Assembly: GCA_963921275.4 (NCBI GenBank) | Contig: OZ001293.3 | Coordinates: 3,552,001-3,616,000, forward strand | Source: an uncultured Hormoscilla sp. | GTDB taxonomy: Bacteria > Cyanobacteriota > Cyanobacteriia > Cyanobacteriales > Desertifilaceae | Direction: 5' to 3' | Length of the DNA: 64,000 nt | Part shown: positions 1 through 64,000 of the stretch, piece by piece | Layout of the letters: the number at the start of each line of letters is the position of its first letter | How positions within the stretch are numbered: the first letter of the stretch is position 1 | Made by a program: the position numbers and the translations under genes | The notes under the pieces: generated by a model | What the model was told of the DNA's origin: nothing | The model's input: the letters and a program-made list of their open reading frames with translations, nothing else | Database searches by the model: none

Positions 1-433
1 GCGCGGGCTTGATTACTTGCATTCATATGTTGCTGCGGGCCTGGTTTCACCAGTAGCCCAGAAACCAGATTTTTCCCAGAAACCTGGTTTCTTAATTCAA
101 GAAGATCAATCTCGCAACTTCCAACGGTGCAAGATCGCAATACTAAGTCACTTCAGTTTTCTTCGTCTGTTTAAGTTTGCGCTTGATGTTAAGCAAAAAC
201 TGGAGCCAGAGTTGCTCAGGGCGATCGAAGAAAATAAAAATGTCTCCATTGGCATTCAGGAGTAGTGATAAACAAGAGATTGCCAAGAGGTGCAGGTGTT
301 TGCCATTCTAAGGCAGAGATATGCCTCCAAACCTGGGGAGAATGGCACTGACGACGAAGGAGTGAAAAAAAGCTCCAAAGCATGCTAGATAAGGATTATA
401 GCCCTGAAGCCTAGTAAGCTATTACCCATAATC

Positions 434-700
434 ATGCCCAATCGAGCTGATCTTCTCAAGTGTCAATTGGCTTCGAAGCAATCGCTTTACCATTCCGACA
501 GGTGCTGCCAGAATCAGACATTCAACAGTTATGCGGACCACGAAAACCTCCCTCGTTCGCCATCGATTGTTTTCGCCGGTGGTTACCCTGTGGATGTTCT
601 TGCTGTGGATGCAGGTCATCGATATGGCTGCGCCCCCAGCGCAGCGCTATCAGCCTCTACTCGCACATTAGCAGTCAGTAAGGTTGTGGCCTGGTGCAGC
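434..700 (+). pseudogene. IS4-family transposase N-terminal fragment, frameshifted
   Basis: MPNRADLLK / LPFRQVLPESDIQQ / AVSKVVAW pieces in different frames resemble cyanobacterial IS4 transposase N-termini; interrupted by short palindromes. Confidence 0.5.
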
Positions 701-824
701 GGCAGGCCCCCGAGGATAGCGCTGCGCATGGCTGCGCCACGCTACGCGATGGGGGCGCAGCCATGGACACGCTTTGCCGGAGGCAAAGCCAGAAAACGTC
801 TACTCGTAGTGGAGCGCCTTTTAG

Positions 825-1650
825 CCCACATCCCGCACGACAGGAAGTAGTACATTTGTAATCCATGTTTTGCGCTTTTTCTGCTACATTTGTAGCAGAA
901 AAAGCGCAAGTATTTATACTCAAAATAAATCTTGAATAAAATGGCTCTCCTGGGTTTTTGGCGATCAATGTATTGCCAGATACAAAATAGGTGGTCTAAA
1001 AAGGCTGAAACCCTTGATTTAGCGTATATATAAGTTTTACTTATCACTATAAGTACAGGAGACCCAATAAAATCTGCCCCAAGACAAGAAAAATGTGTTA
1101 AGGTAGAAAATGAAGAAAGTTAGGACATTGGCACATGGAAATTAGTAATTTAGACCATCTGGGATTAGTGGCAGGAGTAATAGATGAAATAGGCATAGAA
1201 GAAATAATTAACCGGCGATTGGGAGAACACTGGAGAAAATCAGCTCTGGTAAAGTCATAAAAGCAATGATAATTAATGCCTTGGGGTTAATTTCATCTGT
1301 ATCTGTTTGCTAAATTTTTTGAATGCCAAGCAATAGAACATTTGCTTGGAGAAGGGATAAAAATACTTGAATGATGATAGATTGGGCAGGGTCTTTGATA
1401 AATTATCTGACATGGGTATTAGAGAAATATTTGTAGAAGTAGTTTTGTCGGTTTTGAAAAACTATCAAATCTTGATGTAATCAGCAGATTTAGATACATT
1501 TAGATGCAAGTTCATTTCATATTCATGGAGAGTATAAAGTGGAGAATGTAGAGTATGAAGTTGGAGAAGCAGAATCGAGACCGATAAAGATAACTCATGG
1601 ATATTCATTCTTACCATAGACCGGATTTGAAACAATTTACAATGGAGTTA
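825..1650 (+). mobile_element. IS1634-family element remnant (left end plus degraded transposase)
   Basis: NLDHLGLVAGVIDEIGI, YLNDDRLGR, HLDASSFHIHGEY, ITHGYS, HRPDLKQF in broken frames at 1134-1650; end-like CCCACATCCCGCA at 825. Confidence 0.75.
943..1065. mobile_element. MITE with 8-bp TSD AATAAAAT
   Basis: TIRs GGCTCTCCTG/CAGGAGACCC; AATAAAAT at 935-942 and 1066-1073; related sequence near 22195-22255. Confidence 0.7.
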
Positions 1651-2377
1651 TAGCATTTCTCAGAGTTGTGTGCCATATCTTCTTATCAATCACCCCGGCT
1701 TTTAACCATGCCCGTACTTGTTTACGGATTGGTGATGTAGTATTTAATTTTTCGACTAGCGCTTTGTGGTCTATCCTGTCGAAACATTTCGCAATATCTG
1801 CATCTAATACCCATTTGGGTTTCTGTTTGATGCTGCTGAATATTGCTTCAATTGCATCGTGGCATCCCCTTCCCGGTCTGAATCCGTAAGAGTTCCCCTC
1901 CATGTATGCCTCCCATTCTGGTTCTAATACAATTTTGAGGAGCCCTTGAGTCGCGCGGTCGTGCGTTGTGGGTATTCCTAAAGGACGCTTTTCATCTCTT
2001 CTTGGCTTGGGAATCCATACACGACGTGTAGGTTTAGCCTTGTTTGAGATTTCGATTTGCCTTACCAGTTCTAGTCGTTTCTCTGGGGTCAGTGACTTAA
2101 CACCGTCCACTCCTGCCGTTTTTTTACCCTGGTTTTCCTGCGTTACCCGCTGTACCGCTAAACATTTGGCAGCCCGGGAGCTTACCAGTAACCTCTGGAG
2201 TCTGCGAACTCTTTGCTTATTGCCTTCCATTGCCGCTCTGTAAATTCGTTTTTGCAACTTGAAGACTACCCTCTCCAGCTTCTGCCAGGGGATGGCCCTC
2301 CATTCATTCATCGATTCGGAAACCGTGCTCATGACGTATGCATTGCTACTTACAACTTCACAATTGACGTTACCCAT
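1637..2377 (-). pseudogene. Group II intron reverse transcriptase/maturase, 3'-truncated before the YADD motif
   Basis: RVVFKLQKRIYRA, GKKTAGVDG, RRVWIPKP, RPLGIPT, SYGFRPGRGCHDAI, VLDADIAKCFD; breaks off near 1672. Confidence 0.9.
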
Positions 2378-3645
2378 CCATTATAGAAGGGCGTTAGCTT
2401 CTCCACTCAATCTTTCCCAGATACATCCTGCCGAATATAAGCAGATGTTGCGCCTTTGGTGGCTGCTCGTGCGATTCGGTCGCTCATGACCCGCAACAGG
2501 TCATGAGCGACCGGTTACATCAACCGGGAACTTTGATGTTCATGGGGGTTAAATTCCTCCCGCCCAGATGCAGGGTTGACACCGGTCGGAGGTGCTGCGG
2601 AGCGATATCACCGTGGTGCTGAGCGAGGACTCAAATGTAGGATAGCTGGTAGCCTAAATCGGTGACTCCGCTAGGAAAGATATCCAAGGTTAGAACAAGC
2701 GAACGTATAAAAACCTCGTTAACCAAAACCAGCGGAATAAGGCTATATACGCTGGTCCCAAAAGGGGAAGCAGTCAGGGCTAGCTTTGGGCAGTGGCTAG
2801 TCATGTATCCGAAAGACTGTCGGGGAATATTACGGACCTAAAGATATCGTAAAATGACATCAAGGAACGAAGTAACCTCTCGTGTGCTGTCTGGTCTCGA
2901 CCGGCTAGACAAGTTAGATATTAAGCGCAAGCCACGGGAGGAGGGATGTCCCAAAAAGCAAATGCCCAGGGTAATGCCTGGGATAACGCCCGGAGCAATC
3001 CCGGTGATGTCCACAAGGACGCTGACGTGGGACGGATATACCAGGATGCTGTTCAGATTAGTAACTCCACATATATTATGAGCCCGATTTGGACCCCTCG
3101 GGGACTGATGGAGGTATGAGTGAAGGTGTAGGTGAAACAGGGTGACTGCCGTCGGACGGCGATATAAACTAGGCGAGAGACCACAGGTTCCTTGACAACC
3201 GCTCGCTGACCTGCACATAGAAGGAGCCAACAAGTAGACAGTAAGGGCCTACGGTGGGTAACCCCTATAAAGCCTATCCATGACAAGGACCTGGTAACCA
3301 GTAGCCGTGTGCGGTGAAAGTCGCAAGCACGGTTTCGCTCTTGGAGGGTTGGGGAGCGATTCCCAGCTCGACCCCGACCAACCTATCGACCGGTGGTTGA
3401 GAGTATGTATCTGGTTTACTTCGTTCCTCTAGATGATTGGTTGTAGTTTTAGGTGGACTCTGTATGCCGGGTTTGTTGTCAGTGCTTATTGGTCGGTAAA
3501 CGAACCGCCAATGACCGTTATCCTTTCCCGTTTTGGGCCAGCGTGTAAGCCTTTCCGCTGGTTGTTAGTGACGACACTTACAAGCCTTTGTTTTACTCAC
3601 CATGACTACTTACTCGACGGTAACCGGTTTAGGCGAGCCTAAACC
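1672..3645 (-). mobile_element. RT-encoding group II intron remnant (host of the nested intron)
   Basis: Reverse complement of 3380-3645 has domain I motifs (CCAGCGGAAAGGCTTACACGCTGG, CCTAAA...GGAACGAAGTAA) continuing across the insertion into 2378-2468 and the RT ORF. Confidence 0.8.
2469..3379 (+). mobile_element. ORF-less group II (IIB-like) intron A
   Basis: 5' GTGCG; DV TAGCCGTGTGCGGTGAAAGTCGCAAGCACGGTTT 3302-3335; DVI with bulged A; EBS1 GGGCAG 2788-2793 pairs IBS1 CTGCTC 2463-2468; EBS2 ACCAAA pairs TTTGGT; no RT ORF. Confidence 0.92.
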
Positions 3646-3825
3646 ACAAATATAAAAATAATTTTGCACAACTACTTAGGGGGTAAACCTTTAGACTTTC
3701 GGGATATATAATTATCTAGACAATTAATCACTTTTATCGGTTCAAACTCCCCCACTCCCCACTCCCCACTCCCCCACTCAGTTGGATATGTAAAAATAAA
3801 AAACATACCCTTATGCTGTATAGGC

Positions 3826-3866
3826 AAGCATACAGCATACAGCTGACCGCTGTATGCTGTATGCTT
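3826..3866. repeat. Perfect 18-bp hairpin built from CATACAG heptamers, downstream of apcF
   Basis: AAGCATACAGCATACAGC-TGACC-GCTGTATGCTGTATGCTT. Confidence 0.8.
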
Positions 3867-4003
3867 ACACCTAGACTACTACAGCACAAAGAGTAAATCA
3901 ACCCTCCCGGACGGCGGGTCGAAAGCCCGATCTCAAAAGACTTTTTACTCTTTACTTTTAGATTGCTTCAAACCTGGCAACGCTACGCGCTTTTTCCTTC
4001 CGC

Positions 4004-4513
4004 CTAGATGTCCTTTTCGCCGAATTCGCGGGTCATGTGGTCAAAGGGCTGGTCTACAAAATCCGTATTTTCCACCCCAGCGGCTGCTGCTTGTTCTTTG
4101 ACAATCTCTTTCATAATTTTAATTCCCCGCACCGTGGGGCCAATGGGAACTCCCAGGGAGTTGTAGGTTTCCCGCAAACCGAAGAGCACGCGCTCATCCA
4201 GCAAGTCAGAGTCGCCAGCCACTAGGGCATAGCTGGCATAACGCAGATAATAATCCATATCCCGCAGACAGGCTGCATAGCGGCGAGTTGTATAGGAATT
4301 ACCGCCCGGACGAAGCAGTTCTGGCACTTCCTCATACAACCGGGAAGCTGCCTGCTTCACAATGTTCGCTGCGTTACCATTGATTGCTGCCGCTGTCTGC
4401 ACTCGTGCCAGACCGCTATTAAAATAGGCTTTCAGCCGGTCGATCGCATCTCGGTCTAGATACCGACCGGTAACATCATAAGTGGAAATCAAGCTTGTGA
4501 CTGCGTCCTGCAT
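4004..4513 (-). CDS. apcF: Allophycocyanin beta-18 subunit
   Basis: [25 protein letters not shown]...[25 protein letters not shown]; 169 aa; divergent from glnA. Confidence 0.95.
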
Positions 4514-4593
4514 GCAACTGCTCTCCCAAAACTGCATTTTGTGGTGGTTTACTATTTTCCAGCCCGGTTGTTGCCGTCCCTCCGTCACCAGAG

Positions 4594-4812
4594 ATCGAGC
4601 CTGCTTGACTGGGCTGGGAATAACTGTTAATTTTACTACAAAACACATGATCTATTTTGGGCAATTTTCCAGCTTTTGGCTGGTCCGACTCTCATCCGCT
4701 ATCGAGCCTGCTTGACTGGGCTGGGAATAACTGTTGATTTTACTACAAAACATATGATCTATTTTGGGCAATTTTCCAGCTTTTGGCTGGTCCGACTCTC
4801 ATTTGCTATCGA
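4594..4812. repeat. 107-bp tandem duplication upstream of apcF
   Basis: Units start ATCGAGCCTGCTTGACTGGG at 4594 and 4701, few mismatches. Confidence 0.95.
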
Positions 4813-4849
4813 CTGTATGGGGTCCGCAACCGCAGCTAGCACAACTGAC

Positions 4850-5096
4850 AGGCTGGATACAGAACCTGCTTACAACCGGTCGGTACCAAGCAATCTGTGG
4901 ACTCGGACAGTATGCTCAACTCCTCTGGATATCGCGGTTGCGGGTCATTCCTTAATCAGATGGGCGGTACCATCATCCGACCGTATGCGGCAATGATATC
5001 CACCACACCGGGACGTTGCTTCAACTCCACCCGCTGTCCAGCACAATACTCGATCGCCTCTTGCCTATCCCAATCCACCTGCTTCTCTAAAGCCAT
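4850..5096 (-). pseudogene. Small hypothetical protein with internal stop
   Basis: MALEKQ...GQRVELKQRPGVVD...MMVPPI*LRNDPQPRYPEEL; TGA at a likely Trp position; 3' end approximate. Confidence 0.5.
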
Positions 5097-5231
5097 TTTC
5101 CTTCTGCCTTTTCCAAAAAACCGTAGCCGTTAATACTATATTACCAACTTTTGGGCTGCCTAAACAAAAATATGTTAACTTCGCTACAATTTTTAACATT
5201 TGAGCGATGACGCGCAAAAGGCCAAGACTTT

Positions 5232-5273
5232 GTAGTGAAGAATACAAAATCTACCCACTGCTGTCCCTAGGAT
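5232..5273 (+). promoter_or_regulatory. NtcA-activated glnA promoter
   Basis: GTA-GTGAAGAA-TAC 5232-5245, 22 nt spacer, -10 box TAGGAT 5268-5273; second GTA-N8-TAC at 5123-5136. Confidence 0.85.
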
Positions 5274-5445
5274 GAGGCAGGTATACGGGAGCGGCCAACG
5301 GGGATGGAGGTGGGTGACGGCGTTGACGACTCCTGCTTGTCAGTCAACCCTTCGTCCGTCCAGCACGCACCTGATCGCGTAGCGTAGCGATAGCGTGTAG
5401 CCATGCAGATTATCATGATCTCGCAGAGTAAATAAGGAGTGAAGC

Positions 5446-6867
5446 ATGCCAGAGACGGCGCAAGAAGTCTTGAAGATGATTAAAGACCAAGACATCAAGA
5501 TCGTAGACCTGAAATTTATTGACATGCCAGGGATCTGGCAGCACTGCTCGTTTTATCGGGATCTCATTGACGAGGAGGCATTCACCGACGGCGTAGCCTT
5601 CGATGGTTCTAGCATTCGAGGTTGGAAAGCGATTAACGAATCTGATATGATGATGGTGCCAGACCCGAAAACAGCTTGGATCGACCCCTTCATGGAAGAG
5701 CCAACCCTAAGCATGATCTGTAGCATCAAAGAACCCAGAAGCGGTGAATGGTACAGCCGCGACTCCCGCACTATTGCCCAGAAGGCGCTAGACTACCTAA
5801 TTTCCACTGGTATTGGTGATGTGGCCTTCTTTGGTCCGGAAGCGGAGTTCTTTGTGTTTGAAGATGTCCGCTTTGACCAGACGGAGAACAAAGGGTACTA
5901 CTATGTAGACTCGGTAGAGGGACGGTGGAATTCTGGGAAAGAGGAACCGGGTGGCAACTTGGCCTACAAACCCCGCTACAAAGAAGGTTACTTCCCAGTG
6001 TCGCCGACAGATACCCTGCAAGACATGCGGACGGAAATGCTGCTGACGATGGGACAATGTGGGGTCCCGATCGAAAAGCACCACCACGAGGTAGCCACTG
6101 GCGGGCAGAATGAATTGGGTATTCGCTTTGCGCCTTTGGTGCAGTCTGCTGACAACTTAATGATCTACAAATATGCGATCAAGAATGTTGCCAAGCGCCA
6201 CGGTAAAACTGTTACGTTTATGCCCAAGCCGCTGTTTAACGACAATGGTTCGGGGATGCACACCCACCAGTCCATCTGGAAGGATGGTCAACCTCTATTC
6301 TACGGAGATGGCTATGCCAACTTGTCTCAGTTAGCACTGCACTATATTGGCGGTCTGCTCAAGCACGCACCAGCACTGCTGGCGATCACCAACCCCACCA
6401 CCAATTCTTACAAGCGGTTGGTGCCTGGGTTTGAAGCCCCTGTGAACTTGGCATACTCCCAAGGAAACCGTTCCGCCTCCATCCGCATTCCGCTCACCGG
6501 TACTAACCCGAAGGCGAAGCGGTTAGAGTTCCGCTGTCCTGATGCTACTTGTAACCCCTATCTGGCATTTGCGGCTATGCTATGTGCTGGTTTAGATGGC
6601 ATCAAGAACGAAATCGACCCCGGTGAATCCTTGGATGTGGATATCTATGACCTCTCTCCAGAGGAGTTAGCGAAGGTGCCTTCGACTCCCGGTTCTCTGT
6701 TAGATGCGCTGAAAGCACTGGAAGCGGATCAGGAGTTTCTGACCGCTGGTGGCGTGTTTACAGAAGACTTCATCAGCAACTGGATTGAGTACAAACTGGA
6801 TAACGAAGTGAACCCGATGCGGCTACGTCCCCATCCCTACGAGTTTGCTCTATACTACGATGTCTAG
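5446..6867 (+). CDS. glnA: Glutamine synthetase type I
   Basis: [50 protein letters not shown]. Confidence 0.98.
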
Positions 6868-6894
6868 CTCTTGTCAAGTAGTTTGATAACATAT

Positions 6895-6923
6895 AGCAGC
6901 CACCCGACGCGGTGGCTGTTTTG
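6895..6923 (+). terminator. Intrinsic terminator of glnA
   Basis: AGCAGCCACC-loop-GGTGGCTGTT followed by T-rich tail. Confidence 0.7.
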
Positions 6924-7001
6924 CTTTCGGATGTTCTTGCTGTTGCGGTTTTTCGTTACAATTATTTACAGTAGTTAAAGATTATTCATATTGCGCTAAC
7001 T

Positions 7002-7539
7002 ATGTCGGACACTTTCACCAAACTGGCCTATGAAACGGTTCAGCAGAGCCAAAGTTATTTTGCTCGAGCGCATAAAACCATTAGTTGGTGATTGCGTTCC
7101 CTGGTGGCTCCACTGGTCGAGCAGAAAACTAAACCGTTGCCGCCGCAGGTGTTATATATCGGAAATTCCCGGGGAATTGCCTCAACTTTTACAGGGGAAT
7201 GCAGAGGAGTTGCCCTATTTGGATAACTACTTCCATGCAGTCACTAGCGTTTTTCTGTTCCACGAACTGCCCGGTGGGGTGCGTCAGCGGGTAATTAATG
7301 AATGCTCTCGGGTGACTCAACCAGGGGGAGTGTTTATTATCTGCGATTCAATTCAACTGCCTGATGCGCCTGAGTTTAAGGTGATGATGGAAAACTTTGC
7401 TGGCATTTTCCACGAACCTTACTACAAAAACTATATTAGTGATGATTTGGTAGGACGCTTAGAGTCGGCAAGCTTAACTAATATTGAGACTCAGGTACAT
7501 TTCATGAGCAAGTATTTGATTGCTCGCAAGCCCGAATGA
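7002..7539 (+). pseudogene. Class I SAM-dependent methyltransferase with internal deletion and stop
   Basis: N-terminus MSDTFTKLAYETVQQ in one frame; C-terminus GNAEELPY...FLFHELP...FHEPYY in another; SAM-binding core missing. Confidence 0.75.
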
Positions 7540-8378
7540 TGGAACTTTACCCTCATTCCCGGTGGCGTTTAATTCCCCTGGTGCGAGCATCTGGGCGGCT
7601 CCAGATGGCGATCGACAGTTGGTTATTGGAGCAGCACAGGCTGGGTTTACATCCTCCCACTCTGAGGTTTTATACTTGGGAGTCAGCGACAATTTCTCTG
7701 GGTTATCATCAACGCCAATGGCCGGAATTCTGGAATCACTTGACTTGGCAAGGTGTCCAGGTGGAGTTGGTCAGACGCCCTAGTGGGGGCCGGGCGGTGC
7801 TGCATCAGGGCGATTTAACTTATGCTGTGGTAACTTCGGGACTTCCTCCCAGACGCCGGGAAGCCTACGAACAGATTTGTGAGTTTTTGATTGCTGGTTG
7901 GCGATCGCTCGGTTTAGAATTGCATTACGGTTCCGCTGGGCGGGGCTACATCCACAACCCCAGTTGTTTGGCTACGGCGACAGAGGCCGATCTTGTTTCT
8001 GCATGTGGCGGTAAGTTTATTGGTAGCGCCCAACTGCGACGGAGTAAAGCTATTTTACAACATGGTTCGATGCCCTTAGAACCCGATCGGGGTTTGTTTG
8101 CTAGGGTATTCGAGACTGAAGCCCCTGCTTCCGTGCAGCTACCGACAGGCGATCGGGGAGATGCCTTAATTGAAATTGTAGTGGAAGCTTTAACTGATGC
8201 TGCTAGTCGTTGTTTCGGTGTCGAGTTTATCAGACAAGCATTATCAGAGTCCGAGTGGCAGGCTATTAGGCAGATGTCTTCTCTCCTCAGAGTCGGCTGT
8301 CCGGCGCGTTCCCACCCGCAGCATGGGAACCAGATTACCGGTTCCACCCGTGGCCGCCAAATAGCCTCCATCAGCTAA
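7536..8378 (+). CDS. Lipoate-protein ligase A family protein
   Basis: QMAID, LRFYTW, SLGYHQ, VRRPSGGRAVLH, KFIGSAQ, ILQHGS. Confidence 0.9.
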   Translation: MMELYPHSRWRLIPLVRASGRLQMAIDSWLLEQHRLGLHPPTLRFYTWESATISLGYHQRQWPEFWNHLTWQGVQVELVRRPSGGRAVLHQGDLTYAVVTSGLPPRRREAYEQICEFLIAGWRSLGLELHYGSAGRGYIHNPSCLATATEADLVSACGGKFIGSAQLRRSKAILQHGSMPLEPDRGLFARVFETEAPASVQLPTGDRGDALIEIVVEALTDAASRCFGVEFIRQALSESEWQAIRQMSSLLRVGCPARSHPQHGNQITGSTRGRQIASIS

Positions 8379-8388
8379 TTGGCCCGAA

Positions 8389-8490
8389 GTTTTCCCAAAA
8401 GCAGCACTAGGTTTTAGGAAAAGCAGCACTAGGTTTTCCCAAAGCAGCCCTAGGTTTTGGGAAAAGCAGCACTAGGTTTTATGGAACAGC
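8389..8490. repeat. 21-22 bp tandem repeat, about 4.5 units
   Basis: GTTTTnnnAAAAGCAGCACTAG units. Confidence 0.9.
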
Positions 8491-8574
8491 GCCTGGTGGC
8501 GGCCACTTAACTGCTCTGAAGCGGAAGGCACCCTCTACACAAGGGATAGCGCGATTTTACCCTCATCATGACTA

Positions 8575-8863
8575 ATATCATGTCCGGATGATTAACCATA
8601 ATAAAAAAGATCTCTTGCGTTTGTTGGGTAGAGCTAAGCGCGAAACCCAACAGGGCTTACTTTCGATGTCTCCCGGACGCACGGCGAAAACCTTCGATAC
8701 CTCTGGGATGCACGGCAAAACCGATGCCTTCGGGATGCTTCGCAAAAACCCCGAAGGCATCGCCCAGAGGTATCGGGGAGACATCGCGGTTGGGTTTCGT
8801 GCTCCAGACCCAACCTACGGGTGATGAAATTTTTATCTTTTGGCTATATATCGGACATGATAT
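8575..8863. mobile_element. MITE carrying a REP-like doublet and nested hairpins
   Basis: TIRs ATATCATGTCCG / CGGACATGATAT; inverted partial second copy at 9393-9610. Confidence 0.7.
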
Positions 8864-9210
8864 CACGTGACTCTGCAATCAAGTCACGTGACTCTGCAAT
8901 TGAGTCAACGTGACTCTGCAATTAGTCACGTGACTCTACAATAGGTTTGCGTAACTCTACAATAGATTTACGTGACTCTGCAATAGGTTTACGTGACTCT
9001 GCAATAGGTTGCGCGACTTGGCAATAGGTTCGCGCTACTTTGACATAGAGTCAAGTGACTTTGACATAGAGTCACTTGACGAAGCTCTAGATTCATGTGA
9101 ATTTGCTCTAGAAAAATATGACAGTGTTTCTAGATAAATGTGATAGTGTCTCTAGATTCATGTGAATTGCTTGTCGGTCATATGTGATTGAGAGCGGTAT
9201 TCATGTGATG
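8864..9210. repeat. Degenerate ~21-bp tandem array
   Basis: CACGTGACTCTGCAATnnGT units drifting to CATGTGA...CTAGAT. Confidence 0.85.
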
Positions 9211-9430
9211 CTAGCCCTTAATCCCTATTAAACTACGAACTACAAACCGCGTAGCGTTGCTACGAAATACATTAGAGAGCACATCATTCATGTGAATAAT
9301 GGGAGAATGGGAGCGTTAGGGTCTTGTCAGCCTCACTCTTTGCCACCTCACTCCATAACTCACATTAACAAACTTGAGGTAAAAAACCTATCATATCATG
9401 TCCGATCTATAGCCAAAAGATAAAAATTTC

Positions 9431-9551
9431 GGCGTTGCACATTTTAGAGATGATGCCCTTTTTTGCACAGGCTACGCTACTGAAAATGGCTTGTAGTCTA
9501 AGTTTGAGAGTTCTGCAACTATCTCCATCATCCCGTCCGAAGTGCAACGCC
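9431..9551. mobile_element. MITE inserted in the second MITE copy
   Basis: TIRs GGCGTTGCAC/GTGCAACGCC; flanks AAAATTTC / AAAATTTT. Confidence 0.7.
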
Positions 9552-10118
9552 AAAATTTTATCCCTTCGGCTGCGCATCTGTAGGTTGGGTCTGGAGCACG
9601 AAACCCAACCCCGCGGAATAATGTAGCGATACGGCTAGAAAAAGCTAATGTTAGCCGAAGTGGTAGTTTTATTGCTAATTTACTGATTTAAAATCGTAGC
9701 TATCGCTCTTTCAGATTTCTGCCTCTATTCGTCAAAGTGATTAATTCTGAGGGTGAAAGTGTCCCAGTAAAAATATATTTTGAAACTGAAGGTGATGGGA
9801 TAGTTCAACCAGGCGATCTGCTAGCCGCTAAGTTATTCGTCTTTGGACAACCCTAGCGTAATGCTGCTAGTCAGAACCTGACGTTAATTATCACAGAAGG
9901 AAACCGGTGGCGGTCGCCTGTTCCGAATTCCATTCTGAAGTTGATGGTTCGTTGATAAATTTCTCCCAGCGTCTACTAATAGATTGCTGGGAGAATAGCA
10001 TAAAAATCCAGTTAAGTATGCTAGCAATGATTTTTTTCTCTTCGTGAAATGCTATGCTAAATTGTCATCAAAAGAATCCCAAACCCAGGTTTCGCCTGAA
10101 TTTGGGGTTTTCGTCGAT

Positions 10119-11316
10119 GGGTGCATCTCCTTCGCTAAGTACAAATACTGAGATTTCAGAGAGAGGCTTTGAGGATAATCTATAAAAGTACTCCTCATCC
10201 TGGTAGAAGTCATGAACCCAGAAATCCAAGCCCAAATTGAAGCCCATGCTCAAGCCCGGAAGCGGCCCGACTCCATGAACAAGCTTTGGCTACCGTACCG
10301 GAGCAACTCACCACTCTTGAAGGAATCGAAGCCACGGTCCGCTCACTTGTTCTCCAATATGTCAGCCCTGAAATCGCCCTTTTTTGATCGCCAAGGAGAG
10401 CGGGACAAGCGCAGGACACTTTAGCACCGTCAAGAGCATTGTAGGGGAACTGAAGCTCACCAGTCAGCAAGCACAGTATTTTGAGGTCAAAGCCTATAGT
10501 CAGTGGAGTCCTTACCTAAAGAAATGTTGCCTAGAGTTGAGTGGGAACTCATCTGATGAACAATCGGCAAGGCAAATCAAGTTACTGACGGGGATGAAAG
10601 TCGAATCGAGGGACACAGCAGCGACTGGTGCAGCGTGATGAATTTCCCGAAGGGCAAGCGTCACACCCCGTGCAGGCATTAACTGTGGATGGAGGGAAAG
10701 TGCGGTTACGGACCGAACTGGGAGAACTCTGCCAGTGGCGAGACTACAAAGCCGTGAACTTGGATGGGGAGTGGGTAGGGGCATATTTCCGAGATCGCGA
10801 AGGACTGGTGGACTTTGTCAACCAACAAGCGCTTCTTTGTACCAGTTTTCACCCTAGGGAGATGGTCACTCTGGGCATTGGGAATATCCTGGGGAAAATC
10901 TCTAACCGAGTAGAAATACTCGATTGGTATCACTTAATGGAGAACTTAGAGAAAGTCGGCGGCTCCCAGCAGCGATTGGACCGGGTGAAGGAACTCCTGT
11001 GGAAAGGCCAGGTGAAGGAAGCCTTGAGAAAGTTTGAAGATTGGGAGCATGAGCGAGTAGACAGGTTGAAGGGCTATGTGGAGAAGCATCAGCATCGCAT
11101 CGTCAACTACGGGTACTATCAGGCTGAGGAGATTCCCATAGGATCAGGGCAAGTCGAATCAACAGTAGGCCGAGGGGCAAGGGTGAAGTTATCTGGAGCA
11201 CAGTGGAAGGAGGAGAATGTCCCCCAGGTGTTACGACATCGTTGTGCTTGCTTGAACGGAGTCTTTACAGCACTCACTATGAGTAATAATACTTACCTAA
11301 CTACTGGGATGCACCC
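10119..11316 (+). mobile_element. ISKra4-like IS with frameshifted transposase
   Basis: TIRs GGGTGCATC/GATGCACCC; 8-bp TSD TCGTCGAT at 10111-10118 and 11317-11324; VDGGKVRLR, EILDWYHL, PIGSGQVES. Confidence 0.85.
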
Positions 11317-12537
11317 TCGTCGATCGCGATCGACGAAAACGCGAGGCTCAGCAGTGTCGGAACCTTCATTGACAGCATCTGCTGGGTTGCCAACTGGTAC
11401 AGGTGGTGGTTGTGATGCAAGGATAAAGTCTTCAATTTCAGGAGATTCGATGTTAGCGTCAAACGCTTCAATTTTATCTTCTGTCTCTACCCCCGAATAT
11501 ATGTATCTCTGTCCTGCTACAAGTGTAAATTCATCAGGATTTTTAGCCGTTCTTACAGTTGCAGATCCAGCTAGAACCTCGACAGTAATACCCGCCCCAG
11601 TGTCAAGGGTTCGAGCCATAAGTCGCTCGTTCTTAGGTGGCACAACAAGTACATCAACAAGTACATCATTAGCTCCCAAGATATGAAGTCCACAAAAGGT
11701 TGCTCCTTCGCCTTCAGCCTGCTTCCACAGTTGAACGACTTGTTCTTTGAGTTTTGAACCAGTGCCCTTGACAGTAAAGACCTGGTTATCAGCACATACT
11801 ACAGATGCAGTTAAATCTGGATTTCTAGTCCGCCACCTGTCCAACGTCACAGTCGTGCATTCACCATTAGAGGTTTCTTTTAGACATTGCTGGAGTGGTT
11901 CCCAACAGGGATTTCCCGATGATTTCATTGCTATCCAGCCACGACCTGAGTTTGCTAAAACAACACAGTGATATTGAATCCTGGGATCATAAGCCTGAGC
12001 ATTCAGTATTTCTTTAAGTCCTTGAAAACTGTAGAAATGATTTGGGCTTGGCCGTTCAGACTCCAGGTTCAAACCTTTCTGTACTCGAAGACCTTGAAGG
12101 CAGGCACGCTCTCCAGGTTGATTAGCCCACTCCATGATGAAGTCTCCTTCGAGCGTGCAGGGGAAGTAGTAAAGTGTTGTGCGTTTGTTATGCCTGATAG
12201 CTCGCACGAATAGTCCCAAGTCCTTGTCAAACTTTGCATAAAAACGTAAATCAGCAGAGGAACGTCCGCTACCAGGTACGTTTAATGTGTCGATATGGCG
12301 TTTCAGGACAGAAGTTCTCTCCGCAGGTCGATATTGAGATCCAGTACGAATACTGAGTTCAGAAAGACCGGTAACTTGGGCAATTTTGGCAGCTAAAGGG
12401 ATCTCTGCATAGCTACCAGTGCTAGTAACCAAGCTGTAGAAGGGGGCTAGGAGGATGGCGATGGCGCGCACCAATCGCTTAGAATTATAGTTTCTCTGTG
12501 CAGTATGCTGTCGTTTAGTCTCTAACATCTTCATCAA
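11293..12537 (-). CDS. Putative exported hypothetical protein, C-terminus cut by IS
   Basis: 414-aa ORF with hydrophobic signal-like N-terminus and Cys-containing domains; runs into the IS TSD. Confidence 0.6.
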   Translation of the reverse strand: MMKMLETKRQHTAQRNYNSKRLVRAIAILLAPFYSLVTSTGSYAEIPLAAKIAQVTGLSELSIRTGSQYRPAERTSVLKRHIDTLNVPGSGRSSADLRFYAKFDKDLGLFVRAIRHNKRTTLYYFPCTLEGDFIMEWANQPGERACLQGLRVQKGLNLESERPSPNHFYSFQGLKEILNAQAYDPRIQYHCVVLANSGRGWIAMKSSGNPCWEPLQQCLKETSNGECTTVTLDRWRTRNPDLTASVVCADNQVFTVKGTGSKLKEQVVQLWKQAEGEGATFCGLHILGANDVLVDVLVVPPKNERLMARTLDTGAGITVEVLAGSATVRTAKNPDEFTLVAGQRYIYSGVETEDKIEAFDANIESPEIEDFILASQPPPVPVGNPADAVNEGSDTAEPRVFVDRDRRGCIPVVR

Positions 12538-12806
12538 TTCCTCGTCTCAATTTCAAGTTGTAGATTGCTATTCAAAAGACTGACAATTATCATCATATTA
12601 GGTTATCATGGCATTTTTTAGGCAAAACATTTTTATTCACAAAAATTGAGTTAGTCTAAAACTCAATTTGAGGGTCTACGATGCCGATTTTGGAACCGGA
12701 ACTACCTGACATTGTTTGCTCAAGCGTCTCTCTATGAGATAAATAGAAGAACGAACAGATAACTTGACTATAAGGGTATGTCCTCCCAATTCACGACAGT
12801 TAGGCA

Positions 12807-15604
12807 TCAATCTTCGGTAAACTGACGCCACAACGCTTCAATTTCTGCGAGGATTTCGCAAGGCAGCAGTTCTTCCTCTCCCTCATTGATGTAGCCATCA
12901 CTGTTAATATCTGCTTTTGCCCCTTTTGGGCGCATTAAAATTGCATATGTTGTCCGAAAAGCCTCTGTGTACTGATTTTCAAATTTTAAAGTATTTGGAT
13001 CTACCAATGCCCCAAAATTACCATCCTTTAGCTCATTTTCAAGCTGCGGCAGTCGATATTTACGAATTGTGTCAACTAGAAATTTATGCGCTCGTTCGGA
13101 AATGTACTTAACTACTTGCTTATCTTCTGCAATATCCTCAAACTCTTCTGGGCTTTCTACCATCTGCTTTTGCAGTTGATTGGTTTTTGTCAGAATCTGG
13201 CGGTAGTAAGCCAGTGCCCGAGCTATATCCTCTGCTCCCTCTGCTCGCTTGTGCCTGTTTGCTTCTGTAAGGAAATCCGGTAATATTTTTAGGAGCTTTG
13301 GAGTCGGTAGCTCGATCCCAAGAGCGACATCCCGAATAATTTGTAGAGACTCTTCCGGTTGCAACCAACCAAATCCGATAAAAGCAATGATTCCGAATAT
13401 AAAAGTAGCAACACCACCACTAATTTGGCTCCGAGTCACTAAACGCGCCTTTTGACTAGCCTTGATGTATTCTCGATCCATAGAGCTGAGTTCATCTCTA
13501 TAGTTATTATAAATCTCTTCTACCTCTACCAACCAGGATCCTCGTAGTAAAGAATCGCGATGCTTACCTTTTTCTTTCCACAAGTTAGCTGCTTGCTCTA
13601 TCTCCCGCTGCTTCCGCAAACGAATTCTATTTTTATCCAACCACCAACGCAATGTTTCCCAGCGACGAATGAGAATTTCATGAGCTATTTATACTGTCAC
13701 TTTTCCTTTTATTTCCTCTATTTCTAGTGACAGTTCATCTGATTCTAGTACAGTTGCAACTGATTCCTGGCTTGGCACGCTAACCTCCTCATTTTCCTCT
13801 TGGTTCGTGACAATCAGCCTTGCGTCAGTTAAGGCTTTGAGGGTTCTCTCCACTAACTCTTCAGGATATTTCTCCCTAACCAAATCGGATTTGTATACCC
13901 GGCGTCCCGTATCCTCAGTTCCATCTCCCAAATTGGTTAGCTCCAGAAAAATTTACTGAGCGCAAGCCTGAGCTTCCGCATCTAAACTCTCGTAAACAGC
14001 TTTAGCTTTTCGATCTAACGCGCCCTCAAGACCACCAATCTTTTCCCAATATACTTGTAAAGTTAGCTTCCCTCTTTGACGTTTTTCCCACAACGTTTCC
14101 AAAACCAATTCTAGTATGGGTAAATTTCCAGACGAGTCATTGCTCCCAGACGAGTCGTTCATCTGCTGCAACAGTTCTTCTACCAGCTCTGGTTCTACCT
14201 CCAGTCCGACTTTCTCTGCAGGTTTGACGATGACCTGGCGATAGTCATCTAGACTGGGTGGCACCAACACATAAGACTGCTGTAACTTTTCATAGAGTTT
14301 TCTTACTTTGAGACAAGAGGCGATAAAATCTGCTCGGAGTGTGATTACCAGTTTGAATTTATCCGCCGCGTATTCTAAAGCTTCCAGAAGCATGTCTAAA
14401 AAACTTTGGCGCTCTGGGTCTAAAAATTTTTGGTGCTCCTTTGAAGTTTCTTGTTCTTGTAGAGTAAAAAGTTCCTCAAATTGGTCTACTAACAACACTA
14501 CCATTGGCTCTGTTCGCTGGCGCAGCCACCGGACAAATCCTTCGCCTCCAAAATGCAACAATCCTTCTATTTCCATTTGCTGGCGATTTTTTTTCTCTTC
14601 TGTTCCAGCATCTACTAATGCGGAAGCCAAGGCTTGAATAGGATGCTTTCCAGGGCGAAAGCTCTTAATCAACCACTGTTCGCTTCCAGGTATCTGTTTC
14701 CCTTGCTGCAACTGGGCGATTAATCCAGCCCGCACGACGGAAGATTTACCGCTACCAGAAGCTCCCACTACAGGTAGAAAGGACCGCTGGCTGAGTTCGT
14801 TGATGAGTCTCTGCGTCAGATCCTCTCGCCCGTAAAAGTATTTGGCATCTTTGACCCCAAAGGCTCTTAACCCCATGTAGGGACACAATCCGACATCTAC
14901 TGGTTTGGCACTTTTTTCCCCAGGTGGCAAGATTTCAATCACGCCCTGGGTTGCTGAGAGGGAGGCATCCCACCAAATTTTGCTTTCTGCAAGTTCTGTA
15001 TGGATTTGAACAATCCATTTGGCGACAGGAAGACCATTTTCTGAGTCAGCTACTTCCAAGGCTTTGAGTAAAACTTGGGCAAATTCTTCTGAATTCTGGA
15101 GGGTTGCAGCACCGGCTATCAAGCACTGACCTATTTGAGATTCGAGACGCAAGTCTTCTACCCAATCTGCTAAAGATTCTGCCCCAGGACAATCTAAGAT
15201 AATGATTTGTCGATCGATTTCTGATTGGTGCAGTTGCTGTCTTAACCAAGAACGACTGATTTCAATGCAATCGCCAATGACCAATAAGGCTTCTCCAGTC
15301 TGGGTTTGTTCGATTCGCCCTCGCAGGTATAGGAAGGCGGTTGATTTTTGTTGAGATGCTTACCAATGGAGGGTTTCAGGATGCGATCGCAAACAATCCT
15401 GAATCGCTCCTTGACATCTGGCAAGTCTGTTTTTTCTGGATGCCAATAATTAAGCTCGAATTCCCCTGCACCTTTCAACGATTTAATCAATTCCAAAGTC
15501 GTTTGACCGTCCGATAGTCCTTCTACTACCAACGCCTGTCGTGGAGGGCGAGAGTCAACATCTACAGTTTTTAAGCCCAAAACCAGTTCCCCCATTGCTG
15601 CCAC
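12807..15604 (-). pseudogene. Fragmented STAND-type NTPase protein with TM helix and C-terminal domain
   Basis: CPYMGLRAF, YFYGRE, GASGSGKSS, VLLVDQFEELFTL, LRADF, GNLPILE; pieces 15242-15604, 13953-15284, 13689-13931, 12807-13652. Confidence 0.85.
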
Positions 15605-15694
15605 AATCCATTTAGGTGTTTGTAATGTATATTCTTTGCAGAAAGAATCAGTTTCGCCAATTTGCTGTGGTAATTCTGATATTTCCTCCCTCAG

Positions 15695-16456
15695 CTAGTT
15701 GGGAATTGACCACTGTTCTGCCAGACCCAAACGCTTTTCATATAAGCGTTGTCTCCAGCCTCCATGTTCTAGCAAGGCTCCCCAGAGAGAGAATGGTAAT
15801 GCTCGTCTGGGAAAAGCTACAGAAGGATTTCCCAAATGCTCTAGCAAGTTGTTTGCCTGGGCTAGGAGTAAAGCTGGCAAGGGAGTAATTTCGCTGCGAG
15901 TTGCTGCTGACGGCCAGACTTGACGCCCTACCCACAGGACGTTCAAATCATCAATTAACTCCTCCGCCTCCAGGGAATAGGTGCGATCGCGAGAATGATA
16001 ACGTCCCTGATCGTGCAATTGTAAATGGGTAGAATAGCCCCAAATTCTGACAAACCCTTCATCAGGGTCTACTTGGGCCGCCAGGTAATAATCAGCAGCC
16101 CACATAGGGATATCCAGCCATTCTTGGGGAACCCGCAATTCGGTCAAATCTATTGTATCGCTAGGAATCAGTACCAATCGTTTTGTCCCCAACTGAATAG
16201 CAGTCCCATTGACAACTTCCCAGAAACTAGGGAGAGCCGAGACAACAGGCCAAATCCTGGTAACAGAATTATATTCCGCTTGCAGCCAAGCGAGGAAAGT
16301 CTGCAAGCAAAGTCTATTAAGATAGGCTCTCCAGCGACCACTTGGAGAAGAGAAGGACTGACTTTGCTTCCAAGCTTCTGCTTGTGCGGTTTCCGATATC
16401 TCCAACCACAGATGAGTTTCCTCAGTAAATAGATCCAGGGCTAATTCCATAATCAA
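15695..16456 (-). pseudogene. DUF1822 family protein, truncated
   Basis: FWEVVNGTAI, RLVLIPS, ELRVPQEWLDIPMWAADYYLA; in-frame TAG followed by LREEISELPQQIG. Confidence 0.8.
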
Positions 16457-18481
16457 GTCTCCGTTTCCGGTGGTGTATCAAGATTGCCATAATGTTGTAG
16501 GAGCCATGCTTTAATAGATGTTCCCATACTGTTAAGTACGTTGGGCGCGAGATCCTTATGCAGTTTTTCCTTTCCCCACTGAGCCAGTGCCAGCAGCAAG
16601 GCTTTGTTCAACTCTCTGAGCTTGAGCGTGCGAGAAACTTTAGACTGCGATATTGCCAACTGTTCTGCAATCTCCTCTTGAGTTAACCCCTGACCGTAGT
16701 GCATCTGTAGCATTCTCTGCCTCAAGAGCCGCTGTGTTTCTGGTCCTGTTTGACAAATGTGACTGTCTAAGGCAGCCACTAAAACCGAGTTTACCTGCTC
16801 TTGCCGAGATTGCTGTCTGTGCTGTTCTTCTTCATTTATCAGTTGAGCGAGTAATGATTCTGCCTTCCCCCTGGGAGAACATCCTGTAATTCTGCCGCTG
16901 CTTCCCTCCCAGCCGGTGCATTGAGGGATGTCATCGGGGGAGCCAGATATGATCGGATCGCCCGAGCACAAGTTTCCATCCATTCTTGGAGCGTTGCAGC
17001 ATTACATTCAGGTCCTGGCGCTTGCAGTTGGCCGAGTCGTTCCCTATTGTAGAGTTGCCCGATCGCCTCCCAGGTATTGCCATCTGGAGGGGTGAGTCTG
17101 CGGTTTCCTCTGGGTTTGGTAGGAACATAAACATCCTTGAAGCACTCCCAGGCCAAAATGTAGCTATACTGCACTAGGTCATAATTTGAGCTTTGTCAAT
17201 TATTTGAAAATTCAGAGTTAGCAGAGATTGTATCTCTTCTTTGTGGAGACTATGAGCATTGTGTATCGGATCAGCAATTGCCGATTTAAATGAATCAAAA
17301 TCTTCATAATACTGGGAAGATAAACATTTCTTTTTTACCCATTTCCACAACCGCTCAATTCGGCATGATGGTAAATATAATAACCTTGAGTTCTTTAGCT
17401 TTTTCCTAAAGCAAATTGCATTTTTGATAGCGAGCATTATCTATTACTAATAAAATTGGCATATATTTTTTTTTCTGATCTTTTCCAATAGCTCGCAAAC
17501 CGTTATAGCATTTGGCATCATTTGTTACGATTATAACTTCCGAAGTAATCGCATTTAATGCCCCTAAAACATTAAATCTTTTTCTCTCTGATGCTGTTTT
17601 AATAAATATTCTCTTAAAACACCATAAAAATTCTATAAATGCACGAAATAGGCGGCATCAACAAACGACTCTTTTTCCTTCGGAAGCCTCTAACAGTCTG
17701 GGTTCTAGAGTTTTTTCTTTATATTCTTGTTGTATGTCTGAGTCGGCTTTTCCTGGTATCTGTCCTACCTTTCCCCATTCCCATCCTTAACATAAAATTC
17801 CTGACCTGGCTACGTTTAATCCCAGTTAATTCTTTTTGATTTTTATGTGAATTTAACTGAGATATCCTGTCGAAACCACCTGCCAAATATTATTTAAAAT
17901 AATCCCGCATTGTATTTTGACATACCCCAGTAAGCCGGGCTATTTCTTTATGCTTTATGTTTTGACTCTTGAACCCTGCATTTTCTTACGAACTCTCGGG
18001 TTGGGATGATAATATCTTAAATAATTCAGTTGTTCTTTTTCTTCAGCAGTAAATGATATGTTAATCATTATTACAGATGTTACTAATTCGATGGCATTCC
18101 TATCATAACTCTCACAAAAGCGCAAGTCGATCCCTATCCGAGTATATCAATAGTTGCAGGAGACAGCCTGTAATTTTCTAAAGATAAGCTGAGCTGCTGC
18201 ATGCTAGTATGGCGCAATAAGCTCCAATTAGTCTGGCCAACCGATTTATCTCGCTGGCGCAGTTCATCTTTGATCGTCCGTCTGAAGACAACAACAGCGT
18301 AATCTTTCAGGGAGCCGTACTCAGGGTCAAAGCCTGCCAGCACAGTATCTACCTTAGAACGCGCTATCTGAAAATAGTCCTCCAAAGTATATTCAGAGAA
18401 CTTAAATTTCTGCCACTCAAGGCCAGCAGCATTGTAACAAGCTTCTTCCAAGTAAGCGTACAGATGATTACCATTATACAA
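16453..18481 (-). pseudogene. Sigma-70-like factor split by IS630 and frameshifted
   Basis: HLYAYLEEACY, GFDP..GSLKDYA, WSLLR; removing the IS rejoins ATID-SYILAWECF; C-terminal HTH GLTQEEIAEQLAISQSKVSR. Confidence 0.8.
17167..18144 (-). mobile_element. IS630-family element, degenerate
   Basis: Ends TACT...AGTA with TA duplication; IERLWKWVKKKCL, RFNVLGALNAIT. Confidence 0.85.
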
Positions 18482-18619
18482 TTTTGCTTTCCAGCATCAT
18501 TATATAATACGTAGGGGAGTAAGAGATTTATGCATCTCCTACTCCCCTACTCTTGAACCCTCCTCCTGTGGCGATCGACCTTTCGACAGCCGATCGCCTA
18601 CGATCGAGCGAGCTAAATT

Positions 18620-18889
18620 TTAGAACATGCCAGCGCTGCTCAGGCCCAATATAGTGCCGGCTCCTAGGATGTGACCCAAGCTAGTGGTGGCCAGCAACTC
18701 AGCCAAGCCCATACCCCCGAACAAGCCCATACCCCCGAAAAAGGGTGATGCTGGCAATCCTGGACCCACACCCTTCTGTTGGATGAAGAACTTGCCTATG
18801 GCGATCGCCACTATATTGCAGATAATCATCGTCACACCTACACCTACAGACCACTCTGAAGTCATGCCTCTTCTCCTGTATCGATTCAC
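18620..18889 (-). CDS. psaK: Photosystem I subunit PsaK
   Basis: MIICNIVAIAIG...GPGLP...ELLATTSLGHILGAGTILGL; in-frame 18-bp duplication; start uncertain. Confidence 0.85.
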   Translation of the reverse strand: MNRYRRRGMTSEWSVGVGVTMIICNIVAIAIGKFFIQQKGVGPGLPASPFFGGMGLFGGMGLAELLATTSLGHILGAGTILGLSSAGMF

Positions 18890-18994
18890 TTTGACAATCT
18901 TTATAATTATAAATTACTTTTTGACAAAACAATCATTTCGTTTCATAAATTAATATAACTTAACATTCAGCGACCCAGCCAGAAGCCAAAATGG

Positions 18995-19049
18995 GTAGTT
19001 AGTTGTCAGTGGTTAGTTGTCAGTGGTTAGTTGTCAGTGGTTAGTTGTC
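18995..19049. repeat. STRR-like heptamer/14-mer repeats
   Basis: (GTGGTTAGTTGTCA)n; similar runs at 24940-24980 and 35190-35215. Confidence 0.85.
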
Positions 19050-20010
19050 CTTACCACCCCTCAGTTTTCCAGCGAGCCCATAGAGGGGGGACCGGTAGTC
19101 CATGACGAATCGCTCGAATAATCAGACGAAGTCCAGTGGTAAACAGAGAACACCAAGAACGGAAGCGTATGATGCGAGACTTGGGTAAAGGCGTCTCATC
19201 GCTCATACCAGCAGAGGTGGACCAATACATGGCTAGTGCCATAACCTTGCATCAAACGTTCGTTTGCGATCTGCATGTTCTTTTTGAGTTTCAGTAATGC
19301 CAAAACCAGAGGTTTTGAAATCAGAAAACATGAGTTCAATTCCCCAGCGAATCCCATAATCTCGTGTTTTGTATTCAGAGGCGGGACAATCGCTATGATC
19401 CAAGCTTCGCCATAGCCAGGGTCTTGAAGGATGCCAATGTTAGTTTTTACCTCTAATTTCTCCTCCCAGTATCACTTGACATAGCGTGATAATATATAAT
19501 ATCACGCATGTCAAGTGATACTGCCCTGATGTTGGAAAATTAGGTTACCCTTCAGGCGAATCCGGTAGCTCCAAGCCATGATTTTGACACCATTCCACTA
19601 AGGTGCCATAGAATCTGTCAGCCATCAACAAGATAGAAAACTCTGAAGACAGCAGATAATCTACTTTTTCAAGTAATTGCTTTTGCATAGCTACACGCGG
19701 CTATCAACTTAAGCCGGGACAGTAAGTCGGGGTAAGGGATTGGGCGATTGTGTTTTTGATGACTGTCGTGGCAGGGGGATCTCACCCATATGGTCTACAA
19801 CCCACTCAAATAGATTCTCGTGCATAGTATCCAAAGAGTCGTGGCGCTGCTGTGGTACCATCCGCTCGCCTGATGTCAAAATTGTAAATGACAGTCCCGT
19901 TCCACTAATAGCCTTAGCCAGGCGCTTCCCACCTCCGTCTCCCACCAGGAAGATTCACCGATGCGGCCCTCGACGGGCAATCCCTTGTTGATGGCCCCCG
20001 ACGCTGCTAA

Positions 20011-21644
20011 TAGACATCTCCAAAAATAAAACCCTTGTCAGCTCTGGGTTTTAAGCTCTACCTCCATTTTCTTCTTTTTGTTTAGGGTGTGTCATCAATC
20101 AAATTGCTTGACAGAAATAGATGGATACGGTATGGAGTCCTTATCCAGCAATAACAATCAAGAGGGCATGATATGAGACGCTATGGCTTGCGAGACGACC
20201 AGTGGGAACGGATCGAACACCTTTTACCTGGTAAAGAGGGTGACCCAGGCGCTACAGCCAAGAACAATAGATTATTCGTGTTCTGCCGTGTTATATCGAT
20301 ATCGTGCTGGCATTCCCTGGCGGGATTTACCGGAGTGTTTTGGGGATTTTCGGGTTGTTCATACCCGCCATACCCGTTGGTCTGAAAAGGGAGTTTGGAA
20401 GCAGGTATTCGATGTCTTGGCCTCAGACGCCGATAACGAATACGCCGCGATTGATGCCACCATCCTGCGTGCCCATCAACGAGCGTGCGGGTGCAAAAAA
20501 AAACACCCTCAGATACGTGCGAAACCCAAGCCATAGGCCGTAGTAAAGGGGGACTATCGACAAAGATTCATGCCACTTGCGATTGCCCAAGGCAATCCCA
20601 CAGGATTTCATCTCCCCTGGCCAAGCCCACGACGGGAAAGGTGCTGACGTGCTATTGGATAAAATCGGTGAGATTGGCGCGCTGCTTGCAGATAAAGCCT
20701 ATGATGCGGAACAACGTGTGCTCGAGCGCCTGAAAGAGGCGGATTGGATGGCTGTCATTCCTCCAAAAAGTAACCGCACAGAACACAGAGAATACGATGA
20801 AGAAATGTACAAGTGGCGGCATCTAATTGAAAATCTATTCCAAAAACTCAAGCAATACAGGGCTCTGGCGACACGCTACGATAAAACGGCTCGCAATTTC
20901 TTGGGTGCCATCTACCTCGCGGCAGCTGTAATATGGCTTAATTGATGACACGCCCTAGCTGTTAATTCCTGTTTTTTCGGTTGTTTTTATTTGAGGTTCT
21001 CCAATATAGGCTTTATCCCCTGCAAAAATTTGATCTGGATCGAAAACGACGCTCGCAAGATTTATATCGCTTGCTGGGCCTCTTTCTCCAGATACAACAT
21101 CGACAAGATCTGCACGCTACCAGGTAAAACAATTAATTGATTTTTCAAAGTATTTCTTCTTACTTGAGTAAAACTTTTTCTGCTCTTCATAGTCTTTAGG
21201 TCTTGGTATGGCTTGCGCTATCGACTATCAACTCATATTCTGTGTTTGGATAAATATTCTTCATCTTCTCCATTTTTTTTGTTCAAGTAAACGGCAAAAG
21301 ATCTTGCCAATAATTAAAAATATCATTAGCTTTCACCCAAAAAGTATACCTAATACTTGAAATGTTAATCCTTGACACATCAAAGTTAAAATAATTTGCT
21401 CTTCTACTAATAATTTAGGTTTCGCCCCCACGACGTATCAATCTAGTTTTGTGTTCTTCCACCTTTTCTTTATGATTTTTATCCAACAGCAATTGCAATA
21501 AGTTGTATTAAGTTTTCATAGCTGATACCGATGAGCCGTTTTGCTTCTTTAGGCTTGGCTTGCAAATATGTCCAGGTAATACTCGTCACAAAATTAAATT
21601 TTCAAATCTTATTATAGCATAAATTTCTATTTTGGAGATGTCTA
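20011..21644 (-). mobile_element. IS5/ISL2-like element remnant
   Basis: TIRs TAGACATCTCCAAAA/TTTTGGAGATGTCTA; GDKAYIG and ELTAKQKEEN motifs, the latter rejoined after removing the nested IS. Confidence 0.7.
20085..20955 (+). mobile_element. IS5-family (IS427-like) element, frameshifted transposase
   Basis: TIRs GGGTGTGTCATCAAT/ATTGATGACACGCCC, TA duplication; [36 protein letters not shown]. Confidence 0.9.
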
Positions 21645-21954
21645 ATGGAATTGACCGGTAGCTTCGGCAATCCCTAGTCAAGCTTTTGACACCCTCTTGG
21701 AGTCGGCATTTGGCTACTAATAAACAGCTTTCCGGTATAGTAAGACTCATGGTTCCTGATTTGAAGATTTACTTCGGATACGATACCAATCCCTGTGACT
21801 TGTTGCAGGGATTTTTTTGAGAGAGGATTTTTTTATACATTTAATCTCCGGAGTTTTTGTCCCGCTTTACGCTGATAGCCTTTTCCCAAACTCCGTTTTT
21901 GTTCCCTCGGCTAAACCTCGTATGTACCACTTCTTTAGTCTCCAAATCTCTCGG

Positions 21955-22176
21955 ATAAGTCTGGACACGGGATTCCCGCTTTGTACCGATACAGCACTGC
22001 TTCCACAAATAGTCGATTATTTTTTGCTGTTCGGACTACATGGCCTTCTCTTCCCGGTAGGAAATCCTTGATTTTTTCCCACTGGTCATTCAAGGGTGCA
22101 TATCTATTTTTCTGTCTCTTTCCTTTTCTTCAGTTCATCTATTCTATCCTCTCTTCTTCTAATTGATGACACGCCC
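21955..22176 (-). mobile_element. IS5-family 5' remnant
   Basis: TIR ATTGATGACACGCCC and N-terminal transposase sequence similar to 50792-51662. Confidence 0.75.
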
Positions 22177-22436
22177 TAGAGAGCCTATCGAGTCTGAAAC
22201 CCTTAATTTGGCGTGTTCATAAGTTTTACTTATCACACAAACCTAGGAGAGCCAGCGGCTTTTTTTGTGCTATTCGGAATTATAGCATAATTTTGAGGGG
22301 TGGTAAGTTAGTTGTCAGTTATCACTAGTCAGGAGACCTGGCACGTGATAACTGGTCATAACTTGTGCATTAATTATCAATAATCAATATTAATGCACAA
22401 TTGACAATTGCTCAATTTACAATTCACAATAGATAT

Positions 22437-23063
22437 ATGCGAGTCAAGATTTGCGGGATAACAATAACTTCACAGGCGATGGCGATCACCCAGTTAGGAG
22501 CAACAGCACTAGGGTTTATCTGTGTGCGGTCCTCTGAGCGTTACATAACGCCTGAAAATATCCGGGTGGTGGTAGAGCAGTTGCCAGGAGCGATCGACCG
22601 CATCGGCGTGTTTGCCAACGCCCCCTTAGAAGAAATCTGTCAAACGGTGGCAACTGCTCAATTGAGTGGCGTCCAGCTCCATGGCAGCGAGTTGCCGGAA
22701 TTTTGTCACCAATTGCGTCGTACCCTGCCGACGATAGAAATTATTAAAGCCCTGAGAGTAAAGACGGAAGAAGCCTTAAATCAGGTAGATGTGTACATTG
22801 ACTGTGTAGATGCTATATTGCTAGACGCCTACCATCCAGAAAAGCTTGGAGGTACAGGCAAAACCCTGGACTGGTCTGCCTTAAAGCAATTTCATCCCCG
22901 GTGCCCCTGGTTCCTTGCCGGTGGCTTAACGCCAGACAATGTCCAATCAGCCCTGGATCTAGTTCACCCCAATGGTATCGATCTATCCAGCGGTGTAGAG
23001 CGCCAACCTGGAGATAAGGATCTGGCGAAAATTGCCCGCCTGTTTGAGAAACTGCGGCTCTAG
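22437..23063 (+). CDS. trpF: Phosphoribosylanthranilate isomerase
   Basis: [45 protein letters not shown]. Confidence 0.95.
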
Positions 23064-23753
23064 TTTCCTTTACTGTTCTTGAGAGCCTCAAATTTATAGC
23101 CAACACCCCGCACTGTCTGAATCAGTGTTAGTTGATTATCAGTTTCCAGCTTTCTGCGAATTTGACCGATATGTACGTCCACAACTCGTGGATCCCCTTC
23201 ATATTCGTACTCCCATACTTGTTTAATCAGTTCAGCACGACGCCAAGCTCGATTGAGATGGCTAGCTAAAAAGTACAGCAAGTGGAATTCCAGGGCAGTT
23301 AAAGACAATACCTGACCATCCAGATTGACTTCCCGACTGACCGAGTCGATGGCTAGCCAGTCAAAAATTAAGGGTTGCTGCTGAGGGGGCGTCACTGTTC
23401 GCTGGCGCTTCAAAATCGCCTCCACCCGATATTTCAGTTCTTCGAGATTAAAGGGTTTGGTGAGGTAGTCATCGGCTCCCTTAGAAAACCCAGCGATTTT
23501 ATCAGTGGGATCGGCCCGGGAGGTGAGCATGAGCACAAATACATCAGTGCGACTCTGCATTTCCTGACAGAGGTTATAACCAAGCATCGGGTAGGTTCAC
23601 ATCCAGAATCACCAAGTCTGGATGAAATTGCTCAAACAGCCTCATGCCTGTCTTACCGTCGGCGGCAGACTGCATTTGATAATTTTGTTTGGCCAAAAAG
23701 CGATAGATAAGATTGCGAATGGCAGAATCGTCGAGAATTTTGGCTGGAAGCAT
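23060..23753 (-). pseudogene. OmpR-family response regulator, frameshifted receiver domain
   Basis: GADDYLTKPF, RVVDVHIGQIRRKLE, IQTVRGVGYKF; N-terminal part (PDLVILDVNLPD) out of frame and shortened. Confidence 0.8.
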
Positions 23754-23793
23754 GTCTTATAACTCCGCAGATAACAGCTGCTTCTGATAATTA

Positions 23794-24805
23794 ACCTAAG
23801 TTGCGACCTATTAAAAAAAATATGAATTACCCACTTAGACTTTACAGATATTTGGGATATTTCGTAGCTTTTGATACAAAATTATATTTTTTTTGTGCTA
23901 GACGGCGGGTTGGCTGTTTATAGGTTATAATGTACTAAAATAATAGTTAATTGCTGGGGGATATAGATGATGGAAGATATGATTACAACAATTTTTGTTC
24001 TTTGTGACGAGCTACTAAAAGCGTTAAATATAAAAGAAGATCCACAAGTAAAAATGAACAATGCCGAAGTGATGACAGTCGGATTAGTTGCTGCATATTT
24101 TTTCGGAGGACACCACGATCGCTCTTGTCAATTTATGGTCGAACACAAGTATATAAAAAATCTGTTAAGTAAAAGTAGGTTCAATCGTCGATTACACAAT
24201 ATTGACGAACCAATTTGGATGTTTTTCTTCCAAGTTATAGCTCAAACATTTAAAGAGCTCAATCCGGGTCAAGAATATATTCTTGATAGTTTCCCGGTGC
24301 CAGTATGTGATAATATTAGGATTGATAGATGCCAAATTTATAACAAGGAAGAATATCGAGGGTATATTGCCAGTAAAAAACGTTATTTTTATGGATTAAG
24401 AGTTCATATGTTGGTAAACAAAAATGGAAAGCCAATAGAATTTTATCTAGATACTGGTAGTTATAATGATGTTAAAGTTTTGCAATCTTTTGGCTTTGAC
24501 TTACCATCAAATTCAATAGTTTATGGAGATAAAGCTTATAATGATTATCAATTAGAGGATTTACTAAAAGAGTCGTCAAGTATAATGTTAAAACCTTTGC
24601 GAAAAAAGAACTCAAAAAGAAAAGAATATTCTTGTTTTGAATATATACAAAAAGTAACAAGAAAACAAGTTGAAACCTGTTTTAGTCGAATCACCAATTT
24701 GTTTCCCAAGTCAATTCATGCTGTTACATCTAAGGGATTAGAGTTGAAAATAATTCTCTTTATCATAGCTTTTTGTATCCAATTTTTATAGGTCGCAACT
24801 TGAGT
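23794..24805 (+). mobile_element. IS982-family element copy 1 (transposase 23967-24791)
   Basis: TIRs ACCTAAGTTGCGACCTA/TAGGTCGCAACTTGAGT; TSD TAATTA; DSFPVPVC, YFYGLRVH, YGDKAY. Confidence 0.9.
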
Positions 24806-25369
24806 TAATTATCATTTGTCAATGCCTGGGTGCCAACTATCGGCAGCGTTACCGCCACCGGAGGATAAACCCGGACCTGGCTCATAGAATTCAAAATTCT
24901 GGCGTTGCACCAACTCGGGGATGATGGTGGCTCTCTGGTTAGTCAGTTGTCAGTTGTTAGTTGTCAGTTGTCAGTTGTCATTATCCATGAAACCTGGTCC
25001 CTAGAGGCTCCCAGTAAGTGGTCAATATACATCCCGTGGTTTTGCATCTTAGAAGTCATTGCGAGGAGGGGCTGTGTCCCCCCCCTCGTTCCCACGGCGA
25101 AGCCTGGGAACGTGCGATTAAGATGTCTCTTGGGTAGTGCGACTACGATGTATCCTCTTTTGTGCGGGGATCTTGACAATGTTGGTTTGGGAACTCCCCT
25201 CGCTCCGGACAAGTTATTAACCGAGAAGTATTGGGATAACGGTCCTATTTATTATGATTAAGTTTTGTAAAGCTAATCAGCAATTGGCTCTAAGAATAGT
25301 TATAATATGGAGAATAAGCGATCTAGATAATTATTACTCAGACATAAACTTTAGAAAGGGAGTATATCA

Positions 25370-25734
25370 ATGGATCTTGCACCTCTTGTCCAAATAGTCG
25401 TTTACTGGTTAGTGACATCGGTCAGCTTGTTTATTATCTCAAAACTGCCATTTTGGGGTGTTGAAATTGACAGTTTCGAGATAGCAATGATATCAGCAGC
25501 AGCTTTTGGAATATTGAATGCGCTGCAGGTTCCCGCTTTTCAGTATTTTGGTTTGCCCTTAACATGCTTAATATTACTCTGGTCGCGATCTTAGTTAATG
25601 CCATCATCTTTGGCTTAGCCGCTGCTTTGGTCTCGGGATTTCGCTTGCGCGGGGGTATAGTTAGTGCCTTGCTGGGTTCCCTCGCCCTCGGATTTATCAA
25701 TTCCTTCCTCTTCTACGCCCTCAAGTCTATCTAA
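25370..25734 (+). pseudogene. YvlD/phage-holin-like membrane protein, frameshifted
   Basis: WLVTSVSLFIIS..GVEIDSF..FGILNA then VNAIIFGLAAALVSGFRL in another frame. Confidence 0.7.
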
Positions 25735-25794
25735 TATAACTGGCCCAATCAGCTCAATTTTTCAGGTGGGCAATGCCCAAAAAGCCCGATCGCC

Positions 25795-27585
25795 CTAAGG
25801 GGGAACCATGATTTTTTGGCCCCCAGCAAGTCCAAAGGTAGCATGGATAGCTTGTAAGGCTTTCACTCCTTCTGCTTCTGCTACGACGCAGCTAATTTTG
25901 ATTTCTGAAGTAGCAATCATTTCGATGTTAATCTGCTGTGCGGCTAAGGCGGCAAACATCTGGGCCGCTACGCAGGGATGCTTGACCATCCCTATACCAA
26001 CAGCGCTGACTTTGGCGATCGCCCTACGAACTACAATTTCACTATAGCCCCATTCCGATCGCAGTTCTGCTAAAGCCAGCCGGGCAACTTCCACATGGCT
26101 TTGTGCTACAGTAAAGGCAATATCGCGAGTCAGGACGCCATTAATCACCCGACAGCGCTGGGACTGGATAATTATATCAACGCCGATCTGATGTTGGGCT
26201 AGCAGACCGAAGATTTGAGCTGCTATTCCCGGGCGATCGGGTACAGACAGGATCGCCAAACGCGCTTGATTTCTATCCAGGGCCACACCCCGGACGGGAG
26301 TTTCTGGATATTGACTGCTTTGAGTTGCTTGATGACTGCTGACATCGAAGGCTTGGCAGAGGATCTTCACCGCCCGATCGCCTTCTTGGGCATCGATCGT
26401 GCAGCTGACTTTGATCTCCGATGCGGAAATCATTCCGATATTAATCCCCGCATCTGCTAGAGTAGCAAACATCTGGGCTGCCACGCCGGGACGCCCGATC
26501 ATCCCCGCACCCACAATACTGACTTTGGCAATATTATTGTCTGCCATCACCTCACAATTGCCCTGACTGCTTCCCAAAGCTGGTAGAATAGCAGTTGCCA
26601 CCGCTGACGCCCGACTGGCAGCATTGCTAGCAACGGTAAAGGCAATGTCATTACTATTGCCTTCGTGGATCGATTGGATAATCAGATCTACATCTATATC
26701 CTGACGCCCAATCTCGCCAAACAACTCTGCTGCTACTCCCGGGCGATCGGGCACTCGCAGCATGGACACCTTACCTTGATCGGCATCAAATTCCACCGCA
26801 TCTACAGGGTGGACGAGTTCCAAACCTTCTATAGAACGGGCGCAAGGACTTGGGGAGATTACCTTCGTACCCGCCTCATCCGTCCAACTGGATTTTACCA
26901 CTAAAGTAATGCCGTAATTGCGAGCAATCTCCACCGCCCGTGGATGCAGAACTTTCGCACCCAAGCTAGCAAGTTCCAGCATTTCATCGCAGGTTATTTC
27001 CGCCATCACCTGCGCATCCGGTATCAACCTGGGGTCGGCGGTTAAAATCCCCGGCACATCAGTGTAAATTTCGCAGCAGCATGCTTCTAGGGCCGCTGCC
27101 AGTGCCACCGCTGAAGTATCAGAACCCCCCCGTCCCAGGGTGGTAATTTCCAGTTCATCGCTGCTAGTGACGCCTTGGAAACCAGCTACCACCACCACTT
27201 TCCCCTCATCCAGGTGACCGGCTAGCCGTTCTGTAGAAATTTCCAAAATCCGGGCCCGAGAATGTTTCGCTTCCGTAACTATCCCCACTTGTGCCCCCGT
27301 CAGAGAAATCGCCTGTTGTCCCAATTCCTGTAATGCCATACTCAGCAGGGCGATCGAGACTTGTTCCCCCGTAGACAGAAGCATATCCATTTCCCGGCGG
27401 CTGGGATTTGTGGATATTTCTTTGGCTAATTTGACTAAATCATCAGTGGTTTTGCCCATGGCCGAAACCACTACAACTACCGATTTCCCTGCTTGCGCCG
27501 TTTTCTGTACCCGCTGGGCCACTGCTTGGATCCGTTCCACTGTGCCCACCGAGGTGCCACCATATTTTTGGACTATTATTGCCAT
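25795..27585 (-). CDS. lysC: Aspartate kinase
   Basis: [33 protein letters not shown], multiple ACT domains. Confidence 0.97.
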
Positions 27586-27663
27586 ATATCTCCCGATTCT
27601 ACTCACGATGCGCGAGGGGTAGTGCGATTAGCGCGACACCCCGACGGCATCGACTCAACCCAA

Positions 27664-27703
27664 GACAGGAGTCCCCGCCTGTCCTCAGGCGGGGACTCCT
27701 GTC
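27664..27703 (-). terminator. Perfect hairpin downstream of tRNA-His
   Basis: GACAGGAGTCCCCGCCTG-TCCT-CAGGCGGGGACTCCTGTC. Confidence 0.55.
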
Positions 27704-27711
27704 CTACGAAG

Positions 27712-27785
27712 GGCGAACGACGGGACTCGAACCCGCGAATGGTGGAACCACAATCCACTGCCTTAACCACTTGGCTACGCTCGCC
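27712..27785 (-). tRNA. trnH: tRNA-His(GUG)
   Basis: G-GCGAGCGTAGCCAAGTGGTTAAGGCAGTGGATTGTGGTTCCACCATTCGCGGGTTCGAGTCCCGTCGTTCGCC; G-1 and C discriminator. Confidence 0.97.
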
Positions 27786-27978
27786 ATACTTTCTCAGAGT
27801 ATAACACTCTCTTCGCACAATTATCCAGATCGTAACTCAAAAATTTGGAGAGTGCTCTCCTCTCCGCACTCGCTCTCCGGCTCGTGCTCCGGGATGCGCC
27901 GGAGATTTCCTCGTTAAGAGGCTCCCGCCTGGGAACAGGCTGCGCTTGCGTTGCAGGAGATTCTAACTATAAACTGCC

Positions 27979-29325
27979 CTAGGGGAGTTTTGTCAAGCAA
28001 GTCGCGATCCGCCGAGCAGCCCCTGGTTTTCCCATCCGCCGCTGGCCATTTTCATAAATCAGCTGTAGCCCGTCTGGGTCACGCAACAGTTTTTCTAGAA
28101 AATCGGCAACCTGACCTGGCTGCTGCACCAGCACCAGAGAAGACCCTAACAGGCGAGACTGGGCTTCGGCAAATGCTGGGGTAAACTGGGGGCCTCCCCC
28201 GGGAATCGCGATCGCGGGTTTTCCTAAGCCCACAAACTGTTCTGTGGCCGTCCCCGCCATGGCGATCGCCACATCTGCCCAGTGCAAGCATTGATTATAA
28301 CCCTTTTCCGTCAGGAGCAATGTCCCATGTTTCTGGATGTAGGTCATGCTTGCATGCAGCTTATAGTATAATCGGTTCTCATCGACACGCGGAAGCCAGC
28401 CGGCTGATTCTGCCATTTCTCCCATCCTCTCTACCGTTAAGAGAGGCGCGATCGCCCCTGCAAATATCACATTTGAACGCCTCCTGCCGAGGATACAAGC
28501 AGCCGTCTGCAGCAGCAACTGCCAATTTTCATAAGCTTCTGGCGATCTCGAACCCGGCAGCAGCAGGATCGTCAGCTGGCGGTCCCGTTCCCCTTTTTCC
28601 CCATTCGGGTGCGCCAAAGCAGCAATTGGCTGTTGGGGCTGTAAATCATCCATCATCGGATTACCCAGATCGAAAACCGGTATTTTACTCTGTTTTAATC
28701 TTGCTCCGATGTGCGATGCGCAGTACGAATAGCGCGCGCGGAGCACATCGGAGGTCAGGGAATCTCTGGGAAAAACGGCCTGACAGCGGCGGCTACTCAT
28801 CAACCAGCGTTCCCAAGGTAGATATACCGAACCGGACCAAGCCTGCCATTCATATCCTGGTAGCACCCCTGCTTCATCCCTCAGGAAATATTCCGACTTG
28901 GCCGTGCCCACAAAAGCATACTTCCCACCGCTCCACCAGGCAAACAATAGCGGTACAATATCCCCTACTGCCAGTATTTTACCTTTCCTTTCGATGCCGT
29001 CGGGGTGTCGTCGCACTACCCCTCCCCCATCGAGGGATCCCCCTATCCAACGGCGTACTGCTTGCCACTGGGCGATCGTCAGGCCCAGTAAGCCACCCCT
29101 TAGATCCCGCCACAGCTGACGCCCATCCATATATATAAAGCCACCAGAAGGCATCGGCTTTACTGGACCGATTATCGGAATCCCCAGTTCGCGGTACGCA
29201 ACTCCCTCTCCTACTAAGGGCAGGGCTGCTAACTCCAGAGGCCCCGCGAAGGATTTTAGTTGGCGCAGGATTCTGACAGCGATCGCATCTTCTCCATGTC
29301 CGTTACTCAGGCAAAGTAGCTTCAT
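27979..29325 (-). CDS. Lipid-A-disaccharide synthase-related conserved protein
   Basis: LSNGHGED, PLVGEG, MPSGGF, GTAKSEY, GNPMMD, LLPGSR, MAGTATEQ. Confidence 0.85.
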   Translation of the reverse strand: MKLLCLSNGHGEDAIAVRILRQLKSFAGPLELAALPLVGEGVAYRELGIPIIGPVKPMPSGGFIYMDGRQLWRDLRGGLLGLTIAQWQAVRRWIGGSLDGGGVVRRHPDGIERKGKILAVGDIVPLLFAWWSGGKYAFVGTAKSEYFLRDEAGVLPGYEWQAWSGSVYLPWERWLMSSRRCQAVFPRDSLTSDVLRARYSYCASHIGARLKQSKIPVFDLGNPMMDDLQPQQPIAALAHPNGEKGERDRQLTILLLPGSRSPEAYENWQLLLQTAACILGRRRSNVIFAGAIAPLLTVERMGEMAESAGWLPRVDENRLYYKLHASMTYIQKHGTLLLTEKGYNQCLHWADVAIAMAGTATEQFVGLGKPAIAIPGGGPQFTPAFAEAQSRLLGSSLVLVQQPGQVADFLEKLLRDPDGLQLIYENGQRRMGKPGAARRIATCLTKLP

Positions 29326-29355
29326 CTTCTCTTTTGGTGATTTCTGACTGGTGAC

Positions 29356-29442
29356 GGCAAACGCTTTAGCGTTTACTACGAACGGGCAAACGCTTTAGCG
29401 TTTACTACGAACGGGCAAACGCTTTAGCGTTTACTACGAACG
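29356..29442. repeat. Three perfect 29-bp tandem REP-like units
   Basis: (GGCAAACGCTTTAGCGTTTACTACGAACG)x3. Confidence 0.95.
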
Positions 29443-29484
29443 GGGCTTTACAATAGCTAAAAGCACAGAAACAATTCTTGCCAT

Positions 29485-31629
29485 ATGTCCAAATTTTCGT
29501 CTTTAGAACAAGCACTTAAGCATTTTTTCGGTTATGACAGCTTCCGTCCGGGACAGCGCCAGATCGTCCAAGCGGCACTCGGCCAGCAAGATTTACTCAT
29601 TGTCATGCCCACTGGTGGCGGCAAATCCCTTTGTTTCCAGCTGCCTGCCCTGCTGCAACCAGGTTTAGCTATTGTGGTCTCCCCCCTCATTGCCCTCATG
29701 CAGGACCAAGTCGAAGCCCTGCTGGATAATGGCATTGGCGCGACTTTTCTCAATAGTACCCTCAGTAATGCCGAAATGCGATCGCGCGAACGAGACATCC
29801 TCAACGGGCAGATTAAACTCCTCTACCTGGCCCCCGAACGTCTGTTAGCAGAAAGATTTCTCCCTTTCTTAGGAATGATCCAACAGAAAATTGGCATTAG
29901 CGCCTTTGCCATTGACGAAGCCCACTGCGTATCCGAGTGGGGGCACGATTTTCGGCCCGAATATCGGCAAATGCGACTGTTACGAGAGCTTTACCCAGAT
30001 ATCCCCCTCATGGCCCTAACTGCCACTGCTACTGAGCGCGTCCGCCAAGATATTATTCAACAGTTAGAATTGCGACAACCCTACATTCATATTGCCAGCT
30101 TCAATCGTCCCAATCTCTACTATGAAGTCCGCCCCAAAACTCAGCAAAGCTACGCCGAATTATTCGGGCTGATTTCTCAGACTAGCGGTGCTGTGATTGT
30201 CTATTGTCTCAGTCGGAGTCAAGTAGAGGAACTCGCCCTCCGACTGCAGGGCGATGGCATCAAAGCTTTACCTTACCATGCTGGCTTAGAAGACTCGAAA
30301 CGGGCAACTAATCAAACTCGCTTCATTCGCGATGATATCCAGGTGATTGTCGCTACTATCGCCTTTGGCATGGGTATCAATAAACCCGATGTCCGCTTTG
30401 TCATCCATTACAACTTACCCCGCAACCTGGAGGCATATTATCAAGAATCAGGTCGGGCGGGACGAGATGGAGAACCAGCACGCTGCTCCTTGTTTTTCAG
30501 TTATAGCGATCTCAAGAAAATTGAGTGGATGCTAGACCAAAAAGAAAACGAAAAGGAAAGGCGCATTGCCTATCAACAGTTGCGTCAGGTGATTGACTAC
30601 GCTGAGGGAACAGACTGTCGGCGCACCATCCAATTGGGTTATTTTGGTGAGAGTTTTCCAGGTAATTGCGACTGCTGCGATAACTGTCGCCATCCCCAAC
30701 CTACCGAAGATTGGACTGTCGAAGCGATGAAGTTTCTCTCTTGCGTCGCCCGTTCTCAAGAACGCTTCGGGATGGTTCATATTATCGATATATTACGGGG
30801 TTCTCGGAATAAGAAAGTCCTGCAAAACGGTCACGATAAACTTTCTACATACGGTATAGGTAAAGATAAAACTGTTGAGGAGTGGAAAATGCTAGCCCGT
30901 TCTCTACTTCACCAAGGTTTATTAAATCAAACCACAGATGGTTATAGCATCCTCAAGCTGAACCAACTCAGTTGGGAAGTTATGCGGCGGAAGTCTTCTG
31001 TTCAGATTGCTGTACCAAAGAAACAGGCGATCGCATCCCAGAAAAAAACTGCTGCTGCTGGAGAAATGCTATTTCAGCGGTTGCGAGTGCTGCGCAAAAA
31101 GCTAGCTGACGCCCAAGGCGTCCCACCTTATACGATCTTTTCCGACCCCAGTCTGATGCAGATGGCACAGCAGCAACCCCAAACTCTAGCAGAATTTGCC
31201 CGCCTTGACGGCGTCAACCGTCACAAAGCCAAACAATATGGCTTGTCTTTCCTGAGTGAAATTAAAGCTTACTGCCAACAGCAATCATCTGTTTCACTAT
31301 CTCAGGGCGGCAATAATAGTCGCTTGTATCTGACCAATACTTTATCCTTGACCTTAGAGTTATATCAACAAGGTCACAGTCCTGAAGAAATTGCCGAAAA
31401 GCGCAACCTCAAGTCTACCACAATCATGGGTCATCTAGCAGAATTGATCGAGATGCAGCAGCCCGTAAATGTAGACAAGATAGTCCCCCAAAAACGTCAA
31501 CAACCCATATTACAAGCAATTCAACAGGTGGGGACTTCTTCCCTCAAAACTATTTACGAACATCTCCAAGAATGCTATAGTTATGGGGAAATACGTCTGG
31601 TCCTCGCATCCTGGCGACAAAATCAGTAG
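29485..31629 (+). CDS. recQ: ATP-dependent DNA helicase RecQ
   Basis: MPTGGGKS, DEAHCVSEWGHDFRPEY, QESGRAGRDG, Zn/RQC, HRDC, C-terminal HTH. Confidence 0.97.
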   Translation: MSKFSSLEQALKHFFGYDSFRPGQRQIVQAALGQQDLLIVMPTGGGKSLCFQLPALLQPGLAIVVSPLIALMQDQVEALLDNGIGATFLNSTLSNAEMRSRERDILNGQIKLLYLAPERLLAERFLPFLGMIQQKIGISAFAIDEAHCVSEWGHDFRPEYRQMRLLRELYPDIPLMALTATATERVRQDIIQQLELRQPYIHIASFNRPNLYYEVRPKTQQSYAELFGLISQTSGAVIVYCLSRSQVEELALRLQGDGIKALPYHAGLEDSKRATNQTRFIRDDIQVIVATIAFGMGINKPDVRFVIHYNLPRNLEAYYQESGRAGRDGEPARCSLFFSYSDLKKIEWMLDQKENEKERRIAYQQLRQVIDYAEGTDCRRTIQLGYFGESFPGNCDCCDNCRHPQPTEDWTVEAMKFLSCVARSQERFGMVHIIDILRGSRNKKVLQNGHDKLSTYGIGKDKTVEEWKMLARSLLHQGLLNQTTDGYSILKLNQLSWEVMRRKSSVQIAVPKKQAIASQKKTAAAGEMLFQRLRVLRKKLADAQGVPPYTIFSDPSLMQMAQQQPQTLAEFARLDGVNRHKAKQYGLSFLSEIKAYCQQQSSVSLSQGGNNSRLYLTNTLSLTLELYQQGHSPEEIAEKRNLKSTTIMGHLAELIEMQQPVNVDKIVPQKRQQPILQAIQQVGTSSLKTIYEHLQECYSYGEIRLVLASWRQNQ

Positions 31630-32425
31630 GAGCCGGGGCACAAATCAGTAACATTTTAATCTGAACCGAAAGATCTCTGATTTTTGCCCCTACTATATTG
31701 GCGATCGCATCCTATCAGGGCACAGGGTCCGTCACGAATAATTTGATTATTTTTATTAAGTGCGAGCGTCCAAAATCAAGTCTCTTAACACAAAATTTTA
31801 TTATATAAACTCCGATATGAAAAGAGATAAAAAATATTTATAAAACCTCTTTAACTTCAGAAGTTAATGTATTCAATTAAAAAGGAAGAGTTTCCAGGAA
31901 AGCAATGTCAGAATCACCCGAACCAACCGTCGAAAGAGAAGATGCTCAACATTCTTACACATTTCTAATATTCGGGGCTGTTTTCAGTAAAAGAAAAGGA
32001 GGTATAGGTATCAATAAGCTAATATAATATACGTGTTTATGCTAGATTTAATTGCTAGTGGCGCAAAACCTACACAAATCTCACAAGTAGACTTACTTGA
32101 GAGCGGCAAATCCGGTATATTACTTGCTTTTTGCGAGTTGGTGTACTAAGCTAGAAAAAGCAGTGGATGGCTAGCCCTGGCTGCTAACTATAAGCGCTCG
32201 CAGGCGTAGCCGTGTAGCGTGTTACGCCTTGAGCTTTGCACGAGCTTTGCCTGAGCGCGTTGAAAAATGCGCTCTGTTATACTTGCACGGATCTGCTTGT
32301 TGGATTTGTGAGGGTTAAACGCAGCACATTTGACTCGATCCTAATCAGAACTGAATAACCGGGTTGATGTAAAGTACCAAACCCGGTTTTTTTGTTGATA
32401 CTGGATTGATGGGGATATAATTATG

Positions 32426-32479
32426 GTTCGTAGTAAGGACTTTAGTCCTTCGGCGAGCACTAAAGTGCTCACTACGAAC
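32426..32479. repeat. Inverted REP-like doublet
   Basis: GTTCGTAGT...ACTACGAAC with two internal hairpins. Confidence 0.7.
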
Positions 32480-32504
32480 TTTGTAGTAGATCGTTGAAGT
32501 ACAA

Positions 32505-34469
32505 ATGAATGCATCCATCAAGTCTCATGCCCATCGACTCACAGATAAAGAACGTGCCTGTCTGGCAAAGATGGTAGATTACTCCTCATTACAGTCTATA
32601 CCGGAAATCTGGCCCCTGGCCGCAGAGAAATTCGGGGATGCGATCGCCCTCTGGGACCCCCACGCCCAACCAGCAGTGCAGCTAACCTATAGAGAGTTAA
32701 ACTCCCAGATCCAGCAGTTCGCCTCCGGGTTGCAAGCTTTGGGAGTAAAACCGGGCTCACGCATTTCTCTGATAGCAGATAATAGTCCCCGCTGGTTCAT
32801 TGCCGACCAGGGGATGATGAGGGCGGGGGCTGCGAACGCAGTGCGGAGTTCTCTATCAGATCCCTCCGAACTGCTATACATCATCGAAAATAGCGAGTCA
32901 ACAGCTATAGTAGTAGAAAATCTGGCAACGCTGGAAAAACTACGTACTGGCATGGACGATCTACCCATTGAGTCCGTCCTCTTGCTGAGTGATGAAGCAC
33001 CCCCCTCCAGTGAGGCGTTGCCAGTGCGGAACTTTTCCCAACTGATGGAGATAGGTCTCCAGCAGCAGCCCCAAGCAGTCAGCCAAAACCACCAGACCCT
33101 GGCAACTCTGATCTATACATCTGGCACTACTGGGAAACCCAAAGGGGCAATGCTATCTCATGGTAACTTGCTGCATCAGGTGACAAATCTGGGAGTAGCA
33201 GTGCAACCACAACTGGGAGCTCGGGTTCTCAGCATCCTACCATCCTGGCATGTCTACGAACGCACTGCCGAATATTTTTTTCTCTCCCAAGGTGCCACCC
33301 AGATATACACCAACCGCCGCCAGTTCAAGAATGACCTGAAAAAGTACATGCCCGTCTATATGGCGGGAGTCCCCCGGTTGTGGGAATCGATCTATGAAGG
33401 GATCCAAAAGCAGTTCCGAGAGCAACCGGCCAGTAAACAAAAGCTGGTCAACAACTTACTCAACATCTCTGGCCGCTACATCGCTGCCCGTCGGCTTGTC
33501 CAGGGGTTAGACCTGAATAATCTGACTCCCGGACTGCCTCAACGTCTGCTAGCACTGGTGGAAACAGCGGCTCTGTTTCCACTGCATGCCCTAGCAGACC
33601 GGCTAGTCTATCAGAAAGTGCGTGCAGGCATAGGTGATTTATTCCAGGTGCTCAGTGGCGGTGGTTCCCTGGCAATGCACCTGGATAACTTCTTTGAAAT
33701 TATTGGTGTGGAGATTCTGGTAGGCTATGGCTTAACGGAAACGTCACCGGTGCTGACCGCAAGGCGCAGTTGGGACAACCTGCGCGGTTCAGCGGGACAA
33801 CCCATACCCGGTACAGCAATTATGATTGCCGACCCCGATACTGGCCAACCCCTGCCACCGGGGGTGAGGGGCTTAGTCCTAGCCCGAGGACCGCAGTTAA
33901 TGCAGGGATATTATCAAAATCCCCAAGCCACTGCCAAGGCCATTAACTCCGCAGGCTGGTTTGATACCGGTGACTTGGGCTGGCTGACGCCCCAAAATCA
34001 CCTCGTGCTGACTGGTCGGGCTAAAGATACGATCGTACTCACTAATGGGGAAAATATCGAGCCCCAGCCAATCGAAGACGCCTGCGCCCGCAGTCCCTAT
34101 ATTGACCAAATTATGCTAGTAGGGCAAGATCGGAAATTTCTGGGGGCCTTAATTGTCCCCAACGCCGAAGCCCTGGCAGCATGGGCAAAGCAGCGTTCCC
34201 AGGCAGAGCCGTGGGAACGAGGGGTGGGTGCTATTGACATGGAGAGCAAAGCAGTAGAAGATTTAATTCGGCAAGAGTTGGCCAGGGAGGTGAAAAACCG
34301 CCCCGGTTACCGCCCGGACGATCGGATCGGTCCGTTCCGTCTGATTAGAGAGCCATTTTCCATAGAAAATGGCATGATGACCCAAACTCTGAAAATCAAA
34401 CGTCCCGTTGTCACAGAACGCTATCGCGATATAATTGACGGGATGTCGGCAGATCGGCTGAATGCTTAG
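32505..34469 (+). CDS. aas: Long-chain acyl-ACP/CoA synthetase
   Basis: YTSGTTGKPKG, GYGLTET, WFDTGDLG, GRAKDTIV; followed by a YlqD-family gene. Confidence 0.88.
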   Translation: MNASIKSHAHRLTDKERACLAKMVDYSSLQSIPEIWPLAAEKFGDAIALWDPHAQPAVQLTYRELNSQIQQFASGLQALGVKPGSRISLIADNSPRWFIADQGMMRAGAANAVRSSLSDPSELLYIIENSESTAIVVENLATLEKLRTGMDDLPIESVLLLSDEAPPSSEALPVRNFSQLMEIGLQQQPQAVSQNHQTLATLIYTSGTTGKPKGAMLSHGNLLHQVTNLGVAVQPQLGARVLSILPSWHVYERTAEYFFLSQGATQIYTNRRQFKNDLKKYMPVYMAGVPRLWESIYEGIQKQFREQPASKQKLVNNLLNISGRYIAARRLVQGLDLNNLTPGLPQRLLALVETAALFPLHALADRLVYQKVRAGIGDLFQVLSGGGSLAMHLDNFFEIIGVEILVGYGLTETSPVLTARRSWDNLRGSAGQPIPGTAIMIADPDTGQPLPPGVRGLVLARGPQLMQGYYQNPQATAKAINSAGWFDTGDLGWLTPQNHLVLTGRAKDTIVLTNGENIEPQPIEDACARSPYIDQIMLVGQDRKFLGALIVPNAEALAAWAKQRSQAEPWERGVGAIDMESKAVEDLIRQELAREVKNRPGYRPDDRIGPFRLIREPFSIENGMMTQTLKIKRPVVTERYRDIIDGMSADRLNA

Positions 34470-34512
34470 AGAATAATGACAAAATTAGCAAAGTCAAATT
34501 GAATCACAAAGT

Positions 34513-34962
34513 ATGGAAGATTTCAAAACAAGTCTGATGCTGAAGCGCCCCGTGCAAGTCAAGGCGATCGTCACTCCCCGCTGGAAGGAGGAAGTGCAAC
34601 AGCAACTGCAGAATCAAATAAACCAGATTGATAACCAACTGCAACAGCTGGAAATGCAAGGACAGCAGGCGATCGAGCAAGTTCAGCAGCAAAACTTCCA
34701 ACCTCTGAGTGCTCAAGCGAACCAACAAATTCAAAACATTCAAGGGCAGGTGAATCAAAATAAAAATCAACTGCTACAGCAGAAAAACAAAAGTCTGCAA
34801 CAGCTAAATCAATTGCAGACGCTGGAGTTGGAACAGGAGGTATCTCAAGGTCAAATCGACAGCTTCTTTGAAATCGAGAAAGGACAAAACATAATCGAAA
34901 AAATGCGAGTAGAAATAGTCCTGCGTGATGGTATCGTGGAAGAAATTCGCGGCGAACTATAG
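34513..34962 (+). CDS. YlqD family protein
   Basis: LKRPVQVKAIVTPRWKEE, Gln-rich coil, RDGIVEEIRG. Confidence 0.85.
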   Translation: MEDFKTSLMLKRPVQVKAIVTPRWKEEVQQQLQNQINQIDNQLQQLEMQGQQAIEQVQQQNFQPLSAQANQQIQNIQGQVNQNKNQLLQQKNKSLQQLNQLQTLELEQEVSQGQIDSFFEIEKGQNIIEKMRVEIVLRDGIVEEIRGEL

Positions 34963-35223
34963 TTTCAGCTCACGGCGAGCAGTCCTGAAGCAGTCCTGAC
35001 AGCCGTGAGCTATTAGCATCAGCGCTGTATTTAGAGAAAAGTAAGCAATTATTGCATTATTTATGCAAAATTATTGCATTGCTAAACCCATTAAGTACAA
35101 GGCTTTCAGCTTTTATATTATGCAATTTAATGGGGGACAGCTTAAATAGTAATCGTACATAAGCAGTGAGCAGTTATCAGCGAACAATGACAACTAACAA
35201 CCAACAACTAACAACAGCAGCTT

Positions 35224-36483
35224 ATGATTTATGAAGTATTTATGCCAGCCCTCAGCTCCACGATGACAGAAGGGAAGATTGTTTCCTGGGTAAAATCGGC
35301 AGGGGACAAGATAGAAAAAGGGGAAACGGTGGTAATAGTAGAGTCGGATAAGGCCGATATGGATGTGGAGTCCTTTTATGAGGGCTATCTGGCTACGATC
35401 GTTGTAGAAGCGGGTGGAGTAGCTCCGGTGGGAGAGGTGATCGCCCTAATAGCAGAAACGGAAGCGGAAATAGAAACGGCGCTACAGCAGGCGTCTAGTA
35501 AAGAATCTACTCCCCAAGCAATTGCTGCTACCTCGGTTACCGCTAGTCCCCAGACAGCAGCAGCGCCATTAGCGCCAACAGTTAGTCGCTCAAATGGCAG
35601 GGCGATCGTCTCTCCTCGAGCCCGGAAGCTAGCGAAGGAACTAAAAGTAGACTTGAGGACCCTCCAGGGTAGCGGTCCCCACGGGCGCATTGTCGCAGAG
35701 GACGTGCAAGCAGCAGCAGGAACTATCAAACCCTCCCCCCCAGCAGTGAGTGTTACCCCCACAGCTAAAGTTGCACCCGTACCAACAAAGGCGATCCCTC
35801 TAGCAACTCCCGGAGAGGTAGTACCCTTAAACACGCTGCAAAATGCCGTGCTGCGGAATATGATGGCGAGTTTGGAGGTGCCTACCTATCGAGTGGGTTA
35901 CACCATTACGACTGATAATTTGGACAAACTCTACAAGCAGATTAAGTCCAAGGGGGTGACGATGTCAGCGCTGCTAGGGAAAGCGGTAGCAGTCACCTTG
36001 CAGAAACATCCGGAGATCAATGCTCGCTATACAGACCAAGGGATTCAATATAATAGTGCGATTAACATTGCGGTAGCTGTAGCGATGCCCGATGGGGGTT
36101 TGATTACTCCCGTACTGCAAAATGCCGATGCGGTAGATATCTATTCCTTGTCTCGCAGTTGGAAGGGTTTGGTGGAACGGGCTAGGGCGAAGCAGTTGCA
36201 ACCAGAGGAGTACAATAGTGGCACCTTTACCCTATCTAATTTGGGCATGTTTGGGGTAGACCGATTTGATGCGATTTTACCACCCGATCAGGGGGCAATT
36301 CTGGCGATCGGAGCTTCCCGTGCGCAAGTAGTAGCCACGGAAGAGGGGTTAATAGGAGTGCGGCGACAGATGCAGGTGAACATGACTAGCGACCACCGAA
36401 TTATCTATGGTGCGCAGGCGGCGGCTTTCCTGCAAGATTTAGCGAAGTTGATGGAAACAGATCCACAATCCCTGACATTGTAG
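35224..36483 (+). CDS. pdhC: Pyruvate dehydrogenase E2 dihydrolipoamide acetyltransferase
   Basis: MPALSSTMTEG, ESDKA lipoyl site, SPRARKLA, DHRIIYGA. Confidence 0.95.
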   Translation: MIYEVFMPALSSTMTEGKIVSWVKSAGDKIEKGETVVIVESDKADMDVESFYEGYLATIVVEAGGVAPVGEVIALIAETEAEIETALQQASSKESTPQAIAATSVTASPQTAAAPLAPTVSRSNGRAIVSPRARKLAKELKVDLRTLQGSGPHGRIVAEDVQAAAGTIKPSPPAVSVTPTAKVAPVPTKAIPLATPGEVVPLNTLQNAVLRNMMASLEVPTYRVGYTITTDNLDKLYKQIKSKGVTMSALLGKAVAVTLQKHPEINARYTDQGIQYNSAINIAVAVAMPDGGLITPVLQNADAVDIYSLSRSWKGLVERARAKQLQPEEYNSGTFTLSNLGMFGVDRFDAILPPDQGAILAIGASRAQVVATEEGLIGVRRQMQVNMTSDHRIIYGAQAAAFLQDLAKLMETDPQSLTL

Positions 36484-36761
36484 ATGCTTGATGGTTGATT
36501 GCCACCAGCAATCAACCATGTCACGGTAGTGGTAAAGATGTAATAATTTGGCTACGGCAAATCGAGGGATCTGGCCTCTAAAATCATTACTTGTTTATCA
36601 CCACCCATGTCACGTCCAGAAATCCGGTTTTTACCGAAAACTGGGTTTATTATTCAAGCAGATCGAGATCCCGACCTCCACTGGCCAGCAGAAAAGAGTG
36701 AACTATCCTGATTCCGCTACTCGCCCTGAGCAATGTGTATTCTAGAAGTAGTAGCCAATAG

Positions 36762-37151
36762 GTGATTGAGATGAAAGCTTTGCAAGTTGTTGGCATAGCA
36801 GGCGGTGCGGCTTTAATTGGACTGGGGGCGGCGATGGCGATGAATAATCCTGGCCGGACTGCCTATGAGGAGTTTGCAACTCAGCAGTTGTCGGCCTATG
36901 TGCAAGAAAATGTTTGTACCCAGGGAGAAGCATCCTTTGGGGAAATTTTACAGGCTCCATGCAAAAAACTGGTGAAGTCCCTACAGTCGCAGTTACATAC
37001 AATTATCGCTGAAAATACTGAGCGGAATAATTGGGGGTTGTTCAGCATCTATAAAACCGAATTGTACCTGGCAGATTTCTGGCCTAGCTATGAGTTTGGC
37101 ACTGTAGGAGTTTTGGGAAATTTATATATCTACAAGACCGAGGAAAAGTAA
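36762..37151 (+). CDS. DUF4359-like protein
   Basis: N-terminal TM, NPGRTAYEEFA, T.RNNWGLFSIYKT. Confidence 0.7.
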   Translation: MIEMKALQVVGIAGGAALIGLGAAMAMNNPGRTAYEEFATQQLSAYVQENVCTQGEASFGEILQAPCKKLVKSLQSQLHTIIAENTERNNWGLFSIYKTELYLADFWPSYEFGTVGVLGNLYIYKTEEK

Positions 37152-37364
37152 ATAGCTGTGGCAGACATACCCCAGAAACCCGGTTTTTCCAAAAAACCGG
37201 GTTTCTTAATTTAAGCCGATCGAACTCCCGTGATATACTGCGGAACGACGCCGTGCCTCCTGGGAGCTTGATGTCTCCCGGGAGCGCTAGCGCACTACCC
37301 GAGAGACATCATACTCGCACTACCCAGGAGACACGGCAGCCTCCTCTAGCAGTGGTTCATCGCC

Positions 37365-39281
37365 ATGACTATCTGTGTAAATCCGGAATGCCTTAGCCCC
37401 CAAAACTCCCAAACTAGCAGAATTTGTGCCAGTTGTGGATCGCCCCTATTGCTCAAGGAACGGTATCGGCCTATACAAAAGTGGCATGTAGGTGGGCGTG
37501 GCGGGATTATTTAACCTAAGTTGCGACCTATTAAAAAAAATATGAATTACCCACTTAGACTTTACAGATATTTGGGATATTTCGTAGCTTTTGATACAAA
37601 ATTATATTTTTTTTGTGCTAGACGGCGGGTTGGCTGTTTATAGGTTATAATGTACTAAAATAATAGTTAATTGCTGGGGGATGTAGATGATGGAAGATAT
37701 GATTACAACAATTTTTGTTCTTTGTGACGAGCTACTAAAAGCGTTAAATATAAAAGAAGATCCACAAGTAAAAATGAACAATGCCGAAGTGATGACAGTC
37801 GGATTAGTTGCTGCATATTTTTTCGGAGGACACCACGATCGCTCTTGTCAATTTATGGTCCAACACAAGTATATAAAAAATCTGTTAAGTAAAAGTAGGT
37901 TCAATCGTCGATTACACAATATTGAGGAACCAATTTGGATGTTTTTCTTCCAAGTTATAGCTCAAACATTTAAAGAGCTCAATCCGGGTCAAGAATATAT
38001 TCTTGATAGTTTCCCGGTGCCAGTATGTGATAATATTAGGATTGATAGATGCCAAATTTATAACAAGGAAGAATATCGAGGGTATATTGCCAGTAAAAAA
38101 CGTTATTTTTATGGATTAAGAGTTCATATGTTGGTAAACAAAAATGGAAAGCCAATAGAATTTTATCTAGATCCTGGTAGTTATAATGATTTTAAAGTTT
38201 TGCAATCTTTTGGCTTTGACTTACCATCAAATTCAATAGTTTATGGAGATAAAGCTTATAATGATTATCAATTAGAGGATTTACTAAAAGAGTCGTCAAG
38301 TATAATGTTAAAACCTTTGCGAAAAAAGAACTCAAAAAGAAAAGAATCTTCTTGTTTTGAATATATACAAAAAGTAACAAGAAAACAAGTTGAAACCTGT
38401 TTTAGTCGAATCACCAATTTGTTTCCCAAGTCAATTCATGCTGTTACATCTAAGGGATTAGAGTTGAAAATAATTCTCTTTATAATAGCTTTTTGTATCC
38501 AATTTTTATAGGTCGCAACTTGAGTTATTTACTGCCAGAAAACCAAGTCAGCGATGCCCTGGGTCGCATCCTGGATAAGTTATTACAAGATTCCCTCACA
38601 AAGCGCTATTAAACTGCTTCAGAAGTTTTAGAAGTGCTGAGGCCACCACAAGCAATAGGGAAACCTGCCCCAAAAGCAATCCGCAAAGTCTCCCAGAGAC
38701 CGCCTCAACCGGTGTCCCCTAATCACCTGCTAACGACAGTTACCTATGTCAAAAACTTGCTGAAACCTCTAGAAAATGAGGTTTTACCTTCCTCGTCCGG
38801 GCTTGATTACAGTAGGTTAGCTTCATTACTGGCATGGAAGCGATGGCAAGCTGCCGATCTGGAAACCTGGACAATGCTGTCTCAGGCGTCAGGTAAGGGA
38901 CTGAGGGGCTATCTCTTGGCCGGAGATATTCAGAAGATCCCCTGCGATGATTTGCAGGCGATCTACCAGTTGTGGGTGAAGTCCAGCGGCGGGCGCTTTG
39001 GCTTCACCGTGCAAGCACGGATTTATGGAGAGGTGGGTGAGGACTACGTGAGTTTTTGCGATCGGGTGGGATGGCCGGTCCACCAACCTCATAACTCTAA
39101 CAGGGGGCTGCGATTTAACTTGCGCACGCCCGCAGGACATCTGCCCTCACGAGTTTGGGTGGGGGGCGTGAAACAGTGGAATCATGTCCAGGCGATGGTA
39201 GCCAAATTGACAAAATGTGGGATTGTCCTAATCCCGATGGGTAAATCTCCCCATTTTCAATATTTTCATTCTAGAAATTAA
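37365..39281 (+). pseudogene. Ser/Thr kinase-GUN4 domain gene, kinase core deleted and IS-interrupted
   Basis: 4-Cys prefix CVNPEC...CASCG..LLLKERY; kinase tail ILDKLL..KRY*; GUN4 DYSRL..WQAADLET..SGGRFGFTVQ..GHLP. Confidence 0.8.
37514..38525 (+). mobile_element. IS982-family element copy 2 (transposase 37687-38511)
   Basis: Near identical to copy 1; TSD TATTTA. Confidence 0.9.
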
Positions 39282-39510
39282 TTTCAGTTGTCGCCCCGAT
39301 CGGGGCGTCAGAATAGCGGTATTTCATGCCCCGATCGCCTGCCTGGGGAAAAGTTCGCAGTTTATTGCTATTAATTCCTAGTTTACCAAAAAATAGGGTT
39401 GACGTATCGGGAAAGAAAGTATTAAGTTGAAGAAGCAAGGGATTGAGACCCGTTCCCAGGCAGAGCCGTGGGAACGAGGGGTCGGTCCGACAGCAAGAGA
39501 GGAGAACACC

Positions 39511-40059
39511 ATGCCAGAAACTCAAACCATAATCGGCGCTTTCGATCGGGTGGGTGACAATCCGGTGTTACTGGATAAATCAGTGACAGTGCCCGTCTGT
39601 GAAGGATTAAACGTAGCCCTGTCGAGTTTTCAAGCGCTTTACCTGCAATATCAAAAACATCATTTTGTAGTAGATGGTGCCGAATTCTACTCGCTGCACG
39701 AGTTCTTTAATGAAAGCTATGAAGAAGTACTCGAACATGTCCACGATCTAGCAGAACGATTGAATGGACTGGGGGGCACGCCAGCAGCAAGCTTTAGCAA
39801 GTTAGCGGAATTATGTTGCTTTGAACCAGAAGCAGATGGCATCTATAGCTGCCGCGCGATGGTGGAACATGACCTGCAAGCAGAACAAGCGATTATCCAA
39901 ATGATTCGGCGGATGGCAGCACAGGCGGAAAGTCTGGGCGATCGGGCGACTCGTTACATGTATGAAAAAATCCTGATGGAGACCGAAGATCGGGCATTTC
40001 ATCTGGATAACTTCCTGGCCTCGGATAGCCTAACATTGGGCTTTGTGCAAGCAAAGTGA
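39511..40059 (+). CDS. dps: Dps family ferritin-like protein
   Basis: [39 protein letters not shown]. Confidence 0.92.
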
Positions 40060-40217
40060 GACCCATACCCCTCCCCCACCCTAAAGGGTGGGGCTACAGG
40101 AACGAAGCCCGCCTGCGCGGGCTTGAGAAAAATAGATGCTAGGAAAAATATATAATTAATTAAGAAAAAAGTTGAGGGCAGATGGGTAAGATAAATAAAA
40201 GCTTAAAATAGTAGGAA

Positions 40218-40922
40218 TTGAAAGTTAGATCGGCTTATATATTAGTATCTCACGGTAGTCGAGATCGGCGTCCCCAGCTGGCTATGGCAAAACTAGGTCA
40301 GCTACTATCGGATAAACTGGGTGTAGAGGTGGGTACGGCGACCTTAGAACTGGGGCCGCTGCCTTTGCACGCCCAAATTTGTGAATTGGCCAACAGGGCG
40401 ATCGCAGTTGGGTGCAAGCAGCTAAAGCTGTTGCCCCTGTTTCTGTTACCGGGAGTTCACGTCATGGAAGATATTCCCGCAGCAGTGGCGCTGGCCCAGC
40501 AAGCTTTGGGTAACCGAATGGCGATCGAGATCCGCCCCTACTTGGGAAGTCATGGGGGACTAGAACAGTTGCTAGCAACCCAGCAGCAGGAATTACTGGC
40601 AGATGCCTGGATTCTACTGTCTCACGGTAGTCGCTGCGTGGGTGGCAATCAACCTGTTCTTGAGATGGCAAGCAAGTTGTCCGCAATGGCTGCTTACTGG
40701 TCGCCTCAGCCCACTCTAGAGTCGAGCATAGCAGAATTAGCCGCAGCTGGGGCAGCATCGATTGGGATTTTGCCTTACTTTTTGTTTGCTGGAGGGATTA
40801 CAGAGGCGATCGCCTGGCGGGTGAGACAACTGCTTTTTGAGTTTCCGACAGTGCAACTAAAGCTGGGCAAACCGATAGAGGCCAGTGTAGAATTAGCAGA
40901 TTTGATTTTGGAACTAATCTAA
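40218..40922 (+). CDS. Sirohydrochlorin chelatase (CbiX/SirB family)
   Basis: SHGSRD, PLFLLPGVHVMEDIP, second HGSR, PYFLFAG. Confidence 0.88.
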   Translation: MKVRSAYILVSHGSRDRRPQLAMAKLGQLLSDKLGVEVGTATLELGPLPLHAQICELANRAIAVGCKQLKLLPLFLLPGVHVMEDIPAAVALAQQALGNRMAIEIRPYLGSHGGLEQLLATQQQELLADAWILLSHGSRCVGGNQPVLEMASKLSAMAAYWSPQPTLESSIAELAAAGAASIGILPYFLFAGGITEAIAWRVRQLLFEFPTVQLKLGKPIEASVELADLILELI

Positions 40923-41662
40923 TGGTGGGTAAGGTCTATTTGGTGGGTGCTGGACCAGGGGACTCGGGATTAATGACTCTTAAGGGGAAGGGACTGCTGC
41001 AATGTGCGGATGTGGTGGTCTATGATGCCTTGGTTAGCGACTCGATCTTGGCAATGATTAATCCCGAGGCCGAAAAAATTCATGCGGGTAAGCGTCGGGG
41101 ACGACATTCTTTATTACAGTCCGAGACGACTCAGCTATTAATTGCCAAAGCGCAGAATCACGCGATCGTGGTGCGCCTGAAAGGGGGCGATCCCTTTATG
41201 TTTGGGCGGGGCGGGGAGGAGATGGAAGATTTAATTGCTGCTGGGGTGCCTGTGGAAGTGGTGCCCGGAGTGACTTCTGGCATTGCTGCCCCTGCTTATG
41301 CGGGCATTCCTCTGACCCATCGCCATTATAGTTCTTCGGTAACTTTTGTTACGGGTCACGAGGCTGCGGGCAAGTATCGACCAGAGGTGAATTGGCAGGC
41401 GATCTGCCAGGGTTCAGAAACGATTGTCATCTACATGGGGATTCACAATTTGGGGCAAATTGTTGGCTTACTGATGGCTGCTGGGTCGAGTGGGCAAACC
41501 CCGATCGCCTTAGTGCGCTGGGGGACTCGACCGGATCAAGAAGTGTTAATCGCTACTCTGGAGACTGTGATGGTGCGAGTCGAATCAACGGAATTTACTG
41601 CGCCCGCGATCGCCGTTATTGGTAATATCGTTAACCTGCATAGTATCCTATCAGGTGGCTAA
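40922..41662 (+). CDS. cobA: Uroporphyrinogen-III C-methyltransferase
   Basis: VYLVGAGPGD, RLKGGDPFMFGRGGEE, GIPLTHR. Confidence 0.95.
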   Translation: MVGKVYLVGAGPGDSGLMTLKGKGLLQCADVVVYDALVSDSILAMINPEAEKIHAGKRRGRHSLLQSETTQLLIAKAQNHAIVVRLKGGDPFMFGRGGEEMEDLIAAGVPVEVVPGVTSGIAAPAYAGIPLTHRHYSSSVTFVTGHEAAGKYRPEVNWQAICQGSETIVIYMGIHNLGQIVGLLMAAGSSGQTPIALVRWGTRPDQEVLIATLETVMVRVESTEFTAPAIAVIGNIVNLHSILSGG

Positions 41663-41708
41663 TTTAACCAAGTAAAAAGTAGTGGGCACTGCCCACCGGA
41701 GAAAAAGA

Positions 41709-42827
41709 ATGCTCAAACGAATCTATATCGACAATTTCCGATGTCTTGTCAATTTTGAACTGTCTGTTGACGGGATTAATTTGTTTCTCGGACCTAATGG
41801 GACTGGGAAGTCAGCTGTTTTCGACGTGCTGCGAAAAATCCAAGAATTTGTCCGAGGTAGGAAGGTAATGCATTATATTTTTAATGCCGATGATTGTACG
41901 CGCTGGCAGACATCTTCCATCAAACGCTTCGAGTTAGAAATTGAAGGGAATGGGGGAACTTACAAATATGAGCTTTTTCTGGAACACGAACAGGATCTCG
42001 AAAAAAAATATATTTTTGTTAAACAGGAACGGTTATTTTTTGATAACCAAATTTTGCTGAAAGTTGAGTATGGGGAAGTAGAATTGTACCATGAAGATAG
42101 CTCTGGATATATGTTGCAGCAGTTTTCCTTAAACATGACTCAGTCAGTGCTACCTTTAATAAGGCCTACAAAACGGACGATTAAAATGAATAGGTCCAAA
42201 GAAATAATCGCTCGTTTCATCATTGTTAAAATTCACCCAACCCTAATGTATAATGGGAGTTATGGTGATCCGCACTTAGATGCCAGGATGGAAAACTTCG
42301 TTTCTTGGTATCGCGACATGTCTCAGGATCAGAGCAAAATTATTCAACTGACGAATGAGTTAAAAGAAATTTTAGATGGCTTCGCGTATTTCAAATTTGC
42401 TGGGAGAGGTAGAAAAAAGCGAATCCTCAAGTTGTATTTTTCCAGAGAAGGCGATCGGGAAGAATACATTGAATATGACTTTGGGGAACTTTCTGATGGT
42501 CAGCGCGTACTAATCGCTCTCTACTCGCTAATCTACTGCATCCAGTCTGAGGATTATACCCTCTGCATTGACGAACCAGAAAACTTTTTGGCTTTACCAG
42601 AGATCCAACCTTGGTTGATGCAACTTTATGACTTTTGTAGCGAAGTAAAAACTCAAGCTTTACTGATCTCGCACCACCCTGAGTTGATTGATATGTTGGC
42701 ATCATCAGTAGGTTATTGGTTCGATCGCGAAAGTAACAGTCCCGTCCGCGTAAAACGAATTAAAGATGATAAAGAGACTGGACTTCCCATTTCCGAGTTG
42801 GTAGCGCGGGGGTGGCTCTATGACTAA
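41709..42827 (+). CDS. ABC-class AAA_15/AAA_21-like ATPase
   Basis: IDNFRCL, GPNGTGKS, LSDGQR, IDEPENFL, SHHP. Confidence 0.88.
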   Translation: MLKRIYIDNFRCLVNFELSVDGINLFLGPNGTGKSAVFDVLRKIQEFVRGRKVMHYIFNADDCTRWQTSSIKRFELEIEGNGGTYKYELFLEHEQDLEKKYIFVKQERLFFDNQILLKVEYGEVELYHEDSSGYMLQQFSLNMTQSVLPLIRPTKRTIKMNRSKEIIARFIIVKIHPTLMYNGSYGDPHLDARMENFVSWYRDMSQDQSKIIQLTNELKEILDGFAYFKFAGRGRKKRILKLYFSREGDREEYIEYDFGELSDGQRVLIALYSLIYCIQSEDYTLCIDEPENFLALPEIQPWLMQLYDFCSEVKTQALLISHHPELIDMLASSVGYWFDRESNSPVRVKRIKDDKETGLPISELVARGWLYD

Positions 42828-43368
42828 GCGGAAGGTAAGAATTACCATACTATGTGAAGATATTCAACAGCAAGTATTTGCCCGCTATTTTCTGATCGGT
42901 AGAGGCTTTCATTCCCGCAAAATTAGACTATTACCTCTTCCTGAAGGAAAAGGCTCCGGAGAAAAATATGTCCGAGAAAATTATCCGGCACAGGTTAAGA
43001 GCTATAGGAGCAAATCTATCGATGAGTCAGTTGGTTTGGTAGTGTTGATTAATGCCGATAGAATGACGGTAACCGATCGTCTACATCAGTTAGACACAGC
43101 CCTTGTGGAAGACTCGCAAGCCAGACGCCAAGAGGACGAACGAATTGCTATATTCGTGCCGAAAAGAAATATCGAAACTTGGATATACTATTTACAGGGA
43201 GAAACTGTTGATGAAGAAACAGCCTATCCCAAACTGCTGCGAGAGAGCGATTGCAAGTCCGATGTTGAAGAATTAGTGCAGCAATGTCCTCGCGGACTGG
43301 ATGAAAAGGCTCCCCGATCGCTCCACATGGCCTGCGATGAGTTACAAATAATTCTCCCAGCTTCTTAG
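42820..43368 (+). CDS. Hypothetical ATPase partner, TOPRIM-like
   Basis: ILCED, VVLINAD, RNIETW; overlaps ATPase stop. Confidence 0.65.
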   Translation: MTKRKVRITILCEDIQQQVFARYFLIGRGFHSRKIRLLPLPEGKGSGEKYVRENYPAQVKSYRSKSIDESVGLVVLINADRMTVTDRLHQLDTALVEDSQARRQEDERIAIFVPKRNIETWIYYLQGETVDEETAYPKLLRESDCKSDVEELVQQCPRGLDEKAPRSLHMACDELQIILPAS

Positions 43369-43374
43369 CATCTT

Positions 43375-43448
43375 GTAGGTTGGGTTGAGGTTCCTTACCC
43401 AACAGCCCCAACGCATGTTGGGTTTCCCTGGGGCTCAACCCAACCTAC
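43375..43448. repeat. GTAG-type REP inverted doublet
   Basis: GTAGGTTGGGTTGAG...CTCAACCCAACCTAC; relatives at 8789-8818 and 9580-9609. Confidence 0.85.
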
Positions 43449-43595
43449 TCACGTTAAAAATAAAACGGTAGGGTTGACAAAAGCCCTATTTTTCGGGCCG
43501 TCCGCGGACCGATCGCCAGTTATCATGGTAGAGTGCCAGCAAGGGGTGGCGATCGCCAGTAAAGAGGACCGTGCTGCAAATTTCCACCAGAATAG

Positions 43596-44720
43596 ATGCC
43601 AGCATCAGCTAAAACTAGCACCATGCAACATTACCTAGATTATATTTCCATCAAGGGCTTCCGGAGTATCTGGGAGATCCAGAAGCTAAAACTACGCCCC
43701 ATCAATATATTGATCGGGGCTAACGGGTCGGGAAAATCTAACTTTGTGGAAGTATTTTCCTTCTTAAATGCTATTCGTTGTGGTAAGTTAAGAAATTATA
43801 CAGCCCAAAGAGGTGGAGCAGATACAATCTTGCACTTTGGCTCGAAAGTTACACCAGAAATAGAAATAGAAATTTCGTTTAACTCGCAGGTTAACGGGTA
43901 TCAAATATTGTTAGGATCAACAGATATCGATGAACTTTATATCAAAGATGAACGCTGTTGGTTTTGGCGTAAACAATACCCAGGACAATACTACTATTGG
44001 ATCTTAAATGCGGTGAACGGTGAAGCTGGCATTAGTCAACCTGGTCCAAGGATTACCAGTTGGGTGCAGTCACGTCTCGATCGTTTGCGAATTTATCACT
44101 TTCACGATACGAGCAAACAGTCACCCATGAAACGACTTGCAGATGTTAATGATAATTATTTTTTGCGTTCGGATGGCTCAAATCTTCCTGCTTATTTACT
44201 TCTCTTAAGAGAACAAAATCCGTCTAGTTATCGTTTGATACGCAATACAGTGCGAAGGGTAGCACCTTTTTTATATGACTTTCAATTAGCTCCCTTGCGT
44301 CGCAATCAAAATAAAATTCGCCTAGAATGGATGCACAAACTCTCAGACCAATACTTTGATGTTTCGTCTCTATCTGATGGGACATTACGCTTCATTTGTC
44401 TGGCGACCTTATTACTGCAACCTACCCAAAAACGCCCTTCTCCTATCATTTTAGATGAACCCGAACTGGGTTTACATCCTTATGCGATTACGATGTTGGC
44501 AAGCATGGTAAAAGCTGCTGCTACAAAAACTCAGATTATTATTTCTACACAATCACCCCTGCTTCTCGATCATTTTGAACCAGAAGATATTTTGGTCACA
44601 GAATTAGAAGATGGGGCCACAACTCTCACTCGTTTGCAATCTAGTGAGTTAGAAGCATGGCTGGAAGACTATAGCTTGGGACAACTTTGGGAAAAAAATC
44701 AATTTGGTGGCAGACCTTAA
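43596..44720 (+). CDS. ABC-class AAA ATPase
   Basis: IKGFRSI, GANGSGKSN, YHFHDTS, LSDGTLRF, LDEPELGLHP, STQSP. Confidence 0.9.
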   Translation: MPASAKTSTMQHYLDYISIKGFRSIWEIQKLKLRPINILIGANGSGKSNFVEVFSFLNAIRCGKLRNYTAQRGGADTILHFGSKVTPEIEIEISFNSQVNGYQILLGSTDIDELYIKDERCWFWRKQYPGQYYYWILNAVNGEAGISQPGPRITSWVQSRLDRLRIYHFHDTSKQSPMKRLADVNDNYFLRSDGSNLPAYLLLLREQNPSSYRLIRNTVRRVAPFLYDFQLAPLRRNQNKIRLEWMHKLSDQYFDVSSLSDGTLRFICLATLLLQPTQKRPSPIILDEPELGLHPYAITMLASMVKAAATKTQIIISTQSPLLLDHFEPEDILVTELEDGATTLTRLQSSELEAWLEDYSLGQLWEKNQFGGRP

Positions 44721-44721
44721 C

Positions 44722-45420
44722 ATGGTTAGATTGTTGGTACTCGTAGAAGGAGAAACAGAAGAAACTTTTGTTAATGAAGTTTTGGCTTCGCATCTTTATA
44801 AGAAAGGATTTCATACAGTTAGCGCTAAGTTGATGGGTAATGCCCGCAAGCGCGATCGAAGGGGTGGAATTAAAAGGTGGCCCGGAGTGTGTAAAGAAAT
44901 TATCTAACATCTTAATAGAGATAGATCCATATATGTGTCAACAATGGTAGATTACTATGCTTTACCAGGAGGAAAAAATAATCCAAATGCATGGCCAGGG
45001 CGATTCCAAGCGAGTTGTTTAGAGTTTGACAATAAGGCTCAACATATTGAAGCAGAACTACAGCAAGATATTGCCGCTAAAATGAATACAAAACGATTTA
45101 TTCCATATATCATTATGCATGAGTTTGAGGGGTTACTGTTTAGTAACTGCAAGCAGTTTGCTAGGAGTATCGTTCGGGAGGACTTAGCCACTAAGTTTCA
45201 AAACATTCGCGATCGATACTCCTCTCCAGAAGAGATTAATGATTCTCCCGAAACTCATTTATCTCAAAGAATTAAAACCTTGATGCCAGAGTACCAAAAG
45301 TTTCTACATGGTAACTTGGCAGCGATTGATATTGGACTTGAGACTTTTCGCACAGAATGTCCAGGATTTTGGCGTTGGTTAGAGAAAATAGAATCCTTAT
45401 CTAAAGACGATATAATTTGA
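44722..45420 (+). pseudogene. DUF4276-like TOPRIM protein with internal stop
   Basis: VLVEGETEE, STMVDYYALP, HEFEGLLFS, PEEINDSPET; in-frame TAA at 44905-44907. Confidence 0.8.
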
Positions 45421-45532
45421 ATCATAAGACTGTAGCATTACAGGTGGGTCTGGTGTAATATGCTTCCGATGACGGATGACCTACTGGACAAGCTGCTGTT
45501 GTTTGACTGAGTAGGATAATTAATTTGTACCA

Positions 45533-45796
45533 GGGCAAATATGCTTTGAGCAGAAAATATTTGCTTTGCAGTCAAGTAAATATGCTTTACGGTCCAGCAA
45601 ACATGCTTTGTAGCAGAGCAAATATGCTTTGTGACAGTAAAAAATATGCTTTGTAGCAGAAAAAATATGCTTTGGGCCAGAGCAAATATGCTTTGGATCA
45701 GAAAAAATATGCTTTCAAGAAAATATGCTTTGCGGTCAAAAAAATATGCTTTGGATCACAGCAAATATGCTTTGCGACAGGGCAAATATGATTTGA
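45533..45796. repeat. ~21-bp tandem array, about 13 units with core AAATATGCTTTG
   Basis: Conserved 12-mer separated by mostly 9-10 variable nt. Confidence 0.92.
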
Positions 45797-46483
45797 CTCG
45801 TTTCTACTGGCGACGGGAACCCAGAACCGCGAGGCTTCGCTTCCAGTCACAAGGCAAGGGGCCCAGCGATCGTTAGTGGGAACGAGACAATAGATATGCA
45901 CCGGCGATCCTTGCTGATTTTTTCGGTAGGACCGGTAGTAACATGTTTTCTGGGGAAGAAGAACGACCTAAAATACCCTCCACATCTAATATTATTTCTG
46001 TCGCTGCCGGTGGTTTATGGTCACGGGTGATGCTACGGAACATACTCAATGTGGATCCAGTCGGATTTATGAGATGGCTTTATTGACGAAGTAAAAAGCA
46101 TCACCGATCGCCAGGAAGCAGTTGCCGGCATACAACGCCTTCAGCAAAAACGCTTTAACCAAGAATGGCACGATCGTCCAGTTCGCTGTCACCTACTCCA
46201 GCTGGTGATCGATCTATTAAAACAAGAACCGGGACAAAAAAAAAAATTAGCAAAACACAAGCGAAAATTGGCAGAATGTGATAGCATAGTACTGGCGGAT
46301 GCAGTTATAGCAGTACCCGCCGAACTGAGATATAACCGGCTTCAGGGCTCAGAGGGGGCAGGAAAGTGAGGAAAACAGCAAAGAAAATAGCAAAAAATTG
46401 GCGAGAACGGGAAAAATATGATAGCATGGTAGGCGCAGAACTAAGATTTAACCGGTTATAGGGTTTATAGGGGGAGTAACACA

Positions 46484-48355
46484 GTGACTTATGACAGTAA
46501 ACAAATAAAAGTTGTAGCAGCCATTGATTTTGGGACGTCGCGTTCGGGCTACGCCTATGCATTCAAAGATGACAAGCACATAATCGGACGCTATGAGTAG
46601 GACAAACAACCATTTCAATACATCAAAACCCTTACACAAAGCCTCTATAACAGCGATCGCCGGCTAGAAGGGTGGGGGTATGCTGCTCTATACCGGCTAG
46701 CAGAACTGCGTAAAGCTAAAAATGCTAAAGACCATAGCTTTTTCTCAACTTTTAAGATGGCACTGCGGGAAAGCAGTAAGCGCACTAATGATGGTCCCAT
46801 TGCCGTGGCCAACAACGGACAAGAGTTTCCAGTCATCGATCTAGTTGCTGATTACCTACGGGAACTAGGTGGGCTGCTGCGTACAGAACTGAAAAATGCC
46901 ACTAGCGGAAAACTAAAAGATAACAAAATTCTTTGGTGCTTAACAATTCCAGCGATCTGGAAAGACAACGAAAAGTCTTTCATGCGTAGTGCGGCTGTCA
47001 AAGCGGGACTGATTACCGATAGCGAAAGCGATCGCGAACGATTGTTGCTGGTCCTGGAGCCGGAAGCTGCTGCAATTTACTGCCAAGAAAAAGACCAAGC
47101 CCAACTTGAGGCAGGTAAACGCTTTATGGTTGTAGACTGCGGTGGAGGCACAGTTGATATTACCACCCATGAGGTTTCGCCCCATGGTGGGTTGGATGAA
47201 GTAGCCGAAGGGACTGGTGGAGCTTATGGTTCTACATATGTGGACAAAGAGTTTCGCGAATACCTTGCCAGGAAGCTGACAGCTCCAGCTTTGACACGCT
47301 ATGAAGAAGAAGACCCTATTGGTTGGTTGGAACTGATGGGAGACTGGGAACGGAAAAAGTGTGACTTCGATCCGGCAACAACTACGATAAGCTACTTGGA
47401 GATACCCAACCGCCTCTACAAAATTTTGTCAAAGGACTATCCGCAGGTTTTGGAAAAACTTGCGGAGGAACAGGATGAGGATGATAAAAAAGTTCACCTT
47501 AGCCAAGAAACCATGCAGGCAGTGTTTAAACCTGTATTGGATGGTTTGGTGAAAAAAGTTAAAGAACAATTTGCAAGTGTAGATCATCACCGCTTCTACA
47601 AAATTTTGTTAAAGGACTATCCGCAGGTTTTGGAAAAACTTGCGCTTGCGGAGGATGATGAAAAAATTCACCTTAGCCAAGAAACCATGCAGGCAATAGT
47701 TAAAAAATTTAAAGAAGATCGTCGCGGGTGCGATATTATGTATCTCGTCGGTGGATTTTCTACATCGCCTGTTTTACGTCAACGCATTCAGCAAGAATTT
47801 GGCGATCGCATCAAGATTGTGATGCCAAAACAACCCGGTGCAGCAATAGTGGAAGGGGCAGCCTCGTTTGGTCTAAATCCAGAAAGCATCCGCTCCCGCT
47901 GTTCTCGCCTTATTTATGGTTGCCAGGTTTGTCAAGTGTTTGATGAAAATCGCGATCGCCATCAGAAAAGCAAGCGTCAATATTTTGAAGAAAAAGGTGA
48001 CTGGTATATTTGCAATCGTTTTAGTCACTTTGTGCTAGCAGGTGACAGTGTTGATGTCAACGAAGTAGTCACGCACCCATTTTATCCTATGACGTCGGAT
48101 CAGAAGGCAATAGGTTTTACATTTTATGCAACGCGGAAAAAGAATCCACGCTATGTAGATGAGCCAGATGTAGAAGAGTTGGGAAAGTTAGAAGTTGATA
48201 TATCTTCAACAGTTGGTAAACAGAGAGATGAACAGCAGGTCGAAGTTTCCATGAACTTTGGCAGAACCGAAATAGCCGTTACTGCCAGAGATATGAAAAC
48301 AGGACAAACGTACAATACAAATCTGCGTTTTTCTTCCACATACTCAATCGAATAA
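46484..48355 (+). pseudogene. Atypical Hsp70 (HSPA12-like) with one premature stop
   Basis: GTG start after GGGGAG; AAIDFGTSRSGYAY; in-frame TAG 46598-46600; WCLTIPAIW, LEPEAAAIYC, VVDCGGGTVD, LVGGFS. Confidence 0.85.
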
Positions 48356-48367
48356 GGGAGCGTATAC

Positions 48368-50218
48368 ATGATGGAATCACAAAAAACACCTAACCCAGGG
48401 GAAACCCCAGAAGTAGAGCGAGACACCTCAGCAGATGCAGAAGCACAGAAAAAGCTACGGGGTGACGCAGGAACTACAGACTCATCTACAACATCTGAAC
48501 GAGCAGAAGGGAGCGAAATTTCTTCTCTTAGCTCAGAGGAAGATAATGATCCAGCAAGAGTAAAGGATCCTGTAGATCCTGCTGACAAAAAAATAGCACC
48601 GCCGCCAAGTAAAAAAAGAATTGGAATTATAGGTAGAATTATAGGTAGAATTAAAGGTATGTTCGGGATGTCTCAAGCAAACGAAAAAATCTACAACAAC
48701 CTTATAGAGGTTTATGACTGGCTAGCTAAAATACACAAGGGAAAACCCAATGTAGATTTTAAAGACAAGCAAATGGATTTTAGTTGTGTGTATATAAAGG
48801 CAGCACTGGATCTAATTGATCGATTGTCAAATGATAAAGAAGAACTCCGCGCTCAATTAGCAGAACTAGAACAAGATAATCGTGAATTGCAGTCAGAGTG
48901 CAAGTTACTAAAACAACAGAATAGAAATCTGGTAGCAGAAAGGGATGGGCTTCGCCGCACAAAACAAAGCTTTGAGGAAGAAAATAAAGAACTTCAGGCT
49001 CAATACAGACAAAAGGCTCAGGAAGTTGAAACAGTCAAAGGACAGAAGGAATCTTTGGAAGGAGAGCTTAAAGAACAAGAAGCAAGCAAGAGTAAACTGT
49101 TAGCAGAAGTGGCACGCCTGAAACGAAATACAGGTACGCATTATGACGGAACGAGCGAGCGACCACAGCACCATGTTTTGACAGGGGAATATAAAACCCT
49201 CAAAGAGCAGCATCTGGATCCTTTGGCCACCAGCTTGTTTACATTCATGGCAATGCTCGATCCAGAACTAAAGAAACAGCGCAAACAAAAAGTAAATGAC
49301 ATCAAAGCTGCTATCTCTGCTACTGTTCTGATAAAGGGTCAGGCAATTATGCGAGGAGAAAGCACTGGGTCAGTAGATATACCCTCAGAAATGCTAGAGG
49401 AAATGCAAAGCTTGTTGTGTCAGAAGCTACAATTAAATAATCAAGAGTTTCCGCCCGAAGCTATAGAATTCCTGAAAAAAGCAGTAAACCGCGCGCAGGG
49501 TAAAGTCGAGTATCCTGAACCTGGTAAATGGCAAGAAAAAGACTTCAATAAAGCCTCCGCAGAACTGAGGCCTCTCCTTTACCAAAAGCTAAAACTTGAC
49601 TTGGCAAACCTGAGTCCCGACTTACAGACCGAAACACAAAAAGCGATTCAAAATGCTTTGCACTTTCTGGAACGAGCTGCTTGTGCAGATCCAGCAGCAG
49701 ACCTAACATTCGACAAGGAAGGTGCTCCTTTCCGCATCGACTATCACGAAGCTGCAAAAGGTTGGAATGATGAAGGGACAGTCATAAAAACAATCTATCC
49801 TGTCTATCTGGTAAACGGAAAAGCAAAAGTTAAAGCAGTTGTATTAACTGAACCGTCATCTGAGGCTTCGCATCCAAGCACTATTAACAACACACCATCT
49901 TCAACAGAATCGGAATCTAGTCACCTTGCAACTACAACAAAATGGACAGAGGGCAAGGAGGATGAAGAAAGGATCCGTTTGGAGGCAAAACGAGAATCTT
50001 TAATAAAGGGCGTGAAGGCTAAATGGTTTGATTCTCAAGACTCAACATACAAAGAGTCAGAAGCTCGGCTGCTAGAGAAGTTATCTAAAATAGAACGGCG
50101 TGACGTTATTGAGGAACTGGTGGAAAGAGAAATTCATAAATCAGACAATCCGAATCAGTTCGAGGAAAAACTAGATGAGCTGCTAGCGGATTCTTCTAGT
50201 CAACAGAATAATGAGTAA
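48368..50218 (+). CDS. Coiled-coil protein with possible GrpE-like C-terminal region
   Basis: Heptad-rich segment; GAPFRIDYHEA...GTVIKTIYPVYLVNGKAKVKAVV. Confidence 0.7.
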   Translation: MMESQKTPNPGETPEVERDTSADAEAQKKLRGDAGTTDSSTTSERAEGSEISSLSSEEDNDPARVKDPVDPADKKIAPPPSKKRIGIIGRIIGRIKGMFGMSQANEKIYNNLIEVYDWLAKIHKGKPNVDFKDKQMDFSCVYIKAALDLIDRLSNDKEELRAQLAELEQDNRELQSECKLLKQQNRNLVAERDGLRRTKQSFEEENKELQAQYRQKAQEVETVKGQKESLEGELKEQEASKSKLLAEVARLKRNTGTHYDGTSERPQHHVLTGEYKTLKEQHLDPLATSLFTFMAMLDPELKKQRKQKVNDIKAAISATVLIKGQAIMRGESTGSVDIPSEMLEEMQSLLCQKLQLNNQEFPPEAIEFLKKAVNRAQGKVEYPEPGKWQEKDFNKASAELRPLLYQKLKLDLANLSPDLQTETQKAIQNALHFLERAACADPAADLTFDKEGAPFRIDYHEAAKGWNDEGTVIKTIYPVYLVNGKAKVKAVVLTEPSSEASHPSTINNTPSSTESESSHLATTTKWTEGKEDEERIRLEAKRESLIKGVKAKWFDSQDSTYKESEARLLEKLSKIERRDVIEELVEREIHKSDNPNQFEEKLDELLADSSSQQNNE

Positions 50219-50230
50219 CAGGAGGTTGTT

Positions 50231-50617
50231 ATGAGTCGGGGAAAAGAGAGATATGTGAGTGTTGAGGAACGGGAATTACGCAGATTACGCGAACAGGAAA
50301 GCCGACTGCGTTCTGTTCAACAAGATTTGCCCGATCGCCTCAATCGCGTTCGTGAGGAAGCACGGCTCCAGATGCAGCAACGCCTCGCCCCTCTAGAGAA
50401 ACGGGCAAGACAACAGGAAAAAGAGACCCAACGCCTGCGGAGTAATATTGGCGATCTCGAACGCAGTACCCAACAGCGATTGCAACAACAGCGCCAAGAA
50501 TTTCAGAAATCGGTGCGGGAATCGGAGGATCGACAACGGCAGGCACTTGCCCGTGAAAGCACTCGCCTAGAGTCAGCCATGCGGGCAGGGTTCCAGCACG
50601 AAGATGCGTTAAGCTAA
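50231..50617 (+). pseudogene. Coiled-coil protein truncated at a direct repeat
   Basis: RBS GGAGG; R/E/Q-rich; ends inside repeat starting at 50603. Confidence 0.6.
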
Positions 50618-50716
50618 GAATTGACTGGGCTGGAGGATGCCGAAGCTTAGTTAGATATGGCGATCGCGTCCCTGTAAACAGATCGATCGCTTGGTGCTAT
50701 TATAGCAGCGATCGCC
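50603..50716. repeat. Direct repeat copy 1
   Basis: GATGCGTTAAGCTAAGAATTGACT...AGCTTAGTTAGATATGGCGATCGCGTCCCTGTAAACAG...TATAGCAGCGATCGCC. Confidence 0.85.
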
Positions 50717-50791
50717 GTTCGCGCAGGCGTAGCCGTGTGGCGCAGCCATTCGTGGCTATCTGGATAACCCCAGGTTTGAGCGAATGGGCTA

Positions 50792-51662
50792 GGGCGTGTC
50801 ATCAGTTAAGCCAGACGACAGAAGCAGCCAGATAAATCGCCCCTAAAAAGTTACGGGCTGTTTTATCATAACGGGTAGCAATAGCGCGATACTGCTTGAG
50901 TTTGGCAAAAAAGTTTTCAATTAGATGGCGAGCCTTGTAGAGGTGCTTGTCATAAGGATAAGGAACTTGGCGATTCACCTTGGAGGGAATGACCGCTGTG
51001 CAACTTTGAGCTTGGAGTTTTTGACGGACCCGCTCATCAGCATCATAAGCTTTATCTGCCAGGATTGCCTCAGCTTCAAGGTTTTCAAGGAGGACATCTG
51101 CGCCATCTTGATCGTGGGCTTGTCCTCCCGTCAAAAAGAAGCCTGTGGGATTCCCCAGAGCGTCACAAGTGGCATGAATCTTTGTACTTAATCCTCCTCG
51201 ACTTCTACCAATGGCTTGAGCGTTACTCTCTCCACTCATTGTCCTCTCTGTCCTCCCCGGAATCTTTTTTTGCGCCCCAGCACTGTGTTGATGCGCTCGC
51301 ACGATTGTCGAATCAATCATCCCATACTCGTTATCTGCGTCTTGCGCCAACAGCTTGAATATCCTTTCCCACACTCCACTTTTATTCCATCGGCTAAATC
51401 TTGTATGTACTACTCGAAAATCTCCAAACCTTTCAGGTAGGTCTCTCCACGGGATTCCCGCTCTATATCGATACAACACTGCTTCAACAAACAGTCGATT
51501 ATTTTTGGCCGTTCCTCCTACATGGCCGTCTCTCCCAGGTAGCAAATCCTTGATTTTTTCCCACTGGTCATCTCTAAGTGCATATCTACGCATTTTTCTC
51601 TGTGTTTCTCTCTCTTCGGTTTATCTATTCTATCCTTTCTTTCTCTAACTGATGACACGCCC
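50792..51662 (-). mobile_element. IS5-family (IS427-like) element with intact 263-aa transposase (50802-51593)
   Basis: TIRs GGGCGTGTCATCAGTTA/TAACTGATGACACGCCC; TA duplication. Confidence 0.92.
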
Positions 51663-51755
51663 TAGTAAGGAGAGAAAAATTGACTCGAAAACCTTTAAGT
51701 TACCCGATGGGGAGTATTTGTGAAAAGGAAAACAACCAGGAGGAAATGGATAAAT

Positions 51756-51980
51756 ATGGGTGAAAATAAGATAAAAGAAATTATTTTCTTGGTGTCAGAG
51801 GATCCGGAAGACGGTTATATTGCTAAAGCGATCGGGGAATCTATTTTCACTCAAGCCGATAGCCTGCAAGAACTGCGAGAAATGATTAAAGATGCTGTTC
51901 ATTGCCATTATCCCGATGAGCAAAATCTTCCTCAACTAATTCGTCTGCATATTGTTCGTGATGAGGTGATTGCTTCATGA
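51756..51980 (+). CDS. HicB-like antitoxin
   Basis: EIIFLVSEDPEDGYIAKA..IFTQADSLQELREMIKDAV; overlaps hicA start. Confidence 0.75.
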   Translation: MGENKIKEIIFLVSEDPEDGYIAKAIGESIFTQADSLQELREMIKDAVHCHYPDEQNLPQLIRLHIVRDEVIAS

Positions 51981-52219
51981 AGTTGCCTAGAGATATATCT
52001 GGTGAAGCACTGGTTAAGGCTTTAAGTAAATTGGGATATGTTGTCGAGCGCCAAACGGCGAGCCATATGGGATTAACGACTCAGGAAAATGGCGAACATC
52101 ACATTACTATTCCTAACCATAATCCAATTAAGATTGGGACTCTTAGTGCAATTATGCGTGATGTTGAGAACCACTTTAATTTAACCCGCGATGAATGCCT
52201 CACCAAATTATTTTCTTAG
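51977..52219 (+). CDS. hicA: HicA-family toxin
   Basis: SGEALVKAL..GY..RQTASH, ITIPNH..IKIGTL..I. Confidence 0.8.
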   Translation: MKLPRDISGEALVKALSKLGYVVERQTASHMGLTTQENGEHHITIPNHNPIKIGTLSAIMRDVENHFNLTRDECLTKLFS

Positions 52220-52327
52220 GTATTACTATGTATTGAGGGTAGGCAAAGAGTTCAATTTCCGTTCGCGCAGCGTGGCGCAGCCATACATCAAGATATTCCA
52301 AGTTTACAGGTAGCTGTTGTCCGTCAA

Positions 52328-52437
52328 TATTTGTCAACAAAGGAGCTATTGACAGCAGGCACTTGCAATGGGTTAAGCTAAGAATTGACTGGGCTCTGGA
52401 TGCCGGTCACAGCTTAGTTAGAGATGGAGATCGCGTC
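52328..52437. repeat. Direct repeat copy 2
   Basis: TATTTGTCAACAAAGGAGCTATTGACAGCAGG...GTTAAGCTAAGAATTGACT...AGCTTAGTTAG. Confidence 0.85.
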
Positions 52438-52627
52438 GGTGATTTTCTCGTTCGGTGGGATCTGCCTGGGAACGAGCAGTTGAGGCTCTGCGGACGGTCA
52501 CAAGCCGATCGCCCTACCGGTGTCCAACAGTAAGCCTTTCAGGCGCGATCGGCCATTTAATTTACCTCTAGAAATTAGCGTCGCTATCATCTATGATAAG
52601 ATAGAGTGAAGTGAAACTCGAACAATT

Positions 52628-52913
52628 GTGATTCAGCTTGAAATTGCCGTGAGTAATATTCTGCAAGTTAACCCGCAAGGCGGTTTGAATATACCAGCAG
52701 CAATGCTGGGCAGCATCCCCCCTAACCGTCGCTATGTCGTGGAAGTAACCTCTGAGGCGATCGTCTTACGTCCAGAAACATCTACAGCCCTCTGGCAAAG
52801 AACCACACTCTTCTGAAAGAGTAAAACACTGGCAAGCATGGGCAGGCCAACTAAATGTTACTTCCCCAGGGCTTCCTGATGCCGCCCTCAGCCGTGACAA
52901 TATTTATGATTGA
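52628..52913 (+). pseudogene. AbrB-like antitoxin, frameshifted
   Basis: VNPQGGLNIP...YVVEV..EAIVLRP; tail LPDAALSRDNIYD in another frame. Confidence 0.6.
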
Positions 52914-53352
52914 TGACTCGTTATCTACTCGATACTAACATTCTACTCCGCGCTAGAGATCGATCTGCGTCTAACTATCAACTTGCAGTAGACGCAGTAT
53001 CCCAATTGTTGGCACAAGACATCGAATGTGTCATCACTGCCCAAGTGTTGATATAATTTTGGGTGGTTGCCACGCGCCAAATTGAAATGAATGGTTTAGG
53101 ATGGAATATACAGCAAACCAAAAATGAAATTGATGGAGTTCTCGATCAGTTTCCACTTCTAGAAGAAACGCCACAAATTTTGACGAATTGGTTACAGTTA
53201 GTTTCGTAATGGGTAAACGTACCCACGACGCACGGATCCTGGCGGTAATGCTTGTACATGGAGTTACCCATCTACTAACATTTAATCCCGATGATTTTAC
53301 TAACATATCCAGTGATATAACGATCGTGCATCCTCAAGAAATTATTCGGTGA
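52913..53352 (+). pseudogene. vapC: VapC/PIN toxin with internal stop
   Basis: YLLDTNILLR, QVLI*FWVVATR, GKRTHDARI, LLTFNPDDF. Confidence 0.8.
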
Positions 53353-53424
53353 TAGGAATTTAGGAGATCGGCGTCAACAGGTCACCTGCCCACTATCTTC
53401 GGCTAGAAAAAAGCGGAAGTCAGC

Positions 53425-53571
53425 TATTTGTCAACAAAGGAGCTATTGACAGCAGGTACTCCGATGCGTTAAGCTAAGAATTGACTCGGCTCTGGATGCC
53501 AAAGCTTAGTTGGATATGGCGATCGCGTCCCTGTAAACAGATCGGTTGGTGCTATTATAGCAGCGATCGCC
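53425..53571. repeat. Direct repeat copy 3 (longest)
   Basis: Contains the segments of both copy 1 and copy 2. Confidence 0.85.
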
Positions 53572-54056
53572 ATGATTGGCCATAGGATCGGGAAAATAGG
53601 GAGTTCGATCTAAAATGGCCATTTCGATCGGGAACACAAGATAAGAAGGGTGACCCCAGAGTTGTTCGTACCCTTTTCATTTTCCTAAAATGGCCATCTT
53701 GTTCCCCGACCCCAAGGGGGAGGGAAGATTCTCAACAGTTAAAATTAATTGATAATATTAAGGATGAAACCACAAAAATTAGTTCAACTACACCTTGACA
53801 GGGGTGGGGGCCTAAACCTAAAACTAATCAGGCGATCGCCGGTCCTTCGACAAAGAAAGAATTACAAGTTGTTTTTAGAATAACGTTATCTCTAAAGAAT
53901 AACTCATGCTACAATGAAGAAATAATGACACAGATAGAAAGGTCGATCGCCGAGTAAGAGTCAGACTTGAGATTTGCGCTAGCATAAGACTGTAGCGGTT
54001 AAAATCGTAGATATACAAACCTTAGATTCACTATTCTGTAAGAACAGAAGGTCTAA

Positions 54057-56030
54057 ATGCCAAAAGCCCCAAACATACCACCGGAACCTGAGATTACACA
54101 CGAACAAAGAGAAGCAGCAGAAGCCGAAATCAGGGAAAAGCAAAAAACAGTTGACTATGACACAAAAGAATATCCAGTGGAAGTGCTTGTCCTGAAATAC
54201 CGAGATGGGTTGGATGAAGATACCAATGAGTTGTATATACCCGACTATCAACGAGATATGAATTGGGACGAAAGTCGGCAGTCAAAGTTTATTGAATCTG
54301 TGCGATTCGTTCTAGCCTAACGTGGTCAAACACGGAACGCTAGCCCGGTTTCATTAGCCGGGAACTCTGACCGCATGGGGGTTAAATTCCCCTCCCCCCA
54401 GGTACGGGGGTGACACCGGTCCTCGGTGCTACGAAGCGACATCATCGTGGTGCTAAGCGAGGACTCAAATGTAGGATAACTGGCAGCCTAAGCCGGTGAC
54501 GCCGCTAGGAAAGATATCCAAGGTTAGAGCAGGCAAACATGTGCAAGCCTCGTTATAAGGAACCAGCGAAATAAGGCTATATGCGCTGGCCTAAAAAGGA
54601 AATGGTAGCTAGTATTAGTTTTAGACTCTGGCTAATATAGTACTCAAATAGCTCCCGGGGTATAGTGTGGACCTAAAGGTATCGCGAAATGTTGTTAGGG
54701 AACGAAGTAACCTCTCGTGTGCTGTCCATCAGGACAAGTTAGATGTTAAGCGCAAGCCACGGGGGGAGGGATGGCCCAAGAAGCGAATGCCCGGGGTAAT
54801 TCCTGGGATAACATCTACAGTAATGTAGATGATGCTGGGTAGCCAGCGCTGACGTGGGTCGGTGATACTAGGAAGCTGCTGGAATGAGTAATCCTAAAAA
54901 GCCACGGAACTAATCCGAAACGCAAGTGGAGGATAAGGTATGGATAACTGGTAAAACTGACTTGAAAATGGTGATACTAACGGTTATCAGAACAACCACT
55001 CGCTAAACCAGGAAAGGGAAGAAAAGACAGGCGGCAAGGGCTAACGGAAGTAATTCCTATTAAGTCTACCTATGAAAAGGGCCTAGTACCCAGTAGCCGG
55101 ATGCGGTGAAAATCGCAAGTCCGGTTCCTCAAGGGAGGGTCGGGAAGCGATTCCCGGCTCGACCCCATCCATTTTTCTAGGATTACCTACCCAGATTTTT
55201 GTAGCTGATTTGCGACGAAAGCCAGAAGATGATGAGGAAGATTTAGGTCGGTTAGAAATTGTTGATGGCACCCAACGTATCCGTACATTAAACAGATTTC
55301 TCAATAACGAACTACAGTTGTGTGGACTAGAAAAGCTAAAGAAGCTTAACAACTTCAAATTCAGGGATTTGCCCCTGACAAGACAAAGACGCTTTAACAG
55401 GGCCACGATTCGCATAATTGTGCTGACGAAGAAAGCTGATGAAGAAACACGACGGGATATGTTGAACGCCTCAATACAGGTAGCGTCGAACTAAATGACA
55501 TGGAGAAGCGTCGAGGTAGATCTCCGGGGCCGTTTGTCGATCTGCTTGAAGAACTCGCCAAAACTCCCAAATTTATTAAACTATGTCCTAGATCGGAGGC
55601 ACTTGTTCGCAAAGGGGAACCTGAAGAATTTGTGTTACGTTTTTTTGCCTACTTAAATAACTATCAGAATTTTGACGGGCACGTCAATAAGTTTCTCAAT
55701 GAATATCTAGAAGAACATAACCATGCTGGAATCGACCGAGATGTTATGGGCTCTGAATTTCACAAAATGTTAGACTTTGTTGACAAATACTTTCCCAATG
55801 GATTTAGTAAAACCAAAGGTCATGTCAGAACACCAAGAATACGCTTCGAGGCAATTTCTGTAGGTGTTGCACTCGCTTTGAGAGAAAAGAGCGATCTCGA
55901 ACCAAAATCAATGGCCTGGCTTGACTCACGAGAATTCAAGGAATATACTACCTCAGATGCAAGCAACTCCAGATATAAAGTAATTCGGCGTATTGAATAT
56001 GTTCGCGATGAACTTCTCGGTAAATCATGA
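54057..56030 (+). pseudogene. DUF262 (GmrSD N-terminal/ParB-like) protein interrupted by a group II intron, plus one frameshift
   Basis: IPDYQR, QSKFIES|IFLGLP, IVDGTQR; F-ERLNTG motif broken by a 1-nt deletion near 55463. Confidence 0.85.
54300..55170 (+). mobile_element. ORF-less group II intron B
   Basis: 5' GTGCG; DV TAGCCGGATGCGGTGAAAATCGCAAGTCCGGTTC 55094-55127; DVI; EBS1 AGACTC 54623-54628 vs IBS1 GAATCT; homologous to intron A. Confidence 0.93.
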
Positions 56031-56725
56031 CTAGCACGTTATTTCAGGACTTCAACGAACGCTCTAAGGAAGTGAGCAAATATTTTATGTTCTTGAAGAG
56101 TTTGGAGCAGGGGACTACTAAATTAAGTATGGAAGGTAAAGGGGGAATTACAAAAATTAAAGAAATTGATTCTGAGTTAATTAAGACATTAAAATCCAGC
56201 GGTTTTCTGTTGCTCTATAACCTAGTGGAAGCAACAATGCGAAACGCGATCGAAGCAATATTTAGCGAACTGCAAAGTCAAGGAGTTGACTACGACCAAA
56301 TTAGACCTGAACTCAAAAAAGTTATCCTCAAAAACCTCAAGAAGCGAAACTCCGAAAAAATATTTTCAAGTATAACAGCTATTGCGGTAGATATTATTAC
56401 TGCTGGATTTGAGAAAGAAGATCTTTTTTCTGGAAACGTTGATGCTAGAAAAATAAGAGAGACGGCAACTGAATATGGATTTTCACATCTGACTGATTAG
56501 GCCAAAACAGGTCATGGATTGGATTTATTGATAATCAAGTCAAATAGGAATGATTTAGCACATGGCTATAAATCTTTTGCCGAGGTAGGAAAAGAAAAAA
56601 ACGCAGATGAGTTATTAGAGATTAAGAAGAAGACAGTCAGCTATTTAAGGGAAATACTGCAAAATATTGAACAATATTTATCAAATCAAGAATACTTAGA
56701 TTCATCGACTACAGGGACTCCTTAA
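56027..56725 (+). pseudogene. MAE_28990/MAE_18760-like HEPN nuclease with in-frame stop
   Basis: FLLLYNLVEAT, FSGNVDARKI, RNDLAHG (Rx4H); TAG at 56498-56500, frame continues. Confidence 0.8.
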
Positions 56726-57754
56726 ATCAATATGATTTAGGATACTATGAGCAATTACTTGACCGAGTTTGACAGGCACGGCATTCCCAATTAATCGCTC
56801 TACTAGAGAGAACAGCACGGGTTCATCAGGGGCGACCAACTGGTATGTTGGTGGAAAAGTTTGTAATAAGGCTGCTTCTCTCAGAGAGATAGCCCTATCT
56901 TGTTCGGGATGACCAAACCGACCATTGCCAAAACCAAAACACTGGGTAGTAATAGTTGGGCTAGGTTTATCCCATTCCATTCTACCATACACTGCTGGAT
57001 AGGTTTTACCGCTCTTTTTTATGTGGCATTTGGCCATTAAGTCTTGAGGCCAATCTCGCCAAGTTACTCCTGGTTTGGAAGCCCGAATACGGCGCAGATT
57101 TAGAGCCGAAAGCTTGCTACTTCTATGGAGACGATCTATTGGAGAAGCTTGCCCCGCACAAAGGGGTTCGAGATTTTCAATAGTTTGTCTGACTGTTTGG
57201 TAAGTATCTGGGTTATGTGTTGGTGCAATTAGGTTGATTTTACCAAATCTTGAAGCAAATAAGACTAATCGCTTTCGAGATTGAGGAATTCCATAATCTA
57301 GACAGTTCACCTCATAAAACTCAAAGCAATAGTTTAACTTTTTCAGCTGGGCGATAAACTCCTGAAAAACTGAATGAAGTTTTAACTGAAGTACATTTTC
57401 CATTGAAATAATATCAGGTTCGCATTCTTCAATCAGACGAGCAAAATCTTGCAAAAGCTTCCACTTCGACTGCCGATCGTTATAACGTCTTGAATAACTG
57501 GAAAATGGCTGACAAGGGGCGCATCCTGCTAATACTTTAATACTGCTTCCAGAAAAATGTTCTGCTAAATCAAGACCGCTGACATTTTGCACATCTTGCA
57601 ATAGGAATTTGGCTTTATTGTTATGTTCGTATGGAAACTTACACGCGGGATCGATATCATATCCAGCTTTGACTGGAAGACCTGCTTGCTCAAACCCATA
57701 GGTTAGTCCTCCAGCACCACAAAACAGATCTACTGTGGAGATGCTTATAGCCAT
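56702..57754 (-). CDS. dcm: DNA (cytosine-5)-methyltransferase
   Basis: DLFCGAGG, GCAPCQPFS, MENV, PQSRKR, REAALLQTFP, IGNAVP. Confidence 0.92.
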   Translation of the reverse strand: MAISISTVDLFCGAGGLTYGFEQAGLPVKAGYDIDPACKFPYEHNNKAKFLLQDVQNVSGLDLAEHFSGSSIKVLAGCAPCQPFSSYSRRYNDRQSKWKLLQDFARLIEECEPDIISMENVLQLKLHSVFQEFIAQLKKLNYCFEFYEVNCLDYGIPQSRKRLVLFASRFGKINLIAPTHNPDTYQTVRQTIENLEPLCAGQASPIDRLHRSSKLSALNLRRIRASKPGVTWRDWPQDLMAKCHIKKSGKTYPAVYGRMEWDKPSPTITTQCFGFGNGRFGHPEQDRAISLREAALLQTFPPTYQLVAPDEPVLFSLVERLIGNAVPVKLGQVIAHSILNHIDLRSPCSR

Positions 57755-57794
57755 TCACTCCCTCTTGTTAGGATATGCGATCCAATGTCGTCGT

Positions 57795-58177
57795 ATTGCG
57801 TAAGAATAAAAACACTGATTACTCTGCCAGTGGGACAATTAACTCGGAAAACCTGTTAAAATCACCGACATTATTTGTCAGCTACTCACCAATTCCATAA
57901 ACTAGCATAGTTGCCACAATATTAGCATCATGGACCTGTGCGCCACCGATAGTAATTTCTTCCATAAGCGTCAACAGCCTTTCAGTCACCTGCGGACTAT
58001 CTTCAGCTATAAAAAAGCGGTTGGTCTTCAGCTATAAAAAAGCGGTTGGTAAAATATCTAATCTCGACAGTAAGCTCCCTTAATGGCATTTATAGCTGCC
58101 AAGTGAAAAGGAGACTCGATAATGCTGGCAGATACAAGGATATTGGTGTCGAGAAAGACAGCAATTTAGCCCATCAT
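57795..58177 (-). pseudogene. vapC: VapC/PIN toxin remnant
   Basis: VFLDTNILV, IAEDSPQVT, VHDANIVATML. Confidence 0.7.
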
Positions 58178-58419
58178 TAATACATATCCTCCCGTCTCAG
58201 AGAAAGATCGGCAGGCCAAGTTCCTACACTAATCGCAGGAAAGTCTAGCGGTGGACGTTCTTTCTTTGTGGTTGGTTTCTCTGTCACTGCTTTCTCTGTC
58301 ACCAAATTTTATCCGATCGCCAACCGTATTTGATGTTCTCCTGGCAAAATATCCGGCGGCAATTTCAAGGTAATTGTACCCTCTGCATTCACCGTGGCAA
58401 TGGTTTCAATTGTTTTCAC
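58177..58419 (-). pseudogene. Antitoxin remnant
   Basis: MKTIETIATVNAEGTITLKLPPD...LSLRREDMY with internal stop. Confidence 0.6.
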
Positions 58420-58511
58420 AATATCTCTCCTCTAACCAACATTTACCTTTCACTATTATCATATACAAAGATTCAAAATTGAAATTACATTCTGATCATA
58501 TGTGACTTAAC

Positions 58512-58546
58512 ATGAGAAATCCGCTCTTATAGCGCGGATTTCTCAT
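58512..58546. terminator. Hairpin downstream of psb29
   Basis: ATGAGAAATCCGC...GCGGATTTCTCAT. Confidence 0.55.
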
Positions 58547-58605
58547 CAGACTGCCTATTTGTGGTTTTACTTCCAGGTTAAACCTAGCTTAATCGTACTT
58601 CCCTG

Positions 58606-59343
58606 TTACTCTTGGGGAGTATCGGAGGCTTGGCCTTCTTCAGTCGAGTCACCTTGGGAATTAGAGGCATTTTTTTCCTCCAGCCGCTGTGCTTGTTTTT
58701 TGCGATCGGCCTGGAGAATATCAGCCATCACACTGCGTGCCTGGTTCATTTTTTCCAGATTTGAGCGGTACAACTCCAGGTCTTTTTCCAGTTTATCCTT
58801 TGGCAAATTCAGGGTATCGCAGACTTGTTTGAGCGCAGAGGCCAAGTGTTTTTCGTTTTTCACCATCTCCGGGTTGGCCATTTGCAACAAATTATACATA
58901 CCAATGGCAAACAGACGGCTATACTTAAACTTTCGGTTAGAGGCGATCGCGTCCGCCGTTTCCCGCAACTGTTCAGTACCTGGGGTGCTATCCGACAGGG
59001 TAAGACCCGCCAGTATTACTGGCCCTGACGAACTGGTTGCCACCGATTGTAACCGCTGAGCATCCTCTTGATATCGTTGCGGATCGTCTCCCAGGGCCTT
59101 ACAGAGGGAATTAAAAATAGAGACCTTATCATCTGGAGGGGTATAGCCCTGCATAAACTGGTCAAAGGAGGATACTACGCCCAAAGCATAGATCGGGTCG
59201 TAGCGAAAATCCACATTTACCCACAGCAAGTGCATTTCCACCATCAACTCTTCCACCACCCGCCGATAGATCGAATTGATCGGACGAGTGTGGAGGCTAT
59301 AGAAAGATCGCTTAGTATCTGAAAAAGTGGGGACGTTATTCAC
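58606..59343 (-). CDS. psb29: Photosystem II biogenesis protein Psb29/Thf1
   Basis: SDTKRSFY..RPINSIYRRVVEELMVEMHLL, FKYSRLFAIG, KDLELYRSNLEK; GTG start. Confidence 0.93.
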   Translation of the reverse strand: MNNVPTFSDTKRSFYSLHTRPINSIYRRVVEELMVEMHLLWVNVDFRYDPIYALGVVSSFDQFMQGYTPPDDKVSIFNSLCKALGDDPQRYQEDAQRLQSVATSSSGPVILAGLTLSDSTPGTEQLRETADAIASNRKFKYSRLFAIGMYNLLQMANPEMVKNEKHLASALKQVCDTLNLPKDKLEKDLELYRSNLEKMNQARSVMADILQADRKKQAQRLEEKNASNSQGDSTEEGQASDTPQE

Positions 59344-59582
59344 TTGCAGAATCTTTTTGGAGAACGTGATCCCATTTTCTCTCGGACAGGCAACTTTGCC
59401 AACCCTATCCTTTCCCCTGACCGAACAGACGAGCGGGCCGCCCTTACGGCAAAAACAGCCAAGTCTCACTTGCGAGACTGGCGACAACCATTGCCCGATC
59501 GCCCATTATCTGGTAAGCAGCAGCATCTGCCTGCGCCGGGGGCCAAATTTGCTGGGGATAGGACGGCGCTTCCGGCTACTTG

Positions 59583-59939
59583 CTAACTGGTAACTCTAGA
59601 TACGCCTTCAAGGGCATCATCTTCAGTGTCAAAGATGTCAAACACCGAATCCATCATCGTGACCTCAAACACCAGTTTAGCTTCTGGATGCACATTACAA
59701 ATGCGGAAACTCCCTTTGACCTTCTCCGCGTCTCGCATCCCTGCCACCAGGGATGTCAGACCCGAACTATCGATGAAGTTAACCTCACCGAGATTGACTA
59801 CTATATGACGACTGAGTTTAGAAATACACTCCTGTAACTTCAGGCGAAATTGCCAAGCCGTGGTTATATCCAGGCGTCCTGTCGGCGCCAATACGATAAT
59901 TGTTGTGCCGTCTTGGGTTGTATATGTTTTTTGCTTCAT
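59583..59939 (-). CDS. STAS-domain anti-sigma factor antagonist
   Basis: GRLDITTA, VNFIDSSGL. Confidence 0.9.
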   Translation of the reverse strand: MKQKTYTTQDGTTIIVLAPTGRLDITTAWQFRLKLQECISKLSRHIVVNLGEVNFIDSSGLTSLVAGMRDAEKVKGSFRICNVHPEAKLVFEVTMMDSVFDIFDTEDDALEGVSRVTS

Positions 59940-60360
59940 CTGGGTCGTCTACCCTCTTCTAGGAATTGTGGACTTTTGGGTTGATCTGAGAATCTCTCTT
60001 GACCGGCAACAACCCCACTACCTCCGAGCCAAGGACAAAAACTGCCTGGATTCGATATCTTCTGTTGTGCTCTTGTCCCAAGGGACTCGTGATATCTTTT
60101 GCGTGCCGAGTCCTTCAGGACAAGAGCACGGCAAAAGATATCAAACACAGAAGACATCGATGGTTGATTGCCCAGTCAAGGTCCGATCCCTAATCTGCGA
60201 AAAGCGCCTCGTTCCTCATACTAACCGTAACTAAGACGCCAAGGACGCCTGCTTTCCTCACTCCATGCCCACATAGTTTACGCCAATTCCCGCCAGCTAT
60301 AAAGCCCCCTGAAGCCAAGGCTTGTGGGAGTGTGAATGCAACTGTTTTGAGTAAAGTATA

Positions 60361-60516
60361 ACCTAAGTTGCTACCTATAAAAATTTTGACATCTGAGACA
60401 ACATTTTTGCTAAAAAAATTCAAAACTATGCCTTTTTTGGGTAAATCACAAGGTAATTTTAGCTAATTTTGCCGACCTAATTTTGGGGTTGAGGTTCTGT
60501 AGGTCGCAACTTGAGT
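60361..60516. mobile_element. MITE with IS982-type ends
   Basis: ACCTAAGTTGCTACCTA...TAGGTCGCAACTTGAGT; 9-bp TSD TAAAGTATA. Confidence 0.88.
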
Positions 60517-60574
60517 TAAAGTATATCTTTCCATCTTACTACCACAACCAATAGTTGTCTCAAGCTGTCCCATA

Positions 60575-61606
60575 CTATGCATGAGACCAAGAAGCCCAGT
60601 CCTGGGGTTTCAAGAACCGCTCATACAGATGAGCTTCCGGTGTATTTGCTTCCGGTTGATAGCAGTATTCCCAGCGTACTAGAGGCGGCAAAGACATGAG
60701 AATCGATTCTGTGCGTCCATTTGTTTGCAGCCCAAAGATGGTGCCCCGGTCATATACGAGATTGAACTCTACGTAGCGGCCCCGGCGATAGAGCTGAAAC
60801 TGGCGTTCCCGATCTCCATACTCCTTCGACCGGCGGTCTTCCACAATTTTCCCATAACTATCTAAAAAGCTATTACCACAAGCTTGGATAAAACTGAATA
60901 GCTGTTCCCAGGTGCGAGGTTCTAGGGTTCCGACTTTTTGGCTATTTTCAGCAGCGGGACCCTTTTCATTAGGGCCACGATACAGCGCACCCCGACCGTC
61001 TTGATAATCAAAAAAGATGCCACCTACCCCCCGCATCTCCTGCCGGTGTTTCAGGTAAAAATATTCATCACACCAGGGTTTAAACACCGGGTAATAATCC
61101 TGATGGTGCTCGTCACAAGCTTTTTTCAGGGTTTTGTGGAAATGAGCAGCATCCTCCTCAAACGGATAGTATGGGGTCAAATCTGCCCCACCACCAAACC
61201 ACCAAACCGGTCCTGCCTCAAAATACCTATAATTAAGGTGTACCGTGGGCACGTAAGGATTGCGCGGATGCAGCACCATAGAAGTACCGGTGGCATAAAA
61301 TCCATGACCAGCAGCTTCTGGTCGCTGGTTCAAGATCGAGGGCGGTAACTGGGAGCCCCAAACCTGAGAGAAATTGACGCCACCTTGCTCAAAAACCCCC
61401 CCCTCTCGGATTACTCTGGAGCGACCTCCGCCCCCTTCTGGGCGCTCCCAGGTATCTTCACGGAAAGTTTTCTCACGATCAAGCTTTTCCAATCCTTGAC
61501 AAATATCGTCTTGCAGCTGCTGCATAAACTGGCTGATTCTGGTTTGGGAATCTTTCGGAGGTATGTCCTGAGATGTAGTGGTTGTCGTAGTCGAAGACTT
61601 TGTCAT
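60575..61606 (-). CDS. hemF: Oxygen-dependent coproporphyrinogen III oxidase
   Basis: [44 protein letters not shown]. Confidence 0.97.
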
Positions 61607-61704
61607 AAACTCAATATTTCACGCTCTCACAATCGGTAGTGTCTAGCTAATGATGCTAACCTAGCCTAACCTGAATGTTGCCCTAAGAGCAAAATGGGAT
61701 ACAG

Positions 61705-62235
61705 ATGACAAAATTTTTGTCCAAATTAATCCATCGAAATCGTAAAAGGGTTCGGTGTTCTCTGGCGAGGACCTATCGAACTATCAGTTCTGCCTCTGTC
61801 GATGACCTGTGGCAGAAAGTCGTCGATCTGGCTGACGTTTCCTGGCATCCACTGATTGCCAGAACCAATCTCCCCAAAGGGCTAGTAGCTCAACCGGGAC
61901 TGATTTATCGGGCTGTAACGCGATTGAGTCCGATTCCCATCCGGATATTTGTCGAGCGGGTGCGACCACGAGAGCTATTAAGTATCAGAATTTTAGCCAT
62001 GCCAGGGATAGAGGAGCGAGTGATCTACAAGGTAGAGTCTACCCTGTGTGGTAGCCGTGTTTCCTATTCCGTGACCTTGCGAGGCTGGTTGTCGCCAGTT
62101 ATCTGGTCGCTGATCCGACCCTATGCGGCTCGCGTGGCCTCGGCTTTAGCTCAGGCGGCCGAACGAGCTGCCCTGCAAGGGACACAGTCAGATTCCCTCT
62201 CTGGTGGCAGCAGCTCTATTGATTTTGGATTTTAA
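61705..62235 (+). CDS. SRPBCC/polyketide-cyclase-like protein
   Basis: ASVDDLWQKV.DLADVSWHPL, SYSVTLRGWLSP. Confidence 0.7.
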   Translation: MTKFLSKLIHRNRKRVRCSLARTYRTISSASVDDLWQKVVDLADVSWHPLIARTNLPKGLVAQPGLIYRAVTRLSPIPIRIFVERVRPRELLSIRILAMPGIEERVIYKVESTLCGSRVSYSVTLRGWLSPVIWSLIRPYAARVASALAQAAERAALQGTQSDSLSGGSSSIDFGF

Positions 62236-62426
62236 ACCAGAAATTTCTCTTTCCAGAGCAAAATAGCAAAAATCAATAGCCCACTCCGATTTTCCCCAAA
62301 CCGTAGGTGTCCTCCTGGGGACCACCTGCCCAGCATCAGCTAGTCAGCATCAAGTGTTGAGAAAATGTTAAGATTTGATAAGATGAGAAGACCCTGATTG
62401 TTGTCGCTAGGGTAGATAACACCATA

Positions 62427-63509
62427 ATGTCTATCACGCTTGATACTAGCTCCGTTTTAGAAGTGTTACGACCGGTGCAAGACCCGGAACTCCGCCAGAG
62501 TTTGGTGGATCTGAACATGATTCGTAATTTAAAAATCTCCGAGGTAGGCAAGGTTAGCTTCACGTTGGTGCTGACGACGCCTGCTTGTCCGTTGCGGGAA
62601 TTCATCATCGAAGACTGTACCAAAGCTGTGAACCAACTGCCAGGCGTGTCCGATGTCAGTGTAGAGGTGACAGCGGAGACGCCCCAACAGAAAAATACTT
62701 TGCCCGATCGCCAAGGAATTGACGGGGTAAAGAATATTCTAGCGATTTCCAGCGGTAAGGGCGGTGTGGGCAAGAGTACCGTTGCTGTCAATGTTGCGGT
62801 GGCCCTGGCCCAAGCGGGTGCCAAAGTCGGTTTGATTGATGCAGATATCTATGGACCGAATGCTCCGACCATGCTAGGACTAGAATCGGCTCAGGTCATG
62901 GTACGGGAATCTTCTCAAGGAGAAGTGCTAGAACCAGCATTTAATCACGGCGTTAAGCTGGTATCCATGGGATTTTTGATTGACAAGGACCAACCGGTAA
63001 TTTGGCGTGGGCCAATGCTGAATGGGGTCATCCGTCAGTTTCTCTACCAGGCGCAGTGGGGTGAGTTGGACTATTTGATTGTGGATATGCCGCCAGGAAC
63101 GGGGGATGCCCAGCTGACTCTGACTCAAGCGGTGCCGATGGCGGGGGCGGTAATTGTGACGACGCCTCAGAATGTGGCTCTGCTGGACTCCCGCAAGGGA
63201 TTAAAGATGTTTCAGCAATTGGGAGTGCCGGTGCTGGGAATTGTGGAGAACATGAGCTATTTTATTCCACCGGATCGGCCAGATAAGCAGTATGATATTT
63301 TTGGTTCTGGCGGCGGCGCAAAAACATCCCAAGAATTGCAGGTGCCTCTGTTGGGCTGTGTGCCCCTGGAAATTGACCTCAGAGAAGGAGGCGATCGGGG
63401 CTCTCCCATTGTAGTGGCCAATCCAGATTCGGCCTCAGCTCAAGCTCTAGTGGCGATCGCCCAACAGATTGCGGCCAAAATATCTGTCGCTGCCCTGAGT
63501 AGTAGTTAG
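62427..63509 (+). CDS. mrp: Mrp/ApbC Fe-S cluster carrier ATPase
   Basis: DPEL, LTTPACP, SGKGGVGKST, DADIYGP, WRGPM, DMPPGTGD. Confidence 0.95.
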   Translation: MSITLDTSSVLEVLRPVQDPELRQSLVDLNMIRNLKISEVGKVSFTLVLTTPACPLREFIIEDCTKAVNQLPGVSDVSVEVTAETPQQKNTLPDRQGIDGVKNILAISSGKGGVGKSTVAVNVAVALAQAGAKVGLIDADIYGPNAPTMLGLESAQVMVRESSQGEVLEPAFNHGVKLVSMGFLIDKDQPVIWRGPMLNGVIRQFLYQAQWGELDYLIVDMPPGTGDAQLTLTQAVPMAGAVIVTTPQNVALLDSRKGLKMFQQLGVPVLGIVENMSYFIPPDRPDKQYDIFGSGGGAKTSQELQVPLLGCVPLEIDLREGGDRGSPIVVANPDSASAQALVAIAQQIAAKISVAALSSS

Positions 63510-64000
63510 TAGTTATGGCTATCAGCGTAAAGCGGGACATAAATTAAGTCAGGAGAGGGTAGAAAAAAGCACAATTGCCAAGGACCCTGGGACAAGTCAC
63601 AGGGTTTGGTATCGTATCCCTTGTAGATCTTCTTCTCGGGAACGACGAGTCTTACTATAGGACAACCCTGTACAGCTGTCTTTTAATCTATCCAGAGAGA
63701 GACTGTCAAAAGCTTGACTAGGGATTGCGCTCGTTAACCGGTCTATCTAAAAGCAGCGTCTGGCGGCATAAACAAGCCATTGCCCGTCGAGATCAACATC
63801 GGTGAATCATCCTGGTGGAATACTGAGGTGGGAGGGGCCTGGTTAAAGCTATTTGTCTATGGGGTGATCTATTATTTCGGCATCAAACAAGGGATTGGGG
63901 CGCTCCTGTCTATGGGAATTTTTATTTGCCCTTCCGTTGTCGCGTCCTGTGGCCTGTTCCCCAACTACCTTTGTGGGTAGAGTGGGCACAATGGATCTGT

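Follow-up and report, generated by a model that had tools for sequence, protein, structure and literature searches.

Within 64,000 nucleotides of an uncultured Hormoscilla sp. (the window, G000:C1:3552001-3616000 of a 7.03-Mb genome), two group II introns, A and B, proved to be members of a large lineage that encodes no RT and whose copies end eight nucleotides past the predicted branch A, mostly in a C followed by a pyrimidine. At the level of sequence, A and B were confirmed as mobile, ORF-less introns of subgroup IIB2, and both were confirmed to end in CC at this +8 position.

We consider it highly probable that the genus harbors an ORF-less IIB2 lineage that splices at +8, is bound by CL2 RTs in trans, and moves by reverse splicing retargeted through its EBS elements. 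The ribozyme would splice 8 nt past the bulged A of domain VI, at a site set by gamma-gamma' (a J2/3 purine with the last base) together with EBS3-IBS3 (exon position +1), while either C or A could serve as the penultimate base. Once excised, the RNA would be bound by an RT that co-resident RT-bearing CL2 introns supply in trans, probably via a domain IV segment that resembles the ORF-start region of those introns, and would then reverse-splice into DNA sites picked by EBS1, EBS2, EBS2a, and EBS3. Changes in the loops of these EBS elements would have founded dozens of families.

Introns A and B and their hosts

An earlier sequence-only reading of the window had placed both introns, and its coordinates were borne out, with Rfam RF00029 matches above the gathering score in each. 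The two introns share 641 identities over 862 aligned positions. The features of intron A and its host were as follows.

1664-3634, - strand: host of A, a Y-type (RT-bearing) group II intron, 5' part, into which A is inserted antisense; its RT ORF, truncated, at 1637-2377
2456-2468, + strand: target of A, IBS2 (-13 to -9) and IBS1 (-6 to -1), read from the sequence; -14 without EBS2a pairing in the intron A copy
2469-3379, + strand: intron A, ORF-less IIB2 group II intron, 911 nt, GTGCG...GACC; family of 4 full copies
2720-2726, + strand: EBS2a (2720) and EBS2 (2722-2726); EBS2:IBS2 5/5 Watson-Crick
2778-2802, + strand: Id3 hairpin, with EBS1 at 2788-2793
2828, + strand: EBS3 (T), partner of the +1 A at 3380
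2944, + strand: gamma G in J2/3, partner of the terminal C3379
3028-3301, + strand: domain IV, ORF-less; ATG at 3078 (13 codons)
3302-3335, + strand: domain V; AGC triad, AA bulge, first pair U.U
3340-3379, + strand: domain VI; predicted branch A3371, then an 8-nt tail

Those of intron B and its host were as follows.

54057-54299, + strand: host of B, exon 1, GmrSD_N (DUF262) gene, with B inserted in sense
54286-54299, + strand: target of B, IBS2a, IBS2, and IBS1; -14 pairs (IBS2a), IBS2 4/5, IBS1 5/6
54300-55170, + strand: intron B, ORF-less IIB2 group II intron, 871 nt, GTGCG...ATCC; 138 full copies at ≥95% identity
54554-54560, + strand: EBS2a (54554) and EBS2 (54556-54560)
54613-54637, + strand: Id3 hairpin, with EBS1 at 54623-54628
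54663, + strand: EBS3 (T), partner of the +1 A at 55171
54769, + strand: gamma G in J2/3, partner of the terminal C55170
54855-55093, + strand: domain IV, ORF-less; similarity of 54885-54934 to the ORF-start region of RT-bearing introns in the same genome (z 5.1)
55094-55127, + strand: domain V; AGC triad, AA bulge, first pair U.C
55133-55170, + strand: domain VI (its bulge a structure prediction); predicted branch A55162, then an 8-nt tail
55171-56030, + strand: host of B, exon 2, in-frame continuation of GmrSD_N; frameshift near 55461

Domain IV, described in that reading as tiny, spans about 240 to 275 nt, and the ATG mini-ORF that it assigned to both introns is particular to A; in B that position aligns with AAG, and such ATGs as B does have are nonhomologous.

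The host intron of A, once A was removed, gave an alignment of ~87% to other copies, and nine exact empty alleles of A's own site were found elsewhere in the genome. A decayed transposase-like stretch (window 1135-1650, labeled by eye) adjoins the truncated RT of this host, and a direct repeat of ~110 nt, also noted by eye, lies at window 4592-4800, upstream of the ORF at 4004-4648.

The gene split by B carries one base fewer at 55461 than the contig of a related strain, and the same allele was present in run X6. The restored DUF262 frame ends after 188 amino acids because the gene is frameshifted further on, and the host operon looks decayed. A contig of run X1 skips 54300-55170 exactly and with an unambiguous joint. 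The contig comes from a related strain, with 41 differences from the window in 605 aligned letters, and has no intron coverage; for these reasons it is probably an empty allele of the B site rather than spliced RNA. The raw reads of run X8 gave no alignments, and spliced RNA was not observed. The HEPN gene downstream (56027-56500) stops after 157 codons, compared with 211 positions in its family.

A large ORF-less lineage of subgroup IIB2

Searching with a domain V profile derived from the genome itself yielded 469 matches, and bracket parsing paired 368 introns, which together occupy 401 kb, or 5.8% of the chromosome. Two types were distinguished. The first, to which A and B belong, contained no RT ORF in any of its 314 paired copies. 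The second (Y) type, with 78 ends reading A-GTTT-AAY or nearly so, seven bases after the A, comprises introns of mostly 2.4 kb with RTs of up to ~600 amino acids. At 94% identity, 297 ORF-less copies of 740 to 1010 nt fell into 48 families, the largest being that of B (137 copies), followed by one of 70; that of A has 4. The proposal that A and B represent a diversifying, nonautonomous lineage is borne out by these counts and by the covariation of EBS1, EBS2, EBS2a, and EBS3 with their targets. A tree of domains I to III (39 families) recovered the lineage as one clade (support 100), within which ends with penultimate A and C were interspersed, implying at least 5 changes.

Both introns start GTGCGATTC, which agrees with the 5' GUGYG consensus, and their domain V, with its AGC triad and GNRA loop, forms 8/9 and 5/5 pairs and has an AA rather than AC bulge. 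The 3' AY consensus is matched neither by A and B nor by 326 of the 380 lineage ends; since AY is a consensus with a known exception, a CC end is no bar to group II membership. EBS1, EBS2, and EBS3 pairings place the introns in subgroup IIB. Available parts of two reports name two marks of IIB2, a GUGCGAUUC 5' end and additional stem-loops at the domain I base (PMC4649490, PMC8643678); A and B have the former, together with a sequence insertion before the conserved domain I block.

Three of four congeners carried the lineage with the same pattern (46, 31, and 113 C-pyrimidine ends, against 322 here). One domain V pattern matched 348 times in this genome, the highest count among 401 genomes of the order; the congeners had 138, 119, 99, and 2 matches and the other 396 genomes at most 62, a comparison in which drafts collapse repeats. 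Three genomes outside the genus (G028, G433, and G601) had 62, 45, and 45 matches. No long match to B was found outside the genus among 26 other genomes, or among plasmids.

B also inserts into itself, and 58 of 137 B copies are identical. At intron positions 830 and 618-631, B copies showed clustered multibase substitutions (TC to GA in 19 copies; GAA to TCC), and their single changes had a strong C-to-T/G-to-A bias. Four perfect head-to-tail junctions were seen (three ATCC|GTGCG and one TAAT|GTGCG, at G000:C1:5447656-5450268, 824934-826675, 524521-525495, and near 5243295), and one further junction without the first five bases recurred in run X6; these are possible circle or template-switch products. 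In families F2, F9, F3, and F8 (e.g., G000:C1:221733-222667), with 12, 3, 7, and 3 copies, some of them in sense within ORFs, a domain V arm was replaced or mispaired; domain V is intact in the two largest families. Short dispersed repeats, which we take to be of the GCGCAGCG type, were inserted in intron loops and in the linker between domains V and VI (families F3 and F9 and G000:C1:836580). Contig C3 of the assembly, 31 kb at 17.6% G+C, is unlike the rest.

Targeting by covarying EBS elements

The claim that each EBS1 fits its own target was upheld (6/6 pairs in A and 5/6 in B, counting G-U). The Id3 stems said to present these loops did fold around 9-nt EBS1 loops in minimum-energy structures, but were no more stable than shuffled sequences (z -1.5 and -0.6). 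The covariation predicted for other copies held across families. Using 43 of the 48 families (five were dropped as chimeric or gapped), EBS1 paired with -6 to -1 (score 4.55 versus 2.18 ± 0.16 permuted; 0/3000), with shifted controls at chance, and EBS2 paired with -13 to -9 (3.74 versus 1.89 permuted; 0/300). EBS2a paired with -14 in 37 of 42 families (six of the 48 were dropped from this comparison), versus 14.8 permuted (0/5000), and not with -13, -15, or -16. This last pairing was looser among B's own sites, where -14 is A in 54 of 116, and is missing at the site of A. B itself is permissive, with 116 distinct sites.

According to the available part of one report, EBS2a-IBS2a is essential for homing, is stabilized by the RT, is absent from immobile organellar ORF-less introns, and is kept in the trans-mobilized introns of Thermosynechococcus elongatus (PMC8643678). 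The covariation seen here therefore points to RT-assisted retrohoming.

Candidate helper RTs and the origin of the lineage

Among RT-motif ORFs, 72 of 76 fell in a single cluster, that of the Y-type introns. The resident RTs comprise subfamilies of 600, 576, and 607 to 609 amino acids. We infer that the lineage is mobilized in trans, most likely by these co-resident RT-bearing CL2 introns, and the 58 identical B copies imply that the helper was active recently. The genome holds no close, intact maturase of the kind the sequence-only reading had envisaged; the candidates are RTs of distantly related co-resident introns. With 14 families in the comparison, identity over domains I to III was 46 to 57% (about 53%) to the resident Y-type introns and 42 to 52% (about 49%) to the clade of +8 introns described below. 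The lineage, forming a separate clade at 46 to 57% identity, is thus no close ORF-deletion derivative of a co-resident intron. A close RT-bearing parent was looked for in this genome and four congeners, and none was found.

The start of domain IV resembles the Y-type ORF-start region in several ORF-less families (z 5.1 in B, 2.9 in A, and up to 14 in others), and the ATG of A at 3078 sits at the position of the ORF start in co-resident RT-bearing introns, a weak match. The resemblance is uneven: Y-type introns outscored outgroup introns for 24 of the 40 families scored, and the 70-copy family showed none. In a quick tree without a confirmed CL2B reference, the resident RTs grouped with plasmid RTs of Nostoc PCC 7120 and Tolypothrix PCC 7601, which, judged by organism and size, may correspond to CL2A rows in the table of PMC4244168, a source available in part.

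ORF-bearing cyanobacterial introns at Spirulina, Lyngbya, Oscillatoria, Crocosphaera, and Planktothrix loci end TCG-A-CCCC-TAAT, followed by a varying base. In a quick tree, the RTs of +8 introns formed a clade that excludes the resident RTs (SH-aLRT 99), one member of which (L105) reads as +7. Four RT-bearing introns of Planktothrix (L093, L094, L110, and L111) read TACT and one of Tolypothrix (L100) reads ACTCTACC, with apparent ends, judged from sequence alone, of ACT (+8) or ACC (+7). The +8 spacing is thus shared with RT-bearing relatives, and a penultimate C probably occurs outside the genus as well.

These relatives bear on the best-surviving alternative, which we nonetheless judge improbable: that the helper is a closer partner, since lost, unassembled, or extrachromosomal (for example, an RT of the +8 CCCCTAAT clade), or that the RNA needs little help from proteins to move. 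The lineage and the ORF-bearing CCCCTAAT clade have domain VI and the +8 tail in common, and they group together when domains V and VI are included (SH-aLRT 96), an analysis that contains the trait's own columns; the low identity of the lineage to the resident ribozymes points the same way. On domains I to III alone, however, support for that clade was 76 to 79, and grouping with the Y type was not rejected (p-AU 0.56). No RT of the CCCCTAAT clade was found in this genome, where the best partial match was a Y-type fragment, nor among the 12 best-scoring RT loci of the four congeners, all of which start like Y-type introns. The recent helper activity implied by the identical B copies also weighs against a lost partner, and the resident CL2 RTs stay the preferred helpers.

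Host genes and a probable need for splicing

With the B host frameshifted and A lying antisense, the two hosts in the window are no test of a need for splicing. Elsewhere in the genome, a GACC-ended copy with intact domain V (G000:C1:848632-849545, locus L161) splits an adenosylcobalamin-dependent ribonucleotide reductase, of which exon 1 matches RNR_Alpha and exon 2 scores 634 bits on TIGR02505 (cutoff 340). A frame of 1162 amino acids is restored only at the CC end, versus 115 and 141 amino acids at the others, and an ungapped empty site is present in four congeners. No other ribonucleotide reductase was found with PF02867 and PF13597 in this genome, which is 96.7% complete, so that a second enzyme could be missing from the assembly. 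Splicing at CC is thus probably required in this organism, as judged from gene content. An intein that includes a LAGLIDADG domain lies in exon 2 as well.

A TAAT-ended copy at G000:C1:1800238-1801136 splits the only enolase. Other genes interrupted in sense are release factor 3, by a copy with an AT end, and RecJ, methionine synthase, and glutamate synthase (the last at G000:C1:5580677-5581511), by copies with CT ends; these three have paralogues. Such sense insertions with kept frames argue for accurate splicing.

Also improbable is that the lineage spreads with RT assistance while most copies are splicing-dead, or splice poorly at the CY end, and knock out their host genes. Both hosts in the window are broken anyway, many insertions are antisense or within other mobile elements, some families have a mispaired domain V, and the four perfect head-to-tail junctions hint at circles; the CC end of RmInt1 also gives imperfect fidelity, according to the available part of PMC4238363. 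Against this stand the full-length frames that ribonucleotide reductase, enolase, and release factor 3 keep across their sense insertions. Retrohoming, moreover, requires a working active site, and domain V is unimpaired in the two most numerous families. Accurate splicing of the lineage at its +8 end is accordingly the reading that we favor.

A 3' end at the +8 position

The earlier reading had preferred GACC and ATCC to canonical AY ends and had counted eight nucleotides after the branch A; both points stood. The last two bases were CC in 138 of 138 B copies, with a following A in 96, G in 26, C in 10, and T in 6, and the nine empty alleles of the A site and the X1 contig put the ends of A and B at the same +8 register. 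Its two supporting arguments fared less well. The AT (55168) and ATC (55169) ends of B do fail to restore the DUF262 frame, but an end at 55167 restores it as the CC end does. The host hairpin at A does not separate the candidates (-13.9 kcal/mol for the CC end versus -14.5 and -14.7 for two shorter ends).

For 265 sites, the 14 bases on each side were joined at six trial offsets and searched across the genome. An exact empty allele was found for 39, in every case with the intron end 8 nt past the bulged A, although 6 of the 39 were tandem junctions and not true empty sites. A tolerant search found 84 sites, 71 that fit the +8 end only and 13 that also fit a shorter end; in four of these 13 the shorter end scored equal or better, which counts against the +8 end. 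Among 229 isolated copies in sense, 23 restored at least 100 codons on each side at the +8 end, whereas ends 1 or 2 nt shorter did so in 0 and 1.

Covariation among the 43 families agreed with this register. The column most complementary to the last base was the J2/3 purine (gamma-gamma'), Watson-Crick in 42 of 43 families (19 G-C and 23 A-T), and the column most complementary to the base after the intron was EBS3, which paired in 39 of 43. Inspection by eye revealed no covariation across families for a longer stem that could take up the additional base of the tail. The 380 lineage ends, all following A-CCCC, read ATCC (147), GACT (109), GACC (57), TAAT (42), and others; 326 were C-pyrimidine and 48 A-pyrimidine, with a penultimate C in 327, A in 49, T in 4, and G in 0. 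What the lineage conserves is the +8 register, ending N-N-(C/A)-Y; CC is therefore one state beside CT, AT, and AC.

It is very improbable that the introns have a canonical AY end, followed by a C or CC that is a conserved target base or was added during insertion. The canonical spacing between branch and 3' end in group II introns allows A to be read as ending AC, and for B the Rfam model stops at AT 55168. The available part of PMC4649490 describes an intron circle whose junction carries an additional C. At the DNA level this reading is contradicted: the extra bases are absent from the empty alleles, the +8 base covaries with gamma and its 3' neighbor with EBS3, and 48 members end AY at the same +8 position. 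Boundary callers built on AY would shift these ends by 1 to 2 nt and break host genes. Least probable of all is an inflation of copy number by assembly artifacts: tandem and self-nested copies exist, but B lies at 115 to 116 distinct flanks that match its EBS loops, three congeners have their own C-pyrimidine ends (31 to 113), and B sequence occurs in contigs of two other runs.

Comparison with known systems

A further-reaching reading, which we regard as doubtful, is that the lineage is SINE-like: an old ORF-less ribozyme lineage, half diverged from the resident RT-bearing introns, that hijacks noncognate RTs via captured or mimicked domain IV starts, no longer keeps strictly to AY at the 3' end, and has invaded essential genes, namely those of the only ribonucleotide reductase and the only enolase. 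If so, the cell would rely on RTs to splice hundreds of introns as general factors in trans, and would offer a glimpse, in a bacterium, of the step toward a common splicing machinery.

The closest functional parallel is offered by TeI3/TeI4 of T. elongatus, subgroup IIB1 introns with 28 copies in six families, all 85 to 100% identical, whose driver RTs were demonstrated by assay to act in trans, as the available part of PMC2882425 describes. Like TeI3, the introns described here are ORF-less, fall into EBS-defined families with good EBS/IBS pairing, insert into other introns and IS elements, retain what may be a domain IV relic of an ORF start, and would use driver RTs in trans, assayed there and deduced here. 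They differ from TeI3/TeI4, as far as the latter are covered in that source, in belonging to IIB2, in number (380 3' ends in about 48 families), in sharing ~53% identity with the RT-bearing introns of their genome, and in their CY ends. By analogy, the lineage appears to work like the TeI3/TeI4 system but is not a member of it.

A CC end has already been described for RmInt1 of Sinorhizobium meliloti, in which gamma-gamma' and EBS3-IBS3 define the splice site; in mutagenesis a penultimate A was about as good as the wild-type C, and G and U were worst (PMC4238363, available in part). That mutant spectrum fits the natural frequencies found here. Unlike RmInt1, which has its own RT and was presented in that text as a lone exception, the present introns show CC, CT, AT, and AC lineage-wide in ORF-less IIB2 members. 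With the ORF-bearing cyanobacterial IIB2 introns they share a GTGCGA(T/C/A)TCGTT start, the same domain VI base, and the +8 register; those introns, in contrast, encode an RT, mostly keep AT, and are ~49% identical over domains I to III.

Arthrospira platensis NIES-39 is likewise a cyanobacterium with many group II introns, many of them lacking an RT: at least 150, 79 without RT (PMC2853384), or 101 by another count (PMC8919778), in the available parts of these reports. Here, 460 3' ends were counted, 380 of them from one ORF-less lineage, although the counting methods differ. According to reviews, as far as available, bacteria seldom have ORF-less group II introns, and those that occur are close relatives of their helper introns. 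In the portion of the literature open to our search, neither CY or +8 ends in IIB2 introns nor a comparable swarm was found. What is new is the scale (the published high is about 150) and the lineage-wide CY end; the distance from the presumed helpers is also worthy of note. For studying both 3' splice-site rules and RNA-guided targeting, the 40-odd families offer a covariation set provided by nature.

Follow-up and report, generated by a model that had tools for sequence, protein, structure and literature searches.

A short ORF-less group II intron, one of 139 near-identical chromosomal copies, interrupts a broken DUF262-HEPN operon in a Hormoscilla symbiont

Two cyanobacterial systems come closest to the introns described here. 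In Thermosynechococcus elongatus, the IIB1 introns TeI3 and TeI4 are ORF-less and RT-coding, respectively, and TeI3 is mobilised by TeI4 proteins (Mohr et al. 2010, PMC2882425). In Trichodesmium erythraeum, dnaN is among the genes that contain ORF-less introns (PMC4649490, PMC12584367). Concerning intron structure, the consensus 3' end of group II introns is AY (PMC4028801, PMC4424553), and RmInt1 from Sinorhizobium meliloti ends in CC, has a G-C gamma-gamma' pair and splices (PMC4238363). In terms of numbers, no genome in a set of 1,790 representative bacterial ones exceeded the 101 introns of Arthrospira platensis (Miura et al. 2022, PMC8919778). On the host side, an arrangement of ParB/DUF262, MAE_28990 HEPN and DNA methylase genes has been described (Anantharaman et al. 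2013, PMC3710099), as has the PD-T4-2 system (PMC10952713).

The DNA analysed here (the window) is a 64,000-nt stretch from an uncultured Hormoscilla sp. (OZ001293.3 of GCA_963921275.4, positions 3,552,001-3,616,000, forward strand). Hormoscilla are sponge symbionts. Coordinates refer to the window unless the chromosome of this genome (G000), a contig of 6.88 Mb designated C1, is named. The window harbours an ORF-less group IIB intron within a DUF262 gene, with the following features.

54057-54299, + strand: exon 1 of the DUF262 (GmrSD_N, ParB-like) gene, 81 codons
54287-54292 and 54294-54299, + strand: IBS2 GTTTAT and IBS1 GAATCT, at the 3' end of exon 1
54300-55170, + strand: ORF-less group IIB intron, 871 nt, GTGCG...ACCCCATCC
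54555-54560, + strand: EBS2 ATAAGG; target consensus CCTTAn at -13 to -8, co-variation with targets across families
54623-54628, + strand: EBS1 AGACTC in the Id3 loop; target consensus GAGTCT at -6 to -1
54663, + strand: EBS3 U, partner of IBS3 A at 55171
54769-54771, + strand: J2/3 GGA; its gamma G pairs with C55170, the final intron base
55048-55079, + strand: the intron's own homing site in the non-coding domain IV, cut at 55067/55068
55094-55127, + strand: domain V, AGC triad at 55095-55097, AA bulge
55133-55170, + strand: domain VI, bulged A55162 nine bases before the end; non-AY 3' terminus ATCC
55171-56030, + strand: exon 2 of the DUF262 gene; pseudogene with a codon deletion and a 1-nt frameshift
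56027-56725, + strand: MAE_28990-family HEPN gene, TAG at 56498-56500
56702-57754, - strand: C5 cytosine methyltransferase gene, convergent, open frame

A first-pass annotation had proposed an 871-nt ORF-less intron at 54300-55170, with domains V and VI near its 3' end, whose removal restores the DUF262 frame. These proposals were borne out. The element begins with GTGCG, in agreement with the 5' GUGYG consensus and as in 138 of the 139 copies of its family, and its longest stop-free frame is 58 codons. The Rfam covariance model Intron_gpII (RF00029) gave 44.4 bits at 55092-55168 (cut-off 40). Exons 1 and 2 match consecutive GmrSD_N/DUF262 segments (Pfam profile positions 6-34 and 49-152), and the sequence across the 54299/55171 junction aligned without gaps to six intron-free homologues with 60-88% identity; in this alignment L012 was dropped because the wrong ORF had been picked, and four minus-strand loci were listed but not aligned. 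The domain V triad, the bulged A of domain VI, the gamma-gamma' pair and the EBS1, EBS2 and EBS3 pairings of group IIB were all found. EBS1 AGACTC, invariant in 139/139 copies, pairs with GAATCT at five of six positions as proposed, and the target consensus of the 139 copies supports this pairing. The same consensus confirms the proposed EBS2-IBS2 pairing and extends it to ATAAGG/GTTTAT, also five of six.

Several other assignments were considered and rejected. A contig of run X24, from a relative with ~91% identity, joins 54299 to 55171 exactly. Taking into account that 119 of ~1,370 letters differ and that the intron interior is not covered in this run, this joint is the relative's empty allele and not a spliced transcript, and we do not regard it as proof of splicing. 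Moving the boundaries so that the unit gains CT at its 5' side and ends in AT would also restore the residues E-S-I; this was rejected because positions -2/-1 vary among copies and nested empty sites give GTGCG...ATCC as the inserted unit. The motif AAGGTT at ~54521 was rejected as EBS2, as it is invariant with respect to the targets, whereas ATAAGG co-varies with them. An MFE fold of the whole intron (z=-2.9) did not reproduce the six-domain fold and was left unused. An upstream promoter scan gave chance-level results.

The intron's 3' terminus does not follow the AY consensus. The window copy terminates in ...CCCCATCC / ...GACCCCATCC at 55170, and 138 of 139 family copies end in ACCCCATCC (ATCC). 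When the unit is excised at this ATCC end, 36 of 113 copies are left with at least 60 open codons to either side, compared with 7-9 when the end is shifted by 1-2 nt. The same frame test gave 15/47 for the GACC families (1-3 when shifted) and 19/79 for the GACT families (5-7 when shifted). Cutting the window intron after AT leads to a stop three codons later. Of 298 introns parsed (8 more were unparsed), 296 have a gamma base that is Watson-Crick complementary to the final nucleotide (189 G-C, 107 A-U), and some 290 parsed copies from several families end in CC or CU. As RmInt1 ends in CC and splices, we consider the CC end a rare variant with precedent which does not exclude these introns from group II. 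RmInt1 shares the CC end and the G-C gamma-gamma' pair with the 871-nt family, but it encodes its own RT and is described in its report as a lone exception; here there are ~290 CC/CU copies, with the predicted branch A (A55162 in the window) nine nucleotides from the end. TeI3 and TeI4, as far as their report describes them, differ in their ends. CC/CU ends may already have been recorded for some chloroplast-like classes. Boundary rules based on AY displace the 3' ends of these introns by 1-2 nt, and intact genes then look frameshifted.

The window intron is one member of a swarm. C1 carries 139 full-length copies of the 871-nt family with 98.6-100% identity, together with 22 partial matches; 123 copies measure exactly 871 nt, and 61 of these match the window copy in every letter, its sequence being the commonest of the family. 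The depth of the intron core in X2 contigs was ~9400 versus 110 on the flanks, so that the copies are no assembly artefact. An iterated domain V profile gave 497 hits, all on C1. To delimit complete introns, nested copies were stripped and 5' motifs matched to DV/DVI ends. This yielded 367 complete group II introns (389 kb, 5.7% of C1), and left 79 3' ends and 127 5' motifs unpaired. Among the 367, 316 are no longer than 1,200 nt and 25 carry an ORF of 500 or more codons. As reported, T. elongatus has 28 introns, 17 of them ORF-less, and Trichodesmium has 17, including 10 without an ORF, so that the number here is about tenfold above both sets. Arthrospira, another filamentous cyanobacterium in which chloroplast-like introns have expanded, has its reported 101 against 367 complete introns and 497 domain V hits on C1, although the counting methods differ.

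The distribution of these introns was then surveyed in other genomes. Counts with a single DVI pattern were 269 in this genome and 68, 54, 9 and 0 in the related assemblies G004, G003, G002 and G001, the assemblies being mostly fragmented. A DNA search matched 14 of 41 genomes, with only short DV-like pieces outside the genus. A collection scan gave at least 39 loci, and the matches listed comprised 37 entries titled Hormoscilla sp., one Prochloron and one archaeal chance match. The intron had no match in a plasmid collection. The Prochloron-titled locus (L127) has a DV/DVI 84% like that of the 871-nt intron, a ACCCCGACC end and no RT upstream; the RT-less lineage may reach another symbiotic cyanobacterium. 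Another ORF-less member of this lineage lies in the window itself, at 2468-3379 (+), and also ends in ACCCCGACC (EBS1 GGGCAG/IBS1 CTGCTC; EBS2 AACCAA/IBS2 TTGGTG). It is inserted in antisense upstream of a truncated RT ORF (~1690-2340, -) in a decayed RT-coding intron. A separate 31-kb contig, G000:C3, has 17.6% G+C as against 42-49% in the other contigs, and is possibly foreign.

We examined how the copies choose their sites. The flanks of the 871-nt copies are random except for aaCCTTAn-n-GAGTCT|A, the complement of EBS2 (54555-54560), EBS1 (54623-54628) and EBS3 (U54663). EBS1 forms five or six of six pairs at 101 of 115 distinct target sites. Among 287 introns, EBS2 forms a mean of 4.13 pairs with its own site and 3.10 with shuffled sites (maximum 3.28). 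With G-U counted as a pair, EBS3 and the exon's first base are matched in 249 of 269 parsed introns. Where copies have inserted into domain IV of other copies, empty and filled sites differ by exactly 871 nt without duplication. Insertion is precise, occurs without target duplication, and has its target set by EBS1, EBS2 and EBS3 pairing. In a target matrix built from the used sites themselves, whose scores are consequently descriptive only, the window site has 13.1 bits, at about the 75th percentile among used sites, and ~31 of 133 sites that are as good are occupied. With ORFs called by a simple purpose-written script, the 143 parsed copies comprised 41 in sense and 30 in antisense within ORFs, 28 within other introns and 44 elsewhere; for the 41:30 sense bias, p is 0.16 under one null and 0.012 under another. 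Insertion into other introns and mobile elements is also reported for TeI3/TeI4. The first-pass annotation had singled out the exactly in-frame position of the window intron. Any precise retrohoming event yields the same, and as the sites are scattered and EBS-chosen, in-frame rejoining is a general rule of precise insertion and not a property of this gene.

Concerning the proteins that might mobilise these introns, the suggestion that a maturase is probably supplied in trans gained support. Elsewhere on C1 there are 18 RT frames that are free of stops, span 555-609 codons and encode YADD; an intact RT lies, for example, at C1:4777759-4779585. The best solved relative of the resident RT is the maturase RT of PDB 6ME0 (E 2.8e-108). 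The presence of RT-coding introns in the same genome as an intron without an RT ORF in domain IV corresponds to the TeI3 situation. On the other hand, descent of the 871-nt intron from a resident RT-coding intron by ORF deletion was not found. Complete RT-coding introns with long ORFs all end in TAGTTTAAY, the 871-nt intron is only 49-53% identical to nine RT-coding introns over DI-DIII, and its domain IV contains no ORF remnant (best blastx E 0.42). According to its report TeI3 derives from a TeI4 ancestor by ORF deletion with remnants left, in contrast to the ~50% identity without remnant seen here. The short-intron lineage thus looks RT-less from its sequences, and as such would depend on non-cognate helpers or on self-splicing.

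Likely helpers are themselves hit by the family. Among 24 RT introns with a frame of 550 or more codons after stripping of insertions, 13 are interrupted, 11 of them by the 871-nt family in antisense. Splicing cannot remove antisense copies, and the 871-nt family is disabling its own likely helpers. The reported TeI3/TeI4 insertions do not share this mostly antisense orientation in helper ORFs. Interrupted RT-coding introns lie, for example, at C1 1056960, 1148036, 3651011 and 6630465, many of them hit at the same site.

We considered whether recombination or gene conversion, or carriage by other elements, could have spread the copies with no borrowed RT, splicing having been lost. No cognate RT-coding intron was found in G000, and no RT lies upstream of DV among the matches listed (at least 39 public loci, many ending at contig ends). 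Several copies within repeated elements share flanks, and splicing has no way to remove the 30 copies lying antisense within ORFs. Against this, the 115 distinct target sites have EBS-matched flanks, DV is conserved, and gamma-gamma' and EBS3 co-vary. Moreover, head-to-tail and nested copies of the family are present on C1, and the head-to-tail arrangement is one reported for EBS3=U retrohoming (PMC12584367). One tandem array of two copies lies at G000:C1:824934-826675 and one of three at 5447656-5450268. Spread without a borrowed RT is in our judgement improbable, and the host genes of the sister families, described next, speak against it as well.

Insertions in single-copy genes bear on whether the introns splice. 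Host genes were scanned for the 31 longest sense hosts of the 871-nt family and for 32 of 38 hosts of other families. The 871-nt family lies in sense in the single-copy ribD, in queG and in an ectoine hydroxylase gene. In ribD (C1 36636-38640, junction at 37709) the intron is at codon 357 of 377; without splicing the last 20 residues, LGNDFLLTGYL included, would be lost, and ribD is intact in 5/5 relatives. Sister families interrupt the middle of the single-copy genes eno, zwf, prfC and nrdJ, with a sense bias of 55:22 (p=2e-4). Besides ribD, housekeeping genes with sense ORF-less introns, most of them single-copy, are as follows.

C1 848310-852697: nrdJ, junction at ~848.6 kb
C1 1799446-1801634: eno, junction at ~1,800 kb
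C1 6446254-6448716: zwf
C1 2134219-2136713: prfC
C1 5579212-5584762: gltB

A search for class I or III ribonucleotide reductases found none in this genome (96.7% complete), nrdJ being the only reductase found. Taking into account the gamma-gamma' pair in 296/298 introns and the insertions in single-copy ribD, nrdJ and eno, it is likely that the short introns splice in vivo. As a possible alternative, the symbiont might import the products of the intron-bearing genes. There are also hints against efficient splicing of the 871-nt family, as its sense insertions in ribD, bicA, queG and a rhomboid gene fall in the last 7% of the gene (excess in the last 15%, p=0.07) and its sense bias of 41:30 is weak. 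Trichodesmium is reported to splice ORF-less introns of protein genes in vivo with a maturase shared in trans; for the present introns splicing is what we infer.

The order of DUF262, MAE_28990 HEPN and convergent C5 methylase genes is the same as in the described ParB/DUF262-HEPN-methylase module (PMC3710099), but here both DUF262 and HEPN are broken. Near 55461-55463 a single base is missing from DUF262, so that the product is frameshifted at codon ~179 even if splicing is perfect, and no slippery sequence was found at the frameshift. The first-pass annotation had left decay and sequencing error as alternatives. The latter was rejected, as the same letters occur in short-read contigs of X2 (110x) and X4, and decay stood. 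The X2 contig has no difference over 55149-56800, the HEPN TAG at 56498 included; X2 is possibly the source sample of the assembly, and thus tests sequencing error rather than independent biology. Intact frames after intron removal are therefore found for neither DUF262 nor HEPN. On the other hand, G002 and G004 harbour intron-free frames for DUF262 (368 aa), HEPN (232 aa) and the methylase (346 aa), and the neighbours of the G002 operon (thf1-like, STAS, hemF-like) match those of the window. All 11 related loci have intron-free open frames of 360-368 aa, and the intron position is accordingly not conserved. The intact G002 DUF262 protein matched PADLOC NsnA (1e-60) and, with a lower score, PD-T4-2_A (7e-35), and the HEPN protein had no match to a PD-T4-2 model. 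Based on these DUF262 matches, a defence role of the module is plausible. The window methylase differs from that of G002 at its C-terminus, being four residues longer, and X24 has four extra bases at 56724. Relatives also carry second DUF262 copies, broken or diverged (L056 at G002:C6 3153-3700, L057, and L091 on G001:C194), either close to the intact operon or away from it; in G001, the copy has the motif deletion of the window gene described below.

The 871-nt intron is found in 2 of the 7 DUF262 genes on C1. The second (C1:4318739-4320431; L042, L090) carries it at the homologous IES|I codon, is truncated, and adjoins an IS-interrupted AAA ATPase gene. This coincidence is accounted for by the (K/R)(F/L)IES codons, which happen to resemble the intron target, and a targeting of defence genes, a post hoc notion, was rejected. 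The window holds another decayed defence locus, a HEC-01-like candidate pair at 43596-45420 (+). It consists of an AAA_21 ATPase (PADLOC HEC-01A, E 4e-138) and DUF4276/HEC-01B, the latter split into ORFs 44704-44907 and 44935-45420. At 46757-50617 (+), an Hsp70-like gene (532 aa) is followed by a 616-aa coiled-coil gene and by a truncated coiled-coil ORF, which an IS5-like transposase (50802-51593) cuts.

The first-pass annotation had also proposed a splice-gated defence gene, in which the host would switch on DUF262-HEPN by maturase-dependent splicing. The sense orientation, the good EBS-IBS pairing, the exact restoration of the frame and the presence of the intron at the same codon of two DUF262 genes would agree with this, and in Trichodesmium ORF-less introns are reported to coordinate dnaN with the RT of the RIR intron (PMC12584367). 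However, the frameshift near codon 179 is real and without a slippery sequence, HEPN has its stop, the second DUF262 gene is itself truncated beside a broken ATPase gene, relatives keep intact operons without an intron at this position, and the window site is an ordinary top-quartile target. We consider such a switch very improbable. The intron is a copy from a swarm and the host pair is also broken by a frameshift and a stop, so that a stray insertion is the likely reading.

The order of events was examined with the related alleles. The window DUF262 is one codon short in its LPIPYIF motif, a deletion absent in all homologues with a readable motif (117/120), and it deviates at 8 of the 198 columns that are conserved, a higher number than in 117 of the 120 homologues. 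The intron-free G001 allele has the same deletion and a broken HEPN gene. In the X24 allele the frame is intact at 55461 and the deletion is apparently also present, which suggests that the deletion is possibly a tolerated variant. The pN/pS ratio of DUF262 was 0.37-0.51 on the window branch against 0.22-0.29 on sister branches (small counts), and its pairwise ratio was 0.30 versus G002, with 0.28 for G001 versus G002. HEPN displayed no excess (0.17-0.24 against 0.37). The hemF pair and the G057 HEPN outgroup, which were misaligned, were omitted from this comparison.

On these data, decay of the host gene probably preceded the insertion, although gene conversion could have kept the intron copies identical. 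The opposite order, in which a poorly spliced intron silenced a working module and the frameshift and stop followed, is possible and clearly less probable. It would fit the intact frame of the X24 allele at 55461, the lack of a replacement excess in HEPN, whose stop may then be recent, and the insertions in the last 7% of ribD, bicA, queG and the rhomboid gene, which hint at weak splicing. In opposition to this order, the intron is identical to the family master sequence while the host genes have accumulated several lesions, and decay also befell the G001 allele, which is of the same type and intron-free.

Taken together, recent helper-dependent retrohoming of the 871-nt intron into a decaying DUF262-HEPN operon is very probably what occurred. 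Transcribed copies would be spliced with the help of a chromosomal RT/maturase, or would self-splice. The excised intron RNA would reverse-splice into DNA resembling aaCCTTAn-n-GAGTCT|A, and the borrowed RT would then copy the inserted RNA into DNA. The frameshift and the stop break the operon independently of the intron. The mode is a known one, that of TeI3/TeI4 and Trichodesmium: as in the former, ORF-less cyanobacterial introns multiply by EBS retargeting with help in trans, which for the present family we infer. The differences are the failure of a TeI3-like descent, the non-AY end and the larger number. In addition, the reported Trichodesmium introns reside in functional hosts, whereas here a pseudogene was hit in a recent burst of 139 copies. 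In the literature outside subscription papers, we found no report of such an intron load in Hormoscilla or of splice-gated defence genes.

The locus is thus an ordinary insertion in a dead defence-like operon, and does not provide an example of splicing-controlled immunity. A broader interpretation, which we regard as evenly balanced between right and wrong, is an organelle-like intron invasion. More than 300 RT-less introns with CC/CU ends would rely on shared non-cognate maturases, single-copy genes would have become dependent on their splicing, and the antisense disruption of helpers by the most aggressive family would act as a brake on its burst. If true, this would represent a state that has been postulated between self-contained retroelements and introns that share one splicing machinery. 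It is directly testable, as the chromosome offers natural targets by the hundred in which EBS/IBS, EBS3 and gamma-gamma' pairings co-vary.
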